Positions 1 through 64,000 of a stretch of 64,000 nucleotides of DNA are shown here, one piece after another (position 1 is the first letter of the stretch; the number at the start of each line of letters is the position of its first letter). The DNA comes from an uncultured bacterium (GTDB taxonomy: Bacteria > Hydrogenedentota > Hydrogenedentia > Hydrogenedentales > Hydrogenedentaceae), in assembly GCA_937124615.1 (NCBI GenBank), contig CAKZKR010000109.1:12338-76337 (forward strand). The letters run 5' to 3'. The translations under genes were made by a program, and so were the position numbers. The notes below the pieces were generated by a model. The model did no database searches. It was not told where the DNA came from and saw only the letters and a program-made list of their open reading frames with translations.

Positions 1-1413
1 AAAGTTCAACAATGGGGTCCCGAAATCAATATTGCTGCTGCAATGGTTGTGGATGTCCCCTCAGGAAAAGTTCTGGCACGAGTTGGAGGTATATTTGAAA
101 GTTCACGAATCCCAGTAAGTTATCTTGATTTTTGTGATGTTCCTCGTTCTCCAGGTTCTGCTTTAAAGCCATTTTTGTATTGTATGGCGATGGAAAAGGG
201 TTTTTTGTTCCCAGAAGAAATTTTGTACGATTCTGATTTTGATGCAAATAATTATGCTCCTAAAAACTTTGATGAAATATTTCATGGGTTCATAGACGCA
301 ACGACGGCTTTGCGCTATTCATTAAATATTCCCGCAGTGATTTTAATGCAAAGAATAGGAACAACCCCATTTGTAAACAAATTAGAAGAATGCGGTCTTC
401 ATTTACAGAAAAATAATCGAAATGTTTTAGAAGCGGGATTAGGTATCGTTTTAGGGAATTGTGAGGTTCGTATGGAGGACATGATGCAAGCATATTTTTG
501 CTTGGCCAATGAGGGTATCTTTAAACAACTTAAATATTATGATGATGGTCAAGAAGATGTTTCTATCCCAGTGTTTGACCATGGAACAGTTTCAATACTT
601 TATAAAATGATGGAAGGAAAATTAGTGGGCGAGGTAGCGCAAAATATTACCCGATTATCAAGGACTCCTATTCGTATATGCTGGAAAACGGGGACATCAT
701 CGGGACGAAGGGATGCATGGGCTTTTGTTTTCAATAGACATTATGTTGTAGGTGTTTGGATGGGGAATCCACAATCAACAGGGAGTGCAAAGTTAGTAGG
801 TGCATTGACAGCATATCCGACAGCATGTGATATATTCCGGATACTTCCAGAAAAAGATACTAATGAGTTTCCTGAATTTCCTAACGAAGATATTCGTCCG
901 ATTGAGGTGTGTAGTTTAAGTGGTTTGCCGGCAAATCCTTTTTGTAAAAAGAAGAAGATTATTTATGTGTCTACAAACTCCCCGTTATCCCGTATTTGTG
1001 ATGTTCATTATTATGATGCTCAAATTGCACAGGTAAAAGAGAGATTTCCATCACGAAGTAAAGATTGGGACCTATCAGAAGTTGGTTTTTTTAGTAAAGA
1101 GAGAGAGAAGAAAGAAATAAAAGTTCCATTAAAGATATTATGTCCTGCGGATAATTCAAAGTTCGCATATAGTTCTGACCCTGAACGGAATAGGATACAG
1201 TTAAAAGCCTCTCGAGAAAATTCTTATAAATTGTATTGGTATGTTGATGATTATTTTTTAGGAGAAAGTTTTGGAGATAAACCGATATGGTGGAATTTTA
1301 CAGTAGGGAAGCATAAAATTTATTGTTTGGATAGTATGGGAAATGATGATACGGTTTTTGTCGAAGTAGTAAAGCCAAGTAATATTTTAAAAGTGGCCAA
1401 TGTAGATAAATAG
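1..1413 (+). CDS. pbpC: Penicillin-binding protein 1C, C-terminal part (5'-partial, ORF enters from upstream of window)
   Basis: Frame 1 is open from nt 1 (KVQQWGPEINIAAAMVVDVPSGKVLARVGG...). The transpeptidase-like core is followed by a long C-terminal domain typical of PBP1C (BiPBP_C-like). Stop at 1411-1413. Confidence 0.6.
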   Translation, partial: KVQQWGPEINIAAAMVVDVPSGKVLARVGGIFESSRIPVSYLDFCDVPRSPGSALKPFLYCMAMEKGFLFPEEILYDSDFDANNYAPKNFDEIFHGFIDATTALRYSLNIPAVILMQRIGTTPFVNKLEECGLHLQKNNRNVLEAGLGIVLGNCEVRMEDMMQAYFCLANEGIFKQLKYYDDGQEDVSIPVFDHGTVSILYKMMEGKLVGEVAQNITRLSRTPIRICWKTGTSSGRRDAWAFVFNRHYVVGVWMGNPQSTGSAKLVGALTAYPTACDIFRILPEKDTNEFPEFPNEDIRPIEVCSLSGLPANPFCKKKKIIYVSTNSPLSRICDVHYYDAQIAQVKERFPSRSKDWDLSEVGFFSKEREKKEIKVPLKILCPADNSKFAYSSDPERNRIQLKASRENSYKLYWYVDDYFLGESFGDKPIWWNFTVGKHKIYCLDSMGNDDTVFVEVVKPSNILKVANVDK

Positions 1414-1414
1414 T

Positions 1415-2968
1415 CTACCAATAAGTGTAAAACAGAACCTCTGTTAAGATTGATTGGAAGATTAGGAAGGAGACGACGGCATTAAAAACATAAATATTAT
1501 TAAAGTGTCTTTGCCAGAATTGTAGAGCGGGAACAAGGAAAAAAGGAAAAACATATAAAGCAGAACGTTCTCCTTCTCCGGGAGCAATGTAAGCAAAATT
1601 AAATATTAGAAATGTTATAAAAAAGACAATGAATTCGGACCTCTCATTTTTATTTTTTGTTCCTATTTGTCCAATAAATCCGACAAGTATGGGAATCCCT
1701 GTAAAGTAAGCCCAGGATAGAGGATTAAAAAATTTAAACCACCATAAGGAATACCGGGGCGCAATAATTTGTAATGCATGGATGTCTTCCTGAAACAATT
1801 TTTGTGCTTGCAAAAATACCGAGATAGGTTTGTATCCTGTGAAGTAATAAAGAAAGAGATAAAATAGAAGGAATCCCGTAAGCATATATAAAGATAATTG
1901 TGTAAGTCGTGTAAAAGTTTTTTCTTTTTTATAGAGGAATAAAAGTCCTCGCAGAAGAAAATAAATCCCAACCGATAGTAAAGTAAACTTGAATAGAGAT
2001 AAAATTGCGAACATTATTCCTGATAAAAATATTAAAGAAAGGGAAGAAATTCTTAATGATTTATCAAATGTCCACAAAGAAAGGAATAAGAAAGGCATGT
2101 AAAGTATTTCTGTAGAGGTAGCACAAAACAATACTATTGATGGGATAAGTGTGTATAGAAATGTTGCTATAAGAGCTGTTTTATTATCGTTATTTGACAT
2201 TTCTTTAACCCAAAAAAATAGTGGAAAAATGGCAAGTGCACCAAAAAGTATAGTACATAAAGATAGAGCTAAAGGGGATTTCCCAACAAGATAAGAGAAA
2301 AACCAGAGTAAGGAAAGGGGACCCGGAGGTGCTAATCTTCCATGAAGAGATAGATAAGATTGTATTTCATGATAACGGTTAAAGAGACTGTATATGTTGT
2401 TTGTAATACCAATATCTCCGATATATTCATATTTTGTTCTCTGGTAAGGTTGTACGATACCGAGAAGCCCGTCGCGAATACTTGCGACCTCAATGGAAAA
2501 TAAGACATAGAAAAAATATATTCCTATCAGGACAAACCCTATTCTTTTTATGTTTTCAAAATTTTCATTATTAAGGATTTTTATAAGGAATGGGGAAAAA
2601 AGGACTACTAAAAAGAATAATGAAAAATGAAGAAGTATATTTATGGAAAAAACTTTTTCTGCAATGTAGGAACTAAATAAGAGAGAAAAAGATAGAAAAA
2701 ATATAAAGATTATCCGAATCGTTTTTTTATTTATAAATAAAATGGATAGCATTCCCAATAAAATAAGTATTGGTAGTTGTAGGGAGGAGGTAAAAGATGG
2801 ATATATCGGTTTCCATAATGCATAAAAGGGTGTAATATGCCGGTAAATAGGCTCTATCCCTATAAAATGAAATAGGATAACAACAAAGAAGTACCCAAGG
2901 AGCGTACAAGAAAAGATAATTAAGTGGTGTATTCCATTTGTTTTATTTAAATCATGTTCTGAGTCCAT
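1415..2968 (-). CDS. Polytopic integral membrane protein, GT-C-fold (ArnT/PMT-like) glycosyltransferase candidate
   Basis: 517 aa, extremely hydrophobic, with more than 10 predicted TM helices. Length and topology resemble family 39/83 glycosyltransferases. Convergent with pbpC, 1 nt apart. Confidence 0.4.
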   Translation of the reverse strand: MDSEHDLNKTNGIHHLIIFSCTLLGYFFVVILFHFIGIEPIYRHITPFYALWKPIYPSFTSSLQLPILILLGMLSILFINKKTIRIIFIFFLSFSLLFSSYIAEKVFSINILLHFSLFFLVVLFSPFLIKILNNENFENIKRIGFVLIGIYFFYVLFSIEVASIRDGLLGIVQPYQRTKYEYIGDIGITNNIYSLFNRYHEIQSYLSLHGRLAPPGPLSLLWFFSYLVGKSPLALSLCTILFGALAIFPLFFWVKEMSNNDNKTALIATFLYTLIPSIVLFCATSTEILYMPFLFLSLWTFDKSLRISSLSLIFLSGIMFAILSLFKFTLLSVGIYFLLRGLLFLYKKEKTFTRLTQLSLYMLTGFLLFYLFLYYFTGYKPISVFLQAQKLFQEDIHALQIIAPRYSLWWFKFFNPLSWAYFTGIPILVGFIGQIGTKNKNERSEFIVFFITFLIFNFAYIAPGEGERSALYVFPFFLVPALQFWQRHFNNIYVFNAVVSFLIFQSILTEVLFYTYW

Positions 2969-3170
2969 TATATGTCCTGCATTGATATAAAAAAGATGTA
3001 TATATTGTCTTTTATTTTTTCGTTTATATGAAAATAGCGGAGTATTTATTTTTCAATAAGAACTTTTTAATAAAATGACACATAAATACTATATATAAAA
3101 AGGTAAACAAGTAAAAAGTGGGTGTTTTATGGTATTATAGTCTTCTTAAGGAGGGAAGATAACATTAAAA

Positions 3171-3974
3171 ATGCAATGGTTGTATCAGGAATATTGGAAA
3201 AAGAAAAAAGATTCGAGAAGAATTCGCAAAGCGTTTTTTTTCTCGATACTTATACATATTATTATTTTTGTTCCTTTCTATTTTTACAAAATCAGAACTC
3301 CAGAACCAATACCATTAGTGTTCCAGGTTTCCTTGGAGAATCCGGTGCCGGATAAGCCGATAACACAGGAGCCTCCACCGGAACCTCCTAAGCCCGAACC
3401 TCCAAAACCGGAACCCCCCAAACCCGAACCTCCTAAGCCGGAACCACCGAAACCGGAACCCCCCAAGCCGGAACCTCCGAAACCCGAACCCCCGAAACCC
3501 AAACCGAAACCGAAGCCCGAAAAAAAAATACCTGAAGAAAAACCCAAAGAAAAACCCGAACCCCCAAAACCAAAACCCGAACCCAAAAAGGAACAGCCAC
3601 CTCCAAAGGAACAGAAACCAACCCCAAAGCAGGAAGTTCCCCCAGTGCCCTCTGCCCCTAAAGCACAGGTTGCAAATCCTTTGCCACCTGAACTAGAATG
3701 GTGGGCAAGACAAGTGCAAAGGAAGATAGAGTATACATGGGTTGTTCCAAGTGGGATAAAGATAGACAATGAGAATAATGTTGCAGAAGTATCTTTCTGG
3801 GTGAATAGAAATGGGGAACTTCTTGAGCAACCTGTAGTTACTAAGGAAGCCAGCGACCCGGAATTAGGAGAATCTGGAGTAAGAGCAATCCTTCTTGCCG
3901 CTCCTTTTCCTCGTTTTCCCGATGGGTTTAATAAAGATGAGCAACTTGTGGTTTATGCTTTTTCTTTAGAGTAG
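3171..3974 (+). CDS. TonB/TolA-family energy transducer (N-terminal TM anchor, Pro-rich spacer, TonB_C-like C-terminus)
   Basis: N-terminal hydrophobic helix (FFFSILIHIIIFVPFYFY), then (PEPPK)n repeats, then a C-terminal segment (NGELLEQPVVTKEASDPELGESGVRAILLAAPFPRFPDG) like a TonB C-terminal domain. Lies immediately upstream of tolB. Confidence 0.65.
   Translation: MQWLYQEYWKKKKDSRRIRKAFFFSILIHIIIFVPFYFYKIRTPEPIPLVFQVSLENPVPDKPITQEPPPEPPKPEPPKPEPPKPEPPKPEPPKPEPPKPEPPKPEPPKPKPKPKPEKKIPEEKPKEKPEPPKPKPEPKKEQPPPKEQKPTPKQEVPPVPSAPKAQVANPLPPELEWWARQVQRKIEYTWVVPSGIKIDNENNVAEVSFWVNRNGELLEQPVVTKEASDPELGESGVRAILLAAPFPRFPDGFNKDEQLVVYAFSLE
3358..3505. repeat. Tandem 15-nt repeat encoding (PEPPK)x~9 followed by (PK)n inside the tonB/tolA-like gene
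   Basis: Near-perfect 15-bp units ccgaaaccggaaccc / ccgaacctcctaagc read directly in the sequence. The antisense ORF 3284..3769 (G/S-rich) is a shadow of this repeat. Confidence 0.85.
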
Positions 3975-4070
3975 CTTAATAAGGGAAATAGTAGTAACAT
4001 GCTTGTAAATGTAAGTGGTATTTATTTTTGGTTATAATAATATCGAATTTTTTAGATAGAAGTAAAGGAG

Positions 4071-5408
4071 TTGAAAATGGTAAAGAAACAACTATGTATT
4101 ATTGTGTTTTTTTCTTTTTTAACATTTGGTTTAATATCAGAAGTTGTTGCTCAGGATGCCATTCGTATCCAGTCCGTAAGAGGAATTGATAAAAGGATTT
4201 TAATTGCGGTTCCTCCTTTCTGTCCTGATACTCCGGATTTGAGCGGTGTTGCGGTGGAGTTATCGGAGGTAATGGCTTATGACTTGGAGTTTTCGGGGCT
4301 ATTTATTTTGTTGCCACGGGAACGCTATCCTGTTGGATTTGTTACATTGGAAAAAGATGTTGCCAGCATTAATTTTGATGCATGGCGTACTACGAAGGCA
4401 GAGTTTTTGTTATATGGTCTTGTGAAAAGAGATGGTGGAAAATATGTCTGTCAGTTTCGCTTATTAGACCTTATTTCAAGTAATCAGGTCGTTGGAAAAG
4501 AAGTTCGTGTTGATGTATCAAATGCGCGTTTGGCATCGCATCGTTTTTCTGAAGAAGTAATTGCTTTTGTTGATGGAATTCCGGGTGTAGGGACAAGTCA
4601 GATTTGCTTTACTGGGATAGTCGGTAAGAATAAAGAATTGTTTATTGCAGATTATGATGGTGCGAATATAAAACAGATTACGGAACATGGCTCTATCTCA
4701 ATAAAACCGAAGGTCTCTCCGGATGGGATGAAAATTGCCTATCTATCATATAAAGACCGTTATTCCTTCTTGTATATTTTTGACCGTCTAACGGGAAAGG
4801 TTACTCCACTATCAAAAGAAGTGGGGCTGAATTCGGCTCCTTCATGGTTTCCTGAGGGGAATCGGCTGGCAATGACTTTGAGTAAAGACGCGAATATGGA
4901 GATTTATATACGAAATATTGATGGAAGCAATCCTATTCGCATTACGAAAAATAAGGATGCGGACACATCTCCCTGTATTTTAGCGGATGGTTCAAGAATA
5001 GCATTTGTAAGTGACAGGGGGGGCAACCCTCAAATTTATGTTATGGGTGTCGATGGGAGTGACCCGCGTCGTGTTTCTTATCAGGGAGGTAATTCATACG
5101 ACCCTGCAGGGTCTCCTGATGGAAAAATGATTGCCTATGTTGTAGAACAAAGAGGTGAAGGTTTTGAAATATATGTAATGGATGCGGATGGTTCTAATCC
5201 TCGAAGATTAACCAATTCTTATGGAAGTAACGAGTCTCCGACATGGTCACCGGATTCTCGACATGTAATGTTTTGTTCTACCCGAAATGGAAGATGGGAA
5301 TTATGGACGGTCAATGTAAAAACGGGAGAAGAACGAAGAGTCCCGAATTTGAGAATGGAATGTCAAGGACCTTCGTGGGGGCCCCGAATGCAAACGGAAA
5401 ACAAATAA
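4071..5408 (+). CDS. tolB: Tol-Pal system beta-propeller protein TolB
   Basis: Signal peptide, TolB N-terminal domain, then repeated WD40-like/PD40 blades (ISPDGxxIAY, SWSPDGxxLAF motifs). 445 aa, typical TolB length. Confidence 0.85.
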   Translation: MKMVKKQLCIIVFFSFLTFGLISEVVAQDAIRIQSVRGIDKRILIAVPPFCPDTPDLSGVAVELSEVMAYDLEFSGLFILLPRERYPVGFVTLEKDVASINFDAWRTTKAEFLLYGLVKRDGGKYVCQFRLLDLISSNQVVGKEVRVDVSNARLASHRFSEEVIAFVDGIPGVGTSQICFTGIVGKNKELFIADYDGANIKQITEHGSISIKPKVSPDGMKIAYLSYKDRYSFLYIFDRLTGKVTPLSKEVGLNSAPSWFPEGNRLAMTLSKDANMEIYIRNIDGSNPIRITKNKDADTSPCILADGSRIAFVSDRGGNPQIYVMGVDGSDPRRVSYQGGNSYDPAGSPDGKMIAYVVEQRGEGFEIYVMDADGSNPRRLTNSYGSNESPTWSPDSRHVMFCSTRNGRWELWTVNVKTGEERRVPNLRMECQGPSWGPRMQTENK

Positions 5409-5448
5409 GATATTTTTAAGAAAGTGTAAATTAAGAAAGGTCTGATTT

Positions 5449-5916
5449 ATGCCACGGCATAGTGGAGAAAAGTTAATTGTTCAAAATCGGAGGGCTCATT
5501 TTGATTATGAAATATTTGAGCGATATGAATCGGGGGTAGTATTAAAAGGTACGGAAGTGAAATCATTGCGGACTTCAGGGAGTATGTCGATACAGGATGC
5601 GTATGTGGATTACGAAGAAGGAGAGTTGTTTCTTGTGAATTCGTATATTCGCCCTTATGAGCAAGGTAATATTCTAAATCATGACCCGCACCGGAAGAGG
5701 AAACTGCTATTACATAAACGGGAGATTGTTCGTCTTGGGAAAAGAGTTGAGGAAAAGGGGTTGACTTTAATCCCTTTGCGTGTATATTTCAAAAATGGTT
5801 TGGTAAAAATCGAGATTGGATTGGGTCGTGGTAAGAAGGTAATTGATAAACGAGAAGATATAAAAAAGAAAGATACACAAAGAGAGATAGAAAGAGTTAT
5901 AAAAAGATATCGATAA
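5449..5916 (+). CDS. smpB: SsrA-binding protein SmpB
   Basis: 155 aa. N-terminus IVQNRRAHFDYEIFERYESGVVLKGTEVKSLR is the canonical SmpB signature, with a basic C-terminal tail. Confidence 0.9.
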   Translation: MPRHSGEKLIVQNRRAHFDYEIFERYESGVVLKGTEVKSLRTSGSMSIQDAYVDYEEGELFLVNSYIRPYEQGNILNHDPHRKRKLLLHKREIVRLGKRVEEKGLTLIPLRVYFKNGLVKIEIGLGRGKKVIDKREDIKKKDTQREIERVIKRYR

Positions 5917-5969
5917 ATACTCGTTTTATATTAAGAAATGTGTTATATAATTAGGTTGAGGTAACTACT

Positions 5970-6350
5970 ATGGAAATACAAGAACAGAAAAGAACAAATC
6001 CAATTAAATGGGAACCCAAGGATTTTTGGGCACAATATATTGGAGCAATGACTCCATCTGCTTTTCTGAAGATTTCTGGGGTTTATAGTCCTTATAGAGC
6101 GGTTGAAAAGCATCTGAGGAAATTATCCACTTTTTATGGTATTGTTAGGCGAAACACATGGAAGGATACCTTTTCGGGACCTTTACAATTTAATTATGAG
6201 GAAGTATATTGGGGCGTTATTGCATACTTGAAAGAGACAGAAAATGAATGGAAACAGGAATGGAAAGAATTCTGGCTTGCCCAAGATGATGATGACCCAT
6301 TGAGCATTGACAAACAGTCTTCTAAGTCGATGGAAAACCAAACACAATAA
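5970..6350 (+). CDS. Hypothetical protein (126 aa, acidic C-terminus)
   Basis: ORF with good coding periodicity and no recognisable motif. Confidence 0.4.
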   Translation: MEIQEQKRTNPIKWEPKDFWAQYIGAMTPSAFLKISGVYSPYRAVEKHLRKLSTFYGIVRRNTWKDTFSGPLQFNYEEVYWGVIAYLKETENEWKQEWKEFWLAQDDDDPLSIDKQSSKSMENQTQ

Positions 6351-6365
6351 AGTAATAACCTTGAA

Positions 6366-7094
6366 ATGAGTCGTCAACGACATCGTGGAAAGAACCCGGA
6401 AGACGATAAACTATTTAACCCACAACAAATGGTATTGCTAAGAAGTGCCGTAGAGGACCTTTCTTATCTATATACGAGAGGTTATTCTGAAAAGATAGCA
6501 TTGAAGATTGTTGGAGACCATTATCAATTAAAAGGTCGACAAAGGCTTGCAATACAAAGGGCCGTATGTTCCGATGCTTCTCTGGATATACGGAGAAAGA
6601 GTGAGGTAGGGGGGAATTTAAATAAGGGCGAACGATTTCTTATAGATGGATATAATATATTGATTACGGTTGAGAGTTTGCTTTCCGGAGGAGTGTTAAT
6701 TTGCGGAAGAGATGGATGTATTCGTGATATAGCCGGTTTGCATGGGAGTTACCGTCGAGTTGAGGAGACAATCCCTGCTATTGAATGGATTGGTAAAAAT
6801 CTGTCTGTTTTTGAACCTTTGGAAGTATGGTGGTTTTTAGATAAACCCATTTCAAATAGTAAAAGGTTATCTTATTTGTTAAAAGAAATTTCAAATAAAC
6901 ATGACTGGAAATGGGAAATCAAAGTGGTAGATAATCCCGATTATGAAATTGTAAATGAAGAAGGAATTGTAATTTCTTCGGATAGTTGGATTCTTGATAG
7001 AGTTTTTCACTGGTTCAACTTTGTATCTCGTAATATAAAACCTCGTTGGAACAGAGAATATATACTTGATTTTTCGGTAGAGAGGAACAAATAA
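6366..7094 (+). CDS. Hypothetical protein with possible NYN/PIN-like nuclease fold (YacP-like DGYN motif)
   Basis: 242 aa. RFLIDGYNILITVESLL resembles the LLVDGYNV strand motif of YacP/Rae1 NYN domains. This is a weak inference. Confidence 0.35.
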   Translation: MSRQRHRGKNPEDDKLFNPQQMVLLRSAVEDLSYLYTRGYSEKIALKIVGDHYQLKGRQRLAIQRAVCSDASLDIRRKSEVGGNLNKGERFLIDGYNILITVESLLSGGVLICGRDGCIRDIAGLHGSYRRVEETIPAIEWIGKNLSVFEPLEVWWFLDKPISNSKRLSYLLKEISNKHDWKWEIKVVDNPDYEIVNEEGIVISSDSWILDRVFHWFNFVSRNIKPRWNREYILDFSVERNK

Positions 7095-7102
7095 AGGACG
7101 AA

Positions 7103-7789
7103 TTAAAAATACTTTTTTAAACTCTTAATAATTGTATTGATATTATATGGTTTTGATAGGAATCCTTGAATGAAAAAATCTACATCATTTTTATTAACAG
7201 AATGTTTTGAAAATCCTGAACTGAGGAAAATAGGCAGATCCGGAAGTTTTGAACGGATAATACGGGCGGTGTCAATTCCATCCAGGTGAGGCATGGTGAT
7301 GTCTAATATGACTGCTGATAGTTCTTTTTGATATTTTTCAAAGAGTTGTAAAGCCTCACGCCCATCTTTTGCTGTAATTACATCCAAACCCAGTTTTTCA
7401 AGCATTTTTGCTGTAACCTGTAGAACAACAGGTTCATCATCGGCTAATAGAATCAAACCTTTTCCTTTCCATGGAGTTGTATCTTCAACTTCTTGTTGTT
7501 TTTCATGAATGTCTGTTGTGGTAGGGAAAAATAATTTAAATGTAGTACCTTTACCAACCTCGCTATAAACTTTTATAGTTCCATGATGAGCCCGGAGAAT
7601 TCCCATAATTGTAGATAAACCTAAACCTCTACCGTATTCTTTTGTTGTAAAAAACGGGTCAAATATTTTTGACATTGTTTCCGGAGACATACCACAACCA
7701 TTGTCGGAGACCTCAAGAAAGACATACTTTTTGGCCTCTATTTTTTTCCTGGAACCATGTTGTTCGTATAAAGCTTTCTGTAAAATCAA
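7103..7789 (-). CDS. Hybrid sensor histidine kinase, C-terminal part (HATPase G1/G2 boxes plus CheY-like receiver domain), continuation of 7713..9755 in another frame
   Basis: VSDNGCGM (G1) and GRGLGLS (G2) are followed by the receiver LILLADDEPVVL...ILDITMPHLDG. The two ORFs are joined across the homopolymer at 7741-7747. Confidence 0.8.
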   Translation of the reverse strand: MILQKALYEQHGSRKKIEAKKYVFLEVSDNGCGMSPETMSKIFDPFFTTKEYGRGLGLSTIMGILRAHHGTIKVYSEVGKGTTFKLFFPTTTDIHEKQQEVEDTTPWKGKGLILLADDEPVVLQVTAKMLEKLGLDVITAKDGREALQLFEKYQKELSAVILDITMPHLDGIDTARIIRSKLPDLPIFLSSGFSKHSVNKNDVDFFIQGFLSKPYNINTIIKSLKKYF

Positions 7790-9755
7790 TGGTCCCTGTT
7801 CTGATACAAATCACTCCGCTCCGATTTTCTATGGCATCTGATGCATTGATAACAAGGTTTAAGATAATTGAGCGAAGTTGATTTGTTTCTCCATCGATAA
7901 AAGGTAAATGATTTTCAATGTCTATCTGTAGCACTATTTTTTTTGAGATACTAACTTTAAGTAAATGTTCCATTTCTAAAATTAATTGATTTAAATTGCA
8001 AGGTTGATGAGGTTGTTGTTTTTTCCCTGCGAAGATGAGTAATTGTCGGCATAATTCCCCTGCACTTTTTATTGCCTCCTCAATGTTTAGTAGATAGTTC
8101 TTAATAGTATACGGATTGTTTATCTCTTCTTTTGCCAATTCGGAGTATCCCATGACGGCCATAAGAATATTGTTGAAATCGTGAGCAATAGAACTTGAGA
8201 GTATGCCCAAACTTTCTAATTTCTGTGTGTGTTGAAGTTGTTCTTGTAGTTGTTCTTTTTCTTTTTCAAATTTTTTTATTTCAGAAATATCTCTAAATAG
8301 GAGAAGATATAATGGGCTTCTGTTCGTAAAGTGGATTAAACGGTGGATTAGTCGTAAGTTTAAGTAATTCCCAAATTTATCTTTTTCTTCGATTTCGATT
8401 TCTGATGAGGGATGCGTATCTTTGCATTTAGATATATGGTTACTAATTGCAGGAATAAAACGATGGATAGGTTTGGATAGGACCTCATCAATTTTCCATT
8501 TCAAAATATCTTCACTTACTTTATTCCAGAATTCAATATTTTCTTCCTTGTTAAACGCAATTATTCCTATAGGGGCAGAGTCGATAAGTGTTTTTAATAA
8601 GGACATGGTTTCGTTTAATGTATTTATGAGGGATTTAAGATCTGTAATATCTTCATATATGCCTAAAACACCATAAGGAATATCCCTGGGTCCCATAAGT
8701 GGTATCTTGCTCGTTCTTAACCAAATCTGTTGGCCGTCTGGGGTTGTTTGGGGTTCTTCATAAAACATTTTTGATTTTCCCGAAGTAATTACTTTTTGGT
8801 CATCTTTTCTGTATAGTTCTGCTTCTGATTTCCATGGTAGTTGGTAATCTGTGGTTCCAATTACTTCGTCAGGACTATTTTTCCCCGCATCTTTAGCGAA
8901 AGCAAGGTTACACCCTAAATAATGTAGGCCTGTGTCTTTCCAGAATACACGGACTGGTAGCAAATCCATAATAATCTTAATGAGATTCCGTGCCTGTTCT
9001 GCTTCTTTTGTTTTTCTCTCTTTTTCATCTAAATTCTCTATATGAACGAGAAAACCATAGATAGATTCTGCTTCATCTCCAGAAATTGGGAAGAGATTTA
9101 CAAGAGCCTGAAAAGGGGACCGGTCTTTCTTTAAATATAATTTTTGAAAAGTAATAACTTTATTAAATAGTAATGTTGGTTTCTTTATTGCTTCTTGAAA
9201 AAGAGTCAGTTCCTGATCGAGATTTTCAGTGCATGTTAGTTCTTGCCAGGTAAGTTTTAATAGTTCGTTTTTCTTGTAACCAAATAGTGAACATAGAGCA
9301 GGATTGGCCTCTATCCAGTAACCTGCAATATTTGTGATTCCTATGGGAATATTTATTTTTTGGAAGAAATCATATAGGAGAGGATTTTGGGTCAATATAT
9401 CTGTGCTTTTAGGTAATAGTTCCGTATAATCATATAGAGTGAAGGTATATTTTTCTGGGTCCGGTATTTTTTGTGATTTAGTAATTATACACCAGAAATA
9501 TTTGTTTCTTTTGTTGTTAAACCATATTCCTATATGATTTTTTGAATTAATATTGTCGGGATTTTTTATACAATACTGGAAAAAATCTTCAATAATCTTT
9601 TTTTGAGGTTCAAATACCCAATCCGTAAGAAGAGTCCCTTTAAATTCTTCTAAATTTAAACTTAGAAAATCAGACTCATCTGTGATAATCTGTTGAATCT
9701 CTCCCACTTCATCTAATTTAATAAGACATTCTTTAGGGAATAATGTATTTTTCAC
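7713..9755 (-). CDS. Hybrid sensor histidine kinase, N-terminal part (PAS/PAC domains, HisKA H-box, HATPase N-box), ending prematurely by frameshift
   Basis: H-box ESLGILSSSIAHDFNNILMAVMGYSELA and N-box LNLVINASDAIENRSG are present. There are multiple PAS-like segments and no TM helix. The ORF stops just after the N-box. Confidence 0.8.
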   Translation of the reverse strand: MKNTLFPKECLIKLDEVGEIQQIITDESDFLSLNLEEFKGTLLTDWVFEPQKKIIEDFFQYCIKNPDNINSKNHIGIWFNNKRNKYFWCIITKSQKIPDPEKYTFTLYDYTELLPKSTDILTQNPLLYDFFQKINIPIGITNIAGYWIEANPALCSLFGYKKNELLKLTWQELTCTENLDQELTLFQEAIKKPTLLFNKVITFQKLYLKKDRSPFQALVNLFPISGDEAESIYGFLVHIENLDEKERKTKEAEQARNLIKIIMDLLPVRVFWKDTGLHYLGCNLAFAKDAGKNSPDEVIGTTDYQLPWKSEAELYRKDDQKVITSGKSKMFYEEPQTTPDGQQIWLRTSKIPLMGPRDIPYGVLGIYEDITDLKSLINTLNETMSLLKTLIDSAPIGIIAFNKEENIEFWNKVSEDILKWKIDEVLSKPIHRFIPAISNHISKCKDTHPSSEIEIEEKDKFGNYLNLRLIHRLIHFTNRSPLYLLLFRDISEIKKFEKEKEQLQEQLQHTQKLESLGILSSSIAHDFNNILMAVMGYSELAKEEINNPYTIKNYLLNIEEAIKSAGELCRQLLIFAGKKQQPHQPCNLNQLILEMEHLLKVSISKKIVLQIDIENHLPFIDGETNQLRSIILNLVINASDAIENRSGVICIRTGTIDFTESFIRTTWFQEKNRGQKVCLS

Positions 9756-9916
9756 TAATAAGATACTTTATTTTTATAATTTATATTATTATACACGATT
9801 TACTGTGTCGATATATACATTTTAAGTATGTTAAATGTGGTTATTCCTATATTTTCAGAAATTAATAAGTGTTTTAGTTATTAGAAAAATGGTTAAGGGA
9901 GGGGGATGGTCTTTGT

Positions 9917-11218
9917 TTATCTATTGACATAGGTGTCGACGGCCTGTCTTAATGTTTTTATAATCCAATTTCTTTTGTTATCATCTGTTTCTAATAAAGT
10001 AATACGAAATCCGGGATAATTTGATTGAAAACCACTTAGAGGCACAACTACAATTCCCGTCGAACCCATTAAATAATATACGAATCGTTTGTCAGGAGGG
10101 GCATTTTCTACTATGCTTTCTATGTATTCTTTTACTTTGCTGTTTTCTATTGGCAAGGTTTGATGATTGTTTAACACATTCTCTTTGAACATAATTGTTG
10201 CGTAGAAAGCGCCGCCGGGTCTATTTAAAACAATATAGGGACAACCTCGGAATCCTTCCATTAATTCATCGGCTCGGTTATTGAAAATTGATGCCCGCTG
10301 ACGAAGATGTTGGGGGTATCTGGAATCACCCATGACTTTTGGGATAACCATCTGTGGGAATGTAGTTGAACAGACCTCCAGTCTTTTCGCTGCGAGTAGG
10401 CTATCCACATATTCAGAAAAATTGGGGTCTTTTTTACGATTTAAGACTTCTATCCAACCGCACCGGGACCCCGGCCAAGGGAATTCCTTACTGATTCCTC
10501 TCATCGCAATTCCCGGAACATCTTCAATCCATTGGCTTAAATGAATTTTAGGGTAACCCGGAAAAACAATATGGCTGTATATTTCATCCGTGATAATGAA
10601 TAGGTCGTATTCCCTAGCAATCTTTAATATTTCTTCGAGTACACTTCGAGGATAAACGGCGCCTGTTGGATTGTCAGGAGATAGGAGTAGGATGCCTGCA
10701 ATGGAATCGTTGTACTTCACCTTATTCCGCAAATCATATAGATCGGGCATCCAGCTGTTATAAGGGTCTAATTTATAGGTTAAATGGTTATAACCAGAAT
10801 GAGCCGCTTCAGCAGAGGAATGTGTGCTATAAGCAGGGGATGGACCTAAAACCCGTGCTTCTCTTTTTAGAAAACCATAGACTTTGGCTACTGCATCACC
10901 AATTCCGTTAAAAAAAATAATATCATCAGGAGTAATTTTTACACTACCACTACGCTGATTTACCATTTCTGCAAGGAAGAATCTTGTTTCGGGAACACCC
11001 GCGGTATCACAGTAGCCATAGGTTCGTGAATCATCAATTGTCTCGTGAATAATTTCTTTAATCCACGGGGCAATTTCTTCGCCTTTTTCAATTGGGTCAC
11101 CGATATTTTCCCATGTTATAGATTGCCCCAGTTCTTTTACTTTATTAGCAATGGATACAATTTCTCTAATTTCGTAACTTAAATTACGAGCACCTTCGTG
11201 AACAATATTTCTACGCAT
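9917..11218 (-). CDS. PLP-dependent class I/II aminotransferase (alanine-aminotransferase-like)
   Basis: 433 aa. The SPDNPTGAVY...FIITDEIYSHIVF architecture fits fold-type I aminotransferases. Confidence 0.75.
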   Translation of the reverse strand: MRRNIVHEGARNLSYEIREIVSIANKVKELGQSITWENIGDPIEKGEEIAPWIKEIIHETIDDSRTYGYCDTAGVPETRFFLAEMVNQRSGSVKITPDDIIFFNGIGDAVAKVYGFLKREARVLGPSPAYSTHSSAEAAHSGYNHLTYKLDPYNSWMPDLYDLRNKVKYNDSIAGILLLSPDNPTGAVYPRSVLEEILKIAREYDLFIITDEIYSHIVFPGYPKIHLSQWIEDVPGIAMRGISKEFPWPGSRCGWIEVLNRKKDPNFSEYVDSLLAAKRLEVCSTTFPQMVIPKVMGDSRYPQHLRQRASIFNNRADELMEGFRGCPYIVLNRPGGAFYATIMFKENVLNNHQTLPIENSKVKEYIESIVENAPPDKRFVYYLMGSTGIVVVPLSGFQSNYPGFRITLLETDDNKRNWIIKTLRQAVDTYVNR

Positions 11219-11326
11219 ATAAACCTCATTTTAATAAAGTATATTGAAGTAAAAGCGATATGTTTTTAATGTTTTTGGGGAAAAGAATAAAGAATTGTAA
11301 TAGTTTACAACTTTGAGGGGTAAAAA

Positions 11327-12679
11327 TTAAAATACATAAGTAAACAATTCATCTTTTGCTAATGAAAAAATAGAGTTATTCTCTCTGTGGAGATTTTTAC
11401 TTAGAGCGGGTTTGTTTATTATGACTTCATCTTTTTGATTTCCTTCTATATCAAAGGAACGATAAATAAGGCGGTTTTTTGTACCTGTTTCAATCGTTAT
11501 AATCTGATAGGTAGGAATTTTTGTAAATGCGGTTTCAATGATGTCTGTTTTTTCCTGTTGTTCATAGGCTTTTGTCCCTGAAAAAGAGATAACATAATAG
11601 GTTCCTTCTGATGGAGATGAGACTTTCTGGTCATTTTTTAATGGATAAGTGCGCCAATATGAGTGGTCATGACCTTGAAAGACCATATCAACATGATATT
11701 GATCTATTAGAGGTAGCCATGCATTTTTTAAGTGTCTATTGTCTCTTTTGGGTGCAGAGCTGTAAAGCGGTTGATGAAACAATAAAAACTTCCATGTGGA
11801 GGAAGACTCTGAAAGTTGTTGTTCTAACCAGGGTTTTTGATGTTCCGGATTATGGTTACCATTTAGGATAATAAATTGTGCGTTTGAGTATGTTAATGAA
11901 TAACAAAATTCATTGGTAATATTTGTAGGACCATTTTGAGGTAATACAAAATAATCGAGATACATTTTGGGTAAGAGAGGATTTGATTTATATTCGTGGT
12001 TCCCTATTGTTGGAATTATTGGATATTGAGCAAAAACATTGTCAGAGTAATGAAAAAAAGCATCCCAATCGTCTCGTTCGTTTCCTCGATTTACAAGGTC
12101 TCCAGCCATTAAAATAAAAGAACAATCCGGACATTTTTCAACAGATGTTTTCAGTAATTTTCCCCATTCTTCAAATCCGTTTTGAGCATCTCCTAAGTAG
12201 ATAAAGGAAAAGGATTGAGTCTGTAAAGGTTCTGTTTTAAAGGTATACCAATGGCTCCATATATCCTGAGAGGAGTTCCCGATTCGATATTCATAAGTTG
12301 TACCTGGTTCTAATGATTTTAAGGTAACAAACCACCGATAAATTTCCGGATTGTTTTTTAAGGGGGGGTCAATAATAGAGATGAAATTTGCAGGTGTTTT
12401 TATAATTTGCTCGTTATTCTGGGTAGACTTTTTATGCCATTCAACAATACATTCTTTTACTTCTGGCGAAGTAGACCATTGAATTGTTATGGAAGTTTTT
12501 GGTGTTTCGGTCATCGTTAGTACAATTTGAGATGGGGTTTGGGTAACCGGAAATGAAGTTTCTCTATCAGGAGGTGTTTTTACATCTGAGTATATTGGAA
12601 AAATTGTTGTTAGCAGAATTATACAGGTGGAAATAAAAAAAATAAAATAAAAACTTCTTATTTTTTGAGGTGATTTCAT
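11327..12679 (-). CDS. Secreted metallophosphoesterase, purple-acid-phosphatase-like (FN3-like N-domain plus calcineurin-like phosphoesterase)
   Basis: Signal peptide, then metallophosphoesterase motifs GDAQNG / GDLVNRG / GNHEY / GHDHSY. Confidence 0.8.
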   Translation of the reverse strand: MKSPQKIRSFYFIFFISTCIILLTTIFPIYSDVKTPPDRETSFPVTQTPSQIVLTMTETPKTSITIQWSTSPEVKECIVEWHKKSTQNNEQIIKTPANFISIIDPPLKNNPEIYRWFVTLKSLEPGTTYEYRIGNSSQDIWSHWYTFKTEPLQTQSFSFIYLGDAQNGFEEWGKLLKTSVEKCPDCSFILMAGDLVNRGNERDDWDAFFHYSDNVFAQYPIIPTIGNHEYKSNPLLPKMYLDYFVLPQNGPTNITNEFCYSLTYSNAQFIILNGNHNPEHQKPWLEQQLSESSSTWKFLLFHQPLYSSAPKRDNRHLKNAWLPLIDQYHVDMVFQGHDHSYWRTYPLKNDQKVSSPSEGTYYVISFSGTKAYEQQEKTDIIETAFTKIPTYQIITIETGTKNRLIYRSFDIEGNQKDEVIINKPALSKNLHRENNSIFSLAKDELFTYVF

Positions 12680-13067
12680 CTTATGTCCTTTTCAAAATAG
12701 GTGGGATTTTAACATAAATTAAGATAATAGTTAGATACAAAATATTCAAGAATAGTTTCAATAACTTTTAGTTTCTGAATAAATAAAGAAGGTAGATATT
12801 AAGGAATTACATAATAAGATTAAATACATTATCTGATGACTTTGAAGAAGTAGAAATATGAACATGGTTTTATTGAGTAAGAGAGGATGATATTAATTAA
12901 ATATTTGTATACGGTTAGAATTTATTTATAAGGCTGTTGTATGGAATTTGTTTTCGTATCTATCCAATAATTTAATTATTGAAATAATAAAATTTGAGTT
13001 AAAGGAACAAAGTTCGTGTTAATAAAAATAAAAAACATATAATGATTATATATCTTTTAAAAAAGGT

Positions 13068-13232
13068 GCGCACGGGCATTTCTATCGGAACAGGCATAGG
13101 AGGGGGGATAGGAGCCCGTGCGCTGGGGAGGGTACTGTGCAGGGTAGTGAGGGCTGTGTGTGTGGTAATAATTATTGTTTGTACCTGTGGTCTGGGTTGG
13201 GAGGAAGGCCAGATATAGCAGGGCCAAGTTTT
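13068..13232. ncRNA. Candidate structured small RNA or regulatory element (GC-rich island in an AT-rich spacer), strand unresolved
   Basis: A perfect 10-bp inverted repeat GCGCACGGGC...GCCCGTGCGC encloses ATAGGAG-GGGGG-ATAGGAG. On the + strand it is flanked by A6 (a U-tract on the minus strand) and followed by a G-rich stretch with multiple GGA/GGGAGG motifs. Confidence 0.3.
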
Positions 13233-13645
13233 TGTAAACTTACCTCACTTTCCTCACAGGAAAACTATTCAATTTTAATAGAACTTATTCCTAATTTATT
13301 TATACTATGAACGCCTTAAAAGTTTCAAAAGTTTACAAATTTTTTTGTGTAAAAATCTATAAAAAACAATTTATATAAATTGTTAATTACCTTTCACCCA
13401 ATATTATAACATAAAAAAGTTATAAAATCAAATTTATTAACAAAAAATTACATATCAATTATAATAAAATAATTTGGATATTTATTATATAAAATTTCTG
13501 TATACTTATATGAGAATAAAAGACCGATTTATAAAGCGAATAAAGAAGAACTTAATGTAAAATAAAATAAGAAAATGATGGAAATTAAAACAAGGGTGTT
13601 TTTTATTATAAAAATATAAATGTTTACAATAAAGAGTTAATTAAG

Positions 13646-13695
13646 GATAATAATAGAACTTGTATATTGGAATTACTCTATAATGATAATAGAAC
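13646..13695. promoter_or_regulatory. Direct repeat GATAAT(AAT)AGAAC x2 in the fliM upstream region (candidate regulator binding sites), with a possible TTCAAA-N18-TATAAT promoter just downstream (13741-13768)
   Basis: Two copies at 13646-13659 and 13685-13695. A TATAAT hexamer lies at 13763-13768. Confidence 0.25.
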
Positions 13696-13789
13696 AAATG
13701 GATAGTGATTTTACAATTAATTTTATCTTAGTGATTTATTTCAAAAATGGGGTGTCTATTCGTTATAATCAAATAAAAGGGTTATAACA

Positions 13790-14794
13790 ATGGCAGATAT
13801 TTTAAGTCAGGACGAGATCGACCTACTATTAGGTTCTGTTACCACTGGAACTGTTGATACTATAAAAAGAGAGGAACAGGAAGGCGAGCAGAAGGTAAGT
13901 GTCTATGATTTTCGTCGTCCGGAACGGGTTTCGAAAGAACAGTTAAAGGGATTACAAAGTATATTTGAATCTTTTGCCCGTGAACTTACAATTGTTCTTC
14001 CCCCTTATTTTCGTACTATAGTTCGTGTTGATTTGGTATCTATTGATCAATTGACTTATGATGAGTTTATTCTTGCCATTTCCCGACCAACTTGTTTGAT
14101 TGTAGTTAATATGTCTCCTTTGGATGGGGCCGGAATTTTAGAATTGAGTCCCACTGCAGTTTTTCCTATAATCGATCGGGTATTAGGGGGAAAAGGAAAA
14201 ATAATACCGGAGTTGCGGGAATTAACAGAGATAGAGGAGCGCATCATAGGGCGTATTGTAGATATGATGTTAAATTGTCTAAAGAGGGCATGGGAACAGG
14301 TTATTGAATTAAATGCTCGGGTCGAATCAATAGAAAGTGACCCTTTAATAGTACAGATTGTCGCAGGTAGTGAGATGACCGTTCTTGTAAGTTATGAAAT
14401 TCATGTAGGTGAGAATACGGGAACGATAAATTTTTGTATTCCTTTAATGGTATTAAATCCTCTTCTCGACCAGATATTGAAGATGGCTCATTATGCACAC
14501 CGAGTTAGTCCTGAAGAAGCAGAAATGACGCGTATTATGTTGTTAAAACTACTATTAAATGCAAATATAAAGATGGATACAATTTTAGGGAAGGTGAAGG
14601 TGGAAATGAATGATTTGTTACAATTGAAAAAAGGAGATGTATTGGTCCTGAATAGAAATGTTGAGGAGCCTATTATAGTTGAAATTGAAGGTTTACCAAA
14701 ATTAAAAGGAACAATCGGTAGACGAGGAGAGGAAATGGCCTTGCGTATATCTTCTATTATTAGGGATGAAAAAAATCCTGAGAATTTTTTATAA
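13790..14794 (+). CDS. fliM: Flagellar motor switch protein FliM
   Basis: N-terminus MADILSQDEIDLLLG (the CheY-P binding motif of FliM). 334 aa, with a FliM middle domain and a SpoA-like C-terminus. Confidence 0.9.
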   Translation: MADILSQDEIDLLLGSVTTGTVDTIKREEQEGEQKVSVYDFRRPERVSKEQLKGLQSIFESFARELTIVLPPYFRTIVRVDLVSIDQLTYDEFILAISRPTCLIVVNMSPLDGAGILELSPTAVFPIIDRVLGGKGKIIPELRELTEIEERIIGRIVDMMLNCLKRAWEQVIELNARVESIESDPLIVQIVAGSEMTVLVSYEIHVGENTGTINFCIPLMVLNPLLDQILKMAHYAHRVSPEEAEMTRIMLLKLLLNANIKMDTILGKVKVEMNDLLQLKKGDVLVLNRNVEEPIIVEIEGLPKLKGTIGRRGEEMALRISSIIRDEKNPENFL

Positions 14795-14806
14795 GGGAAG
14801 ATTCAA

Positions 14807-15760
14807 ATGAAGGTAAATGAAGTCATTGAATTGTTTTTCAAAGGGCTGGATGATGTTTTAATGTCTTTGGGGACTGGGGGTAATAAATATGAAGTTTGTG
14901 AGGTCAGATTTATGAAGATGAACGATGCAAAATCGAGTGTTGGTGAGCAAGATATTGTTTTGTGGGGAAAGGTGGAAAAAGAGCAAGGAATGATATTGTT
15001 ATTTCTGAATGATAATGAAGTTCGAGCATTAATAGGTTCCGTTGAGGGGACAATTCCAGAAGATATAAATGAATCTGTACTGAATACTTTAAAGGAATTA
15101 GGGGATGCATTTTTAGGCGGTGGATTGAGTTCTTTGGCACAATTAGCAAAAAAAGGAGTAGTTCAATTTGAATCTACAGGGATTTTGAGAGGGAATGAAG
15201 TTTTTGAGAGTCCGTTTTCTTCAAGAATTGAAGATCCTGTAATATATGGTTCGGTTAAGGTAGAGGGAAGTATTCATTTTACATCTCCATGGAGAATAAT
15301 ATTTGATAACCTATTGAAAGGATGGTTTTCAATAGATGAGGAAAATGAAAATTCAGCAGAACGAGATCCCATGTTGGCACAGGAAGGAATAGAATCGTTT
15401 TTAAATAATGAGTTATTGAAAACAGAAATAGCAAAACGAGAAATAGAAAAAGCAACTACAGGAGTAAAACCCGTGAGCACAAAGTCGACGGATTCCAGAT
15501 ATCGCAATTTAGATGTTATTTTGGATATTCAGGTAGAGGCAACAGCACGGTTGGGGAGCGTTGAGATGCCTCTGGCGACGGTATTGAGTTTGGGGCCGGG
15601 TTCTGTAATTAATGTTGGACATGAGGTCGATAATCCCATTGAGTTGTATGTAAATAATAAATTAATTGCAAAAGGCGATGTTGTTATTGTTGATGAAAAA
15701 TTTGGGATTCGAATAACAGAGATTGTAAGTCCTCAAGAACGAATAGAGAGTTTACAGTGA
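14807..15760 (+). CDS. fliN: Flagellar motor switch protein FliN/FliY (SpoA domain at C-terminus with N-terminal extension)
   Basis: C-terminal LDVILDIQVEATARLGSVEMPLATVLSLGPGSVINV...ELYVNNKLIAKGDVVIVDEKFGIRITEI is a SpoA (FliN) domain. 317 aa fits the longer FliY-type protein. Confidence 0.85.
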   Translation: MKVNEVIELFFKGLDDVLMSLGTGGNKYEVCEVRFMKMNDAKSSVGEQDIVLWGKVEKEQGMILLFLNDNEVRALIGSVEGTIPEDINESVLNTLKELGDAFLGGGLSSLAQLAKKGVVQFESTGILRGNEVFESPFSSRIEDPVIYGSVKVEGSIHFTSPWRIIFDNLLKGWFSIDEENENSAERDPMLAQEGIESFLNNELLKTEIAKREIEKATTGVKPVSTKSTDSRYRNLDVILDIQVEATARLGSVEMPLATVLSLGPGSVINVGHEVDNPIELYVNNKLIAKGDVVIVDEKFGIRITEIVSPQERIESLQ

Positions 15761-16515
15761 GTATCGACGACGAGAAAATACTCTGGCAAAAATACAAAGA
15801 AGAAAATGATGAATCGGCTCGTGAAACATTGATATACAAATACATGCCGGTTGTTCGATTCATTGCAGGGAGGATTGCTATCCATGTGCCTCCTTCTATT
15901 GAAATGGATGATCTTGTTGGTTGGGGTATTGTTGGTTTGCTGGATGCTATGGAAAGATATGATTATAAACAAGATACTCGTTTTAATACGTATGCATCTA
16001 TTCGTATCCGTGGGACTATCTTAGACCAGATTCGGTCATTGGATTGGGCCCCTCGTTCGTTAAGAAGTATGGCTCGGCGGGTAGGTGCTGTTTCAGAAAA
16101 ATTAAGACATGAAAAGAGAGGGGAACCTACCATTCATGATATAGCCAATGCTTTAGGTGTTAGTTCTGAAGATATAGAAGAAACTGTTGTAAATTTACAA
16201 ATGGTTCAGGTCCTATCATTAGACCATTTTGCTATATCTGAGGATGATGGGGCGGAACGAACAAGGGAGATTAATGTCAATGCTTTTTATCCTTCCCCTG
16301 AAGAAGTAGCTCGTCAAAGAGAGTTGCAAGAGTTACTTGTTGAAGCAATTATGAAATTACCTGAACAACAACAAAAGGTTTTAAATCTTTACTATTATGA
16401 AGAATTAACCTTGAAAGAAATAGGTGAAGTTCTTCAAGTTTCTGAGTCACGGGTTTGCCAGATTCATGCAAGTGCCGTTAAAACATTACGCGAGTTGGTA
16501 AAATCATGGGTATAG
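15757..16515 (+). CDS. fliA: Flagellar sigma factor FliA (sigma-28, WhiG family)
   Basis: GTG start overlaps the fliN stop (GTGA). Sigma-70 regions 2, 3 and 4 are recognisable, ending in an HTH (LTLKEIGEVLQVSESRVCQIHASAVKTLR). Confidence 0.85.
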   Translation: MSIDDEKILWQKYKEENDESARETLIYKYMPVVRFIAGRIAIHVPPSIEMDDLVGWGIVGLLDAMERYDYKQDTRFNTYASIRIRGTILDQIRSLDWAPRSLRSMARRVGAVSEKLRHEKRGEPTIHDIANALGVSSEDIEETVVNLQMVQVLSLDHFAISEDDGAERTREINVNAFYPSPEEVARQRELQELLVEAIMKLPEQQQKVLNLYYYEELTLKEIGEVLQVSESRVCQIHASAVKTLRELVKSWV

Positions 16516-16518
16516 TTT

Positions 16519-16845
16519 ATGCCAATGCCTATTGATCCAAATACAGAGATTATGCGGGTAAGCATTGCGGAACGCATTCAACAAATTTCCGACAGGGCGT
16601 CTTTATTGGGGCAGGTGCGTCAATCTTTGAATGAAGAACAACATAGGGTAGTGGATGAAACACAAGTGAAAGAGATGCAACAGAAAAGTGAGCAGGTCGA
16701 AACAGAACTCAAAAGAAAAAATCCTTTTTTAGGACGTAGACAAAGACTGAAGGAGGAGAAAAAAGAACAGTCTCAAAGAGAAGAAATAATAGAAACTTAT
16801 GAAGATAGAAAAGATGATGGTTCTCACCTGGATTTACAAGCGTGA
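16519..16845 (+). CDS. Hypothetical charged coiled-coil protein, flagellar-operon associated (FlgM-like role possible but no clear similarity)
   Basis: 108 aa, K/E/Q-rich, immediately downstream of fliA. Confidence 0.35.
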   Translation: MPMPIDPNTEIMRVSIAERIQQISDRASLLGQVRQSLNEEQHRVVDETQVKEMQQKSEQVETELKRKNPFLGRRQRLKEEKKEQSQREEIIETYEDRKDDGSHLDLQA

Positions 16846-16848
16846 ATA

Positions 16849-17754
16849 TTGGAATCAAAAGAAGATAGCATCAGGTTTTTTGAGATGACATTATTGATTG
16901 TTATTACATGGTTGTGTGTTTTAATCGTTGTATTCTGTTTATTTTATTATGTATGGGATGACCGGAATAAGAGGAAGCTTCATGAACATCGTAGGGTAGA
17001 AATTAGTGAGTTAGCAATGGTATTTCAGACTTTGAGGGATGTTGTGTCGGAACAGAAAATACTTGCAAAAGAATTTAATGAACAGGTGGAAGAGAAGTTA
17101 TTATTAGTCCGTACTATGGTAAATGAATCTCAGAGTAGGATGAAAAAGATACAGCAGGAGATATCCGAACAATATCAAACATTGAAAGATTTGCAGGAAC
17201 AAATTGATAGGATTGTTTGTCAGAAGAATGCCTTGTTAGATATATCAGCGAGAGATGTAAAATCAGTGGAGACAATTTCTATCATAGAGGCGGAATCTGT
17301 GTATGGGGAATTGACGAATAATTTAGAAGTAGAGAAAGATAAGAATGTTTTTCATTATGGTTTTGATGAAAGGGATCGTGAAGATGTTGTTATTGATGAT
17401 AGGAATAAGGATATGCAGGTAGCTCTATCAAAAGAGATTAAACAAGAGGAATTAGAAAAGGATGATGAAGAAAGAGGTAAAATAGGAAAAGGCCAAGAGA
17501 ATATTAGGGAAGATTATCGTCCTTTGTTAGTAGGTTCTGTAGATGAGGGAATCCAAGTTAAGATGGAAAAGACACCAATATCTAATCAGTATAATGTTGA
17601 AGAAAGAAATGAGTTAACTCCTATTCAAAAAATGGTATTGGAATATCACAATGCAGGAATGACTACTGGAGAAATAGCCAGGGAATTAGGAAAAACAAAG
17701 GGAGAGGTACGTCTTATTTTAAGCCTTGCACTTTCAAAGCATAATGAAGAATAA
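16849..17754 (+). CDS. Hypothetical membrane-anchored coiled-coil protein with C-terminal sigma-70 region-4/LuxR-like HTH
   Basis: One N-terminal TM helix (LLIVITWLCVLIVVFCLFYYVW), a long coiled-coil, and a C-terminal LTPIQKMVLEYHNAGMTTGEIARELGKTKGEVRLILSLA. The real start is possibly ATG at 16885. Confidence 0.5.
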   Translation: MESKEDSIRFFEMTLLIVITWLCVLIVVFCLFYYVWDDRNKRKLHEHRRVEISELAMVFQTLRDVVSEQKILAKEFNEQVEEKLLLVRTMVNESQSRMKKIQQEISEQYQTLKDLQEQIDRIVCQKNALLDISARDVKSVETISIIEAESVYGELTNNLEVEKDKNVFHYGFDERDREDVVIDDRNKDMQVALSKEIKQEELEKDDEERGKIGKGQENIREDYRPLLVGSVDEGIQVKMEKTPISNQYNVEERNELTPIQKMVLEYHNAGMTTGEIARELGKTKGEVRLILSLALSKHNEE

Positions 17755-17781
17755 AAAGTAACTCAATATTTAAGATATATT

Positions 17782-19014
17782 TTGTGTCTGGAAGTTGAAA
17801 TGTTAAACGAAATACCTTTTATCCCGTATAATCAAATATTGCCTCACTATGCGTGGATTAAAAAATTTGAGAATGATGTAATACAGGGAATGGTTCGTAG
17901 TAGTGGTACTGAAAAATGGGTTGAATGGAAAGGTGCTCGTATCCCTTTACCTAAAGATAGTGAACTGCCGGAGGGGGCCTGGCTTCAAATCCGTATTGTA
18001 TCTACTTCTCGGGGATATGAATTGGATATTGAATTGCTGAAGGGTTCTAATGTTAATACCGCATCCCCTAAAGTTTCGGACTTATTGTCAAAGACACAAC
18101 AGAATTTTTTAGGCAAGGATCATGCTATTTATGAACTTGTACAAAAAGTTATCGGTTACAATCCAGATTTAGTAGGTAAGATAGACTTGATGACAAAACT
18201 TTTCTATAAGTGGTTTGATGATGCGAATACAATAAATCAGTTGTTTGCTAATATAAATAAAATTATTCAGGAAGCCATAGAAAAAGGGGTTCTTGATAGT
18301 TCATGGTTAAAAATTTATCCTGGAAATATTGTTTTTCAACCTAATGAAAAAATAGATTGGCAGGTAATCGGTAATTTCTTTAAGTGGCAAATGCAAAATT
18401 TAAGTTTTGAGAAACAATTATTTCTGAAAGAAGAAGGTGCAGAATCTAATATTCAAAAATCCCTAATTGAAATAAAGGATTATCGTGTTCTTCAAGCATT
18501 ATTAAAAAATGAGTCTTTTGTTGGTTTTCTTAGAAGTAAAGGTTATTATCAAGAGTTTCAAAAGAACTTAGATACGCTCTTTTCAAAGTTTATGACAAAT
18601 CAATTATTAAATTTGATTAATACAAATTATAGTTACCTCGTATTGGACTTACCTGTAAGTGTTCACGATGGATTTAATCGTGTTTGTATTCATACTTGTT
18701 TCTCGAGAAAGGAAGAACAAAATAAAGGGAAAAAACATCAATATGCTGTTGTTGCTTTTGATATAGAACTGATTAATGCAGGGAAAATGTGGATAGAACT
18801 TCGTTGGTTGGAAGATACATTGGATTGTTTGTTCAGAGTTGTTGAGAAGGAAACAGAAAGAATATGTAAATGTTCTTTTAATGAACTGGAAGATAGTTTT
18901 AAGTCATTAGGATTAAAGAATATAAACATTCGTATTCAGAGTTGGGATGGAGACCGAATAAAAAGTATGGTTTCTCTTCTGGAGTCCATTGAAAATAAAG
19001 GGTGGTCTGTATGA
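17782..19014 (+). CDS. Hypothetical protein, flagellar-operon associated (positional candidate for a FliK-like hook-length regulator)
   Basis: 410 aa with no motif I can name. Its position directly upstream of the FlhB-C-terminal-like gene mirrors the fliK/ylqG-ylqH arrangement. Confidence 0.35.
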   Translation: MCLEVEMLNEIPFIPYNQILPHYAWIKKFENDVIQGMVRSSGTEKWVEWKGARIPLPKDSELPEGAWLQIRIVSTSRGYELDIELLKGSNVNTASPKVSDLLSKTQQNFLGKDHAIYELVQKVIGYNPDLVGKIDLMTKLFYKWFDDANTINQLFANINKIIQEAIEKGVLDSSWLKIYPGNIVFQPNEKIDWQVIGNFFKWQMQNLSFEKQLFLKEEGAESNIQKSLIEIKDYRVLQALLKNESFVGFLRSKGYYQEFQKNLDTLFSKFMTNQLLNLINTNYSYLVLDLPVSVHDGFNRVCIHTCFSRKEEQNKGKKHQYAVVAFDIELINAGKMWIELRWLEDTLDCLFRVVEKETERICKCSFNELEDSFKSLGLKNINIRIQSWDGDRIKSMVSLLESIENKGWSV

Positions 19015-19310
19015 ATAAAGATGAGCAAAATAAAAAAGATAATGATTTACATATTAAAAGAGCCATTGCTTTAAAGTATGAAGTACATAAGGATAATGCT
19101 CCTCGTGTTATTGCAAAAGGAGAAAGATTAACAGCAGAACGGATTATTGAACTTGCTCGCGAAAAAGGAATCTTTATTCATGAAGACCCTGAACTTGTAA
19201 TTCTATTATCAAAAGTGGATGTAGGAACAGAAATTCCAGAGATTTTGTATCGTGCAGTGGCGGAAGTCCTTGCATTTGTTTATCGAATGAATCAAGAACT
19301 TCGTAAATGA
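19002..19310 (+). CDS. FlhB C-terminal domain-like protein (EscU/YscU/HrcU-family small protein, YlqH-like)
   Basis: 102 aa. IALKYEVHKDNAPRVIAKGERLTAERIIELAREKGIFIHEDPELVILLSKVDVGTEIPEILYRAVAEVLAFVYR matches the conserved FlhB-Cterm family. Confidence 0.8.
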   Translation: MVCMNKDEQNKKDNDLHIKRAIALKYEVHKDNAPRVIAKGERLTAERIIELAREKGIFIHEDPELVILLSKVDVGTEIPEILYRAVAEVLAFVYRMNQELRK

Positions 19311-19315
19311 CTGAA

Positions 19316-19819
19316 TCATATATCTTTATTTTGTGATAGAAGAACAACTGCAAGACAAGATATGGCTTCTTCCTTCCCTTCAGGTCCTACTCCCTCGTTT
19401 GTTTTGGCTTTTACAGAGATGCAACTCATTGGAACTTCAAGGATCTGGCTTAAATTTTCTCTTATACTCGTAATATACGGTTTTAACTTGGGTTTTTCAG
19501 CAATGATGGTAGAATCAAGGTTAACGATATACCATCCTTGCTGTTTGATGAGGCTAACTACCTGTTGGAGTAATATGGTACTATCGATATCTTTATATTT
19601 AGGGTCAGTATCTGGAAAATGTCCGCCGATATCTCCCATAGCGAGGGCACCAAATATGGAATCAATAATTGCATGAATTAATACATCAGCGTCCGAATGT
19701 CCCAGAAGACCTTTGTTATGTAGAATATTAACTCCACCAATAATTAAATTTTTCCCCTCGATTAGACGGTGTAAATCGTATCCAATACCAATACGGTGTA
19801 TTGTATTATGATTCTTCAT
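19316..19819 (-). CDS. ispF: 2-C-methyl-D-erythritol 2,4-cyclodiphosphate synthase
   Basis: IGIGYDLHRL...GHSDADVLIHAIIDSIFGALAMGDIGGHFPDTDPKYKDIDS is the canonical IspF sequence. Confidence 0.9.
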   Translation of the reverse strand: MKNHNTIHRIGIGYDLHRLIEGKNLIIGGVNILHNKGLLGHSDADVLIHAIIDSIFGALAMGDIGGHFPDTDPKYKDIDSTILLQQVVSLIKQQGWYIVNLDSTIIAEKPKLKPYITSIRENLSQILEVPMSCISVKAKTNEGVGPEGKEEAISCLAVVLLSQNKDI

Positions 19820-20504
19820 TCTGGATTGTTCTCAATAGATATTCACTTAAACCAATATCAAAGGGTAATGTAATTTTTATATTAATTGGGTCCCCAATAA
19901 CAATAGCAACATTATTCCCCATTTGTTGGACTAATGTTGCATCGTCAGTAAATAGTAATCCTTTTTGCTTTGCTATTTCATGTGCTGAGAGAATTATTTC
20001 TTTACGAAATGTCTGAGGTGTTTGGCACTCATATATATATTTTCGGTTTGGTGTGTTTTTTAGGAGAAGTCTTTCATCTACTTCTAATATGGTATTTGTT
20101 GAGGGTATAGCAACAGTAGCAGAACCTATTGTTTTTGCTTTTTCAATAGAGTCATAAACACATTGGAGTGGTACAAAAGGACGGACACAATCATGGATTA
20201 CAACAATTTCTGTTTTTTCATTTAAATGATACAACCCGTTGTATACAGATAATTGTCTTTCATGTCCTCCTTCAACAAATATGCACGACGGTAGATTAAA
20301 TTTTTGGATAATCTCTCTGTTAAAAACATCAATACATACCGGAGGTGCTACTATAATGGGAGGTGCTACCCATTCTAATTTAAGCAGTCTTTTCAATGTC
20401 CAGTAAAGAATAGGCTTCCCTGCGATAGGAACAAGTGCTTTTGGTATGCCTTTTCCTAATCGACTGCCGAAACCTCCCGCAGGTATGATTAGTTGTGCAT
20501 TCAT
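19806..20504 (-). CDS. ispD: 2-C-methyl-D-erythritol 4-phosphate cytidylyltransferase
   Basis: N-terminus IIPAGGFGSRLGKGIPKALVPIAGKPIL. The yacL-ispD-ispF order is conserved. Overlaps ispF by 14 nt. Confidence 0.9.
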   Translation of the reverse strand: MNAQLIIPAGGFGSRLGKGIPKALVPIAGKPILYWTLKRLLKLEWVAPPIIVAPPVCIDVFNREIIQKFNLPSCIFVEGGHERQLSVYNGLYHLNEKTEIVVIHDCVRPFVPLQCVYDSIEKAKTIGSATVAIPSTNTILEVDERLLLKNTPNRKYIYECQTPQTFRKEIILSAHEIAKQKGLLFTDDATLVQQMGNNVAIVIGDPINIKITLPFDIGLSEYLLRTIQNEES

Positions 20505-21556
20505 GATACTAATGATTGAAAACGGGTGAAAATCATTCTCCCAGCAGATGTTTGTAGGATGCTTGTAACAATTACATTTATGGTATGCCCCAGGTAGGGT
20601 TTTCCACCATCGATAACTACCATAGTTCCATCATCAAGATAACCAATTCCTTGTCCTGTTTCTTTCCCTTCTTTAATAACTTTGATTTCCATTTGTTCAT
20701 CAGGTAAAAGGATCGGCTTTAATGCATTAGCTAAATCATTTACATTAAGAACACGCACACCCTCAATTTGCGCAACTTTGTTCAGATTGAAATCGGTTGT
20801 TAAAATAGGTGCATGATATTTTTTTGCGAGTGTTACTAACTTAGCGTCAACCTCGCGAACATCTTTTGGATTTTCTTCTATAATTTCTATCTGGCAATCC
20901 ATCTGTGTATCTTGTAAGGATTTTAGTACATCGAGACCACGTCTTCCTTTGGCCCTCCGAAGAATATCCGTTGAATCGGCAATATTTTGAAGTTCTCGTA
21001 AAACAAATCGGGGGACAATAAGTGTCCCTTCGAGAAATCCACTTTTACAAATGTCTGCGATTCTTCCATCAATGAGGATACTCGTATCGATTATTTTTAC
21101 ATTACTATAATTAGTTCCTTTTTTCTGGACCGCACTAATAAGAGATTCCCAATTGGAGGCACGAGTTAAGCCCAAAACTATTCCTATAAAACCGAAAACG
21201 AGTACCAAAGAAACCATAACAAAGATACGAAGAGTAAGTTCTGCTTGAGGTGCCCAAAAAAAGATATATTGTCCAATAAAATACCCCGCAACCATAGCAA
21301 GGACAATTGCAACCAGTGCAGGAGCAATTCTTTCATAGATTTCCTGTGAAACGAATTGAACGGCTAATAAAATTCCCAATCCAATAATTGCCCCGGTAAC
21401 ACCTCCTATTGGAACCCATAGTCTTTGTGGAATCCCCAAAATGCGTATATTTGTATTTACTGTATCGCTGAACTCGCCTGTAAGGTAGTAAGCCCACATA
21501 ACTCCCATTACGATACAGGCCAATAGAAAGAATATTTTTACCAATTTTATTACCAT
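20501..21556 (-). CDS. yacL: PIN/TRAM domain membrane-associated protein (YacL-like)
   Basis: N-terminal TM helices, a PIN domain (IIDTSILIDGRIADI) and a C-terminal TRAM (IKVIKEGKETGQGIGYLDDGTMVVIDGG). Sits upstream of ispD as in Bacillus. Confidence 0.75.
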   Translation of the reverse strand: MVIKLVKIFFLLACIVMGVMWAYYLTGEFSDTVNTNIRILGIPQRLWVPIGGVTGAIIGLGILLAVQFVSQEIYERIAPALVAIVLAMVAGYFIGQYIFFWAPQAELTLRIFVMVSLVLVFGFIGIVLGLTRASNWESLISAVQKKGTNYSNVKIIDTSILIDGRIADICKSGFLEGTLIVPRFVLRELQNIADSTDILRRAKGRRGLDVLKSLQDTQMDCQIEIIEENPKDVREVDAKLVTLAKKYHAPILTTDFNLNKVAQIEGVRVLNVNDLANALKPILLPDEQMEIKVIKEGKETGQGIGYLDDGTMVVIDGGKPYLGHTINVIVTSILQTSAGRMIFTRFQSLVS

Positions 21557-21908
21557 AATTAAAACCTTACTCTAAATATGTTTATAATTTTATCTTATTT
21601 GCCTTTGTTTATCAAATGTATTTATCGCAGAAAATCTATTATCAAATACGATATTTTGTCAAAGATTATTTAATGAATACAGTTGGAATTTCTGAATCGA
21701 TTAGGAATCGTTCATAGAATTCCCCATTCTATATGAGAATATTATATTTTGATAGAATCTTTTTAGAAGTGCCTCCCTTTCAAAAATTGTAAAAACAATG
21801 CATTTTCTAAAATGATTTTATTTAAATTGACAGATGAAAAAAGTAGGAATGTTTTCAGGGACAAATCTCTTTCTTATCCAGAAGAGATGAATTACCCAGT
21901 TCTTGCAA

Positions 21909-22742
21909 CTACTTTATACGAGCGATAATTTCTTTAACCAGACTTCTTAATTTGGGTTCTATTTTCTGTGCTGTGGCAATAATATGTTCAATATTCGCAG
22001 GTTGAAGTGCATCAGGAAAACATTCATCTGTAATAGCTGAGAATCCCAGAACTTTTAATCCGGAATGAACAGCAACAATGACTTCAGGAACTGTACTCAT
22101 TCCTACGGCGTCGGCACCAATGGCTCGTAAAAAACGATATTCCGCTCGAGTCTCTAAACAGGGACCTGCCACACCGACATATACCCCCTTGTATATTGGA
22201 ATTTTTAATTCCAGAGCCGTTTGTTCTGCTATTTGAATTAATTCTTTAGAATAGGGTTCACTCATGTCCGGGAAACGCGGTCCCAGGGTATCGTCATTGG
22301 GACCTATTAATGGATTGTCTCCCATAAGATTAATATGGTCTGTAATAATCATTAAATCACCCGCTTTGAATAAGGGATTCATTCCTCCTGCTGCATTAGA
22401 TATAATAATCGTTTTTACTCCTAATGCTTTGGCAACACGAACCGGAAAAGTAACCTGTTGTAAGGAAAATCCTTCGTAGTAGTGAAATCTTCCTGATAAA
22501 GCAAGAACTTTTTTCCCGGATAGTTCTCCGATAATTAATTCTCCACCGTGTAGTGAATCGTCAGGGAAATGGGGTATATCTTGATAAGGAATAATAATCT
22601 CGCTTTGGATTATCTCTTTCAATGTGCCTAAACCGGTTCCTAAGATAATTCCGATAGAAGGCTTTGTGGATGTTGTTTTCTGAATAACTTCCACCGATTC
22701 TTGAATTTGTTCTTTTAGTGTTATCATCTTGCTTCTCTCCAT
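21909..22742 (-). CDS. punA: Purine nucleoside phosphorylase (PNP family I, inosine/guanosine)
   Basis: SGRFHYYEGFSLQQVTFPVRV parallels human/bacterial PNP GRFHMYEGY...VTFPVRV. PNP_UDP_1 fold. Confidence 0.8.
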   Translation of the reverse strand: MERSKMITLKEQIQESVEVIQKTTSTKPSIGIILGTGLGTLKEIIQSEIIIPYQDIPHFPDDSLHGGELIIGELSGKKVLALSGRFHYYEGFSLQQVTFPVRVAKALGVKTIIISNAAGGMNPLFKAGDLMIITDHINLMGDNPLIGPNDDTLGPRFPDMSEPYSKELIQIAEQTALELKIPIYKGVYVGVAGPCLETRAEYRFLRAIGADAVGMSTVPEVIVAVHSGLKVLGFSAITDECFPDALQPANIEHIIATAQKIEPKLRSLVKEIIARIK

Positions 22743-22745
22743 AAT

Positions 22746-23036
22746 TTATTTGATTTTTTTTAACTCGGTTAGTTTATGGGAGAATTTTAATTTAAATTCA
22801 TCGGGTATTTCTAATAATTTTACTTTGCTTGTTTTTCCTTGCACAATACAAATCTCGTTTTTGTTTATTTCCATCCAGTCCGCAATTAAACGGATTAGTC
22901 TCTCATTGGCTTTTCCTTTTTCAGGAGGAGCCTTTACATGGATGTGTAATATGCCATCTTCTTTTATTTTGATAGTTTCTGTATGTGCGTTGGGTAAAAT
23001 ATAAACTTTAAATCTGTGTTTGGATTTCGATGACAT
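22746..23036 (-). CDS. DUF167/YggU-family protein (UPF0235)
   Basis: 96 aa. The KAPPEKGKANERLIRLIA...VQGKTSKVKLLEI pattern is typical of YggU. Confidence 0.6.
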   Translation of the reverse strand: MSSKSKHRFKVYILPNAHTETIKIKEDGILHIHVKAPPEKGKANERLIRLIADWMEINKNEICIVQGKTSKVKLLEIPDEFKLKFSHKLTELKKIK

Positions 23037-23234
23037 TCTAACTGTATTTACTGTGTTATTAAAATTTTTAATTAATAAACTTTTGAAATTAACTAATATA
23101 TTATAAAAAAAATAGGGAGTCTTGTTATTGGGTTATATAAAAATTATAAGAACCAAAAGGGATTAATAAAACCCGTTTTAAACAAGACTCCCATCAAGAG
23201 CACAAGAGGATAATTCAATTGTAAAAGTTTTTTG

Positions 23235-23447
23235 CTATGAGTTCCGTTTTTGTATAAAATTTGCCTTAATGGAACCATACGCAGGAGATGCTGTTGTGGA
23301 AGTCGTCATTTCTGGCATTTCTCCAAAATACTCTTCATAGCATCCGATATGCCAGTATTCTCCCTCGATTTCAACAGCCTCGTCAAACTGAAACTCAATG
23401 TCCTCTATGTACTCATTACAAAGAGCACAGCGTTTCATTTTATTCAC
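23235..23447 (-). CDS. Small hypothetical Cys/His-containing protein (possible zinc-binding)
   Basis: 70 aa with CALCNEY...WHIGCYEEYF. Confidence 0.35.
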   Translation of the reverse strand: MNKMKRCALCNEYIEDIEFQFDEAVEIEGEYWHIGCYEEYFGEMPEMTTSTTASPAYGSIKANFIQKRNS

Positions 23448-23748
23448 CTCGCTTTCTATCGCAATTTAGGGTTTATAATTTATATATTAATAACGAAAAA
23501 AAAGAATAAAAAATTCTTTTTATGTTAATCTTATTTCTAAATACTTAGTAAACGAACCTCACTACCTTGTTGATATACACAGGTCCATTAGGTTGTCTAT
23601 ATATTTATACCATATTTAATCCTGAAAGTCAAGTAAAAATTCGATTAAAACAAAAAAACAATAAAATTTTATAAGTATTTTGTTGTCAATATCTTACGAA
23701 TAAAAAATTCCATTATAGCATTTTTTTTCTTTTTTATGGTTGATTTTT

Positions 23749-24513
23749 CTATATATTAAAAAATTTTTTTGCATTATTTGTGGTATTCTCTGCTATTTCT
23801 TTTTCCGAACATTTTAGATAATCAGATAGGACAGAAAGAACAATAGTAATATTGGATGGAACATTACGCATATCGGTTTGCCCTGAAGGAGGAATGTCTG
23901 GACTATCAGTTTCAATAAGGATGTGTTTCGGATAAATTTGATTTAGAACCCTTTCCCTTTTAGAACTATATCGGTATGTAATTCCACAACCGAAGGAGAA
24001 GAATATGTTATGAGGAGTTAATTGTTCTACAATTTCAAGACTCCCTTTGAATGCATGGATAATTCCTCCTTTTTCGGGCATACCGATTTTATTTATGATT
24101 CCTGTGAGTTGTGAAAATGCACCACGACAGTGCATTACTACGGGAAGATTTAATTCTTTTGCAATTTCTAACTGACGAACAAAAAACTTTTCTTGTAATT
24201 CATAAGGGGGGTTATCAATCTTCAAGTCTAATCCGATTTCACCGATAGCTATAATTTTATTGGCAGAGTCCGATAATAAATAATTTAAATCACTAAAATA
24301 TTCTTCCTTAACATACCACGGATGAATACCCCAAGTGCATTCAATTTCAGGATATTGTTGGGACAATTGTAATGATTTATTCCACTGTTCAGGGATGACA
24401 GAAGATGTAATTAATTTTATGATACCCACTGATTTTGCTTTGTTTAATACTTCTTCCAAATCACTGGAAAATTCTTCTGCTTCTAAATGGCAGTGTACAT
24501 CAATAATTTCCAT
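23749..24513 (-). CDS. tatD: TatD-family metal-dependent hydrolase (DNase)
   Basis: MEIIDVHCHLE start (HxH motif) and a 254-aa TIM-barrel hydrolase pattern. Confidence 0.85.
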   Translation of the reverse strand: MEIIDVHCHLEAEEFSSDLEEVLNKAKSVGIIKLITSSVIPEQWNKSLQLSQQYPEIECTWGIHPWYVKEEYFSDLNYLLSDSANKIIAIGEIGLDLKIDNPPYELQEKFFVRQLEIAKELNLPVVMHCRGAFSQLTGIINKIGMPEKGGIIHAFKGSLEIVEQLTPHNIFFSFGCGITYRYSSKRERVLNQIYPKHILIETDSPDIPPSGQTDMRNVPSNITIVLSVLSDYLKCSEKEIAENTTNNAKKFFNI

Positions 24514-24619
24514 TTGTGATGCCTTTCATTTGTATAATTACTATATTATTTATTTCATATCTATTACATTTTAACAAGATTTTAATTTTTGTTTATTCGC
24601 AAAATAGGGTTAATTAACG

Positions 24620-26578
24620 ATGCCAAATTATTCGAGAAGATTAAAACCGGCAAAGATAATTGTAGAAAGTTCTATCTCTGAAAATGAGAGTACTATTCCT
24701 GCTCCGTGGGATTGGGTGGGAAGAGGTAATTGGTGTTGGGGAATAGCCTCTTCTCCGATTCGGAGTAGATTTCATCTCGAATACCTAAAGAAGAAGGAAT
24801 TAACGCCTGTTATTACACCATTTTTAGCACATGTTGAAACAAGAAGTCGTTTTTATAAGGATAATAATAAAGAAGTTCCTGCCACTGCTGAATCCCTTGC
24901 AAGTTATTTTGAGACATTCGGAAACAACTTCATATGGGAAGGATTTACCGAGGAGGATTCTTCTGGAGTTGGATTTTCAAGAAGTTTTCTTGAAAATCCC
25001 CCCTGTTCTCACGAAGAAGCTAAAAGAAGGTTTGAACAATTCCTAAGGGAAGGGTTAGCAGAAATAAATAGATATGCTCCTGAAATTCATAAGTGGGGTC
25101 GGTGTGGTTATGCTAGTAGTGTGCACATTTATGCGAAACTTGGATTGGATGCAATATTGTTGGAACGAACTAATGATGATATTGATGATATACAAACGGG
25201 GATTGCATTTACTCGTGGTGCGGGAAAACAATATAATTGTTCCTGGGGTATCGATTTTTCTCTCTGGTGGGGTGTTTTTTACGGATGTGTGCAAGACTTA
25301 TCTACTTCATATCATAGAAGGAATTGGTTAATTTCTTATTTTTCAGGAGCGGATTATTTGGCTATTGAAGGGGGTGATTTGTTATGTTACCGAGATGGAA
25401 AATTATCACAAATGGGGGTTGATTTTGAAAATTTTTCTAAATGGATACAAAAAATTCCTCGTGGTATTCCTCTTGTCCCTGTTGCAGTTATTCTTCCATC
25501 AGATCATGGATGGATTTCTCCTCCATATTGGGAGACACAACAGTTCGCCTGGAATTATGCACGACTAAAGAGAAAACCGGGAGAGAGAGGTATTGATGGC
25601 TTCTTTTCAACAATTTTTCCGGGAAGTAATTTTGCAATGGACCCATTTCCTTTTGGAAATTATGAAGAAAACGACCCACCAGCAAGTCCTTTTGCTCTTT
25701 CCTGTATAACTCCTCGTTATGCTCCATTACCACAAAATGTTTTTTACAGCAAATCCTATATTCCATTTGGAAAATATAAGGATCGAATTGAGGCGAATGA
25801 GTTTTTGAAGAATAATAAAATAGATATTTCTCCATATCGTCCGATGGGAGTCAGTCGTTGGGGTGATATTTTTGATGTATTTACGGAAAAGGTAGATGGA
25901 GAAATTCTAAAAAACTATAGAGTCCTCATTGTTTTGGGTCCTTTAATAATCAATGAAGAGATAAAACAAAAATTGATTGATTATATTTATAGCGGTGGTA
26001 CGGTTGTATGTTCAGCAGGAGCTATAGGACCGGATGACCATGATTGGACAGGAGTTCAAATGCTACCAGAACTTCATACGGGTTATCGGTGGAGGTGGGG
26101 AAAAGACAACTGGAATAACGAAGCGTTTCGATTTATTCCATCCAATGTGGATTCTGATTCAGAGGTGGTAGCATGGGCCAATAAAAATGCTCCTTTGATT
26201 GTGTATACGCATATAGGGAAAGGGAAGTTATATTTAGTTCTTAGCCCGTGGTTTGAAAGCGGTTCTGCTATTTTAATGGGTGCAGTAGTAAAGTTGCTCG
26301 ATACTCTTTTTTCGCCATTAATCCCGTTTAAAGTTTGTGGCCCTCCTTGTGAATGGTTGGTTACAGAAGATGAAGAATATCAAACGGTTTTGGTGGTAAA
26401 TCATGCGGACTTTTTATGGGAGGGTTTTATTGAGTATAAAGATAATTTTTTAGGTGAGAAAGAAGTCATAGAATTAATCAACGGGAACAGATACCCAATT
26501 GATAAGGATAATAAGATAAGTTTTATTATCCCTCCTTTTGAAGCGAATGTCTTTCAATTTTCAAAAAGACAATCTTAA
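24620..26578 (+). CDS. Large hypothetical protein (652 aa), possibly glycoside-hydrolase-like with a GATase1-like/trimerisation-type domain
   Basis: No clear catalytic motif. The segment VLIVLGPLIINEEIKQKLIDYIYSGGTVV resembles the class-I glutamine-amidotransferase-like domain of GH42 beta-galactosidases. The call is weak. Confidence 0.35.
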   Translation: MPNYSRRLKPAKIIVESSISENESTIPAPWDWVGRGNWCWGIASSPIRSRFHLEYLKKKELTPVITPFLAHVETRSRFYKDNNKEVPATAESLASYFETFGNNFIWEGFTEEDSSGVGFSRSFLENPPCSHEEAKRRFEQFLREGLAEINRYAPEIHKWGRCGYASSVHIYAKLGLDAILLERTNDDIDDIQTGIAFTRGAGKQYNCSWGIDFSLWWGVFYGCVQDLSTSYHRRNWLISYFSGADYLAIEGGDLLCYRDGKLSQMGVDFENFSKWIQKIPRGIPLVPVAVILPSDHGWISPPYWETQQFAWNYARLKRKPGERGIDGFFSTIFPGSNFAMDPFPFGNYEENDPPASPFALSCITPRYAPLPQNVFYSKSYIPFGKYKDRIEANEFLKNNKIDISPYRPMGVSRWGDIFDVFTEKVDGEILKNYRVLIVLGPLIINEEIKQKLIDYIYSGGTVVCSAGAIGPDDHDWTGVQMLPELHTGYRWRWGKDNWNNEAFRFIPSNVDSDSEVVAWANKNAPLIVYTHIGKGKLYLVLSPWFESGSAILMGAVVKLLDTLFSPLIPFKVCGPPCEWLVTEDEEYQTVLVVNHADFLWEGFIEYKDNFLGEKEVIELINGNRYPIDKDNKISFIIPPFEANVFQFSKRQS

Positions 26579-26602
26579 ATTATATAAAGGTTTTATACTT
26601 GT

Positions 26603-27373
26603 ATGTTGAGTTTTTCAGTTTTAGGAAGTGGTAGTTCTGGTAATGCCACTTATATACAAGGTTCACACACATCTATTTTATTGGATTGTGGATTTAGTAT
26701 GCCTCAAATTAAGAAAAGATTAGAGTCTATAGAGAGGGGAATAGATGATATTGATGCAATTTTTATAACACATGAACATGTTGACCATATTTGTGGTTTG
26801 AAACGATTGTTGAATACATACGATATTCCTGTCTTTATGACCCGAGGAACCTACAATGTTTTGCAAAATATTATCAATAACAACAAAAGTATTGAGATTT
26901 TTGAATCAGGTGAGGCCCTTACTTTAGGAGAGTTTTATGTTCAATCTTTTTCTGTAACGCATGATGCTAAAGACCCTGTAAATTATGTGGTATCCAATGA
27001 AAGAGTAAAAATCGGTTTTGCTACGGATTGTGGGTATCCCTCTAAATTGATTATAAATAGGTTGAAAGGATGTCATGGGTTGATAATCGAATCCAATTAT
27101 TGTCCGGATTTGCTTATGAAAGGTGTATATCCTATTCATATAAAGCAAAGGATACAAAGTAGATTTGGACATTTATCCAATCAGCAAATGTTACAATTGC
27201 TTTCTTCTGTTATCGACGATACATTGCGTGCACTCGTTCTGGCTCATATAAGCGAAAATAATAATCAACACGGATTGGTAGAACGGCTGGTTCGACAAAT
27301 TATTGGGGAGAGAGATATTCAATTATGGATAAGCAGTCAGACACATCCGACACCGTTAATATATTTGAGTTAG
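26603..27373 (+). CDS. MBL-fold metallo-hydrolase
   Basis: The HxHxDH motif (ITHEHVDHICGL) and later His/Asp ligands are present. Confidence 0.8.
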   Translation: MLSFSVLGSGSSGNATYIQGSHTSILLDCGFSMPQIKKRLESIERGIDDIDAIFITHEHVDHICGLKRLLNTYDIPVFMTRGTYNVLQNIINNNKSIEIFESGEALTLGEFYVQSFSVTHDAKDPVNYVVSNERVKIGFATDCGYPSKLIINRLKGCHGLIIESNYCPDLLMKGVYPIHIKQRIQSRFGHLSNQQMLQLLSSVIDDTLRALVLAHISENNNQHGLVERLVRQIIGERDIQLWISSQTHPTPLIYLS

Positions 27374-28662
27374 AAATTATTAAAAGGCGGTTAACCGATT
27401 CTGTTTTTATGTCGCTTTTTCAGCGTGTTTCTAATATTCTTCAATCTGCTGTTGCTGTTCACATTTGGGATCTGAATACGGCTCAGAATTTTTTGGTCTG
27501 GTCAAATAAGAAATTTTCCTTATGTTCTTCTGTTTTGAAAAATCAGGTAGGATTTCAAAAGTGTTTTTTAGATAGATATGGAAATGCAAAAAAAGTGATT
27601 CATCTGGACACCCCCTTGTTTTATAAGTGTCATGCAGGTTTTAGTTGTGGGATTATACATTTACTTCAGGATAAACATTTTAATCTTGTGTTAACAATAG
27701 GTCCTTTTTATATTGAAGAGTCGATTGATATTTTGCAGTTCAATGTAGTTGGGAATTTAAGAGGTATAGGTTTGTATTTATCAAAAGAGGAAGAAGAACT
27801 CTTAAAATCTCTTTCAAGGTATCCCATAGAATCTATTAGGGATATATTATTATGGACAAAAGAAAGTTTCCAATCTCTCTGGAATAATTTATTACAAAAT
27901 GAAAAAGAAGTAAAGGTTATATTTGAAAAATCAAAAAATAAAGTTGAAAAGAGACAAGGTAAAGCGGAATTAATTCTTCAATATTATGAAATATTTGATA
28001 AGGACCGAATTCGAGTATTTCTTGTTTCAGTCCGGATGAAAAATAAAAAATTAATGGAATTTATTTTAATGGGGAAAGGAGAAGAAATAAATATACAGAA
28101 AAGAAATTTGAAGGAGACAAAAGTTTCTTTATATCTATGGGTAATGAATATTATAAATTCGTTTCTTGTTGGAGATAATAAAAAAGATTTTATGATTAGT
28201 GAGGGATTAATGACAGTCAAAGAGCATTTATTTTCTGACAGTAAACCTCTGAAAAGTTTTATAAAAAGTTTGACGAGAATTGTGTTTTCATCGATTGATG
28301 AAAATTTTATAGAGAAGGAAAATAAAACGGAAAAATTTTCTATATTTTTTAACATACTTGAAAAAAAACTTATTACAGGTCCTCTATTGTTATCTGTCTC
28401 AGAAGAAATGGGATTAGAACCCTCTGCTTTAAGTCATTGGATTAAGAGAAATACGGGTATAAATTATGAAGAATTTTTAACCTATATTCAGACGGAAAAG
28501 GTAGCCGAACTTTTGAGGAATACAGATAAAAATCTTTCAGAGATAGGAGTTTGTGTTGGTATTCAATATAGTTCGCTTGTATCCGAAAAATTTAAGCGGA
28601 TAACGGGTCTTTATCCTACGGAATATAAAGCCTATTTTATGAATAGGTTGAAGAAGCATTAA
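27325..28662 (+). CDS. AraC-family transcriptional regulator with N-terminal PocR-like sensory domain
   Basis: C-terminal AraC HTH (EEMGLEPSALSHWIKRNTGINYEEFLTYIQ...YSSLVSEKFKRITGLYPTEYK). N-terminal Cys-containing region (FQKCFLDRYG...FYKCHAGF) resembles PocR. The start is possibly ATG at 27409. Confidence 0.7.
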   Translation: MDKQSDTSDTVNIFELEIIKRRLTDSVFMSLFQRVSNILQSAVAVHIWDLNTAQNFLVWSNKKFSLCSSVLKNQVGFQKCFLDRYGNAKKVIHLDTPLFYKCHAGFSCGIIHLLQDKHFNLVLTIGPFYIEESIDILQFNVVGNLRGIGLYLSKEEEELLKSLSRYPIESIRDILLWTKESFQSLWNNLLQNEKEVKVIFEKSKNKVEKRQGKAELILQYYEIFDKDRIRVFLVSVRMKNKKLMEFILMGKGEEINIQKRNLKETKVSLYLWVMNIINSFLVGDNKKDFMISEGLMTVKEHLFSDSKPLKSFIKSLTRIVFSSIDENFIEKENKTEKFSIFFNILEKKLITGPLLLSVSEEMGLEPSALSHWIKRNTGINYEEFLTYIQTEKVAELLRNTDKNLSEIGVCVGIQYSSLVSEKFKRITGLYPTEYKAYFMNRLKKH

Positions 28663-28772
28663 TAAATCATGATTAAGGTTGAATGAAACCTTTTATATCA
28701 TATATGCTGTCAAATGAGTGTCGTTATATAGATTCAAAACAAAATTAATACAAAATTGATAAGGAAAGACTT

Positions 28773-30539
28773 ATGAAAGGGAAAATTATGAGTAGATTGT
28801 TTGTAATTTTTTGTGCAGTTTTAATGTTATCGGGGATATTTGTGTTTTGTGGATGCGGTGGACCGGCAGAACAAGCACCTCCCCCCAAACCACCAGAGCC
28901 TAAGGAATTGGTGTTACCTCCGGCAGAAGGAGGGATTCCGACAACTTCATTATTAAAACTGACTCCTGAAAGTGCTCAATTAAGTATTGCCCTACCGTCA
29001 TTAGCGGATGGTTTGGATAAAATTGCCCAAACAGCGAAACGATTTTATTCTGCCGAAGAAGTAGATGAATGGCTACAAGATAAAGTGGGACAATTAGCAA
29101 GTTTTGCAGGGACTCCTGACGCAAAGAGTTTGATTGAAGTGGCGGAAGCACGGGGTTTCGATATAATGAAACCTATGGGTGCTTTTGCAGATTTTAGTCC
29201 TTCATTCGATAGCATACTTGCTTTGTTGACTCCTCCGGCCGGGGAATCACAAGAGAAAATAAAATTGGAATCGATTGACTGGGAGCAAGTAAAACAACCT
29301 AATTGGGCCGTTATGTTGGGGGTGAAGGATAAAGAAAAAGTAGAAACATCATTGAAGGAATTGGCTGTAGAAATCCCTGAAATAAATGCAACTGCACCCA
29401 AAGAAGTCATTGTTGATGGTGCAAAAGTAATAGATTATGGTGTGTATGCTTATTTTATAACGGGTGAATATGTTACGGTTGGTTCAACTTCTACTGTTAA
29501 AGGGGTAGCAAGTCGTTTTAGTTCTCCTTGTGCTATCCGATATGGAACAAGCGAGATACCTTCCGCACCTTATCCCGAAGGTGTTGTACTTGTAAAGGAT
29601 TGGAAATTGATCCCTATGATAAACAAAATAATGCCTGTACTGGTTCAGGCTTCCCCGTATGCATTGATAGGGCAATTAAAAACAACTGCTTGGGGAGAAA
29701 TGTTACCTGATGGTGAGGACCCGGCATATATCTGTTTTTCATTAAATCCAGGGGAAAAGATGGAAATTCGTACCTTTTTGGATCTAGCAAAACGGCCTCA
29801 GTCGGCGAGTATTTTAGGTGAAGCAAAGCCCATGCAATTACCAAAGATATTACCCGATAATACTCAGGCTGCATTGTTACTACAACTTACGAATGAATAT
29901 AAGACCTACTTGAATCAGAAGGCAATGCCGGAAGTGAAGAAAACTTTTGAGAATACAAAAGGTGTTGCTCAGGGATTCCAGTATGGGGTTTCTGCTATGC
30001 AGTTATTAGGTAATGAATTAGGGGTTGCTATTACATCGTCGATGGGTGATTTTCCCGCTATTGTTATTGTTACTCAAGCGTCTAATGTGGAACAAGTAAA
30101 AGCATTATTAGATATGTTAGTCCCCTCTATGTCGGATGAAAGTTACAGGGAAATTCCATTAAAGAAACTTGCTGTTCCATCGCCGATACCTATTACCTTA
30201 GTGATGGTAGAGGATAAACTCATAGCTAGTAATAATACAGATGTGTTAAAAATGATGATAGACTGGATTCTTGATAAGCAAACATCAGGTTATATGGCTG
30301 GTTTAAAACCTCCATTAGGCTCGGAAATTCCGAGGTATAATTTTATTTCAATCCAGAGCAAATTGTTATTGGACACGATATTCCCTCTGATGAAAATCAT
30401 GGGGCAGGATTTGGGGGGTGCTCAAAGAGATGTTGAAAAAGTTTTGTCCGAAATTCAGGAAGTACGGATTATGAATGAAAAGAAAGGAAATTTGTTAGAG
30501 GGACAAATTACTACCTATTTTGTTCCAAAGTCAAGTTAG
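28773..30539 (+). CDS. Hypothetical lipoprotein (588 aa)
   Basis: Signal peptide with lipobox (LSGIFVFCGCG), followed by a Pro-rich linker. Confidence 0.5.
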   Translation: MKGKIMSRLFVIFCAVLMLSGIFVFCGCGGPAEQAPPPKPPEPKELVLPPAEGGIPTTSLLKLTPESAQLSIALPSLADGLDKIAQTAKRFYSAEEVDEWLQDKVGQLASFAGTPDAKSLIEVAEARGFDIMKPMGAFADFSPSFDSILALLTPPAGESQEKIKLESIDWEQVKQPNWAVMLGVKDKEKVETSLKELAVEIPEINATAPKEVIVDGAKVIDYGVYAYFITGEYVTVGSTSTVKGVASRFSSPCAIRYGTSEIPSAPYPEGVVLVKDWKLIPMINKIMPVLVQASPYALIGQLKTTAWGEMLPDGEDPAYICFSLNPGEKMEIRTFLDLAKRPQSASILGEAKPMQLPKILPDNTQAALLLQLTNEYKTYLNQKAMPEVKKTFENTKGVAQGFQYGVSAMQLLGNELGVAITSSMGDFPAIVIVTQASNVEQVKALLDMLVPSMSDESYREIPLKKLAVPSPIPITLVMVEDKLIASNNTDVLKMMIDWILDKQTSGYMAGLKPPLGSEIPRYNFISIQSKLLLDTIFPLMKIMGQDLGGAQRDVEKVLSEIQEVRIMNEKKGNLLEGQITTYFVPKSS

Positions 30540-30565
30540 CGAAAGTTGTAATATAAATAAAAAAG

Positions 30566-30597
30566 CCGTAATAGAGAAATCTATTACGGCTTTTTTA
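30566..30597. terminator. Bidirectional rho-independent terminator between the lipoprotein gene (+) and truA (-)
   Basis: GCCGTAATAG-agaaat-CTATTACGGC is a perfect 10-bp stem. It is flanked by A6 upstream and T6 downstream. Confidence 0.85.
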
Positions 30598-30652
30598 TAA
30601 ACATAGAATCTGTGTTTATAATTTAATTATATAGATTTTTATGTTTATTTCC

Positions 30653-31420
30653 TTAATACTTTATTTCAACAAGAACAAGTCCATGGGGAGGTGCACACAA
30701 ACCTTCAAACTTTTTATTTTCATAAAGACATTTTAACAAGAATTCTTTTGTAAATCTGCCTCTGGCGATTTCCATCAATGTTCCTGTTATATTCCGTACC
30801 ATGTGATATAGAAAACCGTTACCAATAAATTCAATATGCCAGAGATTGGCTGAATTAATAGTAGTTATAACCCCTCCCTTTTTTAATTTTACTGAATAGA
30901 GTGTTCGAACCGTTGTATTCATTTGACTTCCGGAACTCTGAAACCCTGAAAAATCGTGTGTACCGATTAACTCATGGAGTAGTTCTTGTAAAAGGTCCAG
31001 ATTTACTTTATAGGGAACATGCCAGGAATATTTGATAGAAAAAGGGTTGGGTTCTCTGGACAAATCAAATGTGTAACAATATTTTTTCCACTTCACATCT
31101 CTGCAAACATCAAATTCCAGAGGAACCTCATTTATTTCCAATACTTTAGCATTGGGAGAAAGTATTTGGGAAACAGCATGGCGAAGCCTCTCTGGAGGCC
31201 TTCCTTCATAATAAAATGTAAAGGTTTGCCCCAATGCGTGGACACCTGCATCTGTTCGAGAAGCACCTTGAACATGTATATCTTTTCTTGTAATCAGGGA
31301 GAGTGTTTTTTCCAGTTCTCCTTGAACAGTATTTTTATCGGGTTGATATTGCCAGCCATGAAAAGCCATGCCATCATAACAGATAATACCTTTGTATTGT
31401 TTTTTTATGAATTTTTCCAT
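30653..31420 (-). CDS. truA: tRNA pseudouridine(38-40) synthase TruA
   Basis: ICYDGMAFHGWQYQP...RTDAGVHALGQ carries the catalytic Asp motif of TruA. Confidence 0.9.
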   Translation of the reverse strand: MEKFIKKQYKGIICYDGMAFHGWQYQPDKNTVQGELEKTLSLITRKDIHVQGASRTDAGVHALGQTFTFYYEGRPPERLRHAVSQILSPNAKVLEINEVPLEFDVCRDVKWKKYCYTFDLSREPNPFSIKYSWHVPYKVNLDLLQELLHELIGTHDFSGFQSSGSQMNTTVRTLYSVKLKKGGVITTINSANLWHIEFIGNGFLYHMVRNITGTLMEIARGRFTKEFLLKCLYENKKFEGLCAPPHGLVLVEIKY

Positions 31421-31444
31421 AAGGGGGCTATGTAATTCGTTTTT

Positions 31445-33709
31445 TTATTTAGATAGTTGAGGAATCCAATCATTCAATAGGTATTCACAATTTAGTGATT
31501 TTAGGGCTAAATCAAGAGGAACAAAGAAATAATGATTTGTTGCTTCAAAACCAATTCGGCTATCAGTTATCTGAATATAATATTCTTTTGTTGCCAATTC
31601 TTTTTCTCTCTTTATTAGTTTTGTTAAATTTTCAATAATTTGTTGTTTCCTCTCGTTTGAGATATTATTGTTTAGAAGTTCATTGCGGAGGATAACAAAG
31701 CGAATTTGATTAGCAACACTCTCAAAATGAAGCGAACAAACTTCTATAACACGACATTCTTGTTCGAAATTTTTCTTATACATTGATTTATCGAACTCTA
31801 TGTTTTCAGTCTCTTTCTTTATAGTGGAGAGCGATTCTGTAAATCCATGCGATACTTTTTCCATCTGATTAGCAAAAATTTCAAGAGGGAATACTCCACA
31901 CCAATTTTTTGCATCATCATAGGGAAATCCTGTCATTGTTGCGTTGTAGCCTGTGGGGGTTGTCCATAGAGGATTTGAAGGTCCTACATGTACAGGACTT
32001 TGATAAACAGCAAGGATATGAAAAGGATATTCCTTAAAAGCCTTTGTAATTTGTTTCCATGCAGTAACCATTATAGGTGCTACTGCTTTTCCAAAACGTT
32101 TTTCGGCTACTTGTACTAATGCAGTATGTATATCATATTCTGGATTGTCCATTATTAAATTAAATACCTGTATATTTGGGGAAGGATAGCCCCCTAATGT
32201 CCAGCCCAGCATACAACCGTCTAAATGTTTTTCTCGTAGGTTTACAGCATGGGTAGCCACATTTCCAAGAACGGGGATATATGGAACGGAACCCAATTCC
32301 CATGTGGTCCCAATTTGCAATTTTGCGAAGACAGGATGGCCGTATTTTTTGGCGATTTTCCAATGTCGTGAGGCACGAGGTCCCGGTCCGGGCTCTGTTA
32401 AACTATATTCCCCTATAACTGAATTTATACCTCCTCTAACAATAGGAATATCCCACTCGCTGACGCTCATGAACGCCATTTGAGTAGGAGTGTTAACAGC
32501 AATTTTTTCTACCCAATCGCTCCTCCATCCCCAATCCCATGCGATTAATTTACATGAGGAGTTTGCAGATTCAATTCCCGAATAAATGAGTCGGTGTAAT
32601 TCTGCGATGACATCTTCTGCATGTCGTTCTTTACATCGGGGACATTGTTCTCCATGAAAGTGGGACCAACAATTGGTAAGATTTTCGGAAGCGCTGATGG
32701 TAAAGAAGCCACCTATTTCGGGGACTTTTTCACAAATTGTTCGAACTGAATTCTTTATATAGTTTTGGACATCAGGGTGAGATGTGCAAAGGGCAGAAAA
32801 TTCCCCTTCTGTTACCCCTTTCAAATCAGGGAATTTATCATAAAATGAGTTCGGCATAGCTCGAGGTTCATTTAAATACAAATATACTTTTATTCCTTCT
32901 TTTTGTAGGTCTTCAGAAAATCTCTTTAAGTTTTCTAATCTTTTCTCCCAACCTTTACTGATTTCGGGGTCCCATGGAAAAGGAGTTAAAAGATATAGAA
33001 CAGATTGAAGCCATATTCCATTGACACCGTTTGCTCGTAATTTTTGTATATAACCTTTGGGATAGGATTCTTCAAGGTTTAAAAATGGGTCTCCATATTT
33101 TAAGAAGTAAGAAGAACAGTAACGGGGAATCTCTTTGGTAGGGCTTTCCTCTATTTTTGTGTTGTTGAAATCTGATAACTCTTTTATAAAATGATAAGGT
33201 GGTTCTCCCCAACATTTTATTCCGTCTGGAAAAAGAATCTTTACTAAATTCCCGATTTGTAATTCGTATTCAATCGTTTTTTCATCAGGTTCCTGGTAAG
33301 TTAATGGGGAGCATCTGGGTTTGAAATTCCCCAATTTAATGAAAAGGAAATCGTCTTCTCGTAATGTATAAGCTAATTGGTGTGTGTCCCATTTTAGTAA
33401 TTTTATGATTTGTTCATAGGGGAGTAGGTGCCAATTTCTTCGTATGATAGTGCAATGTAGCCGTTCTATTTCGTTTTCAGTAATGGGATAAGGATCTGGT
33501 AATCCCATTCGTTTACCTATTTTTAGTATGTCCTCTTCTTTAGCTCCAATTGTTTCTGCTATTCGTGAAATAGGAAGAACTGACCAGTTTAACCAGATAT
33601 ATGCATGAAGACGGTCTTTAAAAAAAGCAGAAGGAACAGGTTCTTTATCTATTGGGGCTGGTAGTTCCCATGAATTTAAAATAAACAATATTAGAGATAG
33701 ATAAATCAT
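31445..33709 (-). CDS. Large secreted hypothetical protein (754 aa), glycoside-hydrolase-like candidate
   Basis: Signal peptide; no motif I can name. Lies adjacent to the GT2 gene. Confidence 0.35.
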   Translation of the reverse strand: MIYLSLILFILNSWELPAPIDKEPVPSAFFKDRLHAYIWLNWSVLPISRIAETIGAKEEDILKIGKRMGLPDPYPITENEIERLHCTIIRRNWHLLPYEQIIKLLKWDTHQLAYTLREDDFLFIKLGNFKPRCSPLTYQEPDEKTIEYELQIGNLVKILFPDGIKCWGEPPYHFIKELSDFNNTKIEESPTKEIPRYCSSYFLKYGDPFLNLEESYPKGYIQKLRANGVNGIWLQSVLYLLTPFPWDPEISKGWEKRLENLKRFSEDLQKEGIKVYLYLNEPRAMPNSFYDKFPDLKGVTEGEFSALCTSHPDVQNYIKNSVRTICEKVPEIGGFFTISASENLTNCWSHFHGEQCPRCKERHAEDVIAELHRLIYSGIESANSSCKLIAWDWGWRSDWVEKIAVNTPTQMAFMSVSEWDIPIVRGGINSVIGEYSLTEPGPGPRASRHWKIAKKYGHPVFAKLQIGTTWELGSVPYIPVLGNVATHAVNLREKHLDGCMLGWTLGGYPSPNIQVFNLIMDNPEYDIHTALVQVAEKRFGKAVAPIMVTAWKQITKAFKEYPFHILAVYQSPVHVGPSNPLWTTPTGYNATMTGFPYDDAKNWCGVFPLEIFANQMEKVSHGFTESLSTIKKETENIEFDKSMYKKNFEQECRVIEVCSLHFESVANQIRFVILRNELLNNNISNERKQQIIENLTKLIKREKELATKEYYIQITDSRIGFEATNHYFFVPLDLALKSLNCEYLLNDWIPQLSK

Positions 33710-33745
33710 ATTGATGTTCCTTTTAGTAAAGTATCTATTGAACAG

Positions 33746-34708
33746 TTAACTTTTTGGATTAGGAGGATGTTTATTTCCATTTTTGGTGGATACAATGCAT
33801 TCAATTAGAGATTTATCTTGTTTGAAAGCGAATTCTCTTCGGAGTATTTCAGCAATTAACCCTGTCCCAATGGTTAGAAAACCGATACCTGCAATAACGG
33901 AACCTACTGTTCCCAAAAATATATAGCGTAACTGTTCTCCATCAAAATAGAAGCCTAAGAAACTGCTGGATAGACATAGAAATCCTAATCCTATAGCCAT
34001 TAATCCACGTTTTGTAAAAAAATGGGATGGGGATTGGCTATGTCTTGATAGGAACCAGACTGTATAAACATCTACAGCACCGAAGAAAAATCGACTGATA
34101 CCAAATTTTGATTTTCCATACTTTCTTGGGTGATGTTCAACGGGGATTTCCGTTACCTTAAATCCTATCTCTGATGCGATTATGGCAATCAATCGGTGCA
34201 TTTCTCCGTATAATGGGATATTTTGAATAACTTCTTTGCGAAAGGTTTTGAAACCTGTGTTTACATCATGTAGGTTTATCCGAAAAATTTTTCTAATTAT
34301 TGCATTGTATATCTTAGAGGGAATTGTCTTGTGCCATGGGTCAAGTCGATGTCTTTTCCAACCACATACAACATCAAAACCTTCATATATTTTTTCAATC
34401 ATTCGAGGTATTTCTTTTGGGTCATCTTGCATATCTGCGTCCATCATAATAACGATATCCCCATCTGATTCATTAAAACCAGCAGATAATGCCCGACTCT
34501 TCCCAAAGTTTCTACGAAATTTTATAATTTTAACCTGATGATGTTGTGATTGTGCTTTTAACATTGATTGAAAAGTTAAATCTGAACTCCCGTCATCAAT
34601 AAGAATAATCTGGGTATCATAGGAAACGGTATGTTTTAGGATACTTTCCACTAGGGGTTCTATTGTCATTTCTTCATTATATGCAGGAATTACGATGGAT
34701 ATTTTCAT
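33746..34708 (-). CDS. GT2-family glycosyltransferase, polyprenyl-phosphate sugar synthase type (GtrB/DPM1-like) with C-terminal TM helices
   Basis: ISIVIPAYNEE...DDGSSD...DADMQDD (DxD) and two C-terminal TM segments. Confidence 0.85.
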   Translation of the reverse strand: MKISIVIPAYNEEMTIEPLVESILKHTVSYDTQIILIDDGSSDLTFQSMLKAQSQHHQVKIIKFRRNFGKSRALSAGFNESDGDIVIMMDADMQDDPKEIPRMIEKIYEGFDVVCGWKRHRLDPWHKTIPSKIYNAIIRKIFRINLHDVNTGFKTFRKEVIQNIPLYGEMHRLIAIIASEIGFKVTEIPVEHHPRKYGKSKFGISRFFFGAVDVYTVWFLSRHSQSPSHFFTKRGLMAIGLGFLCLSSSFLGFYFDGEQLRYIFLGTVGSVIAGIGFLTIGTGLIAEILRREFAFKQDKSLIECIVSTKNGNKHPPNPKS

Positions 34709-34860
34709 TTCGCCTTTAAACCTTGAATTGGAGGGCTATTATATCGTGAGTCGTTTTTATTGTATAATTCATACTATAAACTCGATAATAAAATTTTATT
34801 CATAGTATAATCAAGTAACTCAATATTAAATAGAATATATCATAATTAAGGAGTGAAAAT

Positions 34861-35748
34861 ATGAAAAGAAGAAATTTCTTTGTTACCTGTGCAAGTGCTA
34901 TTTTAGGTGGGGCTTTTATTGCGAATAAAAAAGGATATGGAGCAATTCCTGATGATAAACCTTTTTCTAAAGTTAAGTTGAGGATGTCGGCGCCGTTGGA
35001 TTGGTTCCCCGGGAAGAAACCTGAGGATAAGCTGGAAGCAGTAGCAGGTTGGGGATTGAGCGGGTATGAATGGTTGCATCCCAAAGGGGATTTTAAGTCT
35101 ATTCGGAATAAAGCGGATGCATTAGGTCTTGAACCAAGCTGTATTGTAGGTGTGGGAGCAATTGCCCCGAGACAAATGGTAGATGAGACAGACCATGATA
35201 GGCTTGAGAAGCAGTTTCGGGAAAAGATTGAAGTAGCAAAACAATTGAATTGTAAACGATTAATTGGTCTTACGGGAAATGAACGCACAGATGTTTCTCG
35301 AGATGTGCAAAAAGAGAATGTAATTAAATGTTTGAAAAGGTTGGCTCCAATTGCACAGGATAACGAGGTTTTTATTGTGGTAGAGGCTCTGAACCCTCTG
35401 GTTGACCATCGTGGATATTTCTTGTGTAGGACTGATGATACAATGGAAATTTTGAAAGAAGTCAATAGCCCGAATGTTCTGATGTTGTTTGATATATACC
35501 ATCAGCAGATTACAGAGGGTAATGTTATTCGGAATTTGACTGAGAATATAGGTAGAATTGGACATTTTCATGTAGCGGATAATCCGGGAAGAAAAGAGCC
35601 TGGAACAGGTGAATTAAATTATCGAAATATATTCAAAGCCATTGCTCAGACAGATTATAAAGGTTTTGTTTCACTTGAATGTGGGCATTCGACAGGCAAT
35701 TATGAGGATACCTTAAAGGCGACTTTAACTTATCTTGAAGGTATTTAA
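34861..35748 (+). CDS. Sugar phosphate isomerase/epimerase (xylose-isomerase-like TIM barrel) with Tat-type signal
   Basis: MKRRNFFVTCASAILGG is a twin-arginine motif. The pattern is AP-endonuclease-2/xylose-isomerase-like. Confidence 0.7.
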   Translation: MKRRNFFVTCASAILGGAFIANKKGYGAIPDDKPFSKVKLRMSAPLDWFPGKKPEDKLEAVAGWGLSGYEWLHPKGDFKSIRNKADALGLEPSCIVGVGAIAPRQMVDETDHDRLEKQFREKIEVAKQLNCKRLIGLTGNERTDVSRDVQKENVIKCLKRLAPIAQDNEVFIVVEALNPLVDHRGYFLCRTDDTMEILKEVNSPNVLMLFDIYHQQITEGNVIRNLTENIGRIGHFHVADNPGRKEPGTGELNYRNIFKAIAQTDYKGFVSLECGHSTGNYEDTLKATLTYLEGI

Positions 35749-35826
35749 TATTATCTTTTTGATTTAATGTAGTTTTTTATCAGCAAAAGAAGAAGAGTTT
35801 CTATTCATTTTATATGTAAAGTTCCT

Positions 35827-37548
35827 TTGAGTAGGAGTGTTTTTAAAGTGTTAGACATAGTAAAAAAAATAAAAAGTGTGCTCGTAAATAATTTTGAAGG
35901 AATAAACGAAAAAGATATTCTTATATCATCTCCCCCTGATATAAAGTTGGGTGATATTGCTATTCCTCTTTTTTCATTATCTAAAAAACTAAATTTTCCA
36001 TTACCAGATTTGGCTGAAAAATGTATCCCCTGTGTTAAAATAGAACCTTTTGTTGAAAAAGTTGAACGAGTAGGAGGATATTTGAACCTCTATCTAAATA
36101 GGGAAATAGTTGCAAGGGAAATTATCCAACAGGTTTTATTGCAGAATGTTCAATTTGGTTCTTCATTTTCGGGAAAAGGGAAAAAGGCTCTAATTGAGCA
36201 TACAAGTATTAATCCTAATGCAAGTCCACATGTGGGGCGGGCGCGAAATGCAATGATTGGAGATAGTCTATCCCGACTTTTCCGGTTTGAAGGCTATGAT
36301 ACAGAAGTCCATTACTATGTAAATGATATGGGACGACAAATAGGTTTATTGGTTCTTATTTCTGGTGAGATAGAGAACTTAGATTTTAATGGAATTCTGG
36401 AGGCCTATGTCCGAGCAAATCAACGAGCTGAAAATGACCCAGAATTTGCGAAATATGGGTATGACCTATTAGCAAAAATGGAACAAGGGGATGAAGAAGT
36501 TCGAAAGAAGTTTTTCAAAGTAACGGAGATGTGTTTAAAGGGACAATTGCAGGTCTTAAAACGATTGGGTGTGGAGTATGATTTTTTTGATAGGGAATCA
36601 GATTATATCGAGTCAGAGGAGTTAAACAAAGTTTTGGAAGTGTTAAAAGCAAAAGGTGCTTTGTTTATAGATGAGGAACAACGATTAACCGTAGATTTAT
36701 CACGGTTAGGATATACACAGGAAGAGGGGCGTTATTTTGTTTTGCGTCGAGCAAATGGGAGTTCAATGTATGGCTATCGAGATTTAGCATATACAATTTA
36801 TAAAGGACATCGAGGTGCGGATGAAGATATAATCATTTTAGGGGAAGACCATAAACTCTATCTCCAACAAATTTCCCTGATTTTGTCCAGTGCAGGTTAT
36901 AAACCACCGGTTCCTGTATTTTATTCTTATATTTTGTTGAAAGAAGGGAAAATGTCAACGCGACAGGGAAATGTAGTATTACTATCGGATTTCTTAGATA
37001 CTGCTTCTGTGTTGGCTTTAAAGAGGGTTCAAGAACAGTGTAAAGAACTCTCAAAGGAGGAACAAAATTTAATTGCGGAACAGGTGGCTGTTTCTGCAAT
37101 TCGTTTTGCTGTACTCCGAGTAACTCCTACCAAGAATGTCATTTTCGATATAGAAAGTGCGTTATCTTTTGAAGGAGACACCGGTCCCTACTTACAATAC
37201 AGTTGTGCACGAATTAAATCTATCTTGCGGAAATATGGGAAAGAAGTCCATGATGATATACCAGAACCATTCCCAGTTCAACAAAATGAGGAGTGGATGT
37301 TAGTTCGTAAGATTTCGGAATTTCCTTTTACGGTATTGAATAGTATTGAGCAATGCAATCCATCTATTATTGCTGGTTTTGCTCTGGATTTAGCCCATAT
37401 TTTTACTTCATTTTATCATACATGTCCTGTATTGCATGTGGATGAGGAAGAAATAAAAATAGCGAGATTGCAGTTGTGTAAGGCTACATTACAAACAATG
37501 CAGAATGCGCTTTATTTATTGGGCATATCTGTACCCGAGCGAATGTAG
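35827..37548 (+). CDS. argS: Arginine--tRNA ligase
   Basis: Class I aaRS with HTSINPNASPHVGRARNAMIGD (HIGH region). 573 aa, with the ArgS add-1 and anticodon-binding regions. Confidence 0.9.
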   Translation: MSRSVFKVLDIVKKIKSVLVNNFEGINEKDILISSPPDIKLGDIAIPLFSLSKKLNFPLPDLAEKCIPCVKIEPFVEKVERVGGYLNLYLNREIVAREIIQQVLLQNVQFGSSFSGKGKKALIEHTSINPNASPHVGRARNAMIGDSLSRLFRFEGYDTEVHYYVNDMGRQIGLLVLISGEIENLDFNGILEAYVRANQRAENDPEFAKYGYDLLAKMEQGDEEVRKKFFKVTEMCLKGQLQVLKRLGVEYDFFDRESDYIESEELNKVLEVLKAKGALFIDEEQRLTVDLSRLGYTQEEGRYFVLRRANGSSMYGYRDLAYTIYKGHRGADEDIIILGEDHKLYLQQISLILSSAGYKPPVPVFYSYILLKEGKMSTRQGNVVLLSDFLDTASVLALKRVQEQCKELSKEEQNLIAEQVAVSAIRFAVLRVTPTKNVIFDIESALSFEGDTGPYLQYSCARIKSILRKYGKEVHDDIPEPFPVQQNEEWMLVRKISEFPFTVLNSIEQCNPSIIAGFALDLAHIFTSFYHTCPVLHVDEEEIKIARLQLCKATLQTMQNALYLLGISVPERM

Positions 37549-37550
37549 TG

Positions 37551-38888
37551 TCATTGTTTGTTTTGTTGAACATAAGGAACAGAGTAGGAAGCATGAGGGA
37601 GAACGAGCCAGGAAGGTTTAGAGATTCCAACTTTTTTAAGATCTTTACAGGCTAAATGAAAACCCTCCTCCACAGTTTTTATTTTTTGTCCTCCCATCAA
37701 ATTAATAGTTTCTTCATCCATTTCAGTGAGGAAATATGTATTCACGGCTTTTTCTAAAGTTGATATAACGGTTTGTCCATTTACTTCTCCGTTTTTTCGG
37801 AGGTGATCAACTAATTGTTTTGGATTTCTCTTACGAAGCCATTCTTTAAATTGATAACCCCCCAATCCTTCACTACAGGGAGCAATAAAAATTATTTTTC
37901 CGTAGGGTTTTTTTCTTGCCTGCCATGCGTTGACAAGTGCTTTATGACTTTGAAGAAAATTTTTTGCTTCCCCGGCAGATGCAATTACAATATCCACAGG
38001 TTTGGGGATTTTTATAGAGTACACTTCTTGTGCATATTCTGTTCCCGCTTTATGTGCTTTAACGATATCTCCACAAAAAATATTTAGTATTTTTTTATCA
38101 GGAGAGATTACTGTATTGATGATAAAATAGTTTTTTTGAGTAAGTAATGTTGCTTCAAGTAAATCTTCTGCGACGGGGTTCCCTTCTAGTTTTCCAAGTT
38201 GTACATCGGGATGAATTTCGCATTTGTCCGGATGAATACTTAAAGCATGGTTGTAACGAATTGTAGGTAATGCGGATAATCCTGGAACAATGAGTTTCCG
38301 ACCCCCTCCAAAACCTGCAAAATAGTGATACAAAATTGTTCCCGTTAATATTAGAAGGTCACTTTTCATAACTTCTTTATATATGTATACGGGAGTTCCC
38401 CTTTTTGTTCTACCTAGATATTCATACTGTTGTAAATCTTCAGGGTTAGGAACTAAAATATTTTGCTTGTAAGCATCATAGATTTCAGGTGTCAGTATGG
38501 ATTTTAGCTCTGTTTCTGTTGGTGGTCGATGGGAACCTACGGAAACCAAAAATTTTAAATTTTCGGGTTGGGCTCCACAAGAGATGAAGTAATTCATCAT
38601 ATTTTTAATGAATAATTCAATCCCTGTATAGCGGAAGGAGTCGGAGATAGCAATTGAGATATTTAGATGATGAATGTTTTTATTAAATGGGTTTTCCAAA
38701 ACCCCAATTGGGTTTTGGATAGATTCCATAAACAGATTTTCAGGAGAAACTTTTGTTTGGGGCCATTGTAGAGCAAAAGAACCTCGATAACCGTCCTCGG
38801 GGAGATATGCAATTATTTCTTTTGATTTGTAGGGTACCTTAATTTTAATTTTTTCAATATGATTGTTTTCATTTTGTTTTTCTTGCAT
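37551..38888 (-). CDS. LarA-like protein (lactate racemase / nickel-pincer-nucleotide-dependent racemase-epimerase family, DUF2088)
   Basis: HYFAGFGGGRK and GSHRPPT motifs resemble the LarA signatures FAGYSGGRK / GTHRP. 445 aa. Confidence 0.55.
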   Translation of the reverse strand: MQEKQNENNHIEKIKIKVPYKSKEIIAYLPEDGYRGSFALQWPQTKVSPENLFMESIQNPIGVLENPFNKNIHHLNISIAISDSFRYTGIELFIKNMMNYFISCGAQPENLKFLVSVGSHRPPTETELKSILTPEIYDAYKQNILVPNPEDLQQYEYLGRTKRGTPVYIYKEVMKSDLLILTGTILYHYFAGFGGGRKLIVPGLSALPTIRYNHALSIHPDKCEIHPDVQLGKLEGNPVAEDLLEATLLTQKNYFIINTVISPDKKILNIFCGDIVKAHKAGTEYAQEVYSIKIPKPVDIVIASAGEAKNFLQSHKALVNAWQARKKPYGKIIFIAPCSEGLGGYQFKEWLRKRNPKQLVDHLRKNGEVNGQTVISTLEKAVNTYFLTEMDEETINLMGGQKIKTVEEGFHLACKDLKKVGISKPSWLVLPHASYSVPYVQQNKQ

Positions 38889-38956
38889 TTTACTATCAGT
38901 TTAGGTAAGAATATATTTAATAGGTAAATTCACCCTTAAAATTTAAGTGAGCGAAT

Positions 38957-39511
38957 ATGATGTTTCCAAAATTAAAAAAAAAGAACTGTAATAAGGATAT
39001 GACATTCTTAACTGAAACATCAAAAGGTTTTACTTTAATTGAGTTAATAGTCGCTTTAGCTGTTTTAAGTATAGCAGTAACGGGTTTGGTTCAGATGTTC
39101 TCATTAAGTTTAAACCTGGCTCAAACATCTCAAAATGCTATATTGGCCGGTAATATTGCATATGATAAATTGGACTATTTAAGAAACTGTCCGGAAAAGT
39201 TTATTTGGAAGGTTTCCGATAGTGTTAATCCGGAGGATTTTTTCTCTATTCTTACCTCTGAAGATGAGGCCAAAGCGGGAAATGTATTAGAAGTCCCAAT
39301 AACTGTTCCTCCCGACTGGGCGAGTTTTCGGAAATATAAAGATGTTTCACAAAAATTTCGCTGGAAAGCATTTGGAAAATTAGTGTCAAATGGTAAAGAT
39401 TATTATGAGGTTGTAGTTATAGTTATTTATAAAGAATTTGGTCGAATAAAATATTATACTGCGAATTCAATTATACCTTGTTTCCAAATAGATAAGGTAA
39501 TAAAGAAATGA
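38957..39511 (+). CDS. Prepilin-type N-terminal cleavage/methylation domain pseudopilin (GspH/I-like)
   Basis: KGFTLIELIVALAVLSIAV is the type IV pilin N-methylation motif. The real start is probably ATG at 38999. Confidence 0.75.
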   Translation: MMFPKLKKKNCNKDMTFLTETSKGFTLIELIVALAVLSIAVTGLVQMFSLSLNLAQTSQNAILAGNIAYDKLDYLRNCPEKFIWKVSDSVNPEDFFSILTSEDEAKAGNVLEVPITVPPDWASFRKYKDVSQKFRWKAFGKLVSNGKDYYEVVVIVIYKEFGRIKYYTANSIIPCFQIDKVIKK

Positions 39512-40140
39512 AGACTATTAATCGAGTAACGAAGAATGGATTTTCTTTAATAGAAGTTATTACTGTTTTGGCTATCTTATCTGTATTGTCAACTATAGGT
39601 GTAGTTATGTTCGGTAAAATAATGGATTACCGACGACAATCTGAAATAAGGCAATCCCTAAATATAAATTACTTACGATTATCAAATAGACTACAGGCAG
39701 ATTTTGACCAGATTGTTTCTCCAACATTTACACAGGGGCGTTTAACTACGATTCGGCATGTTGAAAATGAAAAAAGATATCAATCTGTTCCTCTGGATGA
39801 TGATAGGATTTCATTCCCTATAATGTATGTGGATTCTGAAGATAGAAATACTGTTGTTCAAATATTCTACTATATTGACCGAAGTTTGGGGGGGGCCCCT
39901 TCTCTTGTTAGAGTAATTAGCCCTGTGGGACAGAAAGAACCAAGTGGAGCAAGAGAAATTATTATGACAGGTGTACTTGCAATGAAAGTTCATTGTTATG
40001 ATGGGAATAATTGGTTAGAAGAGTGGAATAAGCCTTTTTATCCGAGAGCCGTAAAGGTAAGTTTAGTGTTGGCAGATGAAAATAGGATTTGGGAACAAGT
40101 AGTTCGTGAAAGCACTTTCTGGTTAGGGAATATCTTATGA
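39508..40140 (+). CDS. Prepilin-type pseudopilin (GspJ-like)
   Basis: NGFSLIEVITVLAILSVLSTIGVVMFG. Confidence 0.7.
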   Translation: MKTINRVTKNGFSLIEVITVLAILSVLSTIGVVMFGKIMDYRRQSEIRQSLNINYLRLSNRLQADFDQIVSPTFTQGRLTTIRHVENEKRYQSVPLDDDRISFPIMYVDSEDRNTVVQIFYYIDRSLGGAPSLVRVISPVGQKEPSGAREIIMTGVLAMKVHCYDGNNWLEEWNKPFYPRAVKVSLVLADENRIWEQVVRESTFWLGNIL

Positions 40141-41138
40141 GAATGATATTTATTAAAATACAAAAGAACTCATGGAAACCTGATAATAAGGGTGTGGCGC
40201 TCATAATAGCCATATCTTTATTGGGGGTTTTTGCTCTACTTGGTATGTATTATGTGCGTGATGGTGAGACAGAGATAAAAAGGACAGCCCTTCTTCTGGA
40301 TGAAATGAGGGTAAGAGAATATGCGAAAACGGGTGTTAGTTCGGCTCTTGTAGAATTGGAAAAAGCATGGAAATCAGATACAACTCAGGATTTGTTAGAG
40401 AAATGTCCTCTTGAATTTAGTTATCCATACTATAAACAAGTACATAAGAGTGATAGGTCTTTGTCATTAGAACCATCCGATACAATGGATGTTCGTGTAA
40501 AAGTCTGGATAACAGATGAAAGTGGGAAAATAAATTTGAATTGTACTCCTGCGAGTGTACTCCAGAAAGTTCTTAATATAAACGGGGAAACTGCAAGAAG
40601 AATTGTTTCCAACTTACCTAATCCAGGATTTTCTTCTTCATCAGGGAAATGGTTTTATCTTGTGGAAGAGTTATATGGTCCAAATGGGATGATTCAGGAA
40701 AAGATTGATAAGAAAATATTGAATTTTGTATCAACCTGGAATGCAGGGAATCCTAATACTCCCATTCCCTATTTAAATGTTAATAAGACATCTGTTGAAA
40801 TTTTGATGGCTTTGTTTAATATAAGTTCTGAGGAGGCACAAAAAGTTATCGATTCTCGACCTTTGAAATCAATGAATGATATTGTGAAGTTACTGGAAAA
40901 GTCCCCGATGGGATTTAATGTAAAAGTTGATGATATGTCCTCAAACTGGCAATTTCCTTTCACAGATAGGTCAAATAGTTTTAAGATTATAGTAGAGGCA
41001 GAATTGAGTAGAGTTGTTTCTGGAAAGAAGTATAACCCTGTTTATGCATCAAAAGAAGTAGGAGTTGTATTTGTTGATGGGAGTCCAGTGGTTGTTTGGA
41101 ATAGAAGTATTCCTGCAGAAAAAATAAAAAATAGATGA
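40137..41138 (+). CDS. General secretion pathway protein K-like pseudopilin
   Basis: N-terminal hydrophobic segment (VALIIAISLLGVFALLGM) plus helix-hairpin-helix-like ILNINGETARRIV / VNKTSVEILMAL segments typical of GspK. Confidence 0.6.
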   Translation: MRMIFIKIQKNSWKPDNKGVALIIAISLLGVFALLGMYYVRDGETEIKRTALLLDEMRVREYAKTGVSSALVELEKAWKSDTTQDLLEKCPLEFSYPYYKQVHKSDRSLSLEPSDTMDVRVKVWITDESGKINLNCTPASVLQKVLNINGETARRIVSNLPNPGFSSSSGKWFYLVEELYGPNGMIQEKIDKKILNFVSTWNAGNPNTPIPYLNVNKTSVEILMALFNISSEEAQKVIDSRPLKSMNDIVKLLEKSPMGFNVKVDDMSSNWQFPFTDRSNSFKIIVEAELSRVVSGKKYNPVYASKEVGVVFVDGSPVVVWNRSIPAEKIKNR

Positions 41139-41157
41139 TGATATAAGGAGAACAGCG

Positions 41158-42369
41158 ATGGCAGAGAAGAACGCTGAAGGAATTAAAAAAGTTCGCAAAT
41201 CGACAAAAGGGAAGGTACAAAGTCTTGTACAAATTGTTAACGAAGAGGAAGTTATTCGTCGAGAACCTGTTTTTAATAATACGGGATCTATGAGTTTTTC
41301 ATTTATAAAAAGAGGAACCGTACGGTATCAAGAAATAACCGATTTTCTAAGACAATTGATAATGCTTTTAGAATCGGGGACGCCTTTATTGAAATCATTA
41401 AAAACTTTAGCATTGCGAGGTCAATCTGATGCCATCCGTGGACTTGTTAATGACATGGCGTTGTATGTTGAGGAAGGAAATCCCTTATGGCAAGCGTTCG
41501 ATAGACATCCTCGTTATTTTGATACTGTATTCGTTAATCTAATTAAAGCCAGTGAAGCTAGTGGAACACTGACGACAGTATTACAGCGACTGGTAGATTA
41601 TCGACAAAGGAGAGATTTACTCCGTAGAAAAGTGAGGGGAGCCATATTTTATCCGATAGTGCTTGTAATTGCGTGTCTGGGGGTATTGTTACTGCTTACA
41701 AATTTTGTAGTTCCACAATTTCAGGATATGTATCAAAAGCAAAATATAAAAATTCCTCCTGCAACTGAGTTGTTTTTTAGTGTTTCCGATTGGTTCCGTG
41801 TGTGGTGGTGGTTACCTATTGTATTGATACTTATTTTGATATTGTTATATCAAGTATGGTTTATTCGGAATCCCCTACGACGGTTATCGGCAGACCGGTT
41901 TAAATTAAAGATTCCGATTATAGGGAAAATTATTCATAAATATGCGATTGTTGAGATGATGAGGACCTGGTCCTTGTTATTGAGAAGCGGTCTTTCTATG
42001 ATGTCTTCGTTGGAACTTACTAAAAATTCTATACATAATCAAGCCGTAGCTCAAAGTTTACAGTCCTTGCGTGATTCCATTGAACGGGGCGGAGGTTTAG
42101 AAACCCCCTTACGGGCTTCTGCTGATGTAATACCTCCTGTTGTTGCCGATATGTTAATAACTGGGGAGGAATCGGGGAGTATCGATAAAATTGCAGAACA
42201 AATAGCGGATATATATGATAATGAGGTTCAGGTAGCAGTCAATACCTTAGGAGAAGCCTTACAACCTATATTTACAGTGATTGTAGGAATTATTGTAGTT
42301 ACATTGTTCATCTCATTGTTCTATCCAATGATTAGTATGATAGAACAAATAACAAATGCCAGCGTCTAA
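41158..42369 (+). CDS. Type II secretion / type IV pilus platform protein (GspF/PilC family)
   Basis: 403 aa. Duplicated T2SSF domains with three TM segments. The IFYPIVLVIACLGVLLLL pattern is typical. Confidence 0.85.
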   Translation: MAEKNAEGIKKVRKSTKGKVQSLVQIVNEEEVIRREPVFNNTGSMSFSFIKRGTVRYQEITDFLRQLIMLLESGTPLLKSLKTLALRGQSDAIRGLVNDMALYVEEGNPLWQAFDRHPRYFDTVFVNLIKASEASGTLTTVLQRLVDYRQRRDLLRRKVRGAIFYPIVLVIACLGVLLLLTNFVVPQFQDMYQKQNIKIPPATELFFSVSDWFRVWWWLPIVLILILILLYQVWFIRNPLRRLSADRFKLKIPIIGKIIHKYAIVEMMRTWSLLLRSGLSMMSSLELTKNSIHNQAVAQSLQSLRDSIERGGGLETPLRASADVIPPVVADMLITGEESGSIDKIAEQIADIYDNEVQVAVNTLGEALQPIFTVIVGIIVVTLFISLFYPMISMIEQITNASV

Positions 42370-42386
42370 CAAATCTAATTAATAAA

Positions 42387-42430
42387 AGACAGGGCAAACA
42401 TAATTAAAAGATGTTTGCCCTGTCTTTTTA
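42387..42430. terminator. Bidirectional rho-independent terminator between gspF-like (+) and the convergent gene at 42440 (-)
   Basis: AGACAGGGCAAACAT-aattaaaag-ATGTTTGCCCTGTCT is a perfect 15-bp stem followed by TTTTT. Confidence 0.9.
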
Positions 42431-42439
42431 AGAGTAAGA

Positions 42440-43669
42440 TTAGCGATTTGCAAAAGCATTTTGAATGGTTTGTAAATCAACTCCCAATATTTCTTCTGCA
42501 AGGTAGTTCAATTCTTTTTCATTTCCTATAAAGTGGAATGTTCGATGGGTGTGTTCAACATATTCTCCCTTTTTCAATTCTTCAGCGGGAGAAGAAGTTT
42601 CCAGTTCATAAAAAGGTCCTAAAGGTTTTTTGCCAGGTCCTAAAGGCCCATCGTTATAGGAATTTATAGTATCACCGCCATAGGGTTCTTTTTGGAGTTC
42701 CCACATAGAATTCACATACGGTTTTAATGTGTCAGGTTTACTATATTGAACAACTGTTAAAACTTTATTTTTTGCATCATAACTTCCACATACGGATAAT
42801 GCTCGTTTTGGGGAAATGCCGATTTTACTCCGATACTGACCATCTCCACGGAAGAATACTACATTATTTTTTACTAGCAAACGGTCTGCGGGAACCTTCC
42901 CAAAGTATGCATCGTTTACTTTGGGTCCTAAATCTTCTTCGGAACCGGGTAAAAATGGGATAACAATGGTAGTTTCTGGTGATGGATTGAACATCCCTAA
43001 AATCCAGATAGATAGAAGTCCTTTTTCCTTAGTCCAATCTTCATTCCCTGTATTTGTCATTTTGTTTTTTGACTCAAAACCTATATATTTGATGTTAGAA
43101 GGAATTCTTACTCCTAACGCCCCCGCTATTTGTTCCTTCGATAGAATACTCACGGTTCTTTCAATTAGTGTCTGAAAATCTGTTCCCGTCCAGTTCTTTA
43201 ACTTTGCATCTTTCTTAAAAGTGATTTGTTTTTCACTTTGTGAGACTACTTCATAAGGTTCCGTATCAATGACAGCAGGTGTTTGCCAGTGTTCTAAGTC
43301 AAAAGGGGCATTAGGGGGAAAGAAAATACCATATTGTCCCCCTTCGGGACCAATCCAGAAACGGTCCTCACCTCCAAACACATTGATATGGGGTTCTATC
43401 TTTTTGGATTCTATTAGTTCACGGTTAATCCAGCCAAAACTCAATCCTTCAGGACCTTCCGCAGTGCTGGTCATGATACGTCCCTGATATTCAGGAACTA
43501 TCGCTACTTCTCCATTAGATTCAGTATCTTTTAGTAGAAGGACCGTTACATATTTCTTTAAAAATTCCACATCATCCTTAAAGCGAGAATTGGCATAGGC
43601 CGTGTTGTATGAAAAACAAAAAATAAGCATTAGTAAAAACAATCCGATAATGAACATTACTTTTGTCAT
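42440..43669 (-). CDS. Secreted hypothetical protein (409 aa)
   Basis: N-terminal signal peptide (MTKVMFIIGLFLLMLIFCFSYNTAYA). No recognisable domain. Confidence 0.4.
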   Translation of the reverse strand: MTKVMFIIGLFLLMLIFCFSYNTAYANSRFKDDVEFLKKYVTVLLLKDTESNGEVAIVPEYQGRIMTSTAEGPEGLSFGWINRELIESKKIEPHINVFGGEDRFWIGPEGGQYGIFFPPNAPFDLEHWQTPAVIDTEPYEVVSQSEKQITFKKDAKLKNWTGTDFQTLIERTVSILSKEQIAGALGVRIPSNIKYIGFESKNKMTNTGNEDWTKEKGLLSIWILGMFNPSPETTIVIPFLPGSEEDLGPKVNDAYFGKVPADRLLVKNNVVFFRGDGQYRSKIGISPKRALSVCGSYDAKNKVLTVVQYSKPDTLKPYVNSMWELQKEPYGGDTINSYNDGPLGPGKKPLGPFYELETSSPAEELKKGEYVEHTHRTFHFIGNEKELNYLAEEILGVDLQTIQNAFANR

Positions 43670-43806
43670 ACTTCATCTCCTTTTATTAATAGCTTACAGA
43701 TATAAATTAATATGTTTTAGTTTCAAAGAATTAAAACAAAAGTATTATAATATATCTTTCAATAGGAACTTATTAATTGTAATCTATTTTAGAGAGGATT
43801 TTCGCT

Positions 43807-45933
43807 ATGAGGTTGTTTTTTGATAAAAAGACACAGAAGAAAAAAGTAAAAATTTTATATATTCTTCCCTCCCATTATGACGATGATGGTTACCCGTACC
43901 ATTTTTGGAAAGGACTACTTCCCTCAAATACACTTGTATGTATGAGGGCATTAACAGAAAAATTGATTGATGAAGGTAAAATTGATAAACAGTTTGATGT
44001 ACATGTTGAAATAATAGATGAATTTGTCCATGGGGTTGATGTAGATCGCATTGTGAGTAATAGCAGAAGGCAAAAAGAAGACCTTGTTGTTGGTTTGGTA
44101 GGTGTGCAGACAAATATGTTTGCGCGGGCAACGGATTTGGCTCTTATGTTGCGAAAGTATCATATCCCTGTAATAATAGGAGGGTTTCATGTAAGTGGAG
44201 TTATGAAACTGTTTGGTCCCGATGCTCCTGATTTGAAGTTTTTAATGGATCGAGGTGTGAGCTTGGTATGTGGTGAAGTTGAAGGAGATGGTGTTCTCTT
44301 AAGTATATTAAATGATGCAATGAATAATAGATTGCAGTCCTATTATATTATTAAGGAAGCACCCAATATCGAAGACGCGCCTATCCCTCTTGCAGACCCC
44401 CAATATCTTAAACACTTTATGCAACCTATGTGCACAATAGATACCAGTAGAGGGTGTCCTTTTAATTGTTCTTTTTGTACCATTATTAATGTTCAGGGTA
44501 GAAAATTACGGTGTCGTTCTGCTGAGAAAATTTTGGAAGCAATCGAGAAAAATTATGATAATGGCTTTTTCAGTTATTTCTTTACAGATGATAACATGTC
44601 CCGTTCTGCTATCTGGAAAGATATTTTTTCAGGGCTTATTGAGTTAAGAAAGAAAGGGAAAAAGATTCGGTTTATGATGCAGATTGATACTCAAGCCTGG
44701 AAAATTCCTGATTTTGTTCGTATGGCTTCTGAAGCGGGATGTTACCTCGTATTTGTTGGGATGGAAAGTATTAATCCACAAAATCTGATATTGATGAAGA
44801 AAACACAAAACAAGACCTCCGAGTATGCGGAAATGGTAGAAACATGGCATAAAGCAGGAATTTTAGTTCATGTAGGGTATATCGTGGGTATGCCCTGCGA
44901 TACTCCACAAAGTATTCACCAGGATGTTACATTATTAAAGAGCGGAGTTAAAGTTGACGAGGCTTCTTTCTTTATAATGACACCTCTTCCTGGTTCAAAG
45001 GACCATAAAGACCGTATTGAAGGGGGGGAAGAAATATCGGCTGATTATAATGAATATGATAGTTGCCATGAAACCTTTCCCCATCCTAATTTTAGAGAGG
45101 GGGAATTGAGAAAGTCATGGTTAAAGGCATGGTCTCTTTTTTATTCAAAAGATAATATTATCGATGTATTGCTTCGTTGTCCACCAGAACAGTATTGGAA
45201 TGCTTTTTGGTTAACTCTATGGAATCGTTATTCAACTTTGCTTAACAATCATCCTATGAGTATGGGTTTTTTAAGGAAGAAGAAACGTATGGAGCGTCGT
45301 TCTTCAATGATTATAGAAAGTCGTAGAGAGTTTTTACACCGAAGGATTAAAGATTTTATAACCCAGGTAAAGGTAATTATGCGGGTGTTTTATGAATATC
45401 AAGAAATATGGCTATTAACACGGAAGCAATTGAACGAGAAGCGAGAATCATTAGCCTCTGCTTATTCATATCTTCAAGAAATACGTTCCCGACTGGTTCA
45501 GGGATTACAGTCAAACCAGTATACACAATTTGTTGCTCAGGAATATGAACAGATTATTCAAAAAACTAATGAATTGATGCTTCGATTATCTCAGACATCG
45601 GGCAAGATAAATCATAAGATACAGTGGAAATTGGAACAACAACTAAATGGATTAAAGGATCAGATCAATGGTTTTAAGTCCCGTGTGCCTAATTTTGATA
45701 ATCTGGTTCGACTTGATTCTATTGTAAGAAAAAGGATTATTTATAGTTATGAGGAAATAATGATTAAATCTGTTGCACATCGTAGAAAGGTCAATCGTTG
45801 GTGGATAGGGTTAAAACATGATTTATCTGTTGGAAGATTTCGATTAAGAAATGTGTTTTATTTTCCGGAGGTATTGTTTTTTGAACTTTTTACAGGTTTG
45901 AGGTTTGCTATATCAGCAGTTCGGATGAAGTAA
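43807..45933 (+). CDS. B12-binding domain-containing radical SAM protein (class B), with ~250-aa C-terminal extension
   Basis: N-terminal cobalamin-binding-like domain, then the radical SAM core with RGCPFNCSFCTI (CxxxCxxC), then a long helical C-terminal region. Confidence 0.75.
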   Translation: MRLFFDKKTQKKKVKILYILPSHYDDDGYPYHFWKGLLPSNTLVCMRALTEKLIDEGKIDKQFDVHVEIIDEFVHGVDVDRIVSNSRRQKEDLVVGLVGVQTNMFARATDLALMLRKYHIPVIIGGFHVSGVMKLFGPDAPDLKFLMDRGVSLVCGEVEGDGVLLSILNDAMNNRLQSYYIIKEAPNIEDAPIPLADPQYLKHFMQPMCTIDTSRGCPFNCSFCTIINVQGRKLRCRSAEKILEAIEKNYDNGFFSYFFTDDNMSRSAIWKDIFSGLIELRKKGKKIRFMMQIDTQAWKIPDFVRMASEAGCYLVFVGMESINPQNLILMKKTQNKTSEYAEMVETWHKAGILVHVGYIVGMPCDTPQSIHQDVTLLKSGVKVDEASFFIMTPLPGSKDHKDRIEGGEEISADYNEYDSCHETFPHPNFREGELRKSWLKAWSLFYSKDNIIDVLLRCPPEQYWNAFWLTLWNRYSTLLNNHPMSMGFLRKKKRMERRSSMIIESRREFLHRRIKDFITQVKVIMRVFYEYQEIWLLTRKQLNEKRESLASAYSYLQEIRSRLVQGLQSNQYTQFVAQEYEQIIQKTNELMLRLSQTSGKINHKIQWKLEQQLNGLKDQINGFKSRVPNFDNLVRLDSIVRKRIIYSYEEIMIKSVAHRRKVNRWWIGLKHDLSVGRFRLRNVFYFPEVLFFELFTGLRFAISAVRMK

Positions 45934-45935
45934 AT

Positions 45936-46727
45936 ATGCAGGAAGAAATAGAGATACAGCATCGCAGGGTAGGCGTTATCATGCTTCATGGTGCTTGTTC
46001 TATGAGTTGTCTCTTTTGTATTACAGAGAATTCTCTCACGGAGATGACCTCAGAACAGGTGGAAGAGGTTTTAAAGATAATAGAAGAACGGGATATGGAA
46101 AGTGTAGTATTTGGTGGAGGGGAACCATTACAATGGACCTACTCATTGGTTCATTCAATAAATTTAGCGAAATCTTTAGGACTTCATACACAGGTAGGAA
46201 CAAATGGTATAGGACTAACTTCGAATATAATAGAAAAAATAAATGCAGACCGATATATTCTCCCGCTTGATTCCGTCAATCCTCAAGTTCATAATTATTT
46301 AAGGGGAGGGTTTCGAAAACATTATGACATAATAAGGAAAAGATTGAAATATCTAACAGAAAGAGGTATTTCTTTTACTATATCTACCGTTATTTGCAGA
46401 GTTAATATTGATATCTTAAGTGAGATATCTGCTTTCTTGCTTCATTTGTGGGATAAAGGGGCCAGGATTCATGCATGGCATTTATACCGTTTTTTGCCAT
46501 TAGGGAGGAACGGATTTAAGAATGCAAATATGCTCAATATTTCTAAAAACGAATACTTTGATAAGACTGAAGAGATGAAAAAACGCGACCTTCCATTTTT
46601 TGTTTATCGCAGGCCTAATATGAAGTTATCAAAGGAAGTAGACTTTTTCTGGGCAGAAGAAGGTTGTATAAAAATAGGAAGTCAGGTCTGGTTTGAAAAA
46701 CAATCTCCTGATTGTTTGTGTAAGTGA
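45936..46727 (+). CDS. Small radical SAM protein (263 aa)
   Basis: CSMSCLFC is the CxxxCxxC cluster-binding motif near the N-terminus. 2 nt downstream of the B12-rSAM gene. Confidence 0.65.
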   Translation: MQEEIEIQHRRVGVIMLHGACSMSCLFCITENSLTEMTSEQVEEVLKIIEERDMESVVFGGGEPLQWTYSLVHSINLAKSLGLHTQVGTNGIGLTSNIIEKINADRYILPLDSVNPQVHNYLRGGFRKHYDIIRKRLKYLTERGISFTISTVICRVNIDILSEISAFLLHLWDKGARIHAWHLYRFLPLGRNGFKNANMLNISKNEYFDKTEEMKKRDLPFFVYRRPNMKLSKEVDFFWAEEGCIKIGSQVWFEKQSPDCLCK

Positions 46728-46731
46728 GTCA

Positions 46732-48507
46732 TTATTTGTTTTTAGGGGGGACGATAGCAATATGAAGTTCCTTGAGTTGTTTTGGAGTAACTTCACTGGG
46801 AGCCCCCATGAGTAAATCACGGGCTTTTTGATTTAATGGGAATGCAATAACCTCACGAATATTAGGAGAATCTGTGAGAAGCATCAGTATGCGGTCAAAA
46901 CCGGGGGCTATACCACCGTGAGGAGGAGCCCCATAGTGGAATGCTTTCCATAATGCTGGAAATTTATTTTTGACAACTTCGGGGGGATATCCTACAATCT
47001 CAAATGCTTTGAGCATGATTTCAGGTTTGTGATTTCGGATGGCACCTGAGGAGAGTTCTACTCCATTGCAAACGATATCGTATTGGTATGCGAGTATATC
47101 AAGAGGGTTTTTATTTAGTAAAGCATCCATTCCCCCCTGTGGCATTGAAAATGGATTGTGGGAGAAATCGTAATGTTTTTCTTCTTCATTCCACTCAAAC
47201 ATTGGGAAATCGACAATCCAACAAAATGCTACTTGATTGGTATTTATCATATTGAGTTGACGCGCAAGATATGTGCGAACTTTCCCCATAAGAGCATGGG
47301 TCTCTTTTCGTGAGCCTGCTCCAAAGAAAATTGAATCGCCCTCGTTTATTTGAAGTCTTTGAATAAGTGCTTTCTTTTCCTCATCCTTCATAAATTTTGC
47401 TATAGGACCTTTAAAATCCCCTTCTTTTAATATAAGCCAGGCCAGTCCTTTTGCTCCTTCACTTTTTGCGTATTCTTCTGCATCGTCAAAGAACTTACGG
47501 GGTTGCTGGTCTGCATGTGGAAGATGGATTCCCTTTACAACTCCTCCTGTTGCAACTTGAGCACTAAAGACTTTAAGTTCTGAATGGGCAAAAATATCAG
47601 TACAGTCATGCATTTCCAGTCCATAACGCAAATCGGGTTTGTCCGTACCGTATTTTTCCATGGCCTCTCGGTATGGGATTCGGGGGAATTTTTCCCAGAT
47701 GATATTTTTGGAAGAGAGTTCTTTGAATATATGAACCATAAGTAATTCAAGTTCATAAAAAATGTCTTCCTGAGTTACAAATGACATTTCAATATCAATT
47801 TGGTAGAATTCTCCTGGACTACGGTCTGCTCGGGAATCTTCATCACGAAAACAAGGGGCTATCTGAAAATATTTGTCAAAACCAGAAATCATCAGTAATT
47901 GTTTGAATTGCTGAGGGGCCTGAGGTAAAGCATAAAATTGTCCGGGGTAAATTCGACTGGGGACAAGGAAATCGCGAGCTCCTTCTGGAGAAGAACTTGT
48001 AAGTATTGGGGTGTGAAACTCGTTGAAACCTCGCGATATAAGGTGGTCTCTAACAAGTTTGGCTAGTTGGGTTCGCAACATAATATTTTTGTGAAGGGTA
48101 CTTCTTCGAAGGTCTAAAAAACGATATTCCAGACGCAACTCTTCAGGGGTCTCAATTTCCTTATTAACAGGGAACGGTAATTGCTCACAAGCAGACTCTA
48201 AGTGAAAATTGGTTGCAACAACTTCTATTTCGCCCGTCTCAATATTTGGATTAATAGTTTCTGGTGTTCGAGCGACTACTTCTCCTTCAATGGTAATTAC
48301 ACTTTCATTTTTTACACTTTCAACCTCAGAGAAAAAGGGACGGTCGGGATTCACAACGATTTGGGTTATGCCATAATGGTCGCGTAAGTCAATAAAAATA
48401 ACTCCTCCATGGTCTCTTTTTGTATGTACCCAACCCGAGAGTTTTACTATTTGACCGACATCAGATTTTCTTAACTGGTTACAACTGTGTGTTCGGTATA
48501 AGTGCAT
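46732..48507 (-). CDS. aspS: Aspartate--tRNA ligase
   Basis: N-terminal OB fold (RTHSCNQLRKSDVGQIVKLSGWVHTKRDHGGVIFIDLRD), a class II core (FRDEDSRADRSPGEFYQID, GGIAPGFDRILMLL), and bacterial-type insertion length (591 aa). Confidence 0.9.
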   Translation of the reverse strand: MHLYRTHSCNQLRKSDVGQIVKLSGWVHTKRDHGGVIFIDLRDHYGITQIVVNPDRPFFSEVESVKNESVITIEGEVVARTPETINPNIETGEIEVVATNFHLESACEQLPFPVNKEIETPEELRLEYRFLDLRRSTLHKNIMLRTQLAKLVRDHLISRGFNEFHTPILTSSSPEGARDFLVPSRIYPGQFYALPQAPQQFKQLLMISGFDKYFQIAPCFRDEDSRADRSPGEFYQIDIEMSFVTQEDIFYELELLMVHIFKELSSKNIIWEKFPRIPYREAMEKYGTDKPDLRYGLEMHDCTDIFAHSELKVFSAQVATGGVVKGIHLPHADQQPRKFFDDAEEYAKSEGAKGLAWLILKEGDFKGPIAKFMKDEEKKALIQRLQINEGDSIFFGAGSRKETHALMGKVRTYLARQLNMINTNQVAFCWIVDFPMFEWNEEEKHYDFSHNPFSMPQGGMDALLNKNPLDILAYQYDIVCNGVELSSGAIRNHKPEIMLKAFEIVGYPPEVVKNKFPALWKAFHYGAPPHGGIAPGFDRILMLLTDSPNIREVIAFPLNQKARDLLMGAPSEVTPKQLKELHIAIVPPKNK

Positions 48508-48736
48508 TTAACTTTCTCCTGCTTATAATGTTTGTCTTGATATATGTTATTCAACTTTTAATTCTTAAGAATTATGATAAAAGGATAAAATCTTATATTT
48601 TAAAAAAAAAGGTAATTAAGAGTATAATATCTCCTTAATCCCCCAATAAATATTTTTCGGAGTGATAGTTTAAACGAATAAGGGGAAGTTTTTCAATGTA
48701 AGAACCTGATTAAGAATATTTTATTAGGAGTTAAAT

Positions 48737-49756
48737 ATGGTAAAGGTAGGAATTGTCGGAGCAATCGGTTATGCAGGAAGAGAATTTATTCGTTTGCTTG
48801 TGGGACATCCACAGGCTCAATTGGTTTGTGCTATAGAAATGGAAACAGGGAAGAAATTGCAGGATCTACTTCCAAATTTTCGAAAATTGATAGATATCGA
48901 GTTGGAAATATTTGACCCCGATATGATTGCAAAAAAATGTGATGTTGTTTTTTTTGCATTACCGGCCGGTAAGTCAATGCCATTGGCTTCGGAATTGGTA
49001 AAGAAAGGTGTAGTGGTAATGGACCTCGGTTCCGACTTTCGCATAAAAGATGCTGAGGCCTATACCAAGTTCTATAAAATACAATATAGCAATCCTGAAT
49101 TGGTGCAACAATCTATTTATGGTTTAGTTCCCTGGTACCGTGAGCAAATTAGAAATGCGGATATTGTTGCTGTTCCCGGATGTTTTCCGATTAGTGCTAT
49201 ATTGCCATTACGCCCCTTAGTTCAACATGCAGAACCTGATATTCCGATTGTGATTGACTCTGTCTCAGGTGTTTCAGGAGCGGGACGGAGTTTGAATGAA
49301 CTGTTTCATTTTCCAAATATGAATGAAAATGTGCGGGCATACCGTATCGGGAATCATCAACATGTTCCTGAAATAGAACAAGAAATTGGTGGGAAATATA
49401 TGGTTCAGTTTACTCCTCATGTAGCACCTTTAACGAGGGGAATTCTATCTACAATTACACTAAGACCTACGAAGAAGATAAACCCGGAGACAATATATAA
49501 ATGTTATGAATGTTATGATAATGAACCTTTTGTTCGTGTGTTACCGGAAGGGCAGTTTCCGGAGATTAACTTTGTTCGTAATTCTAACTTTTGTGATATT
49601 GGCTGGACTTATGATAATAGGACAGGGAATATTGTCATTGTAAGTGCAATAGATAACCTTGTGGGGGGAACAGCCGGTATGGGCATTCAATGTCTGAATG
49701 TTCGATTTGGTTTTCCGGAAGATGCAGGTCTTCGTTTCCCCGGAATGATGCCGTAA
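48737..49756 (+). CDS. argC: N-acetyl-gamma-glutamyl-phosphate reductase
   Basis: Starts VKVGIVGAIGYAGREFIRLL (Rossmann fold) and contains the catalytic Cys region VAVPGCFP. Confidence 0.9.
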   Translation: MVKVGIVGAIGYAGREFIRLLVGHPQAQLVCAIEMETGKKLQDLLPNFRKLIDIELEIFDPDMIAKKCDVVFFALPAGKSMPLASELVKKGVVVMDLGSDFRIKDAEAYTKFYKIQYSNPELVQQSIYGLVPWYREQIRNADIVAVPGCFPISAILPLRPLVQHAEPDIPIVIDSVSGVSGAGRSLNELFHFPNMNENVRAYRIGNHQHVPEIEQEIGGKYMVQFTPHVAPLTRGILSTITLRPTKKINPETIYKCYECYDNEPFVRVLPEGQFPEINFVRNSNFCDIGWTYDNRTGNIVIVSAIDNLVGGTAGMGIQCLNVRFGFPEDAGLRFPGMMP

Positions 49757-49784
49757 TTAATGTTTCATAAATAAGGAAAGGAAT

Positions 49785-50996
49785 ATGAGTATTGTTCCCA
49801 TTGATGGTGGTGTATGTGCGAGTTTAGGTTTTGAGTCATCTTCTGCTTGTGCAGGGATAAAAAATCCAGAGGGCCAAAGACTGGACTGTGCCTTAGTTTT
49901 CTCAAAATTCAAAGCAAGTGTAGCGGGAGCATTTACAACAAATTGTGTCAAAGCCGCCCCCGTGTTATGGTGTCAGAAAATATGTGAAAACGGTGAGGCT
50001 CAGGCTGTCTTTATTAATAGTGGTAATGCGAATGCATGCACAGGGGAGCAAGGGAAAAAAGATGTAGAAAAGACGGCGGAGGAATTGGCATCAATATTAA
50101 AAGTGGATAAAGATAAGATATTAATTATGAGTACAGGGGTTATTGGTGTTCCTTTGCCAATGGATAGAATAATAAAAGGGGTGCATGAGTGTGTCAAATC
50201 ATTATCTTCGGAAAATCATTTGAATTCGGCAAAAGCAATTATGACTACGGATACGGTTCCAAAAGAATATGCAGTAGCCGTCCAGTTGTCAAAAGGGATT
50301 GTTCGTATAGGGGGAATGGCAAAAGGTGCTGGGATGATTTGTCCTGATATGGCGACTATGCTGTCTGTTATTACCACAGATGCTGAAATTAATAAGGATG
50401 TGCTTAAGAGTTTGCTTTTAAAAGTAGTCCAAAAATCATTTAATTGTATATCTGTCGATAATGATATGAGTACAAATGATTCTGTAGTATTATTGGCAAA
50501 TGGTGCTTCGGGAATAAAAATTCAACCCGGGACAGAAGATGAAGTATCATTTTATAATGGATTGCTACAAGTATGTGTTCGCTTAGCAAGGAATATTGTT
50601 GCAGATGGAGAAGGAGCAACGAAGTTTGTGGAGGTTAAGGTCTTTGGAGCGGATACCCTTGATAATGCGCGGAAAGTCGCAAAATCTATAGCAGTTTCAC
50701 AATTATGTAAAACGGCGTTTTTTGGTGGTGATCCAAATTGGGGAAGAATTCTATGTGCAGTGGGATATAGTGGGGTTCCCATTCAACCCGAAAAAATAAA
50801 ACTCTGGATAGGTGATATACTTGTGTTTGAAGGAGGAGTTCCTGCAAACTATGAAGAAAAACAGGTTGCAGAGGTGATGAACAACAAAGAATTTGTTATT
50901 CAGGTATATTTGGGAATGGGTTTGGAAGAAATATGTTATTGGACCTCTGATTTAAGTTATGATTATGTAAAAATAAATGCAGATTATCGGACATAA
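49785..50996 (+). CDS. argJ: Bifunctional glutamate N-acetyltransferase/amino-acid acetyltransferase ArgJ
   Basis: ATML self-cleavage site (DMATMLSVITTDA) and the ArgJ fold. 403 aa. Confidence 0.9.
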   Translation: MSIVPIDGGVCASLGFESSSACAGIKNPEGQRLDCALVFSKFKASVAGAFTTNCVKAAPVLWCQKICENGEAQAVFINSGNANACTGEQGKKDVEKTAEELASILKVDKDKILIMSTGVIGVPLPMDRIIKGVHECVKSLSSENHLNSAKAIMTTDTVPKEYAVAVQLSKGIVRIGGMAKGAGMICPDMATMLSVITTDAEINKDVLKSLLLKVVQKSFNCISVDNDMSTNDSVVLLANGASGIKIQPGTEDEVSFYNGLLQVCVRLARNIVADGEGATKFVEVKVFGADTLDNARKVAKSIAVSQLCKTAFFGGDPNWGRILCAVGYSGVPIQPEKIKLWIGDILVFEGGVPANYEEKQVAEVMNNKEFVIQVYLGMGLEEICYWTSDLSYDYVKINADYRT

Positions 50997-51013
50997 TTCT
51001 ATAAGGAAAATTT

Positions 51014-51883
51014 ATGGATAAAATAATAGAAAAGGCAAATGTCTTAATTGAAGCGTTGCCGTATATTCGTGAGTTTTGGGGTAAAACGGTAGTTATTAAA
51101 TACGGTGGTGCGGCAATGATAGATGAACGATTACGGCAAAGCACAGCAGAAGATATTGTTTTAATGAAATATGTTGGAATGAATCCCATTGTGGTGCATG
51201 GAGGCGGTCCCTCAATAAATGAGATGCTAAAAAAGTTGGGAATTACACCACAGTTTGGTCCACAGGGATTACGGATCACTGATGAAAAGACGATATCTGT
51301 GGTGGAAATGGTTCTTTCTGGTATTGTAAATAAGGATATTGTAGCATTGATAAATCGTTCGGGAGGTTCTGCGGTAGGTATCAGTGGTAAGGATGGTTGT
51401 TTACTTTATGCCGTCAAAAAATATGCTGACGATGGAACAGATATTGGTCAGGTGGGAAGGATAACAAGGGTGGAGGTAAAAGTTATCCAGGTCCTCTGTG
51501 AGGCTGGCTTTATCCCTGTTGTTGCTCCGTTAGCAACGGATGAGTTTGGTGGTGTCTGGAATATAAATGCAGATACTGTAGCGGGAGATATTGCGTCTGC
51601 TATGCGAGCCGAAAAACTGGTATTTTTAACAGATACCCCTGGCTTGCTTCGGGACCCTTCTAACCCAGACACATTAATTCACCAATTACCTTCTAACGAG
51701 ATTCAACATCTGAAAAAGGAAAAAATAATCAGTGGAGGAATGATTCCAAAAATTGAATCGTGTCTTAAAGCATTGGACCATGGAGTTCGTAAAACCCACA
51801 TAATTGATGGGCGAATTCCTCATAGTTTACTGTTGGAAATATTTACTCGAGAGGGATTGGGAACTCTTGTATATCTTTCTTAA
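51014..51883 (+). CDS. argB: Acetylglutamate kinase
   Basis: VVIKYGGAAM...VVHGGGP matches the amino-acid kinase family ArgB signatures. Confidence 0.9.
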   Translation: MDKIIEKANVLIEALPYIREFWGKTVVIKYGGAAMIDERLRQSTAEDIVLMKYVGMNPIVVHGGGPSINEMLKKLGITPQFGPQGLRITDEKTISVVEMVLSGIVNKDIVALINRSGGSAVGISGKDGCLLYAVKKYADDGTDIGQVGRITRVEVKVIQVLCEAGFIPVVAPLATDEFGGVWNINADTVAGDIASAMRAEKLVFLTDTPGLLRDPSNPDTLIHQLPSNEIQHLKKEKIISGGMIPKIESCLKALDHGVRKTHIIDGRIPHSLLLEIFTREGLGTLVYLS

Positions 51884-51944
51884 TGAATTATCGTAATAAA
51901 TAAATGTTATAAAGTATTAATCAATCTGAAAAGGAGATTATCTG

Positions 51945-52580
51945 ATGCCAATGGATCCTCTTGAAATTATGTTTAAAGGTGGGATTCTGATGTGGCCTAT
52001 CATGCTCTGTTCTGTGATAGGTGTATGTATTATTATTGAGCGTTTCTGGTTCTTACGAAGAGCCGGGATTGATACAAGTGAGTTTATGGATACCATTCGT
52101 CAGGTACTTCGGCAAAATCGTATTCAAGATGCGATAGATATTTGTAATCGTGTCGATGCTCCTGTCGCGAGGATATTAAAGGCGGGAATTTTAAAGTTTA
52201 AGAAGTCTAAAGAAGAGATTCGAGAATCTATTGAGGATGCGGGACAAATGGAAATACCTCGGTTAGAAAGGTATTTATCTGCTTTGGCTACATGTGCCAG
52301 TATCGCTCCACTGTTAGGGCTTCTCGGGACAGTTCAAGGTATGATAAAGTGCTTTGCTGCAATTCAAAATAAAAGGGGACAGGTTAACCCTTCTGACCTT
52401 GCAGAAGGGATTTCGAATGCCTTGATTACAACTGCAGCGGGTTTAACAGTGGCAATCCCTCTTCTGGTATTTTACAATTATTTTGTGTCAAGGGTAGATA
52501 ATATGATTGTTGAGATGGAAATAAGCTCCTCTGAATTGGTTGATTTGCTTACACGACATCAAGGAGACAAGGAGATTTGA
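51945..52580 (+). CDS. exbB: MotA/TolQ/ExbB proton-channel family protein
   Basis: 211 aa with three TM segments. C-terminal TTAAGLTVAIPLLVFYNYF is typical. Confidence 0.8.
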   Translation: MPMDPLEIMFKGGILMWPIMLCSVIGVCIIIERFWFLRRAGIDTSEFMDTIRQVLRQNRIQDAIDICNRVDAPVARILKAGILKFKKSKEEIRESIEDAGQMEIPRLERYLSALATCASIAPLLGLLGTVQGMIKCFAAIQNKRGQVNPSDLAEGISNALITTAAGLTVAIPLLVFYNYFVSRVDNMIVEMEISSSELVDLLTRHQGDKEI

Positions 52581-52581
52581 T

Positions 52582-53043
52582 ATGAAGTTTAAAAGGAAAC
52601 CGAACCAAAGTAAATTGATTAAAGCGACGATAGATTTGACCCCTTTAATTGATGTTGTATTCCAGTTGTTATTATTTTTTATGCTTACATCAACCTTTGT
52701 TGTACAAGCATCTATACCTGTAGAATTATCGAAAAGCGATTCTTCAGAGCAGTTGGAACAAAAAGATGCAACGGTAACATTAGCATATGGAGAAGGGGGA
52801 CCTGACAACCAAGGGGAAATCTATTATACAGAAGATAGTGAAATTCCTGTTAAAAGTTGGTATGAGTTAACGCGAGCATTGGAGAGTTTTTATGATAGGA
52901 GACCTGAAGGTCTTCTTCTTATTCGTCCTGACCGTCGAGTACCTACAGAAAGATTAGTAAAAGTACTGGGGATTGCAAATTCCGTTGGAATAAAGCATTA
53001 CGGGATAGCTGCGATTCCTTCAACAACAGAAACAACTCAATAA
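52582..53043 (+). CDS. exbD: ExbD/TolR biopolymer transport protein
   Basis: MKFKRKP...IDLTPLIDVVFQLLLFFM is the ExbD N-terminal TM signature. The RBS caaggaga is 6 nt upstream of ATG 52582. I reject the upstream in-frame ATG at 52540, which overlaps exbB. Confidence 0.8.
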   Translation: MKFKRKPNQSKLIKATIDLTPLIDVVFQLLLFFMLTSTFVVQASIPVELSKSDSSEQLEQKDATVTLAYGEGGPDNQGEIYYTEDSEIPVKSWYELTRALESFYDRRPEGLLLIRPDRRVPTERLVKVLGIANSVGIKHYGIAAIPSTTETTQ

Positions 53044-53059
53044 GATACGGATTATAACG

Positions 53060-54043
53060 ATGAAAAGGCGCACGCGGAAATCCGTGCGCAAGCACGAAAA
53101 AAAGTATGAATTTGAAGAAAAAACTCAAGAGACCCTTGATTTTTCTAAAATATCCGATGTGATTGTTTTACCTAAGACAGAAGTAAATGGTGTTCAATAT
53201 GAAATTTCAACAAGCCATCAGGGCGATTTATTGTTGCAGTTAAGAAAAGACCGGAATCGTTTCATTAAAACAATTATTTTTGCCCTAATTCTTCATCTTT
53301 CTGCAGTTACTCTCTTTAAAATTGTTGTGTATATACCACGCTCTGACCTTCAATACCTGGATATTCGTGTTATACAGACAGATATGGACAGTAGTCCCCA
53401 TTCCAATGTAGCATCTCGACTTAAGTTATCAAAGAACATGGAAAATGATGATGAAGATACAGAATTTAATATTAATGAATTAAAACAATCAAGTACTTTT
53501 GAACTTCCTAAAATTGAGTTTGAGGAATTAGAAAAACTTAGACTTCGTAGGACACTGGTAGAAGAAGAAGTATCCTCGAAAACTTTACCAGAGGAATATA
53601 AAGATAGTTGGGCTCAATTTGGAGCAGGAATCAATAGAATAAGAGAATCTATAAGTGCTTTAAGTCCATTTTCATCTACTATAGTCAAAGAAAATGGTGA
53701 TACTCCTAATGCTCCTTTAATAAGGCAAAATATAGGAAATGGTATTGAAATTGTTTTCCGCTGGATTAATCCTCCATATAACAGGTCTATTTTGTTTTTA
53801 CCAGGTTTGTTGGAAATGTCAAGGAAATCAATAATTGATGAAGAAAAAGATTATGATTTTATGCTAACAGTATTACCTGATGGAACAGTGTCGCGGGTAA
53901 TTGATTTGAACATTATTGAAGATGATCTATCAAAATATATTGAAGGAGAAATTAGTAAGATTCGTTTTGAACCTTTGATAAACGCTGATTCTGGAGAACA
54001 ACAGGTAACTATTCGTTATCATATATCCGGAGTCATACTATGA
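53060..54043 (+). CDS. TonB/TolA-like protein (single TM anchor, acidic linker, putative TonB_C-like C-terminus)
   Basis: The TM helix IIFALILHLSAVTLFKIVVYI lies ~70 aa from the N-terminus. Gene position after exbB-exbD. The C-terminal fold assignment is tentative. Confidence 0.45.
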   Translation: MKRRTRKSVRKHEKKYEFEEKTQETLDFSKISDVIVLPKTEVNGVQYEISTSHQGDLLLQLRKDRNRFIKTIIFALILHLSAVTLFKIVVYIPRSDLQYLDIRVIQTDMDSSPHSNVASRLKLSKNMENDDEDTEFNINELKQSSTFELPKIEFEELEKLRLRRTLVEEEVSSKTLPEEYKDSWAQFGAGINRIRESISALSPFSSTIVKENGDTPNAPLIRQNIGNGIEIVFRWINPPYNRSILFLPGLLEMSRKSIIDEEKDYDFMLTVLPDGTVSRVIDLNIIEDDLSKYIEGEISKIRFEPLINADSGEQQVTIRYHISGVIL

Positions 54044-54387
54044 TTGAAATATCAATAACAGGGGCATTTATCATCTATTCATTTATTATCGCTTTTGCAG
54101 GTATTATTTTATGGGGACTCTCCGAAATGGGTACTCGGAGAATATATACAGTGTTTAAAAGCCAGAATGTATGGGAATGCAGTTATTGTGCTTTTGTATA
54201 TCTGGATATGGAGGCAGAGGAAATATCCCAGTGCCCGCGATGTTATAGTTATAATCTTTTATCACATAATAATAAAATAATTCAGCAAGAAGGAGAGGAA
54301 GAAAATAAAAATACAGAACCCCGTCGGAATCCTTCTCACAAAAAACATCCTCACGCACAACATCGAGGCCCCCGGAAGAGGAGATAA
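54040..54387 (+). CDS. Small membrane protein with zinc-ribbon (CxxC...CxxC) and basic C-terminal tail
   Basis: N-terminal TM helix, then CSYCAFVYLDMEAEEISQCPRCYS, then a His/Lys/Arg-rich tail. Confidence 0.4.
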   Translation: MIEISITGAFIIYSFIIAFAGIILWGLSEMGTRRIYTVFKSQNVWECSYCAFVYLDMEAEEISQCPRCYSYNLLSHNNKIIQQEGEEENKNTEPRRNPSHKKHPHAQHRGPRKRR

Positions 54388-54392
54388 CCCAT

Positions 54393-55322
54393 CTATTTAT
54401 AGGAAAAATAACTTAATATTTTTTGTAGAATCGAAAGTTTCTTTTCAGGGGTTACTATTGTCATTCCCTCATGAGAGATTAACTTTTTATGTTCTAATGG
54501 ACCAATGATTCGGACAGCGACAGCGGTAATATTGTCGGGGGCTCCCGCATCGATGGCTGTATCTAAAAGAAAATTCAACCCCTCAATCAGGTTTTCGCAT
54601 GATAATCCTTGTTGTAATTGTTCTTCTGTTATCATATTACTTAGTCCATCGGAGCAGAGGAGTATTGTATCTCCTGCCTTTATTACAAAGGCATACAAAT
54701 CAATTTCTACAGTCTCTTTGATCCCTAAAGCTCTTGTTATAAGATTTTTTAACATGTGGTTCCGAGCTTCTTCCTCATTAATCAAACCTTCTTTTAATTG
54801 CTCTGCTACAATAGAGTGGTCTTCAGTTACTTGTTTCACGGGATATTCTTGTCTGTAGATATAGACACGGCTATCTCCTACCTGTGCAACATATCCAGTG
54901 TCTCCATGCATAACTAATGTGGATAAGGTAGTTCCCATTCCAAAATAAGAAGAGTCTTTTTCACTTAAATTAAAGATGTCCTCATTGATTTTTTGAATAG
55001 AGTTTAGCAATATTTTGGGGATATCGTTTCCTTCAGATTTATAATAATAATCGCTTAGTAGCGTAACAGCCATTTTGCTTGCATGTTCTCCGGCGACAGC
55101 CCCTCCCATACCATCAGCCACGGCTGTTAGTATGCCTAATCTTTCATGGTAGTCATTATTGTCAGGTTTAGAGAAGATGCAGTGGTCTTCATTGTTTGTT
55201 CTACGAATTCCAATATCAGAAATCATGCAGATTTCAAAAGTTTCATTTTTCAGGTTAAAAGTATACCTTTTTTCATTTTTAGGCCCGATTTCATACAAAA
55301 CATTTTCTGGAAAATCGACCAC
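54393..55322 (-). CDS. PP2C-family Ser/Thr protein phosphatase
   Basis: ISDIGIRRTNNEDH and DGMGGAVAGEHAS are PP2C metal-binding motifs. C-terminal DGxxN (CSDGLSN). Confidence 0.85.
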   Translation of the reverse strand: MVDFPENVLYEIGPKNEKRYTFNLKNETFEICMISDIGIRRTNNEDHCIFSKPDNNDYHERLGILTAVADGMGGAVAGEHASKMAVTLLSDYYYKSEGNDIPKILLNSIQKINEDIFNLSEKDSSYFGMGTTLSTLVMHGDTGYVAQVGDSRVYIYRQEYPVKQVTEDHSIVAEQLKEGLINEEEARNHMLKNLITRALGIKETVEIDLYAFVIKAGDTILLCSDGLSNMITEEQLQQGLSCENLIEGLNFLLDTAIDAGAPDNITAVAVRIIGPLEHKKLISHEGMTIVTPEKKLSILQKILSYFSYK

Positions 55323-55375
55323 AGGCTCTTCCTCATTCTATTAGTTATTTTCCATAATGATATTTTAACATGATT

Positions 55376-56365
55376 TTATCTTTTCAGGCTATTAAAATTT
55401 GTATTTGTTTTCTCTTGGAAACCAGAGGTTCGGGCACAAATATATAAAGGCCTTTGTTTAACTTCATCATATATTCTTGCAATATATTCTCCCAAAAGAG
55501 CAATCCCTATTAAGTTAATTCCTCCAAAAAAGGAGATAGAAATAAGTTGAGAGGCCCATGCAGTAACTGCTAATCCTGTTATTAACTTGTGATAAAGAGC
55601 GAAAAGAATGAGTAAGAAACAGAGTGATAAACTTCCTATGCCTGCAAGTCGGAAAAAAAATAAAGGAACATAAGAGAAAGAGAAAAATGCATTCATAGCA
55701 AGTGTCCACAAACCACGGAAACCGACCCGGGGCTTTGAATCATAGCGAGCTCTCCTTTCAGCTATAACTCCGGTCTGTTTAAATCCTACCCAGCCCCGGA
55801 GACCTGGGATATAACGGTTTCGCTCAGGACATGATTTGATGGCTTCTATAACTCTCCTGTCAATAAGTGCATAGTTCCCTGCATCTATGGGGAGCGTTAT
55901 TTGGGCACTAAGTGATAAGAGACGATAAAAGAGCCAGGAACAAAAACGGAAAAGGAACCCTTCTTTGCGATTTGTTCTTTTTGCAAAAATAACATCATAA
56001 CCTTTTTCCCATAACTCGATAAAATTAGCAAAGGATTTGGGGTCATCTTGACCATCAGAATCCATAATAATGGCACAGTCCCCTGATGCATGGTGTAGTC
56101 CTGCGGTTATGGCAGATGCTTGTCCGAAATTTCTTGCAAGGTGTATGGCAAAAATAAGTCCAGGGTATGTTTCTGTTAGATTATCTAAATGTTTTTCTGT
56201 TTCGTCTGTACTACCATCGTTTACAAGAATTATCTCGGTATTGTTTGTTATTTTTAATTCGTTAAGGGTTGCAATAATCTCTTCAACAAAATTTTTAATG
56301 TATGAACCTTCATTGAATACAGGAGCTATGATGGATAGTTTATAATTCTCGGGTCTATTTTCCAT
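55376..56365 (-). CDS. GT2-family glycosyltransferase, polyprenyl-phosphate sugar synthase type (ArnC/GtrB-like) with C-terminal TM helices
   Basis: LSIIAPVFNE...NDGSTD...MDSDGQDD (DxD) plus C-terminal TM segments. Confidence 0.85.
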   Translation of the reverse strand: MENRPENYKLSIIAPVFNEGSYIKNFVEEIIATLNELKITNNTEIILVNDGSTDETEKHLDNLTETYPGLIFAIHLARNFGQASAITAGLHHASGDCAIIMDSDGQDDPKSFANFIELWEKGYDVIFAKRTNRKEGFLFRFCSWLFYRLLSLSAQITLPIDAGNYALIDRRVIEAIKSCPERNRYIPGLRGWVGFKQTGVIAERRARYDSKPRVGFRGLWTLAMNAFFSFSYVPLFFFRLAGIGSLSLCFLLILFALYHKLITGLAVTAWASQLISISFFGGINLIGIALLGEYIARIYDEVKQRPLYICARTSGFQEKTNTNFNSLKR

Positions 56366-56391
56366 TTTTGTTTATAATACAACTCGTGTAG

Positions 56392-57222
56392 TTACAAGTG
56401 TTTTGTGACCACTTCAATGGGGTTTATTCCGGTTAATAATTGTATACCTATTATGATAGTTAAGGTCATGATAACAAAATTGAATGTTCGTTCTGAAATT
56501 TTATTATGAAGCCAGACCCCCATGAAAGAACCTAATGGAATAAATGGTATCAAGAAAATATCAAATTTGAGTACAGACCAGTCTATTAGCCCTACCCCAA
56601 TATAAAAGGGTAACTTTGTAATATTTATAAGAGTGAATGTCCATGCCACTGTTCCAACAAATAAAGTTTTACCCAGATTTTTTGAAAAAAGAAAGAGGCT
56701 TACAATAGGTCCGGCTGCATGAGCAAGTGTTGATGTAATACCTGCAAGAATCCCTGCGATGATACCTGTGCGGACACCGAAACTTCTTTGTTCAACCCAT
56801 TTCATTGAGGATTCTTTGCCCGTTATATAGAGAGCAAAGATTATAGCTATGACACCTACGAATTGCTTAAGTAGTTTTTCATATTCTTTAATTCCATTTT
56901 CTCCCATATACCACCACATAAGAGAACCGATTAAAATTCCAATAATTGCAGGGATGTAGATTTCCATTATTGGTTTCCATATCTTATTCTTTCGATGTAT
57001 ATATATTGCATTTAAATCACACAAAACTAAGATAGGGAGTAATGTTGCAGCAACTTTATCGGGTGGCATAACTAACATCATGAGAGGAACGGAGATAATA
57101 CCAGCCCCACCTGCAAAACCCGATTTACTGATTCCTTGAATAAGAACTCCAATTGATACAAGAATCCAGAATAGAACAGCGGGGATTCCTGGTAATGCAT
57201 ACGAAGTCCAAAAATTTTCCAT
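56392..57222 (-). CDS. TauE/SafE-family sulfite/anion exporter membrane protein
   Basis: 276 aa, about 8 TM helices, with internal duplication and conserved Gly-rich TM motifs. Confidence 0.7.
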   Translation of the reverse strand: MENFWTSYALPGIPAVLFWILVSIGVLIQGISKSGFAGGAGIISVPLMMLVMPPDKVAATLLPILVLCDLNAIYIHRKNKIWKPIMEIYIPAIIGILIGSLMWWYMGENGIKEYEKLLKQFVGVIAIIFALYITGKESSMKWVEQRSFGVRTGIIAGILAGITSTLAHAAGPIVSLFLFSKNLGKTLFVGTVAWTFTLINITKLPFYIGVGLIDWSVLKFDIFLIPFIPLGSFMGVWLHNKISERTFNFVIMTLTIIIGIQLLTGINPIEVVTKHL

Positions 57223-57408
57223 ATATTAGTTCCAAAATAAACAGTATGTGATTTATCTTTAATTGTAATTAAAAAATAATAGAGCATGATTATATAACAT
57301 CTATCGAAAAGAATTGCCAATTTTGGGTAGTATGTTAATTTGCTTATAACATTATTTTTCAGTATTATGTTTTTTAAAAGAATTAATAAATTAACAAGGA
57401 GACAGCCT

Positions 57409-58941
57409 ATGCTTAATCTGGGTTATGTATTGGAAGAAACTGCAAAGAACTACCCGAATGTAACAGCAGTTATTTTGGACCAGATAAAAATAAGTTATGA
57501 ACAGTTGAATAAATATTCCAATCGGGTAGCAAATATCTTAAAACAAAAAGGATTGAAAAGAGGAGATAAGGTTGCTATGATGATTCCCAATCTTCCTTAT
57601 TTCCCTATGATATATTATGGGATATTAAAGGCAGGAGGTGTCGTTGTCCCGGTAAATGTGTTGTATCAAAAAATGGAAATTGAACATTATATAAAAGATT
57701 CGGAATCAGTAGCATTTATTGTATATCATGGTTGTGCTGGAGAGGCCGTAAAAGCATATCAATCTGTGGATACTTGTAAACATCTTATTATTATCCCTCC
57801 AATGGATAACATGGGAGATTTGGAAGTTGGTGAGAATTTTAATAAGTTGATTATGGAATCGAGTGATGAATTTGATGTTGTGCAAACGATGCCTGATGAT
57901 ACCGCAGTAATACTGTATACATCAGGGACAACAGGGGCCCCAAAAGGAGCAGAGTTAACACATTTTAATATGTTTTTTAACTCTTACTATGCCTCTCATG
58001 AAATTGTTCGGGTAAAACCGGGACTTGTAGCACTTGTTGTGTTACCCTTGTTTCACTCGTTTGGTCAGACCTGTGTTATGAATGCGTGTATTATGAGAGG
58101 TGGAACTCTGTCTATGCTTCCACGATTTGAAACTCAGAAAGCCATGGAAGTTATAGCAAGAGACCGTATCAATGTTCTTGCCATGGTTCCAACAATGTAT
58201 GCGTTTATATTAAATGCCCCCAATTGGAAAGATTATGATTTTTCTTGTGTTACATTGGCTGTATCAGGTGGAGCTGCATTGCCCGCGGATATACATCAAA
58301 GATTTCAAGAGCGATATGGGATAACAATCTTGGAGGGATACGGTTTATCGGAAACAAGTCCGGTGGCTTCTTTTACTGTGTTAGGTGAAGAGGTTCGGGT
58401 GGGCTCTATTGGTAAACCTATATGGGGAGTGGATATGCGCATTATGAGAGACGATGGAACCTTCGCAGGACCGGATGAAATCGGAGAAATTGTGATTCGT
58501 GGTCATAATGTAATGAAGGGATATTATAAAAGGACAGAAGCAACTTTAGAAGTAATGGTAAATGATTGGTTTCATACAGGAGATATGGGACGAACAGATA
58601 AAGATGGATATTTTTATATTGTTGACCGCAAAAAAGAATTGATTATTCGTGGTGGTATGAACATATATCCACGGGAAATTGAAGAAGTTTTGTATACACA
58701 CCCCAAAGTTCTTGAAGCAGCTGTAGTTGGGATTCCTGATAAATTGAGGGGCGAAGAAGTTCGTGTTTATGTTTCTCCAAAGGAGGGAGAAGAAATCCAC
58801 CCTGAGGAAATTATGCAGTTCTTGCAGGAAAAAATTGCGAAGTTTAAATGGCCAAAAGATGTGGTTGTTTTGCCCCAATTACCCAAAGGCCCCACCGGGA
58901 AAATATTAAAACGCCAGTTACGAACCATGCCTATCGTTTGA
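57409..58941 (+). CDS. Long-chain-fatty-acid--CoA ligase (AMP-binding enzyme family)
   Basis: AMP-binding signature YTSGTTGAPKG and the downstream GYGLSET and GDMG...DGYFYIVDRKKELI motifs. Start is ATG 57409, with RBS aaggagac 7 nt upstream. The ORF-track start 57340 is less likely. Confidence 0.85.
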   Translation: MLNLGYVLEETAKNYPNVTAVILDQIKISYEQLNKYSNRVANILKQKGLKRGDKVAMMIPNLPYFPMIYYGILKAGGVVVPVNVLYQKMEIEHYIKDSESVAFIVYHGCAGEAVKAYQSVDTCKHLIIIPPMDNMGDLEVGENFNKLIMESSDEFDVVQTMPDDTAVILYTSGTTGAPKGAELTHFNMFFNSYYASHEIVRVKPGLVALVVLPLFHSFGQTCVMNACIMRGGTLSMLPRFETQKAMEVIARDRINVLAMVPTMYAFILNAPNWKDYDFSCVTLAVSGGAALPADIHQRFQERYGITILEGYGLSETSPVASFTVLGEEVRVGSIGKPIWGVDMRIMRDDGTFAGPDEIGEIVIRGHNVMKGYYKRTEATLEVMVNDWFHTGDMGRTDKDGYFYIVDRKKELIIRGGMNIYPREIEEVLYTHPKVLEAAVVGIPDKLRGEEVRVYVSPKEGEEIHPEEIMQFLQEKIAKFKWPKDVVVLPQLPKGPTGKILKRQLRTMPIV

Positions 58942-59240
58942 TTTTTCTAAAAAGTAATAATAATCCTCAGTATGGTTTCTGAATGGGTTTGTTTGTATCT
59001 GTTTATAAACCAATATAATTTTTTCTTATGAACTTTATAAGTTTTTATTATGAATAGTTTTATATCAAATAAAAGATATGGTAAAAATATTTCAAGAAAA
59101 ATACAGTGTTGTAAGTTATTGATATTTAGACACATAAAAAATGGAAATGTTTCACAATTAAATTAGTGAAAAAAATGAATATAACTAAAATAGTAATTTT
59201 ATAAAAGAATAAAAGTATTTAATGAAAAATAGAAATTATG

Positions 59241-59270
59241 TTGACAAAGGGTATCTATATGTAGTATAAA
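59241..59270 (+). promoter_or_regulatory. Consensus-like sigma-70 promoter (TTGACA-N18-TATAAA) for the micro-protein gene
   Basis: TTGACA at 59241-59246 and TATAAA at 59265-59270, about 85 nt upstream of ATG 59355. Confidence 0.5.
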
Positions 59271-59354
59271 TATTAACGGTATACCACAATATAAAAGTTT
59301 GGTATACCCTGTGTATATCACAACTTATGTAAACTAATAAAAAGGAGAATGGAA

Positions 59355-59450
59355 ATGGCTACAGCTAAAAAGGCCGCTGCAAAGAAGGCTCCTGCGAAGA
59401 AAGCCGCTGCAAAGAAGGCTCCTGCAAAGAAAGCAGGTTGCAAAAAGTAA
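59355..59450 (+). CDS. 31-aa lysine/alanine-rich basic micro-protein (AKKA/PAKK repeats; histone H1/HU-tail-like, candidate nucleoid-associated peptide)
   Basis: RBS aaaggaga 6 nt upstream. Translation is MATAKKAAAKKAPAKKAAAKKAPAKKAGCKK. It contains an internal 30-nt tandem duplication and is GC-rich relative to its surroundings. It is bracketed by a promoter and a strong terminator, and is not in the ORF track (<60 aa). Confidence 0.55.
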   Translation: MATAKKAAAKKAPAKKAAAKKAPAKKAGCKK

Positions 59451-59478
59451 AGTAGGATAAGATTTCTACTTTTTCACG

Positions 59479-59513
59479 CACAGGTCACATGAAAATGTGA
59501 CCTGTGTTTTTTT
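59479..59513 (+). terminator. Rho-independent terminator after the micro-protein gene
   Basis: CACAGGTCACA-tgaaaa-TGTGACCTGTG is a perfect 11-bp stem followed by T7. Confidence 0.9.
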
Positions 59514-59619
59514 AAGTTTATTTTTTTATTGTGTTTGGTATAAATTTGATAAATGGAAAAGTCATTTTGTAAAATTTGGACTATTTAAGATTATTATTAT
59601 ATAAACATAAGGTTTTTTT

Positions 59620-60495
59620 ATGAAACGGCATATAACATTTTTAACCCTTATTATTTTTTGTTTTGTAATTTGTTTTGGTCTTTTTTTCCTGCAAAAACAG
59701 GGTTTTGCTGAAGAGATAATAAAGGTCATGACTTTTAATCTCCGATACGGAACTGCCATGGACGGACCCAATCACTGGAATAAAAGGAAAGATATCCTTG
59801 TGGAAGTTATAAAAAATTATGACCCGGATATATTAGGGACTCAAGAGTGTCTTGATTTTCAGGCAAAGTATATCGAAGAACAAATATCTTCGTATTCTTT
59901 TATTGGGAGAGGGAGAGAAAAAGATGGTTCTAGTGAGCAGACATCTATATTTTACAAAAAGGATATGTGGGAGGCTTTAGAGACGCAATTTTTCTGGATT
60001 TCAGAAACACCGGAGGAGCCCGGTTCAAAATCATGGGATACTGTTTGTACTCGAATTGTTACCTGGGTGAAATTAAAACATAAACCTACAGGGAAGAAGA
60101 TTCTGTTTGTTAACACACATTTAGACCATAAGGGTGAAGTTGCTCGACAAAAAGGAGCGGAAATAATTTGTGAAAAGATTAAAAAGGATAATGAAAATCT
60201 TCCGGTTATAATCACAGGTGATTTTAATGCGGTTGGTGAAAAATCAGAGACATGGAAAATTTTTATGAATAATGGCTTGAATGATTCATGGATGAAATCA
60301 AATGAGAAAAAGGGACCTATAACAACATGGTGTGGATTTAAAGACCCTGATACCAATTCCGATTATCGGATTGATTGGATTTTATATCAAGGACCTTTTC
60401 AACCATTGAAATATGAAACAATTGTTTATAGTAAGGAAGGAAAATACCCCTCAGATCATTTCCCTGTTATAGTTTTTTTCAAGTGGGGTTTATAG
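59620..60495 (+). CDS. Secreted endonuclease/exonuclease/phosphatase (EEP) family protein
   Basis: Signal peptide. EEP motifs MTFNLRYG, LGTQE, NTHLDH, GDFN, SDHFPV. Confidence 0.8.
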   Translation: MKRHITFLTLIIFCFVICFGLFFLQKQGFAEEIIKVMTFNLRYGTAMDGPNHWNKRKDILVEVIKNYDPDILGTQECLDFQAKYIEEQISSYSFIGRGREKDGSSEQTSIFYKKDMWEALETQFFWISETPEEPGSKSWDTVCTRIVTWVKLKHKPTGKKILFVNTHLDHKGEVARQKGAEIICEKIKKDNENLPVIITGDFNAVGEKSETWKIFMNNGLNDSWMKSNEKKGPITTWCGFKDPDTNSDYRIDWILYQGPFQPLKYETIVYSKEGKYPSDHFPVIVFFKWGL

Positions 60496-60582
60496 TTGGT
60501 ATAATTACCTATCATTTCCCTTTTTTTAATTCCAGATATATATATAAATAGAAATTTAGTTATTACAAATGGAGGTATCATT

Positions 60583-61344
60583 GTGCCAAAAGTAAAAGTA
60601 ATAACTTTTGATTTGTGGGATTGCCTTTTTATCGATGACAGTGATGAACCCAAAAGAATCAAAGCAGGTTTGAAAAGTAAGAAAATTACTCGCCGGGAAA
60701 TACTTCACAGGGCCCTGTCAAAAATATCATCTATCGACCGTATTCTCGTTGATGTTGCCTTTGATGTAGTTGATTCTGCGTTTCGTAAAGTATGGCATGA
60801 CCAACTTGTAACATGGACAGTAGCAGAACGCCTATCTGTTTTGTTGGAAGGATTGGGATGTTCTTTACCTGAAGATGTGTTTAATGAAATTGTTAAGTCT
60901 TATGAAGATATGGAAATTCAATACATGCCGGACCCTGTTCCAGGGGCCGTAGAAGCATTGAGAGAATTGAATAAACAATATAAATTAGCCATTATATCTG
61001 ACGCTATTTTTACACCTGGTAGAAATTTGAGAGTATTATTAAAAGAAGCAGGAATGTATCCCTATTTTGATTATTTTGTTTTTTCAGATGAAATAGGTGT
61101 TTCCAAACCGCATCCGGCAGTTTTTGAAGCAGTAGCACGACATTTTAATGTAGAATTTAAGAATATTGTTCATGTTGGAGACCGTCCCCACAACGATATT
61201 TTAGGACCCCAGTCTATTGGGGCGAGAGGTGTACTTTTGACTTCTGCAAAGGATAGGCCGTTAAATGGAACCTGTCCTGATGCTATTTGTAGAAGATATG
61301 AGGACTTACCACATATTATTTATGAGTTGGATCAGGAAGACTAA
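60583..61344 (+). CDS. HAD-superfamily hydrolase
   Basis: Motif I DLWDCLF (DxD), plus later S/T, K and GDxxxND (VGDRPHNDI) motifs. Confidence 0.8.
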   Translation: MPKVKVITFDLWDCLFIDDSDEPKRIKAGLKSKKITRREILHRALSKISSIDRILVDVAFDVVDSAFRKVWHDQLVTWTVAERLSVLLEGLGCSLPEDVFNEIVKSYEDMEIQYMPDPVPGAVEALRELNKQYKLAIISDAIFTPGRNLRVLLKEAGMYPYFDYFVFSDEIGVSKPHPAVFEAVARHFNVEFKNIVHVGDRPHNDILGPQSIGARGVLLTSAKDRPLNGTCPDAICRRYEDLPHIIYELDQED

Positions 61345-61398
61345 TTTATAAATTGTAATGCAAATACATTAAAAGTTAAGTAGTAAAGGAGTTTTTAT

Positions 61399-62259
61399 AT
61401 GAGTAAAGCCCCACAATTCCTTATAGTAGATGGGTATCCTCCCCAAAGTCGTGAACAATTCAATCGGGTTGGAATGGGACTTGCCGGAGTGCTTTATGCT
61501 GATTTATTGCTTAAGTACCTACCTGGGGCAAAGTATGATATTTGGTATAGTAGTGATGAAGGAGCTGTTCCGCCAACGGATGAACAGTTGAGTCAGTATA
61601 CGGCTGTTATCTGGCCCGGATGTAATCTTACAATTTATCATGATGACCCTCGTGTTCATGCACATATTCGTTTGTGTCAGCGTTGTTATGAAGCAGGGAT
61701 CCCGCAAATTGGTAGTTGTTGGGGAATTCAATTAGCAAACTATGCAGCAGGGGGGAAAGTAGAGGCTCATCCTAAAGGTCGAGAGATGGGGATAGCAACA
61801 AAGATCCGAATAACAGAAGAAGGAAAAAAACATCCTATGTTTAGGGGGAAACCCGAGGTGTATTCTCATTTTGTAAGTCATGATGATCATGTAACTAAGT
61901 TGGCGGATGGAGCCATACTTTTGGCAGGGAATGATTGGAGTTTTGTTCAGGCTTGCGAGGTCCATTATAAAAAAGGAGTTTTCTGGGCAACACAATATCA
62001 TCCCGAATATAATCTTCATGAAGTTGCAAGGTTGATTATTGCTCGGGAGGCCAAACTTATTCAACAAGGGATGTTCCGTGACCATGAAGACCTGATGATA
62101 TATGTAACGCGTCTCGAAATGGTATACGAAAATCCTTCTTTAAAATATATTCGATGGCAGTATAAGATAGATGATGATTTAATTGATGACAAAATTCGTG
62201 AATGCGAGTTTATCAATTGGATAGAACATATAATTAAACCTCGGATTGCAGGGAAATAG
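61399..62259 (+). CDS. Class I glutamine amidotransferase-like (GATase1) domain protein
   Basis: Nucleophile elbow GSCWGIQ and a downstream His (YHPEY) are consistent with a type 1 GATase. Confidence 0.65.
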   Translation: MSKAPQFLIVDGYPPQSREQFNRVGMGLAGVLYADLLLKYLPGAKYDIWYSSDEGAVPPTDEQLSQYTAVIWPGCNLTIYHDDPRVHAHIRLCQRCYEAGIPQIGSCWGIQLANYAAGGKVEAHPKGREMGIATKIRITEEGKKHPMFRGKPEVYSHFVSHDDHVTKLADGAILLAGNDWSFVQACEVHYKKGVFWATQYHPEYNLHEVARLIIAREAKLIQQGMFRDHEDLMIYVTRLEMVYENPSLKYIRWQYKIDDDLIDDKIRECEFINWIEHIIKPRIAGK

Positions 62260-62309
62260 TTTATTTTAGATAATTCTTATGAAAATATGAGTTAATATAG
62301 GGTTTGCAA

Positions 62310-64000
62310 TTAGAAAATTCGCGGTATATTTTTTAAGTATTCGCTATATTGACATAAGTGTACTATTGATTTTGCCATGTTCGTTGGATTTTGAAATACA
62401 TAAATGCCCATCTCTTCAAGTCTTTTTAGAACGGGGTTGATACCTCCCCAATGTGAGAGAATTGTTGTATCAGAGGCTACAACGATAGGTTTTTGGTAGA
62501 TTTGCATAATATTTGTTATCTCTTCTGCATCTCTTATCTCAATTTGCATACCGATTTCTGAAAGTTTGTCTAACCCCAGGTTTTTTGCAAGGTCTAAATT
62601 CTGAAATCGTATATATGCACTTGCAATGTAACCGATTCCCAGTATAACCAAGATGTCAATATTATTGTCTTGTATAAGAATTTCCATAGCATTTTTAAAT
62701 AAATCTATATCGGTTCCTGCTACCATATCTACGGGATTCGTGCGATTCCACCATTTTGGCATAATCTGGTCTAATTTTTTTAGTGTTTCATCAGAAAGTG
62801 AAATAACATTTAGTCCTGCTTTAGCACAAGCATCGGCGGTGATAACTCCCCAACCACCTCCCTGTGATAAAATCCCAACATTTCTGCCACGAGGGAGAGG
62901 GACATTTGAGAGAAGATGTGCTGTTTCAGTGGCTTCATATACATCCTCTGTTACTATGGCCCCTTGTTGAATACAAATCCCCCGAAAAAGTCTGTAGTCT
63001 GTGGCTAATGCTCCTGTATGTGAAGATGCGGCTCGAGAACCTGCTTGTGTTTTTCCCCCTTTCAGAACTATAACGGGTTTCTTTTGTGTTACCTGTTTTA
63101 GTCTATCAAAGAAAAGTTGGATATGTCTTGCACTTTCAATATATGAAATAATTACCTTTGTTTTAGGGTCAGATCCAAAAAATTGAAGGTAATGATAATT
63201 CTTTATAACGGCTTCGTTACCTGTGCTGATAAATCGTGAAACGCCCAATTTATGTTCCATTGCCCAACTAATGATTGTATTCCCTATATTTCCACTTTGA
63301 GATAATATGCCTAATCCCCCAGCATCAGGGTATCTCCCTATCATAGAGCAATATAGTTTTTTGGGGCTGGGACTAATAACCCCGGCACAGTTTGGACCAA
63401 TAAGGTATATATTATGTTTTTTTGTAACTTGTCTCAATTCCTCCTGGGCAGATTGTGCTTCTTTATCATCCAGTTCTCCAAAGCCTGCTGTGATGACTAA
63501 AATATCTTCAATACCTTTTTTAATACATTCATGAACGCAAGAGAGAACAAATTGAGGGGGCACAATAATAATGGCTAAATCGACTGGCTCTGGTAAGGTG
63601 TTAATAGATGGGTAGCAAGGTATTTTCAATACTTCATTTCGTTTTGGATTTACACCATATATTTTCCCCATATATCCACCGGCTAAGGTATTGAACAAAA
63701 CACGGAAACCCCACTTTAATGGATTATCGGTAATTCCAACAATGGCTATACTGTTCGGTTCAAATAGTTTTAATAACTTATCATATTCAATTAAGGACTC
63801 CTCTATTTCTTGATTTTGGGCAGGTGAAACACCTTTTATTGCGAGTGCATCAACAGCAATAGGAGTGTCGTGATGAATTAGAACAGGGTTTAGTTCGAAT
63901 TGGCTGATTTCTGTTTCATTAATTAAAAGGTTCTCAATGGATTTTATTGTTAGAAAAAGATTATTTAAGTTTATAGGAGGGTCCCCTCGAAAAGAGTAAA
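62310..64000 (-). CDS. ADP-forming acetate--CoA ligase (NDP-forming acyl-CoA synthetase) family protein, 5'-partial; ATP-grasp C-terminal segment followed in-frame by CoA-binding and CoA-ligase domains
   Basis: The minus-strand frame is open from the window edge: ...FELNPVLIHHDTPIAVDALAIKG... (SucC/ACD-beta-like end) continues into LFEPNSIAIVGITDNPLKWGFRVLFNTLAGGYMGKIYGVNP (ACD alpha N-terminus) and on to the stop at 62310. The ORF-track TTG start at 63698 is internal. Confidence 0.7.
   Translation of the reverse strand, partial: YSFRGDPPINLNNLFLTIKSIENLLINETEISQFELNPVLIHHDTPIAVDALAIKGVSPAQNQEIEESLIEYDKLLKLFEPNSIAIVGITDNPLKWGFRVLFNTLAGGYMGKIYGVNPKRNEVLKIPCYPSINTLPEPVDLAIIIVPPQFVLSCVHECIKKGIEDILVITAGFGELDDKEAQSAQEELRQVTKKHNIYLIGPNCAGVISPSPKKLYCSMIGRYPDAGGLGILSQSGNIGNTIISWAMEHKLGVSRFISTGNEAVIKNYHYLQFFGSDPKTKVIISYIESARHIQLFFDRLKQVTQKKPVIVLKGGKTQAGSRAASSHTGALATDYRLFRGICIQQGAIVTEDVYEATETAHLLSNVPLPRGRNVGILSQGGGWGVITADACAKAGLNVISLSDETLKKLDQIMPKWWNRTNPVDMVAGTDIDLFKNAMEILIQDNNIDILVILGIGYIASAYIRFQNLDLAKNLGLDKLSEIGMQIEIRDAEEITNIMQIYQKPIVVASDTTILSHWGGINPVLKRLEEMGIYVFQNPTNMAKSIVHLCQYSEYLKNIPRIF

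What the first reader, a model, noticed from the sequence alone, without database searches (positions are those of the whole stretch)
43807..46727. Orphan tandem of a B12-binding class-B radical SAM enzyme (with long C-terminal extension) and a small radical SAM protein
Two radical SAM genes are separated by 2 nt. They are flanked by a terminator and secreted-protein gene upstream and a convergent aspS downstream. There is no obvious precursor-peptide ORF, transporter or peptidase nearby, so a RiPP role is unlikely. Class-B rSAMs usually methylate unactivated carbons (lipids, cofactors, antibiotics). The ~250-aa helical C-terminal extension (after residue ~460) is not a standard part of these enzymes. 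The substrate is unknown.
Basis: partly seen in the sequence, partly recalled or inferred. Interest (0 to 1): 0.55.

Follow-up and report, generated by a model that had tools for sequence, protein, structure and literature searches.

The report
Two co-transcribed uncharacterised radical SAM enzymes
Two adjacent genes in a Candidatus Hydrogenedens genome encode real but uncharacterised radical SAM enzymes; the larger one belongs to a widespread family with a conserved, strongly basic helical tail, its substrate is unknown, and the best single clue (a fusion to a membrane fatty-acid desaturase in other bacteria) points to membrane lipids.

Summary
ORFs 43807-45933 (708 aa, "rSAM-L") and 45936-46727 (263 aa, "rSAM-S") lie 2 nt apart. 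Both have CxxxCxxC and pass Pfam Radical_SAM. No characterised family is matched at its curated cut-off (HpnP/R/J, BchE, PhpK, MiaB/RimO, viperin and others).

rSAM-L has three parts: a Rossmann domain, a radical SAM barrel and a 275-aa helical domain (AF2 pLDDT 88). Its nearest structures are AprD4 (which I recall as cobalamin-independent), MgmA, CysS, TsrM and RimO. Cobalamin use is therefore unproven.

The C-terminal "extension" defines a family rather than being an oddity. It is conserved at 43% identity across Hydrogenedentota, Planctomycetota, Acidobacteriota and Latescibacterota, always in this architecture. It carries a net charge of about +20.

rSAM-L is usually a solitary gene. rSAM-S follows it in the five Hydrogenedens-type loci of the 80 reference-genome loci examined, and in one further divergent locus with different flanks. 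rSAM-S is a minimal viperin/BlsE/MoaA-like enzyme.

Two diverged Phycisphaerae proteins fuse rSAM-L to a DesA-like acyl-lipid desaturase. Other lineages place it in front of archease-RtcB. My best guess is a membrane-lipid-modifying enzyme (about 0.3). RNA or protein modification is a close rival. This is a new variant of a known kind, of moderate interest.

The parts
43722..43751 (+). Sigma-70-like promoter candidate (TTCAAA-18-TATAAT) in the 137-nt divergent intergenic region
   Evidence: Consensus scan only. The number of such sites in the region is no higher than in shuffled sequence, so this is weak evidence.
43793..43798 (+). Shine-Dalgarno-like AGAGGA, 8 nt before the rSAM-L ATG
   Evidence: Read directly from the sequence.
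43807..45933 (+). rSAM-L: 708-aa radical SAM enzyme, made of a Rossmann domain, a radical SAM barrel and a basic helical domain
43840..44346 (+). rSAM-L N-terminal Rossmann (cobalamin-binding-like) domain, aa 12-180. It has the invariant motifs YD(D)DGY, PSN and GGFHxSG, and no conserved cysteine.
44419..45006 (+). rSAM-L radical SAM core, aa 205-400, with the cluster motif C217-x3-C221-x2-C224 at nt 44455-44478
   Evidence: Pfam PF04055, aa 213-375, E 9.5e-14. The cysteines are invariant.
45103..45927 (+). rSAM-L C-terminal helical domain, aa 433-707. It consists of ten helices, seven of them long (aa 506-707). Net charge is about +20. It includes a Trp-rich helix (aa 460-478) and the conserved tail F-E-x5-R-F.
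   Evidence: AF2 model. Charge and pI across 30 homologues. A profile of this domain alone finds 424 clusters, always in the same architecture.
45936..46727 (+). rSAM-S: 263-aa single-domain radical SAM enzyme. It has C21-x3-C25-x2-C28 (nt 45996-46019), a GGGEP motif and the family motif AWHLYRFLPxGRxG.

Best explanation
The two genes form a small, lineage-specific operon of two uncharacterised radical SAM enzymes in a Candidatus Hydrogenedens chromosome.

**rSAM-L.**
- It belongs to a widespread family with a fixed architecture of about 700 aa.
- An N-terminal Rossmann domain of the cobalamin-binding type sits next to a canonical [4Fe-4S]/SAM barrel. That barrel generates the 5'-deoxyadenosyl radical.
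- The conserved arginine-rich helical C-terminal domain most likely docks the enzyme on a polyanionic surface.
- I take that surface to be the cytoplasmic face of the membrane, and the substrate to be a membrane lipid. The chemistry would be modification of an acyl chain or a lipid-linked group: C-methylation if cobalamin is bound, otherwise an O2-independent desaturation or rearrangement.

**rSAM-S.**
- It is a minimal viperin/BlsE/MoaA-type radical SAM enzyme.
- In this lineage it is co-transcribed with rSAM-L and probably acts in the same pathway.

**Shown.** The gene structure, domain architecture, cluster motifs, family distribution, the absence of orthology to characterised enzymes and the desaturase fusion.

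**Inferred.** Membrane docking, a lipid substrate, the chemistry, and functional coupling of the two enzymes.
For: **Radical SAM identity and fold.**
- Both proteins have the Pfam domain and the cysteine motif.
- Both AF2 models are confident: pLDDT 87.7 and 93.0.

**Family.**
- Full-length conservation holds at 43% identity, with about 110 invariant columns among 30 sequences.
- Members occur in Hydrogenedentota, Planctomycetota, Acidobacteriota, Latescibacterota, Nitrospirota-labelled bins, Ignavibacteriota and Sumerlaeia.
- The C-terminal domain occurs only in this architecture.

**Link to the membrane and lipids.**
- Two Phycisphaerae proteins that are 66% identical to each other fuse a DesA-like acyl-lipid desaturase to rSAM-L through a short linker. 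These are P0119 (seen in at least three independent assemblies) and P0363. The desaturase part scores 368 bits against NF052548.
- The C-terminal domain has pI 10.3 and net charge +20, whereas the catalytic domains are acidic. There is a Trp-rich helix, and the most hydrophobic 19-residue stretch of the protein is in the tail.
- B12-radical SAM enzymes are the established tools for methylating, cyclising and, per a 2025 preprint, anaerobically desaturating lipid tails (PMC13459092; bioRxiv 10.1101/2025.10.20.683597).

**Coupling of the pair.**
- The gap is 2 nt here.
- The same order with 4-27 nt gaps is found in five reference genomes.
- It is also found in L005, at 49% and 40% identity, with entirely different flanks: a UDP-glucose-dehydrogenase-family gene upstream, and lpxC-fabZ, lpxD and bamA downstream.
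Against: - **Thin fusion evidence.** The lipid link rests on one fusion lineage. None of the 80 reference loci has a desaturase or an obvious lipid gene as a conserved neighbour.
- **No predicted membrane segment.** No 19-residue window reaches the usual Kyte-Doolittle transmembrane level; the maximum is 1.4.
- **Charge fits nucleic acid at least as well.** A +20 arginine-rich helical domain suits nucleic-acid binding as well as membrane binding.
- **Polar conserved residues.** Many invariant residues in and after the barrel are polar or charged, for example R235, R237, D261, D262, N263, D294, K332 and the D413-N415-D418-H421-E422-H426 loop. That is not what a purely hydrocarbon-binding pocket would suggest.
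- **RNA-repair neighbours.** In other Hydrogenedentota the gene sits 7-41 nt upstream of archease-RtcB.
- **Cobalamin unsupported.** There is no PF02310 hit, and the best structural match is AprD4, which I recall as Cbl-independent.
- **The pair is not obligate.** rSAM-L is usually solitary, and five of the six rSAM-S relatives at about 40% identity whose loci I examined are solitary too.
Confidence: 0.3

Rival explanations
1. rSAM-L modifies a nucleic acid or a ribosome-associated protein, for example by tRNA/rRNA or ribosomal-protein C-methylation. The arginine-rich helical domain would be the RNA-binding module, playing the part that the TRAM domain plays in MiaB and RimO.
For: - The C-terminal domain has net charge +20 and pI 10.3 throughout the family.
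- The gene is solitary, highly conserved and sits in housekeeping regions.
- Its neighbours include aspS here, archease-RtcB at 7-41 nt in at least four Hydrogenedentota loci, class I Tyr/Trp-tRNA synthetase in four loci, and a ComFC-like protein in eight.
- Many invariant polar residues surround the barrel.
Against: - The conserved fusion to an integral-membrane acyl-lipid desaturase through a short linker would tether the enzyme to the membrane. That is hard to reconcile with an RNA substrate.
- There is no auxiliary-cluster cysteine triad and no TRAM, PUA or THUMP-type domain.
- The RNA-related neighbours each come from one lineage, so they represent few independent events.
- The family is absent from most bacterial phyla, unlike core RNA-modification enzymes.
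Confidence: 0.25
2. The pair is a two-step radical pathway acting on a polar sugar or nucleotide-sugar, for example a cell-envelope or LPS precursor. rSAM-L would act like the AprD4 diol dehydratase. rSAM-S would act like viperin, BlsE or DesII, which dehydrate or decarboxylate nucleotide or sugar substrates.
For: - The rSAM-S profile matches BlsE best (1.8e-13), followed by viperin-like enzymes. Foldseek gives viperin at TM 0.7. The PADLOC pVip model scores 83 bits.
- Both proteins have invariant polar residues.
- In L005 the pair lies between a UDP-glucose-dehydrogenase-family gene with kdsA, kpsF and neuB-type genes on one side and lpxC-fabZ and lpxD on the other.
Against: - The NCBIfam AprD4 model scores 42.8 against a cut-off of 500, and the viperin model 53 against 180.
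- Sugar-nucleotide genes are not enriched among the neighbours in the 75 diverse loci.
- This reading leaves the large basic helical domain and the desaturase fusion unexplained.
- The L005 context is a single locus.
Confidence: 0.15
3. The two genes are functionally unrelated, and their adjacency is merely compact operon packaging in one lineage.
For: - rSAM-L is solitary in 75 of 80 reference loci, and its partner differs by lineage: rSAM-S, archease-RtcB, a ComFC-like gene or a fused desaturase.
- Five of the six rSAM-S relatives at about 40% identity whose loci I examined are solitary. Three of those are abutted by a convergent SAM methyltransferase instead.
Against: The pair persists with gaps of 2-27 nt at 49% and 40% identity while both flanks have changed. 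That is more than simple synteny would predict.
Confidence: 0.3
4. The pair matures a ribosomally synthesised peptide (RiPP).
For: Both are radical SAM enzymes, and there are weak NCBIfam similarities to ApyD, TIGR03975, SkfB and sactipeptide maturases.
Against: - There is no intergenic room for a precursor (gaps of 137, 2 and 4 nt).
- There is no RRE, SPASM or twitch domain, and no conserved extra cysteines.
- No protease or exporter lies nearby.
- No conserved small ORF or partner turns up in the 80 loci.
- All RiPP family scores are far below their cut-offs.
Confidence: 0.02

Closest known systems
Class-B (cobalamin-dependent) radical SAM enzymes with solved structures: MgmA (9ccb), CysS (9n1b), TsrM (6wte), TokK (7kdx)
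   Different: - Identity is only 15-19%.
- Pfam B12-binding (PF02310) is not detected.
- The C-terminal domain is a different, 275-aa basic helical bundle.
- Cobalamin binding is untested.
AprD4 (6fd2), radical SAM 1,2-diol dehydratase of apramycin biosynthesis
   Different: - Identity is 18%.
- NCBIfam NF033070 scores 42.8 bits against a cut-off of 500.
- AprD4 is 454 residues long and has no helical C-terminal domain.
- AprD4 sits in an aminoglycoside gene cluster, whereas rSAM-L is a solitary chromosomal gene.
- That AprD4 works without cobalamin is from my own knowledge of the literature.
Lipid-tail-modifying B12-radical SAM enzymes: HpnP/HpnR, GrsA/B, Gmm, Ted and the ladderane-cluster enzyme TIGR04072
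   Same: The architecture class is the same. TIGR04072 aligns over aa 102-378 (58 bits) and HpnJ over aa 201-407 (71 bits). The fusion to an acyl-lipid desaturase suggests a membrane-lipid context. The pairing of a B12-type enzyme with a small radical SAM enzyme recalls the gms-gmm clusters (PMC11214058).
   Different: - All scores are 5-10 times below the family cut-offs.
- There is no lipid-biosynthesis neighbourhood.
- The pocket residues are polar.
- The basic C-terminal domain is not matched by any of these family models; their alignments end by about aa 455.
Methylthiotransferases RimO and MiaB
   Different: There is no N-terminal cysteine triad for the auxiliary cluster and no TRAM domain. 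TIGR00089 scores 35 bits against 251.
Viperin/pVip, BlsE and MoaA-type minimal radical SAM enzymes (comparison for rSAM-S)
   Same: - Foldseek TM is about 0.7 to viperins.
- Profile hits to BlsE (1.8e-13) and viperin-like enzymes.
- PADLOC pVip scores 83 bits.
- From my recollection of those sequences, the beta-6 motif WHLYRFLPxGR resembles the MoaA RFIExMP and viperin KVFQCLLIEGEN motifs.
   Different: - Identity is about 20%.
- NF038283 scores 53 bits against 180.
- It is about 30-55 aa shorter than the deposited viperin chains, so it probably lacks the nucleotide-binding C-terminal tail.
- It is not in a defence-island context.

Membership tests
Radical SAM superfamily (PF04055) | CxxxCxxC motif that ligates the [4Fe-4S] cluster | tested here: met
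   rSAM-L: C217/C221/C224 are invariant in 30 sequences. rSAM-S: C25 and C28 are invariant and C21 is at least 90% conserved in 34 sequences.
Radical SAM superfamily (PF04055) | Profile score above the Pfam gathering threshold, and a partial TIM-barrel fold | tested here: met
   52.3 and 55.9 bits against 29.5. The AF2 models match radical SAM structures.
Class-B cobalamin-dependent radical SAM | N-terminal Rossmann-type cobalamin-binding domain (fold) | tested here: met
Class-B cobalamin-dependent radical SAM | Sequence match to the B12-binding domain model PF02310 | tested here: not met
   No hit at E<=0.01. None of the listed homologues carries a precomputed PF02310 hit.
Class-B cobalamin-dependent radical SAM | Actual binding and use of cobalamin | not testable with these tools
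   The best structural match, AprD4, has the same fold and, as I recall, does not use cobalamin. No cobalamin riboswitch lies upstream.
Hopanoid enzymes HpnP/HpnR/HpnJ, BchE, PhpK, MgmA (TIGR04014), AprD4 and the ladderane-cluster enzyme TIGR04072 | NCBIfam equivalog score at or above the curated cut-off | tested here: not met
   - HpnJ 70.9 against 577.6
- HpnR 49.5 against 650
- BchE 59.7 against 481
- PhpK 71.9 against 600
- TIGR04014 44 against 360
- AprD4 42.8 against 500
- TIGR04072 58.1 against 360

All. No HpnP model was listed among the hits.
MiaB/RimO methylthiotransferases | N-terminal three-cysteine auxiliary cluster and a C-terminal TRAM domain | tested here: not met
   No conserved cysteine in aa 1-200. 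No TRAM hit. TIGR00089 scores 35.1 against 251.
YgiQ / UPF0313 (the name JGI gives to some homologues) | TIGR03904 score at or above the cut-off | tested here: not met
   27.8 against 462, aligned over only 42 residues at the cluster motif. The JGI name probably reflects a broad COG label.
Viperin / pVip (rSAM-S) | NF038283 score at or above the cut-off | tested here: not met
   53.3 bits against 180. PADLOC pVip scores 83 bits, covering aa 18-216. The fold is similar (TM 0.7). It resembles viperin but is not a member.
SPASM/twitch peptide maturases, RiPP systems | C-terminal auxiliary-cluster cysteine motif, and an adjacent precursor peptide with RRE, protease or exporter | tested here: not met
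   No conserved extra cysteines. No Pfam SPASM hit. No room for a precursor gene and no such neighbours.
Glycyl-radical-enzyme activases (rSAM-S) | TIGR02493/02494 score at or above the cut-off, and a glycyl radical enzyme partner | tested here: not met
   39.1 against 231.75 and 30.3 against 174. No glycyl radical enzyme gene was found near the pair.

The most novel reading that the evidence does not exclude
rSAM-L is the bacterial counterpart of the archaeal B12-radical SAM lipid-tail modifiers (Gmm, Ted, Grs). It would be a peripheral-membrane enzyme that methylates or anaerobically desaturates unactivated carbons of fatty-acyl membrane lipids.

Its distribution covers Acidobacteriota, Planctomycetota, bins labelled Nitrospirales or Nitrospiraceae, and Hydrogenedentota. 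From my own knowledge, that would make it a candidate for the still-unassigned mid-chain methylations of bacterial lipids, such as the extra methyl groups of brGDGTs and iso-diabolic acid.

The Phycisphaerae fusion would then join an O2-dependent and an O2-independent acyl-chain modifier in one protein.
Probability: 0.12. Interest if true: 0.75.

Novelty: new variant of a known kind. Interest (0 to 1): 0.35.

Why it matters
Radical SAM enzymes of the cobalamin-domain type carry out chemically difficult reactions on unactivated carbons, and most of their subfamilies have no known function.

This locus draws attention to a well-defined, widely distributed and architecturally distinct subfamily: a Rossmann domain, a radical SAM barrel and an arginine-rich helical bundle. 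No curated model or paper that I could search describes it. It is common in poorly studied phyla (Hydrogenedentota, Planctomycetota, Acidobacteriota, Latescibacterota).

The analysis supplies testable leads:
- a desaturase fusion pointing to membrane lipids;
- an archease-RtcB operon and a +20 charged domain pointing to RNA;
- a homologue labelled Mucisphaera sp., a genus that I believe has a cultured representative, for experiments.

If the lipid reading is right, it would bear on the unknown enzymology of branched bacterial lipids used as palaeoclimate proxies. If not, it is one more orphan radical SAM family.

Tried and rejected
**Curated libraries and literature.**
- Pfam, NCBIfam, PADLOC and PDB sequence searches found no family at its cut-off for either protein.
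- The afdb50 fold library was unavailable, so no structure-based annotation from UniProt was possible.
- Five literature searches were run. They covered membrane-spanning lipids and brGDGT with radical SAM, mid-chain branched fatty acids with cobalamin, desaturase with Planctomycetes, and Hydrogenedentes with radical SAM. The 2026 review of lipid radical SAM enzymes was also read. None gave a characterised match.

**Neighbourhood analysis of 80 GTDB loci.**
- No neighbour is conserved across the family.
- The most frequent Pfam families occur in at most 4 of 147 neighbour proteins.
- The greedy ORF picking mis-chose antisense shadow ORFs in high-GC loci. It therefore under-counted the ComFC-like neighbour, which BLAST clustering recovered in 8 loci.
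- No desaturase lies next to rSAM-L in these loci or anywhere in the window.

**Other checks.**
- Rfam found no riboswitch upstream and nothing at gathering score in the whole window. The only weak hit (mir-759, E 0.029) is the terminator hairpin.
- Kyte-Doolittle hydropathy and hydrophobic-moment analysis of the C-terminal helices did not separate membrane binding from RNA binding.

**Rejected readings.** RiPP maturation, methylthiotransferase, YgiQ, a glycyl-radical activase and a true (defence) viperin; see the membership tests.

**Not done.**
Full report
**1. What is in the sequence**

- The window has about 35% GC.
- The ORF list shows 43807..45933 (+, 708 aa; "rSAM-L") and 45936..46727 (+, 263 aa; "rSAM-S").
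- The rSAM-L stop codon is followed by two bases and then the rSAM-S ATG.
- An AGAGGA Shine-Dalgarno-like site and a TTCAAA-18-TATAAT promoter-like site precede rSAM-L, in a 137-nt region shared with a divergent gene.
- That divergent gene (42440..43669, -) is a DUF6786 protein with a hydrophobic, signal-like N-terminus.
- Beyond its 3' end lies a strong hairpin plus T-run at 42389-42432, facing the end of a type II secretion gspF gene.
- aspS (46732..48507, -) converges 4 nt after rSAM-S.
- Further out are argS, a LarA-like gene, T2SS pseudopilins, argC-argJ-argB and tolQ. This is an ordinary chromosomal housekeeping region.
- Identical and near-identical proteins come from Candidatus Hydrogenedens assemblies.

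**2. rSAM-L**

*Sequence and family matches.*
- Pfam finds only Radical_SAM (aa 213-375).
- NCBIfam gives many weak hits to B12-domain radical SAM families (PhpK, HpnJ, BchE, the ladderane-cluster enzyme, HpnR, MgmA, AprD4, TsrM-like) and to MiaB/RimO. All are 5-15 times below the curated cut-offs.

*Predicted structure.*
- An AlphaFold2 model built on 30 homologues is confident (pLDDT 87.7, pTM 0.88).
- It shows a Rossmann domain (aa 12-180), the radical SAM barrel (aa 205-400) and an all-helical region from aa 433 to the end, including seven long helices.
- The helical region matches only generic helical bundles.
- The protein therefore belongs to the structural superfamily that pairs a Rossmann domain with a radical SAM barrel.

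*Why cobalamin use is unproven.*
- That superfamily includes true cobalamin enzymes, AprD4 (which I recall as cobalamin-independent) and the methylthiotransferases.
- The Pfam B12-binding model does not hit rSAM-L or any listed homologue.
- There is no N-terminal cysteine triad, so it is not a methylthiotransferase.

*The C-terminal domain defines a family.*
- Homologues of about 700 aa align over 98% of the length at 43% identity, with about 110 invariant positions.
- A profile of the C-terminal domain alone, searched against 1.84 billion representatives, finds 424 clusters (138 at E<=1e-10).
- Every full-length hit is 630-830 aa, with the domain at about residues 420-700.
- The first 110 or so residues of the domain are the most widely conserved part.
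- The domain has pI 10.3 and net charge about +20 in all 30 sequences examined, whereas the two catalytic domains are slightly acidic.
- It contains a conserved Trp-rich helix (YW..FW...W.RY). The tail, with invariant E693, R699 and F700, holds the most hydrophobic 19-residue stretch of the protein.
- No stretch reaches the usual transmembrane hydropathy level.

**3. Distribution and context of rSAM-L**

- The best 80 come from Hydrogenedentota, Planctomycetota (Thermoguttaceae, Planctomycetaceae), Acidobacteriota, Latescibacterota, Nitrospirota-labelled bins, Ignavibacteriota, Sumerlaeia and others.
- All-against-all clustering of the flanking ORFs, plus a Pfam census of 147 neighbour proteins, found no neighbour conserved across the family.

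| Lineage | Partner of rSAM-L |
|---|---|
| Five Hydrogenedens-type genomes, plus L005 | rSAM-S directly downstream |
| Other Hydrogenedentota | archease, then RtcB, starting 7-41 nt downstream |
| Latescibacterota-type and Bryobacteraceae loci (eight) | ComFC-like phosphoribosyltransferase downstream |
| Phycisphaerae | DesA-like acyl-lipid desaturase fused to the N-terminus |

- The fusion occurs in two proteins that are 66% identical to each other. P0119 (1043 aa) is seen in at least three independent assemblies. P0363 (881 aa) comes from an NCBI MAG.
- The desaturase part scores 368 bits against NF052548.
- P0363 lacks the middle helices (equivalent to aa ~545-652 here) but keeps the proximal part and the last two helices.
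- A homologue labelled Mucisphaera sp. is solitary.

**4. rSAM-S**

- It is a single-domain radical SAM protein with no SPASM or twitch cysteines.
- Its family is small: 94 hits.
- The AF2 model is very confident (pLDDT 93).
- The closest structures are viperins (TM about 0.7, about 20% identity), PFL activase and the cores of SkfB and SuiB.
- A family profile hits BlsE and viperin-like enzymes best.
- The PADLOC pVip model scores 83 bits, but the NCBIfam viperin model scores 53 against a cut-off of 180.
- It therefore resembles the viperin/BlsE/MoaA group without being a member.
- I examined six rSAM-S relatives at about 40% identity. Five are solitary, and in three of those a convergent class-I SAM methyltransferase abuts the 3' end.
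- The sixth, in locus L005, directly follows a 49%-identical rSAM-L, with completely different flanks: a UDP-glucose-dehydrogenase-family gene upstream, and lpxC-fabZ, lpxD, ompH and bamA downstream.
- Persistence of the pair while both flanks changed is moderate evidence for functional coupling. The many solitary cases on both sides show that the coupling is not obligatory.

**5. Interpretation**

Established:
- these are two genuine radical SAM enzymes, probably co-transcribed;
- neither is orthologous to a characterised enzyme;
- rSAM-L represents a distinct, widespread subfamily with a fixed architecture.

Inferred: the substrate.

*The lipid reading.* The most specific clue is the conserved fusion to an integral-membrane acyl-lipid desaturase. 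It places the enzyme at the cytoplasmic face of the membrane in those organisms. By the usual fusion logic it links the enzyme to acyl-lipid metabolism. B12-type radical SAM enzymes are the known tools for methylating, cyclising and anaerobically desaturating lipid tails (PMC13459092, PMC11214058, bioRxiv 10.1101/2025.10.20.683597).

*Evidence against the lipid reading.*
- There are no lipid-gene neighbourhoods.
- Many invariant residues are polar.
- A +20 arginine-rich domain would suit RNA at least as well as membrane.
- An archease-RtcB operon follows the gene in other Hydrogenedentota.

*Estimated confidence.*

| Reading | Confidence |
|---|---|
| Membrane-lipid modification | about 0.30 |
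| RNA or protein modification | about 0.25 |
| Two-step polar sugar or nucleotide pathway (AprD4-like plus viperin/BlsE-like) | about 0.15 |
| RiPP maturation | effectively excluded |

Whether the two enzymes act on the same pathway is a separate question. I rate it at roughly 0.5-0.7.

**6.

- The label "B12-binding class B" should be softened to "class-B-like architecture, cofactor unverified".
- The C-terminal extension is a conserved family hallmark.
- The tandem arrangement is lineage-specific.
- Overall this is a new variant of a known kind of enzyme. It is of moderate interest, with concrete and inexpensive experiments available to decide between the lipid and RNA readings.

Noticed in passing
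window 42389-42432: A strong, perfectly paired hairpin (AGACAGGGCAAACAT / ATGTTTGCCCTGTCT) followed by TTTTT. It lies between the convergent gspF (41158-42369, +) and DUF6786 (42440-43669, -) genes and is probably a bidirectional terminator. The simple terminator scan missed it. Rfam gives only a spurious weak mir-759 hit there.
   Followed up: partly
L019, L023, L025, L031 (also L026, L030): In other Hydrogenedentota, the rSAM-L homologue is followed on the same strand by archease and then RtcB, the RNA ligase/repair pair. The gap to archease is 7-41 nt in L019, L023, L025 and L031, and 403 nt in L026. This looks like an operon linking the family to RNA repair genes.
   Followed up: partly
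L050, L053, L059, L063 (adjacent); L051, L067, L072, L074 (1.5-3.9 kb away): A ComFC-like gene (phosphoribosyltransferase plus double zinc ribbon) lies downstream of rSAM-L on the same strand, in Latescibacterota-type and Bryobacteraceae loci. It is the most widely recurring neighbour (8 loci).
   Followed up: partly
P0119 (L007-L009) and P0363 (L091): Phycisphaerae proteins fuse a DesA-like membrane acyl-lipid desaturase to the N-terminus of an rSAM-L homologue. P0363 has lost the middle helices of the C-terminal domain but keeps the last two. In both loci a response-regulator gene converges on the 3' end of the fusion gene, with a histidine kinase next to it.
   Followed up: partly
L001 8868-9569, L002 8766-9446, L093 4014-4799: Solitary rSAM-S relatives at about 40% identity are abutted at their 3' end by a convergent class-I SAM methyltransferase. 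The methyltransferases in L001 and L002 are orthologous (49% identity). The one in L093 is only distantly related. The window contains no homologue.
   Followed up: partly
L093 1090-9753: One rSAM-S relative sits among other radical SAM and maturase genes: a SPASM radical SAM gene, a gene with a BATS domain (HydG/BioB/ThiH-type) and a HydF-like GTPase.
   Followed up: no
window 45043-45084 (rSAM-L aa 413-426): An invariant polar loop, D-x-N-x-x-D-x-x-H-E-T-x-x-H, follows the barrel and has lower model confidence (pLDDT about 55-80). With H400 and H482 it could form a metal or substrate-headgroup site.
   Followed up: no
window 38957-42369: A type II secretion / pseudopilin cluster lies just upstream of the finding: proteins with the N-terminal methylation motif, GspJ-like and GspK-like proteins, and GspF.
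   Followed up: no
window 1-64000: No Rfam family reaches its gathering score anywhere in the 64-kb window. It therefore contains no recognisable riboswitch or other curated RNA.
   Followed up: yes
window 37551-38888: A LarA-like gene (lactate racemase N- and C-terminal domains) lies between argS and the pseudopilin genes.
   Followed up: no

Follow-up and report, generated by a model that had tools for sequence, protein, structure and literature searches.

The gene described here, a 31-codon open reading frame (ORF) lying in a 64-kb stretch of bacterial DNA (hereafter the window), is on our analysis best described as a new form, minimal and stand-alone, of the H1-like Lys/Ala/Pro polyanion binders known from bacteria. 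The explanation that we favor, with a probability of roughly 0.5, is that a monocistronic gene gives rise to a disordered polycation that would bind the AT-rich chromosome and compact or shield the nucleoid. The window was placed in Candidatus Hydrogenedens of the phylum Hydrogenedentota (once called NKB19); among named genomes, that of Ca. H. terephthalaticus is the closest. Bacterial Lys/Ala/Pro "H1-like" sequences have so far been investigated in the form of tails by which a folded domain, a granule, or a lipid droplet is anchored to DNA. A conserved gene that consists of the tail only, and that is under stronger constraint than its neighbors, suggests that the polycationic repeat itself is the functional unit.

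Organization of the micro-gene

The ORF was found in a listing of ORFs of at least 20 amino acids (aa) and by a reading of positions 58800-59900. It encodes MATAKKAAAKKAPAKKAAAKKAPAKKAGCKK and ends with a TAA stop codon. A first-pass annotation of the window had claimed an ORF, a ribosome-binding site, a promoter, a repeat, and a terminator within 59241-59513, and all five were found there. The elements of the unit and its immediate flanks are listed below.

59088..59240 (+), A/T-rich region 5′ of the −35 box, with 70-76% identity between lineages versus 56-63% farther upstream
59241..59270 (+), promoter-like TTGACA-N18-TATAAA (TTGACA at 59241-46, TATAAA at 59265-70), with both hexamers invariant in all relatives
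59278..59308 (+), inverted repeat GGTATACC..GGTATACC where the transcript is predicted to begin, the start being placed from the position of the −10 box
59341..59348 (+), Shine-Dalgarno sequence AAAGGAGA, with GGAG 7 nucleotides (nt) 5′ of ATG 59355, invariant in all lineages
59355..59450 (+), ORF of 31 codons plus the TAA stop codon
59373..59434 (+), 30-nt tandem duplication encoding KKAxA pentads (TRF: period 30, 2.1 copies, 96% matches)
59449..59472 (+), small hairpin (AAAGUAGGA..UUCUACUUU) right after the stop codon, present in the minimum-free-energy fold
59478..59513 (+), intrinsic terminator, with its stem at 59478-59507, a 4-nt loop, and a T7 run to 59513
59546..59575 (+), promoter-like TTGATA-N18-TAAAAT, a site of its own for the Exo_endo_phos gene that follows

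Two in-frame ATG codons are available for the start of translation. Reading from the first would yield a 33-aa ORF (59349-59450, plus strand; MEMATAKKAAAKKAPAKKAAAKKAPAKKAGCKK), and the GGAG at 59344-59347 stands 1 nt before this codon (59349) and 7 nt before the second one (59355). Since the first ATG is missing in three lineages (L016, L030, and L031) and the second alone is retained in them, the 31-aa reading is preferred. Thus, ATG 59355 is probably the start codon, and the upstream ATG 59349 would be left unused.

The internal tandem duplication of 30 nt claimed by the annotation was recovered by TRF, and a 15-nt (5-aa) sub-period underlies the 30-nt unit at 59373-59434. The 31-aa peptide carries 12 Lys and no Asp or Glu, giving a charge of +12. 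Its six KK pairs, at residues 5-6, 10-11, 15-16, 20-21, 25-26, and 30-31, are spaced by exactly five residues, and exact PAKKA motifs occur twice. No other Lys/Ala/Pro-rich stretch was found in the six frames of the 64-kb window except for a proline-rich TonB spacer. The latter belongs to a 267-aa protein at 3171-3974 (plus strand), in which a long (PEPPK)n / (KP)n spacer is combined with a TonB C-terminal domain (PF13103, E=3e-10), and it is the sole other strongly Lys/Pro-rich stretch in the window.

The claimed promoter, TTGACA-N18-TATAAA, occurs only once in the 64 kb versus 0.33 expected, and 28 of 100 shuffles contain at least one such site; the match alone is therefore not significant, and its support comes from position and from conservation. 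Its −10 box lacks the usual final T, and a consensus promoter scan omitted the site because the last base is A. Upstream of it, the A/T-rich region at 59088-59240 may contain an UP element or regulator sites. In L002, a gene caller placed a 33-aa ORF on the minus strand (4770-4871) within the A/T-rich region upstream of the micro-gene. The inverted repeat at 59278-59308 (plus strand) is made up of two self-complementary octamers GGTATACC with 15 nt between them. It folds with −11 to −16 kcal/mol in 8 lineages, and the pairing survives an indel and substitutions in the arms; it could be an mRNA-stabilizing 5′ stem-loop or an operator. The conserved 5′ untranslated region (UTR) also contains a minimal start-stop, ATG-TAA, at 59328-59333 (plus strand), which all lineages share apart from the L016/L030/L031 type, where AGGTAA is found.

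At the other end of the unit, the hairpin and T7 run that had been read as a terminator are present, and the stem was scanned as 13 pairs, of which one is G-T and 6 are G-C. The scan of the 800-nt region yielded three terminator-like sites versus 0.2 expected. The G+C-rich hairpin followed by a U run is that of a Rho-independent terminator, and the structure is preserved by compensatory change, with double changes at 4 pairs of the stem across lineages (RNAalifold). In L016, the sequence at the equivalent of 59449-59472 is different, and the hairpin after the stop codon is still formed. As for the gene that follows, the TTGATA and TAAAAT/TAATAT hexamers are kept inside a spacer that is otherwise 50-54% identical between lineages. 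Because the downstream Exo_endo_phos gene has this conserved promoter-like site of its own, the small gene is regarded as monocistronic, and the proposal of a free-standing gene with its own promoter and terminator was borne out.

Resemblance to known polycations and possible ligands

AlphaFold modeling gave no secondary structure (pLDDT 61), and the peptide is predicted to be disordered. A sequence search of the PDB returned no relative, only an artificial linker. When the peptide was compared with family models, Pfam HC2 (PF07382) scored 15.7 bits versus a gathering threshold of 40 (E=0.017, residues 3-30). The corresponding values for the NCBIfam models were 18-20 bits versus 80 for hist_H1_lk_Burk (NF038053), 14-15.5 bits versus 135 for histone_lik_HC2 (NF038052), and 20-22 bits versus 100 for Rv3852_fam (NF050153). 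The HC2, H1-like, and Rv3852 matches are low-complexity matches only, and since all curated thresholds were missed, the peptide cannot be filed in any of these families. Nor is it a eukaryotic linker histone H1, as the 31 aa contain no winged-helix globular domain and match no Pfam domain. That all database similarity is of low complexity and lies below every curated threshold counts against the favored explanation.

By its repeated pentads and high positive charge, the peptide falls into the PAKKA-motif polyanion-binding low-complexity class, which is a functional class and not one of homology. String matching revealed that residues 4-21 are 18 consecutive residues identical to residues 178-195 of Mycobacterium tuberculosis HBHA, AKKAAAKKAPAKKAAAKK. 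HBHA has been described as a surface antigen (PMC10224509). It is a 199-aa protein whose repeat tail follows a long N-terminal region, whereas the window organism belongs to an unrelated phylum and has 35% GC. The identity is most simply explained as convergence of a low-complexity repeat. With its two PAKKA motifs, the HBHA identity, and the sub-threshold matches, the likeness to H1, HupB, and Hc tails noted in the first-pass annotation holds at the level of composition and motif.

Several tails of this kind have been characterized. The PAKKA tails of Rhodococcus MLDS bind DNA in electrophoretic mobility shift assays (EMSA) (PMC5504291), and DNA binding has also been described for two disordered tails, that of AlgP with its KPAA repeats and the histone H1-like one of PhaF (PMC11894788). 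The window peptide shares composition, pentapeptide logic, and predicted disorder with the tails of Rhodococcus MLDS, Pseudomonas AlgP/PhaF, mycobacterial HupB/Hlp, and Chlamydia Hc2. Those proteins have 100 to >350 residues and combine the tail with a folded or targeting domain, whereas here the tail is the entire 31-aa protein. The H1-like proteins of kinetoplastids, dinoflagellates, and Toxoplasma are likewise stand-alone, Lys/Ala/Pro-rich, and devoid of a winged-helix domain, and those of kinetoplastids and Toxoplasma function on chromatin without a globular domain (PMC9769792). These proteins are eukaryotic, whereas the window peptide is bacterial. Eukaryotic H1-like proteins without a globular domain are also several times longer than the peptide and act on nucleosomal DNA. 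Protamines and polyamines are small polycations that condense DNA through charge neutralization. Here the parallel is one of functional analogy only, protamines being Arg-rich and eukaryotic and polyamines being metabolites, with no common sequence or ancestry.

From the parallels with PAKKA tails, AlgP/PhaF, HBHA, and stand-alone H1-like proteins, non-specific electrostatic binding of polyanions by a disordered +12 peptide is therefore the best-supported activity. The AT-rich chromosome is the most likely target, with RNA or ribosomes and polyphosphate as the main alternatives. In the explanation favored here, the gene would be transcribed from its own sigma-70-type promoter into an mRNA that probably carries a protective 5′ stem-loop, and translation from ATG 59355 would yield a 31-residue intrinsically disordered peptide. 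The AKKA/PAKKA pentads would then bind the AT-rich chromosome irrespective of sequence, at its phosphate backbone and minor groove, and the bound peptide would neutralize charge and help to compact or shield the nucleoid. Such a mode of action would resemble that of the C-terminal tail of linker histone H1 and of the bacterial PAKKA tails, without a folded or targeting domain. In this scheme, we infer that the message is translated, that the product is abundant, and that DNA is its main ligand.

A bolder reading, which we put forward only tentatively, as the less probable outcome, is that no smaller nucleoid-associated protein has yet been seen in bacteria and that the product, an isolated "H1 tail" of 31 residues, serves as a major encoded counter-ion of the chromosome. 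In that case, the gene would also be a present-day instance of the lysine-rich DNA binder without further domains that has been proposed as the bacterial precursor of linker-histone tails. A 31-mer can be synthesized chemically, which offers a route to testing whether the repeat binds or condenses DNA, RNA, or polyphosphate.

It is also conceivable, if unlikely, that RNA rather than DNA is bound, in which case the product would be a tiny ribosome-associated or RNA-chaperoning protein, of the size of bTHX or bS22, that neutralizes rRNA or mRNA phosphates. The size of 31 aa and the charge fit such a role, as do the extreme conservation and the signals of a strongly expressed gene presented below, and in Toxoplasma, ribosomal proteins are among the partners of the stand-alone H1-like protein (PMC9769792). 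However, the gene is not located near ribosomal genes, it is restricted to one clade, and its product is unlike the known mini ribosomal proteins in composition. The latter are Arg-, His-, or aromatic-rich and, to our knowledge, are never perfect low-complexity repeats.

We consider it quite unlikely that the ligand is a polyanion other than a nucleic acid, be it polyphosphate granules, as for AlgP, or sulfated or acidic polymers at the cell surface, as for the tail of HBHA. The 18 residues shared with HBHA lie in its heparin-binding tail, and AlgP, with its KPAA-repeat tail, localizes to polyphosphate granules (PMC11894788). Yet the peptide has no signal peptide, neither a transporter nor a polyphosphate gene adjoins its gene, and both HBHA and AlgP need a second, anchoring domain, which is missing here.

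Conservation of the reading frame in relatives

The exact peptide is encoded on 14 metagenome contigs. At the ten places shown of these 14, where the contig is long enough, the gene order is TauE (reverse), acyl-CoA synthetase, peptide, Exo_endo_phos, HAD hydrolase, and GATase. Since an identical peptide was the criterion by which these loci were selected, the restriction of their differences to synonymous sites was not counted as evidence. Species-representative genomes were scanned with the neighboring Exo_endo_phos protein (alignment A2), and loci were obtained independently of the peptide, four of them (L014, L015, L016, and L021) via the neighboring gene and two (L030 and L031) with a 21-nt stretch of the 5′ UTR as the anchor. 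A further locus, L011, was recovered through a mis-extended gene call. All of these loci, L011 included, carry an intact ORF of 30-32 codons. The products at these loci and at L011 are as follows.

L014, peptide identical to that of the window
L015, MATEKK...
L016 and L031, MAATKKAAAKKAPVKKAVVKKAPAKKAGCK
L030, MAATKKAAAKKAPAKKAAAKKAPAKKAGCK
L021, ...PAKKTAGKK, with the Cys lost
L011, ...PAKKKAGCKK, with an in-frame AAA (Lys) insertion

The Cys near the C terminus is thus not essential, because L021 lacks it. Both the frame and the amino acid pattern are kept in relatives found independently of the peptide, and replacements across relatives are of Ala to Val, Glu, or Thr. Conservation of the reading frame had been set beforehand as the test of the proposal, and among 11 distinct nucleotide alleles no broken frame was found. 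Six KK pentads are present in each (11/11), so that the variation in repeat number for which a check had been suggested was not seen. Every Lys position is retained, except for the final residue in the one-codon-shorter L016/L030/L031 type. Variable columns number 4, 5, and 13 at codon positions 1, 2, and 3, respectively. The summed pN/pS value is 0.16 in the proposed frame versus 0.9-1.3 in four other frames and 0.25 in the antisense frame that shares its third positions.

At the RNA level, RNAalifold analysis of nine distinct transcripts revealed compensatory double changes in the terminator stem only, and the structured-RNA test found no covarying base pairs across the conserved region outside the terminator. 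In L016, which has an intact frame, the predicted ORF-internal pairs are disrupted, and Rfam gave no match near or above the gathering score. A non-coding RNA whose structure would explain the GC-rich repeat had been named in advance as the opposing outcome, and no such structure was found. Because the frame is kept, pN/pS is low, compensatory changes are confined to the terminator, and the ORF pairs are broken, these comparisons indicated that the unit codes for a protein rather than for a structured RNA. Some function at the RNA level besides coding may exist, the synonymous sites and the 5′ UTR also being strongly conserved.

A mirror-image ORF of 41 codons, Phe/Ala-rich (MQPAFFAGAFFAAAFFAGAFFAAAFLAVAISILLFISLHKL), lies opposite the Lys/Ala ORF at 59318-59443 on the minus strand. 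That the functional product is this ORF, or a small RNA, rather than the Lys/Ala peptide appears very improbable. The unusual conservation of the 5′ UTR and of synonymous sites would suit either, and the whole transcript folds better than its shuffles (z = −5.6). Moreover, the antisense frame also shows a reduced pN/pS, and since third codon positions are shared, tests at synonymous sites cannot fully separate the two frames. However, the z value is carried by two terminal hairpins, and a small RNA was rejected on the lack of covariation in the ORF, together with the breaks in L016 and the lack of an Rfam family. The antisense ORF was rejected as well, since it would start with TTG, without a Shine-Dalgarno sequence, an ATG, or a conserved promoter. 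An ORF is automatically open opposite (GCN-AAR)n coding and would be a by-product, whereas the sense ORF has a perfect, invariant GGAG-7-ATG.

Hardly credible is a regulatory leader peptide, in which Lys/Ala-rich translation would control terminator read-through into the Exo_endo_phos-HAD-GATase genes: the ORF is short and rich in two amino acids, with a terminator within 27 nt and genes on the same strand downstream, but such an attenuator was rejected on the conserved promoter-like site that the downstream gene possesses, and, furthermore, no alternative antiterminator pairing is predicted or covaries, the Pfam domains encoded downstream are unrelated to Lys or Ala supply, and the peptide sequence is under purifying selection, which leader peptides usually lack outside their regulatory codons.

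Constraint and signals of expression

The constraint on the unit was assessed by segment identities between the window and four diverged lineages.

ORF, 96-98% identity
Promoter and 5′ UTR, 89-91% identity
3′ UTR and terminator, 78-83% identity
A/T-rich 150 nt upstream, 70-76% identity
Spacers on either side, 50-63% identity

These values indicated that the whole unit is evolving far more slowly than its flanks. In the small ORF, pS is 0.09-0.48 and pN is 0-0.12; in the neighboring gene, synonymous divergence is saturated (pS of 0.6-0.7), with a pN of 0.08-0.16. Codon choice in the ORF is also distinctive, AAG being used for 8 of the 12 Lys residues versus 26% in the window's genes (p=0.0035), and AAA-AAA pairs do not occur in it. 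Such a preference would be expected if the message is translated and slippage on poly(A) is selected against. Along with the expression signals and the slow evolution, the AAG choice suggests that expression may be high.

Distribution and database searches

Among the loci examined, all those with the gene belong to the low-GC Hydrogenedens clade. The gene is absent at L023, a locus with an orthologous neighbor (47% identity) and 57% GC, where no small basic ORF is present. A core chromatin component would not be expected to be missing from a more distant relative, and this absence counts against binding of the peptide to the nucleoid.

In a look-up of exact-sequence clusters, the peptide was missing from a collection of 15 billion proteins, which reveals a blind spot for micro-proteins. 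With the stop-to-stop translation of 51 aa as the query, the matches were the ortholog P0001 and two long, high-GC AKKA proteins only, and an artificial 41-aa query with three repeats gave no matches. A phmmer search of 1.84 billion representatives yielded 26 matches, all of which, except for the ortholog, are low-complexity proteins of 90-884 aa. Similar micro-genes may be widespread but invisible, since gene callers and protein collections drop products under ~40 aa.

A stand-alone Lys/Ala/Pro protein of ~60 aa (MATAKKAAAKKAPAKKSAAKK...) is encoded at 532-792 of L012, a JGI 3300082821 contig with 65% GC. Its ORF begins with the same ribosome-site and start context, AGGAGAATGGAAATGGC, as the window gene. 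This context was rejected as evidence of homology; the query had included the translated ribosome-binding site, which probably selected the match. Directly 3′ of this gene lies an ORF that, from its motif YRAKRDPRRTAEP, we take to encode a LigD-like phosphoesterase. Finally, L016 (CAZJTZ010000037.1) is labeled "uncultured Nitrospirales bacterium," yet its gene order is that of Hydrogenedens, its GC content is 35%, and it carries the micro-gene; this suggests that this metagenome-assembled genome contains a mis-binned contig or bears a wrong label.
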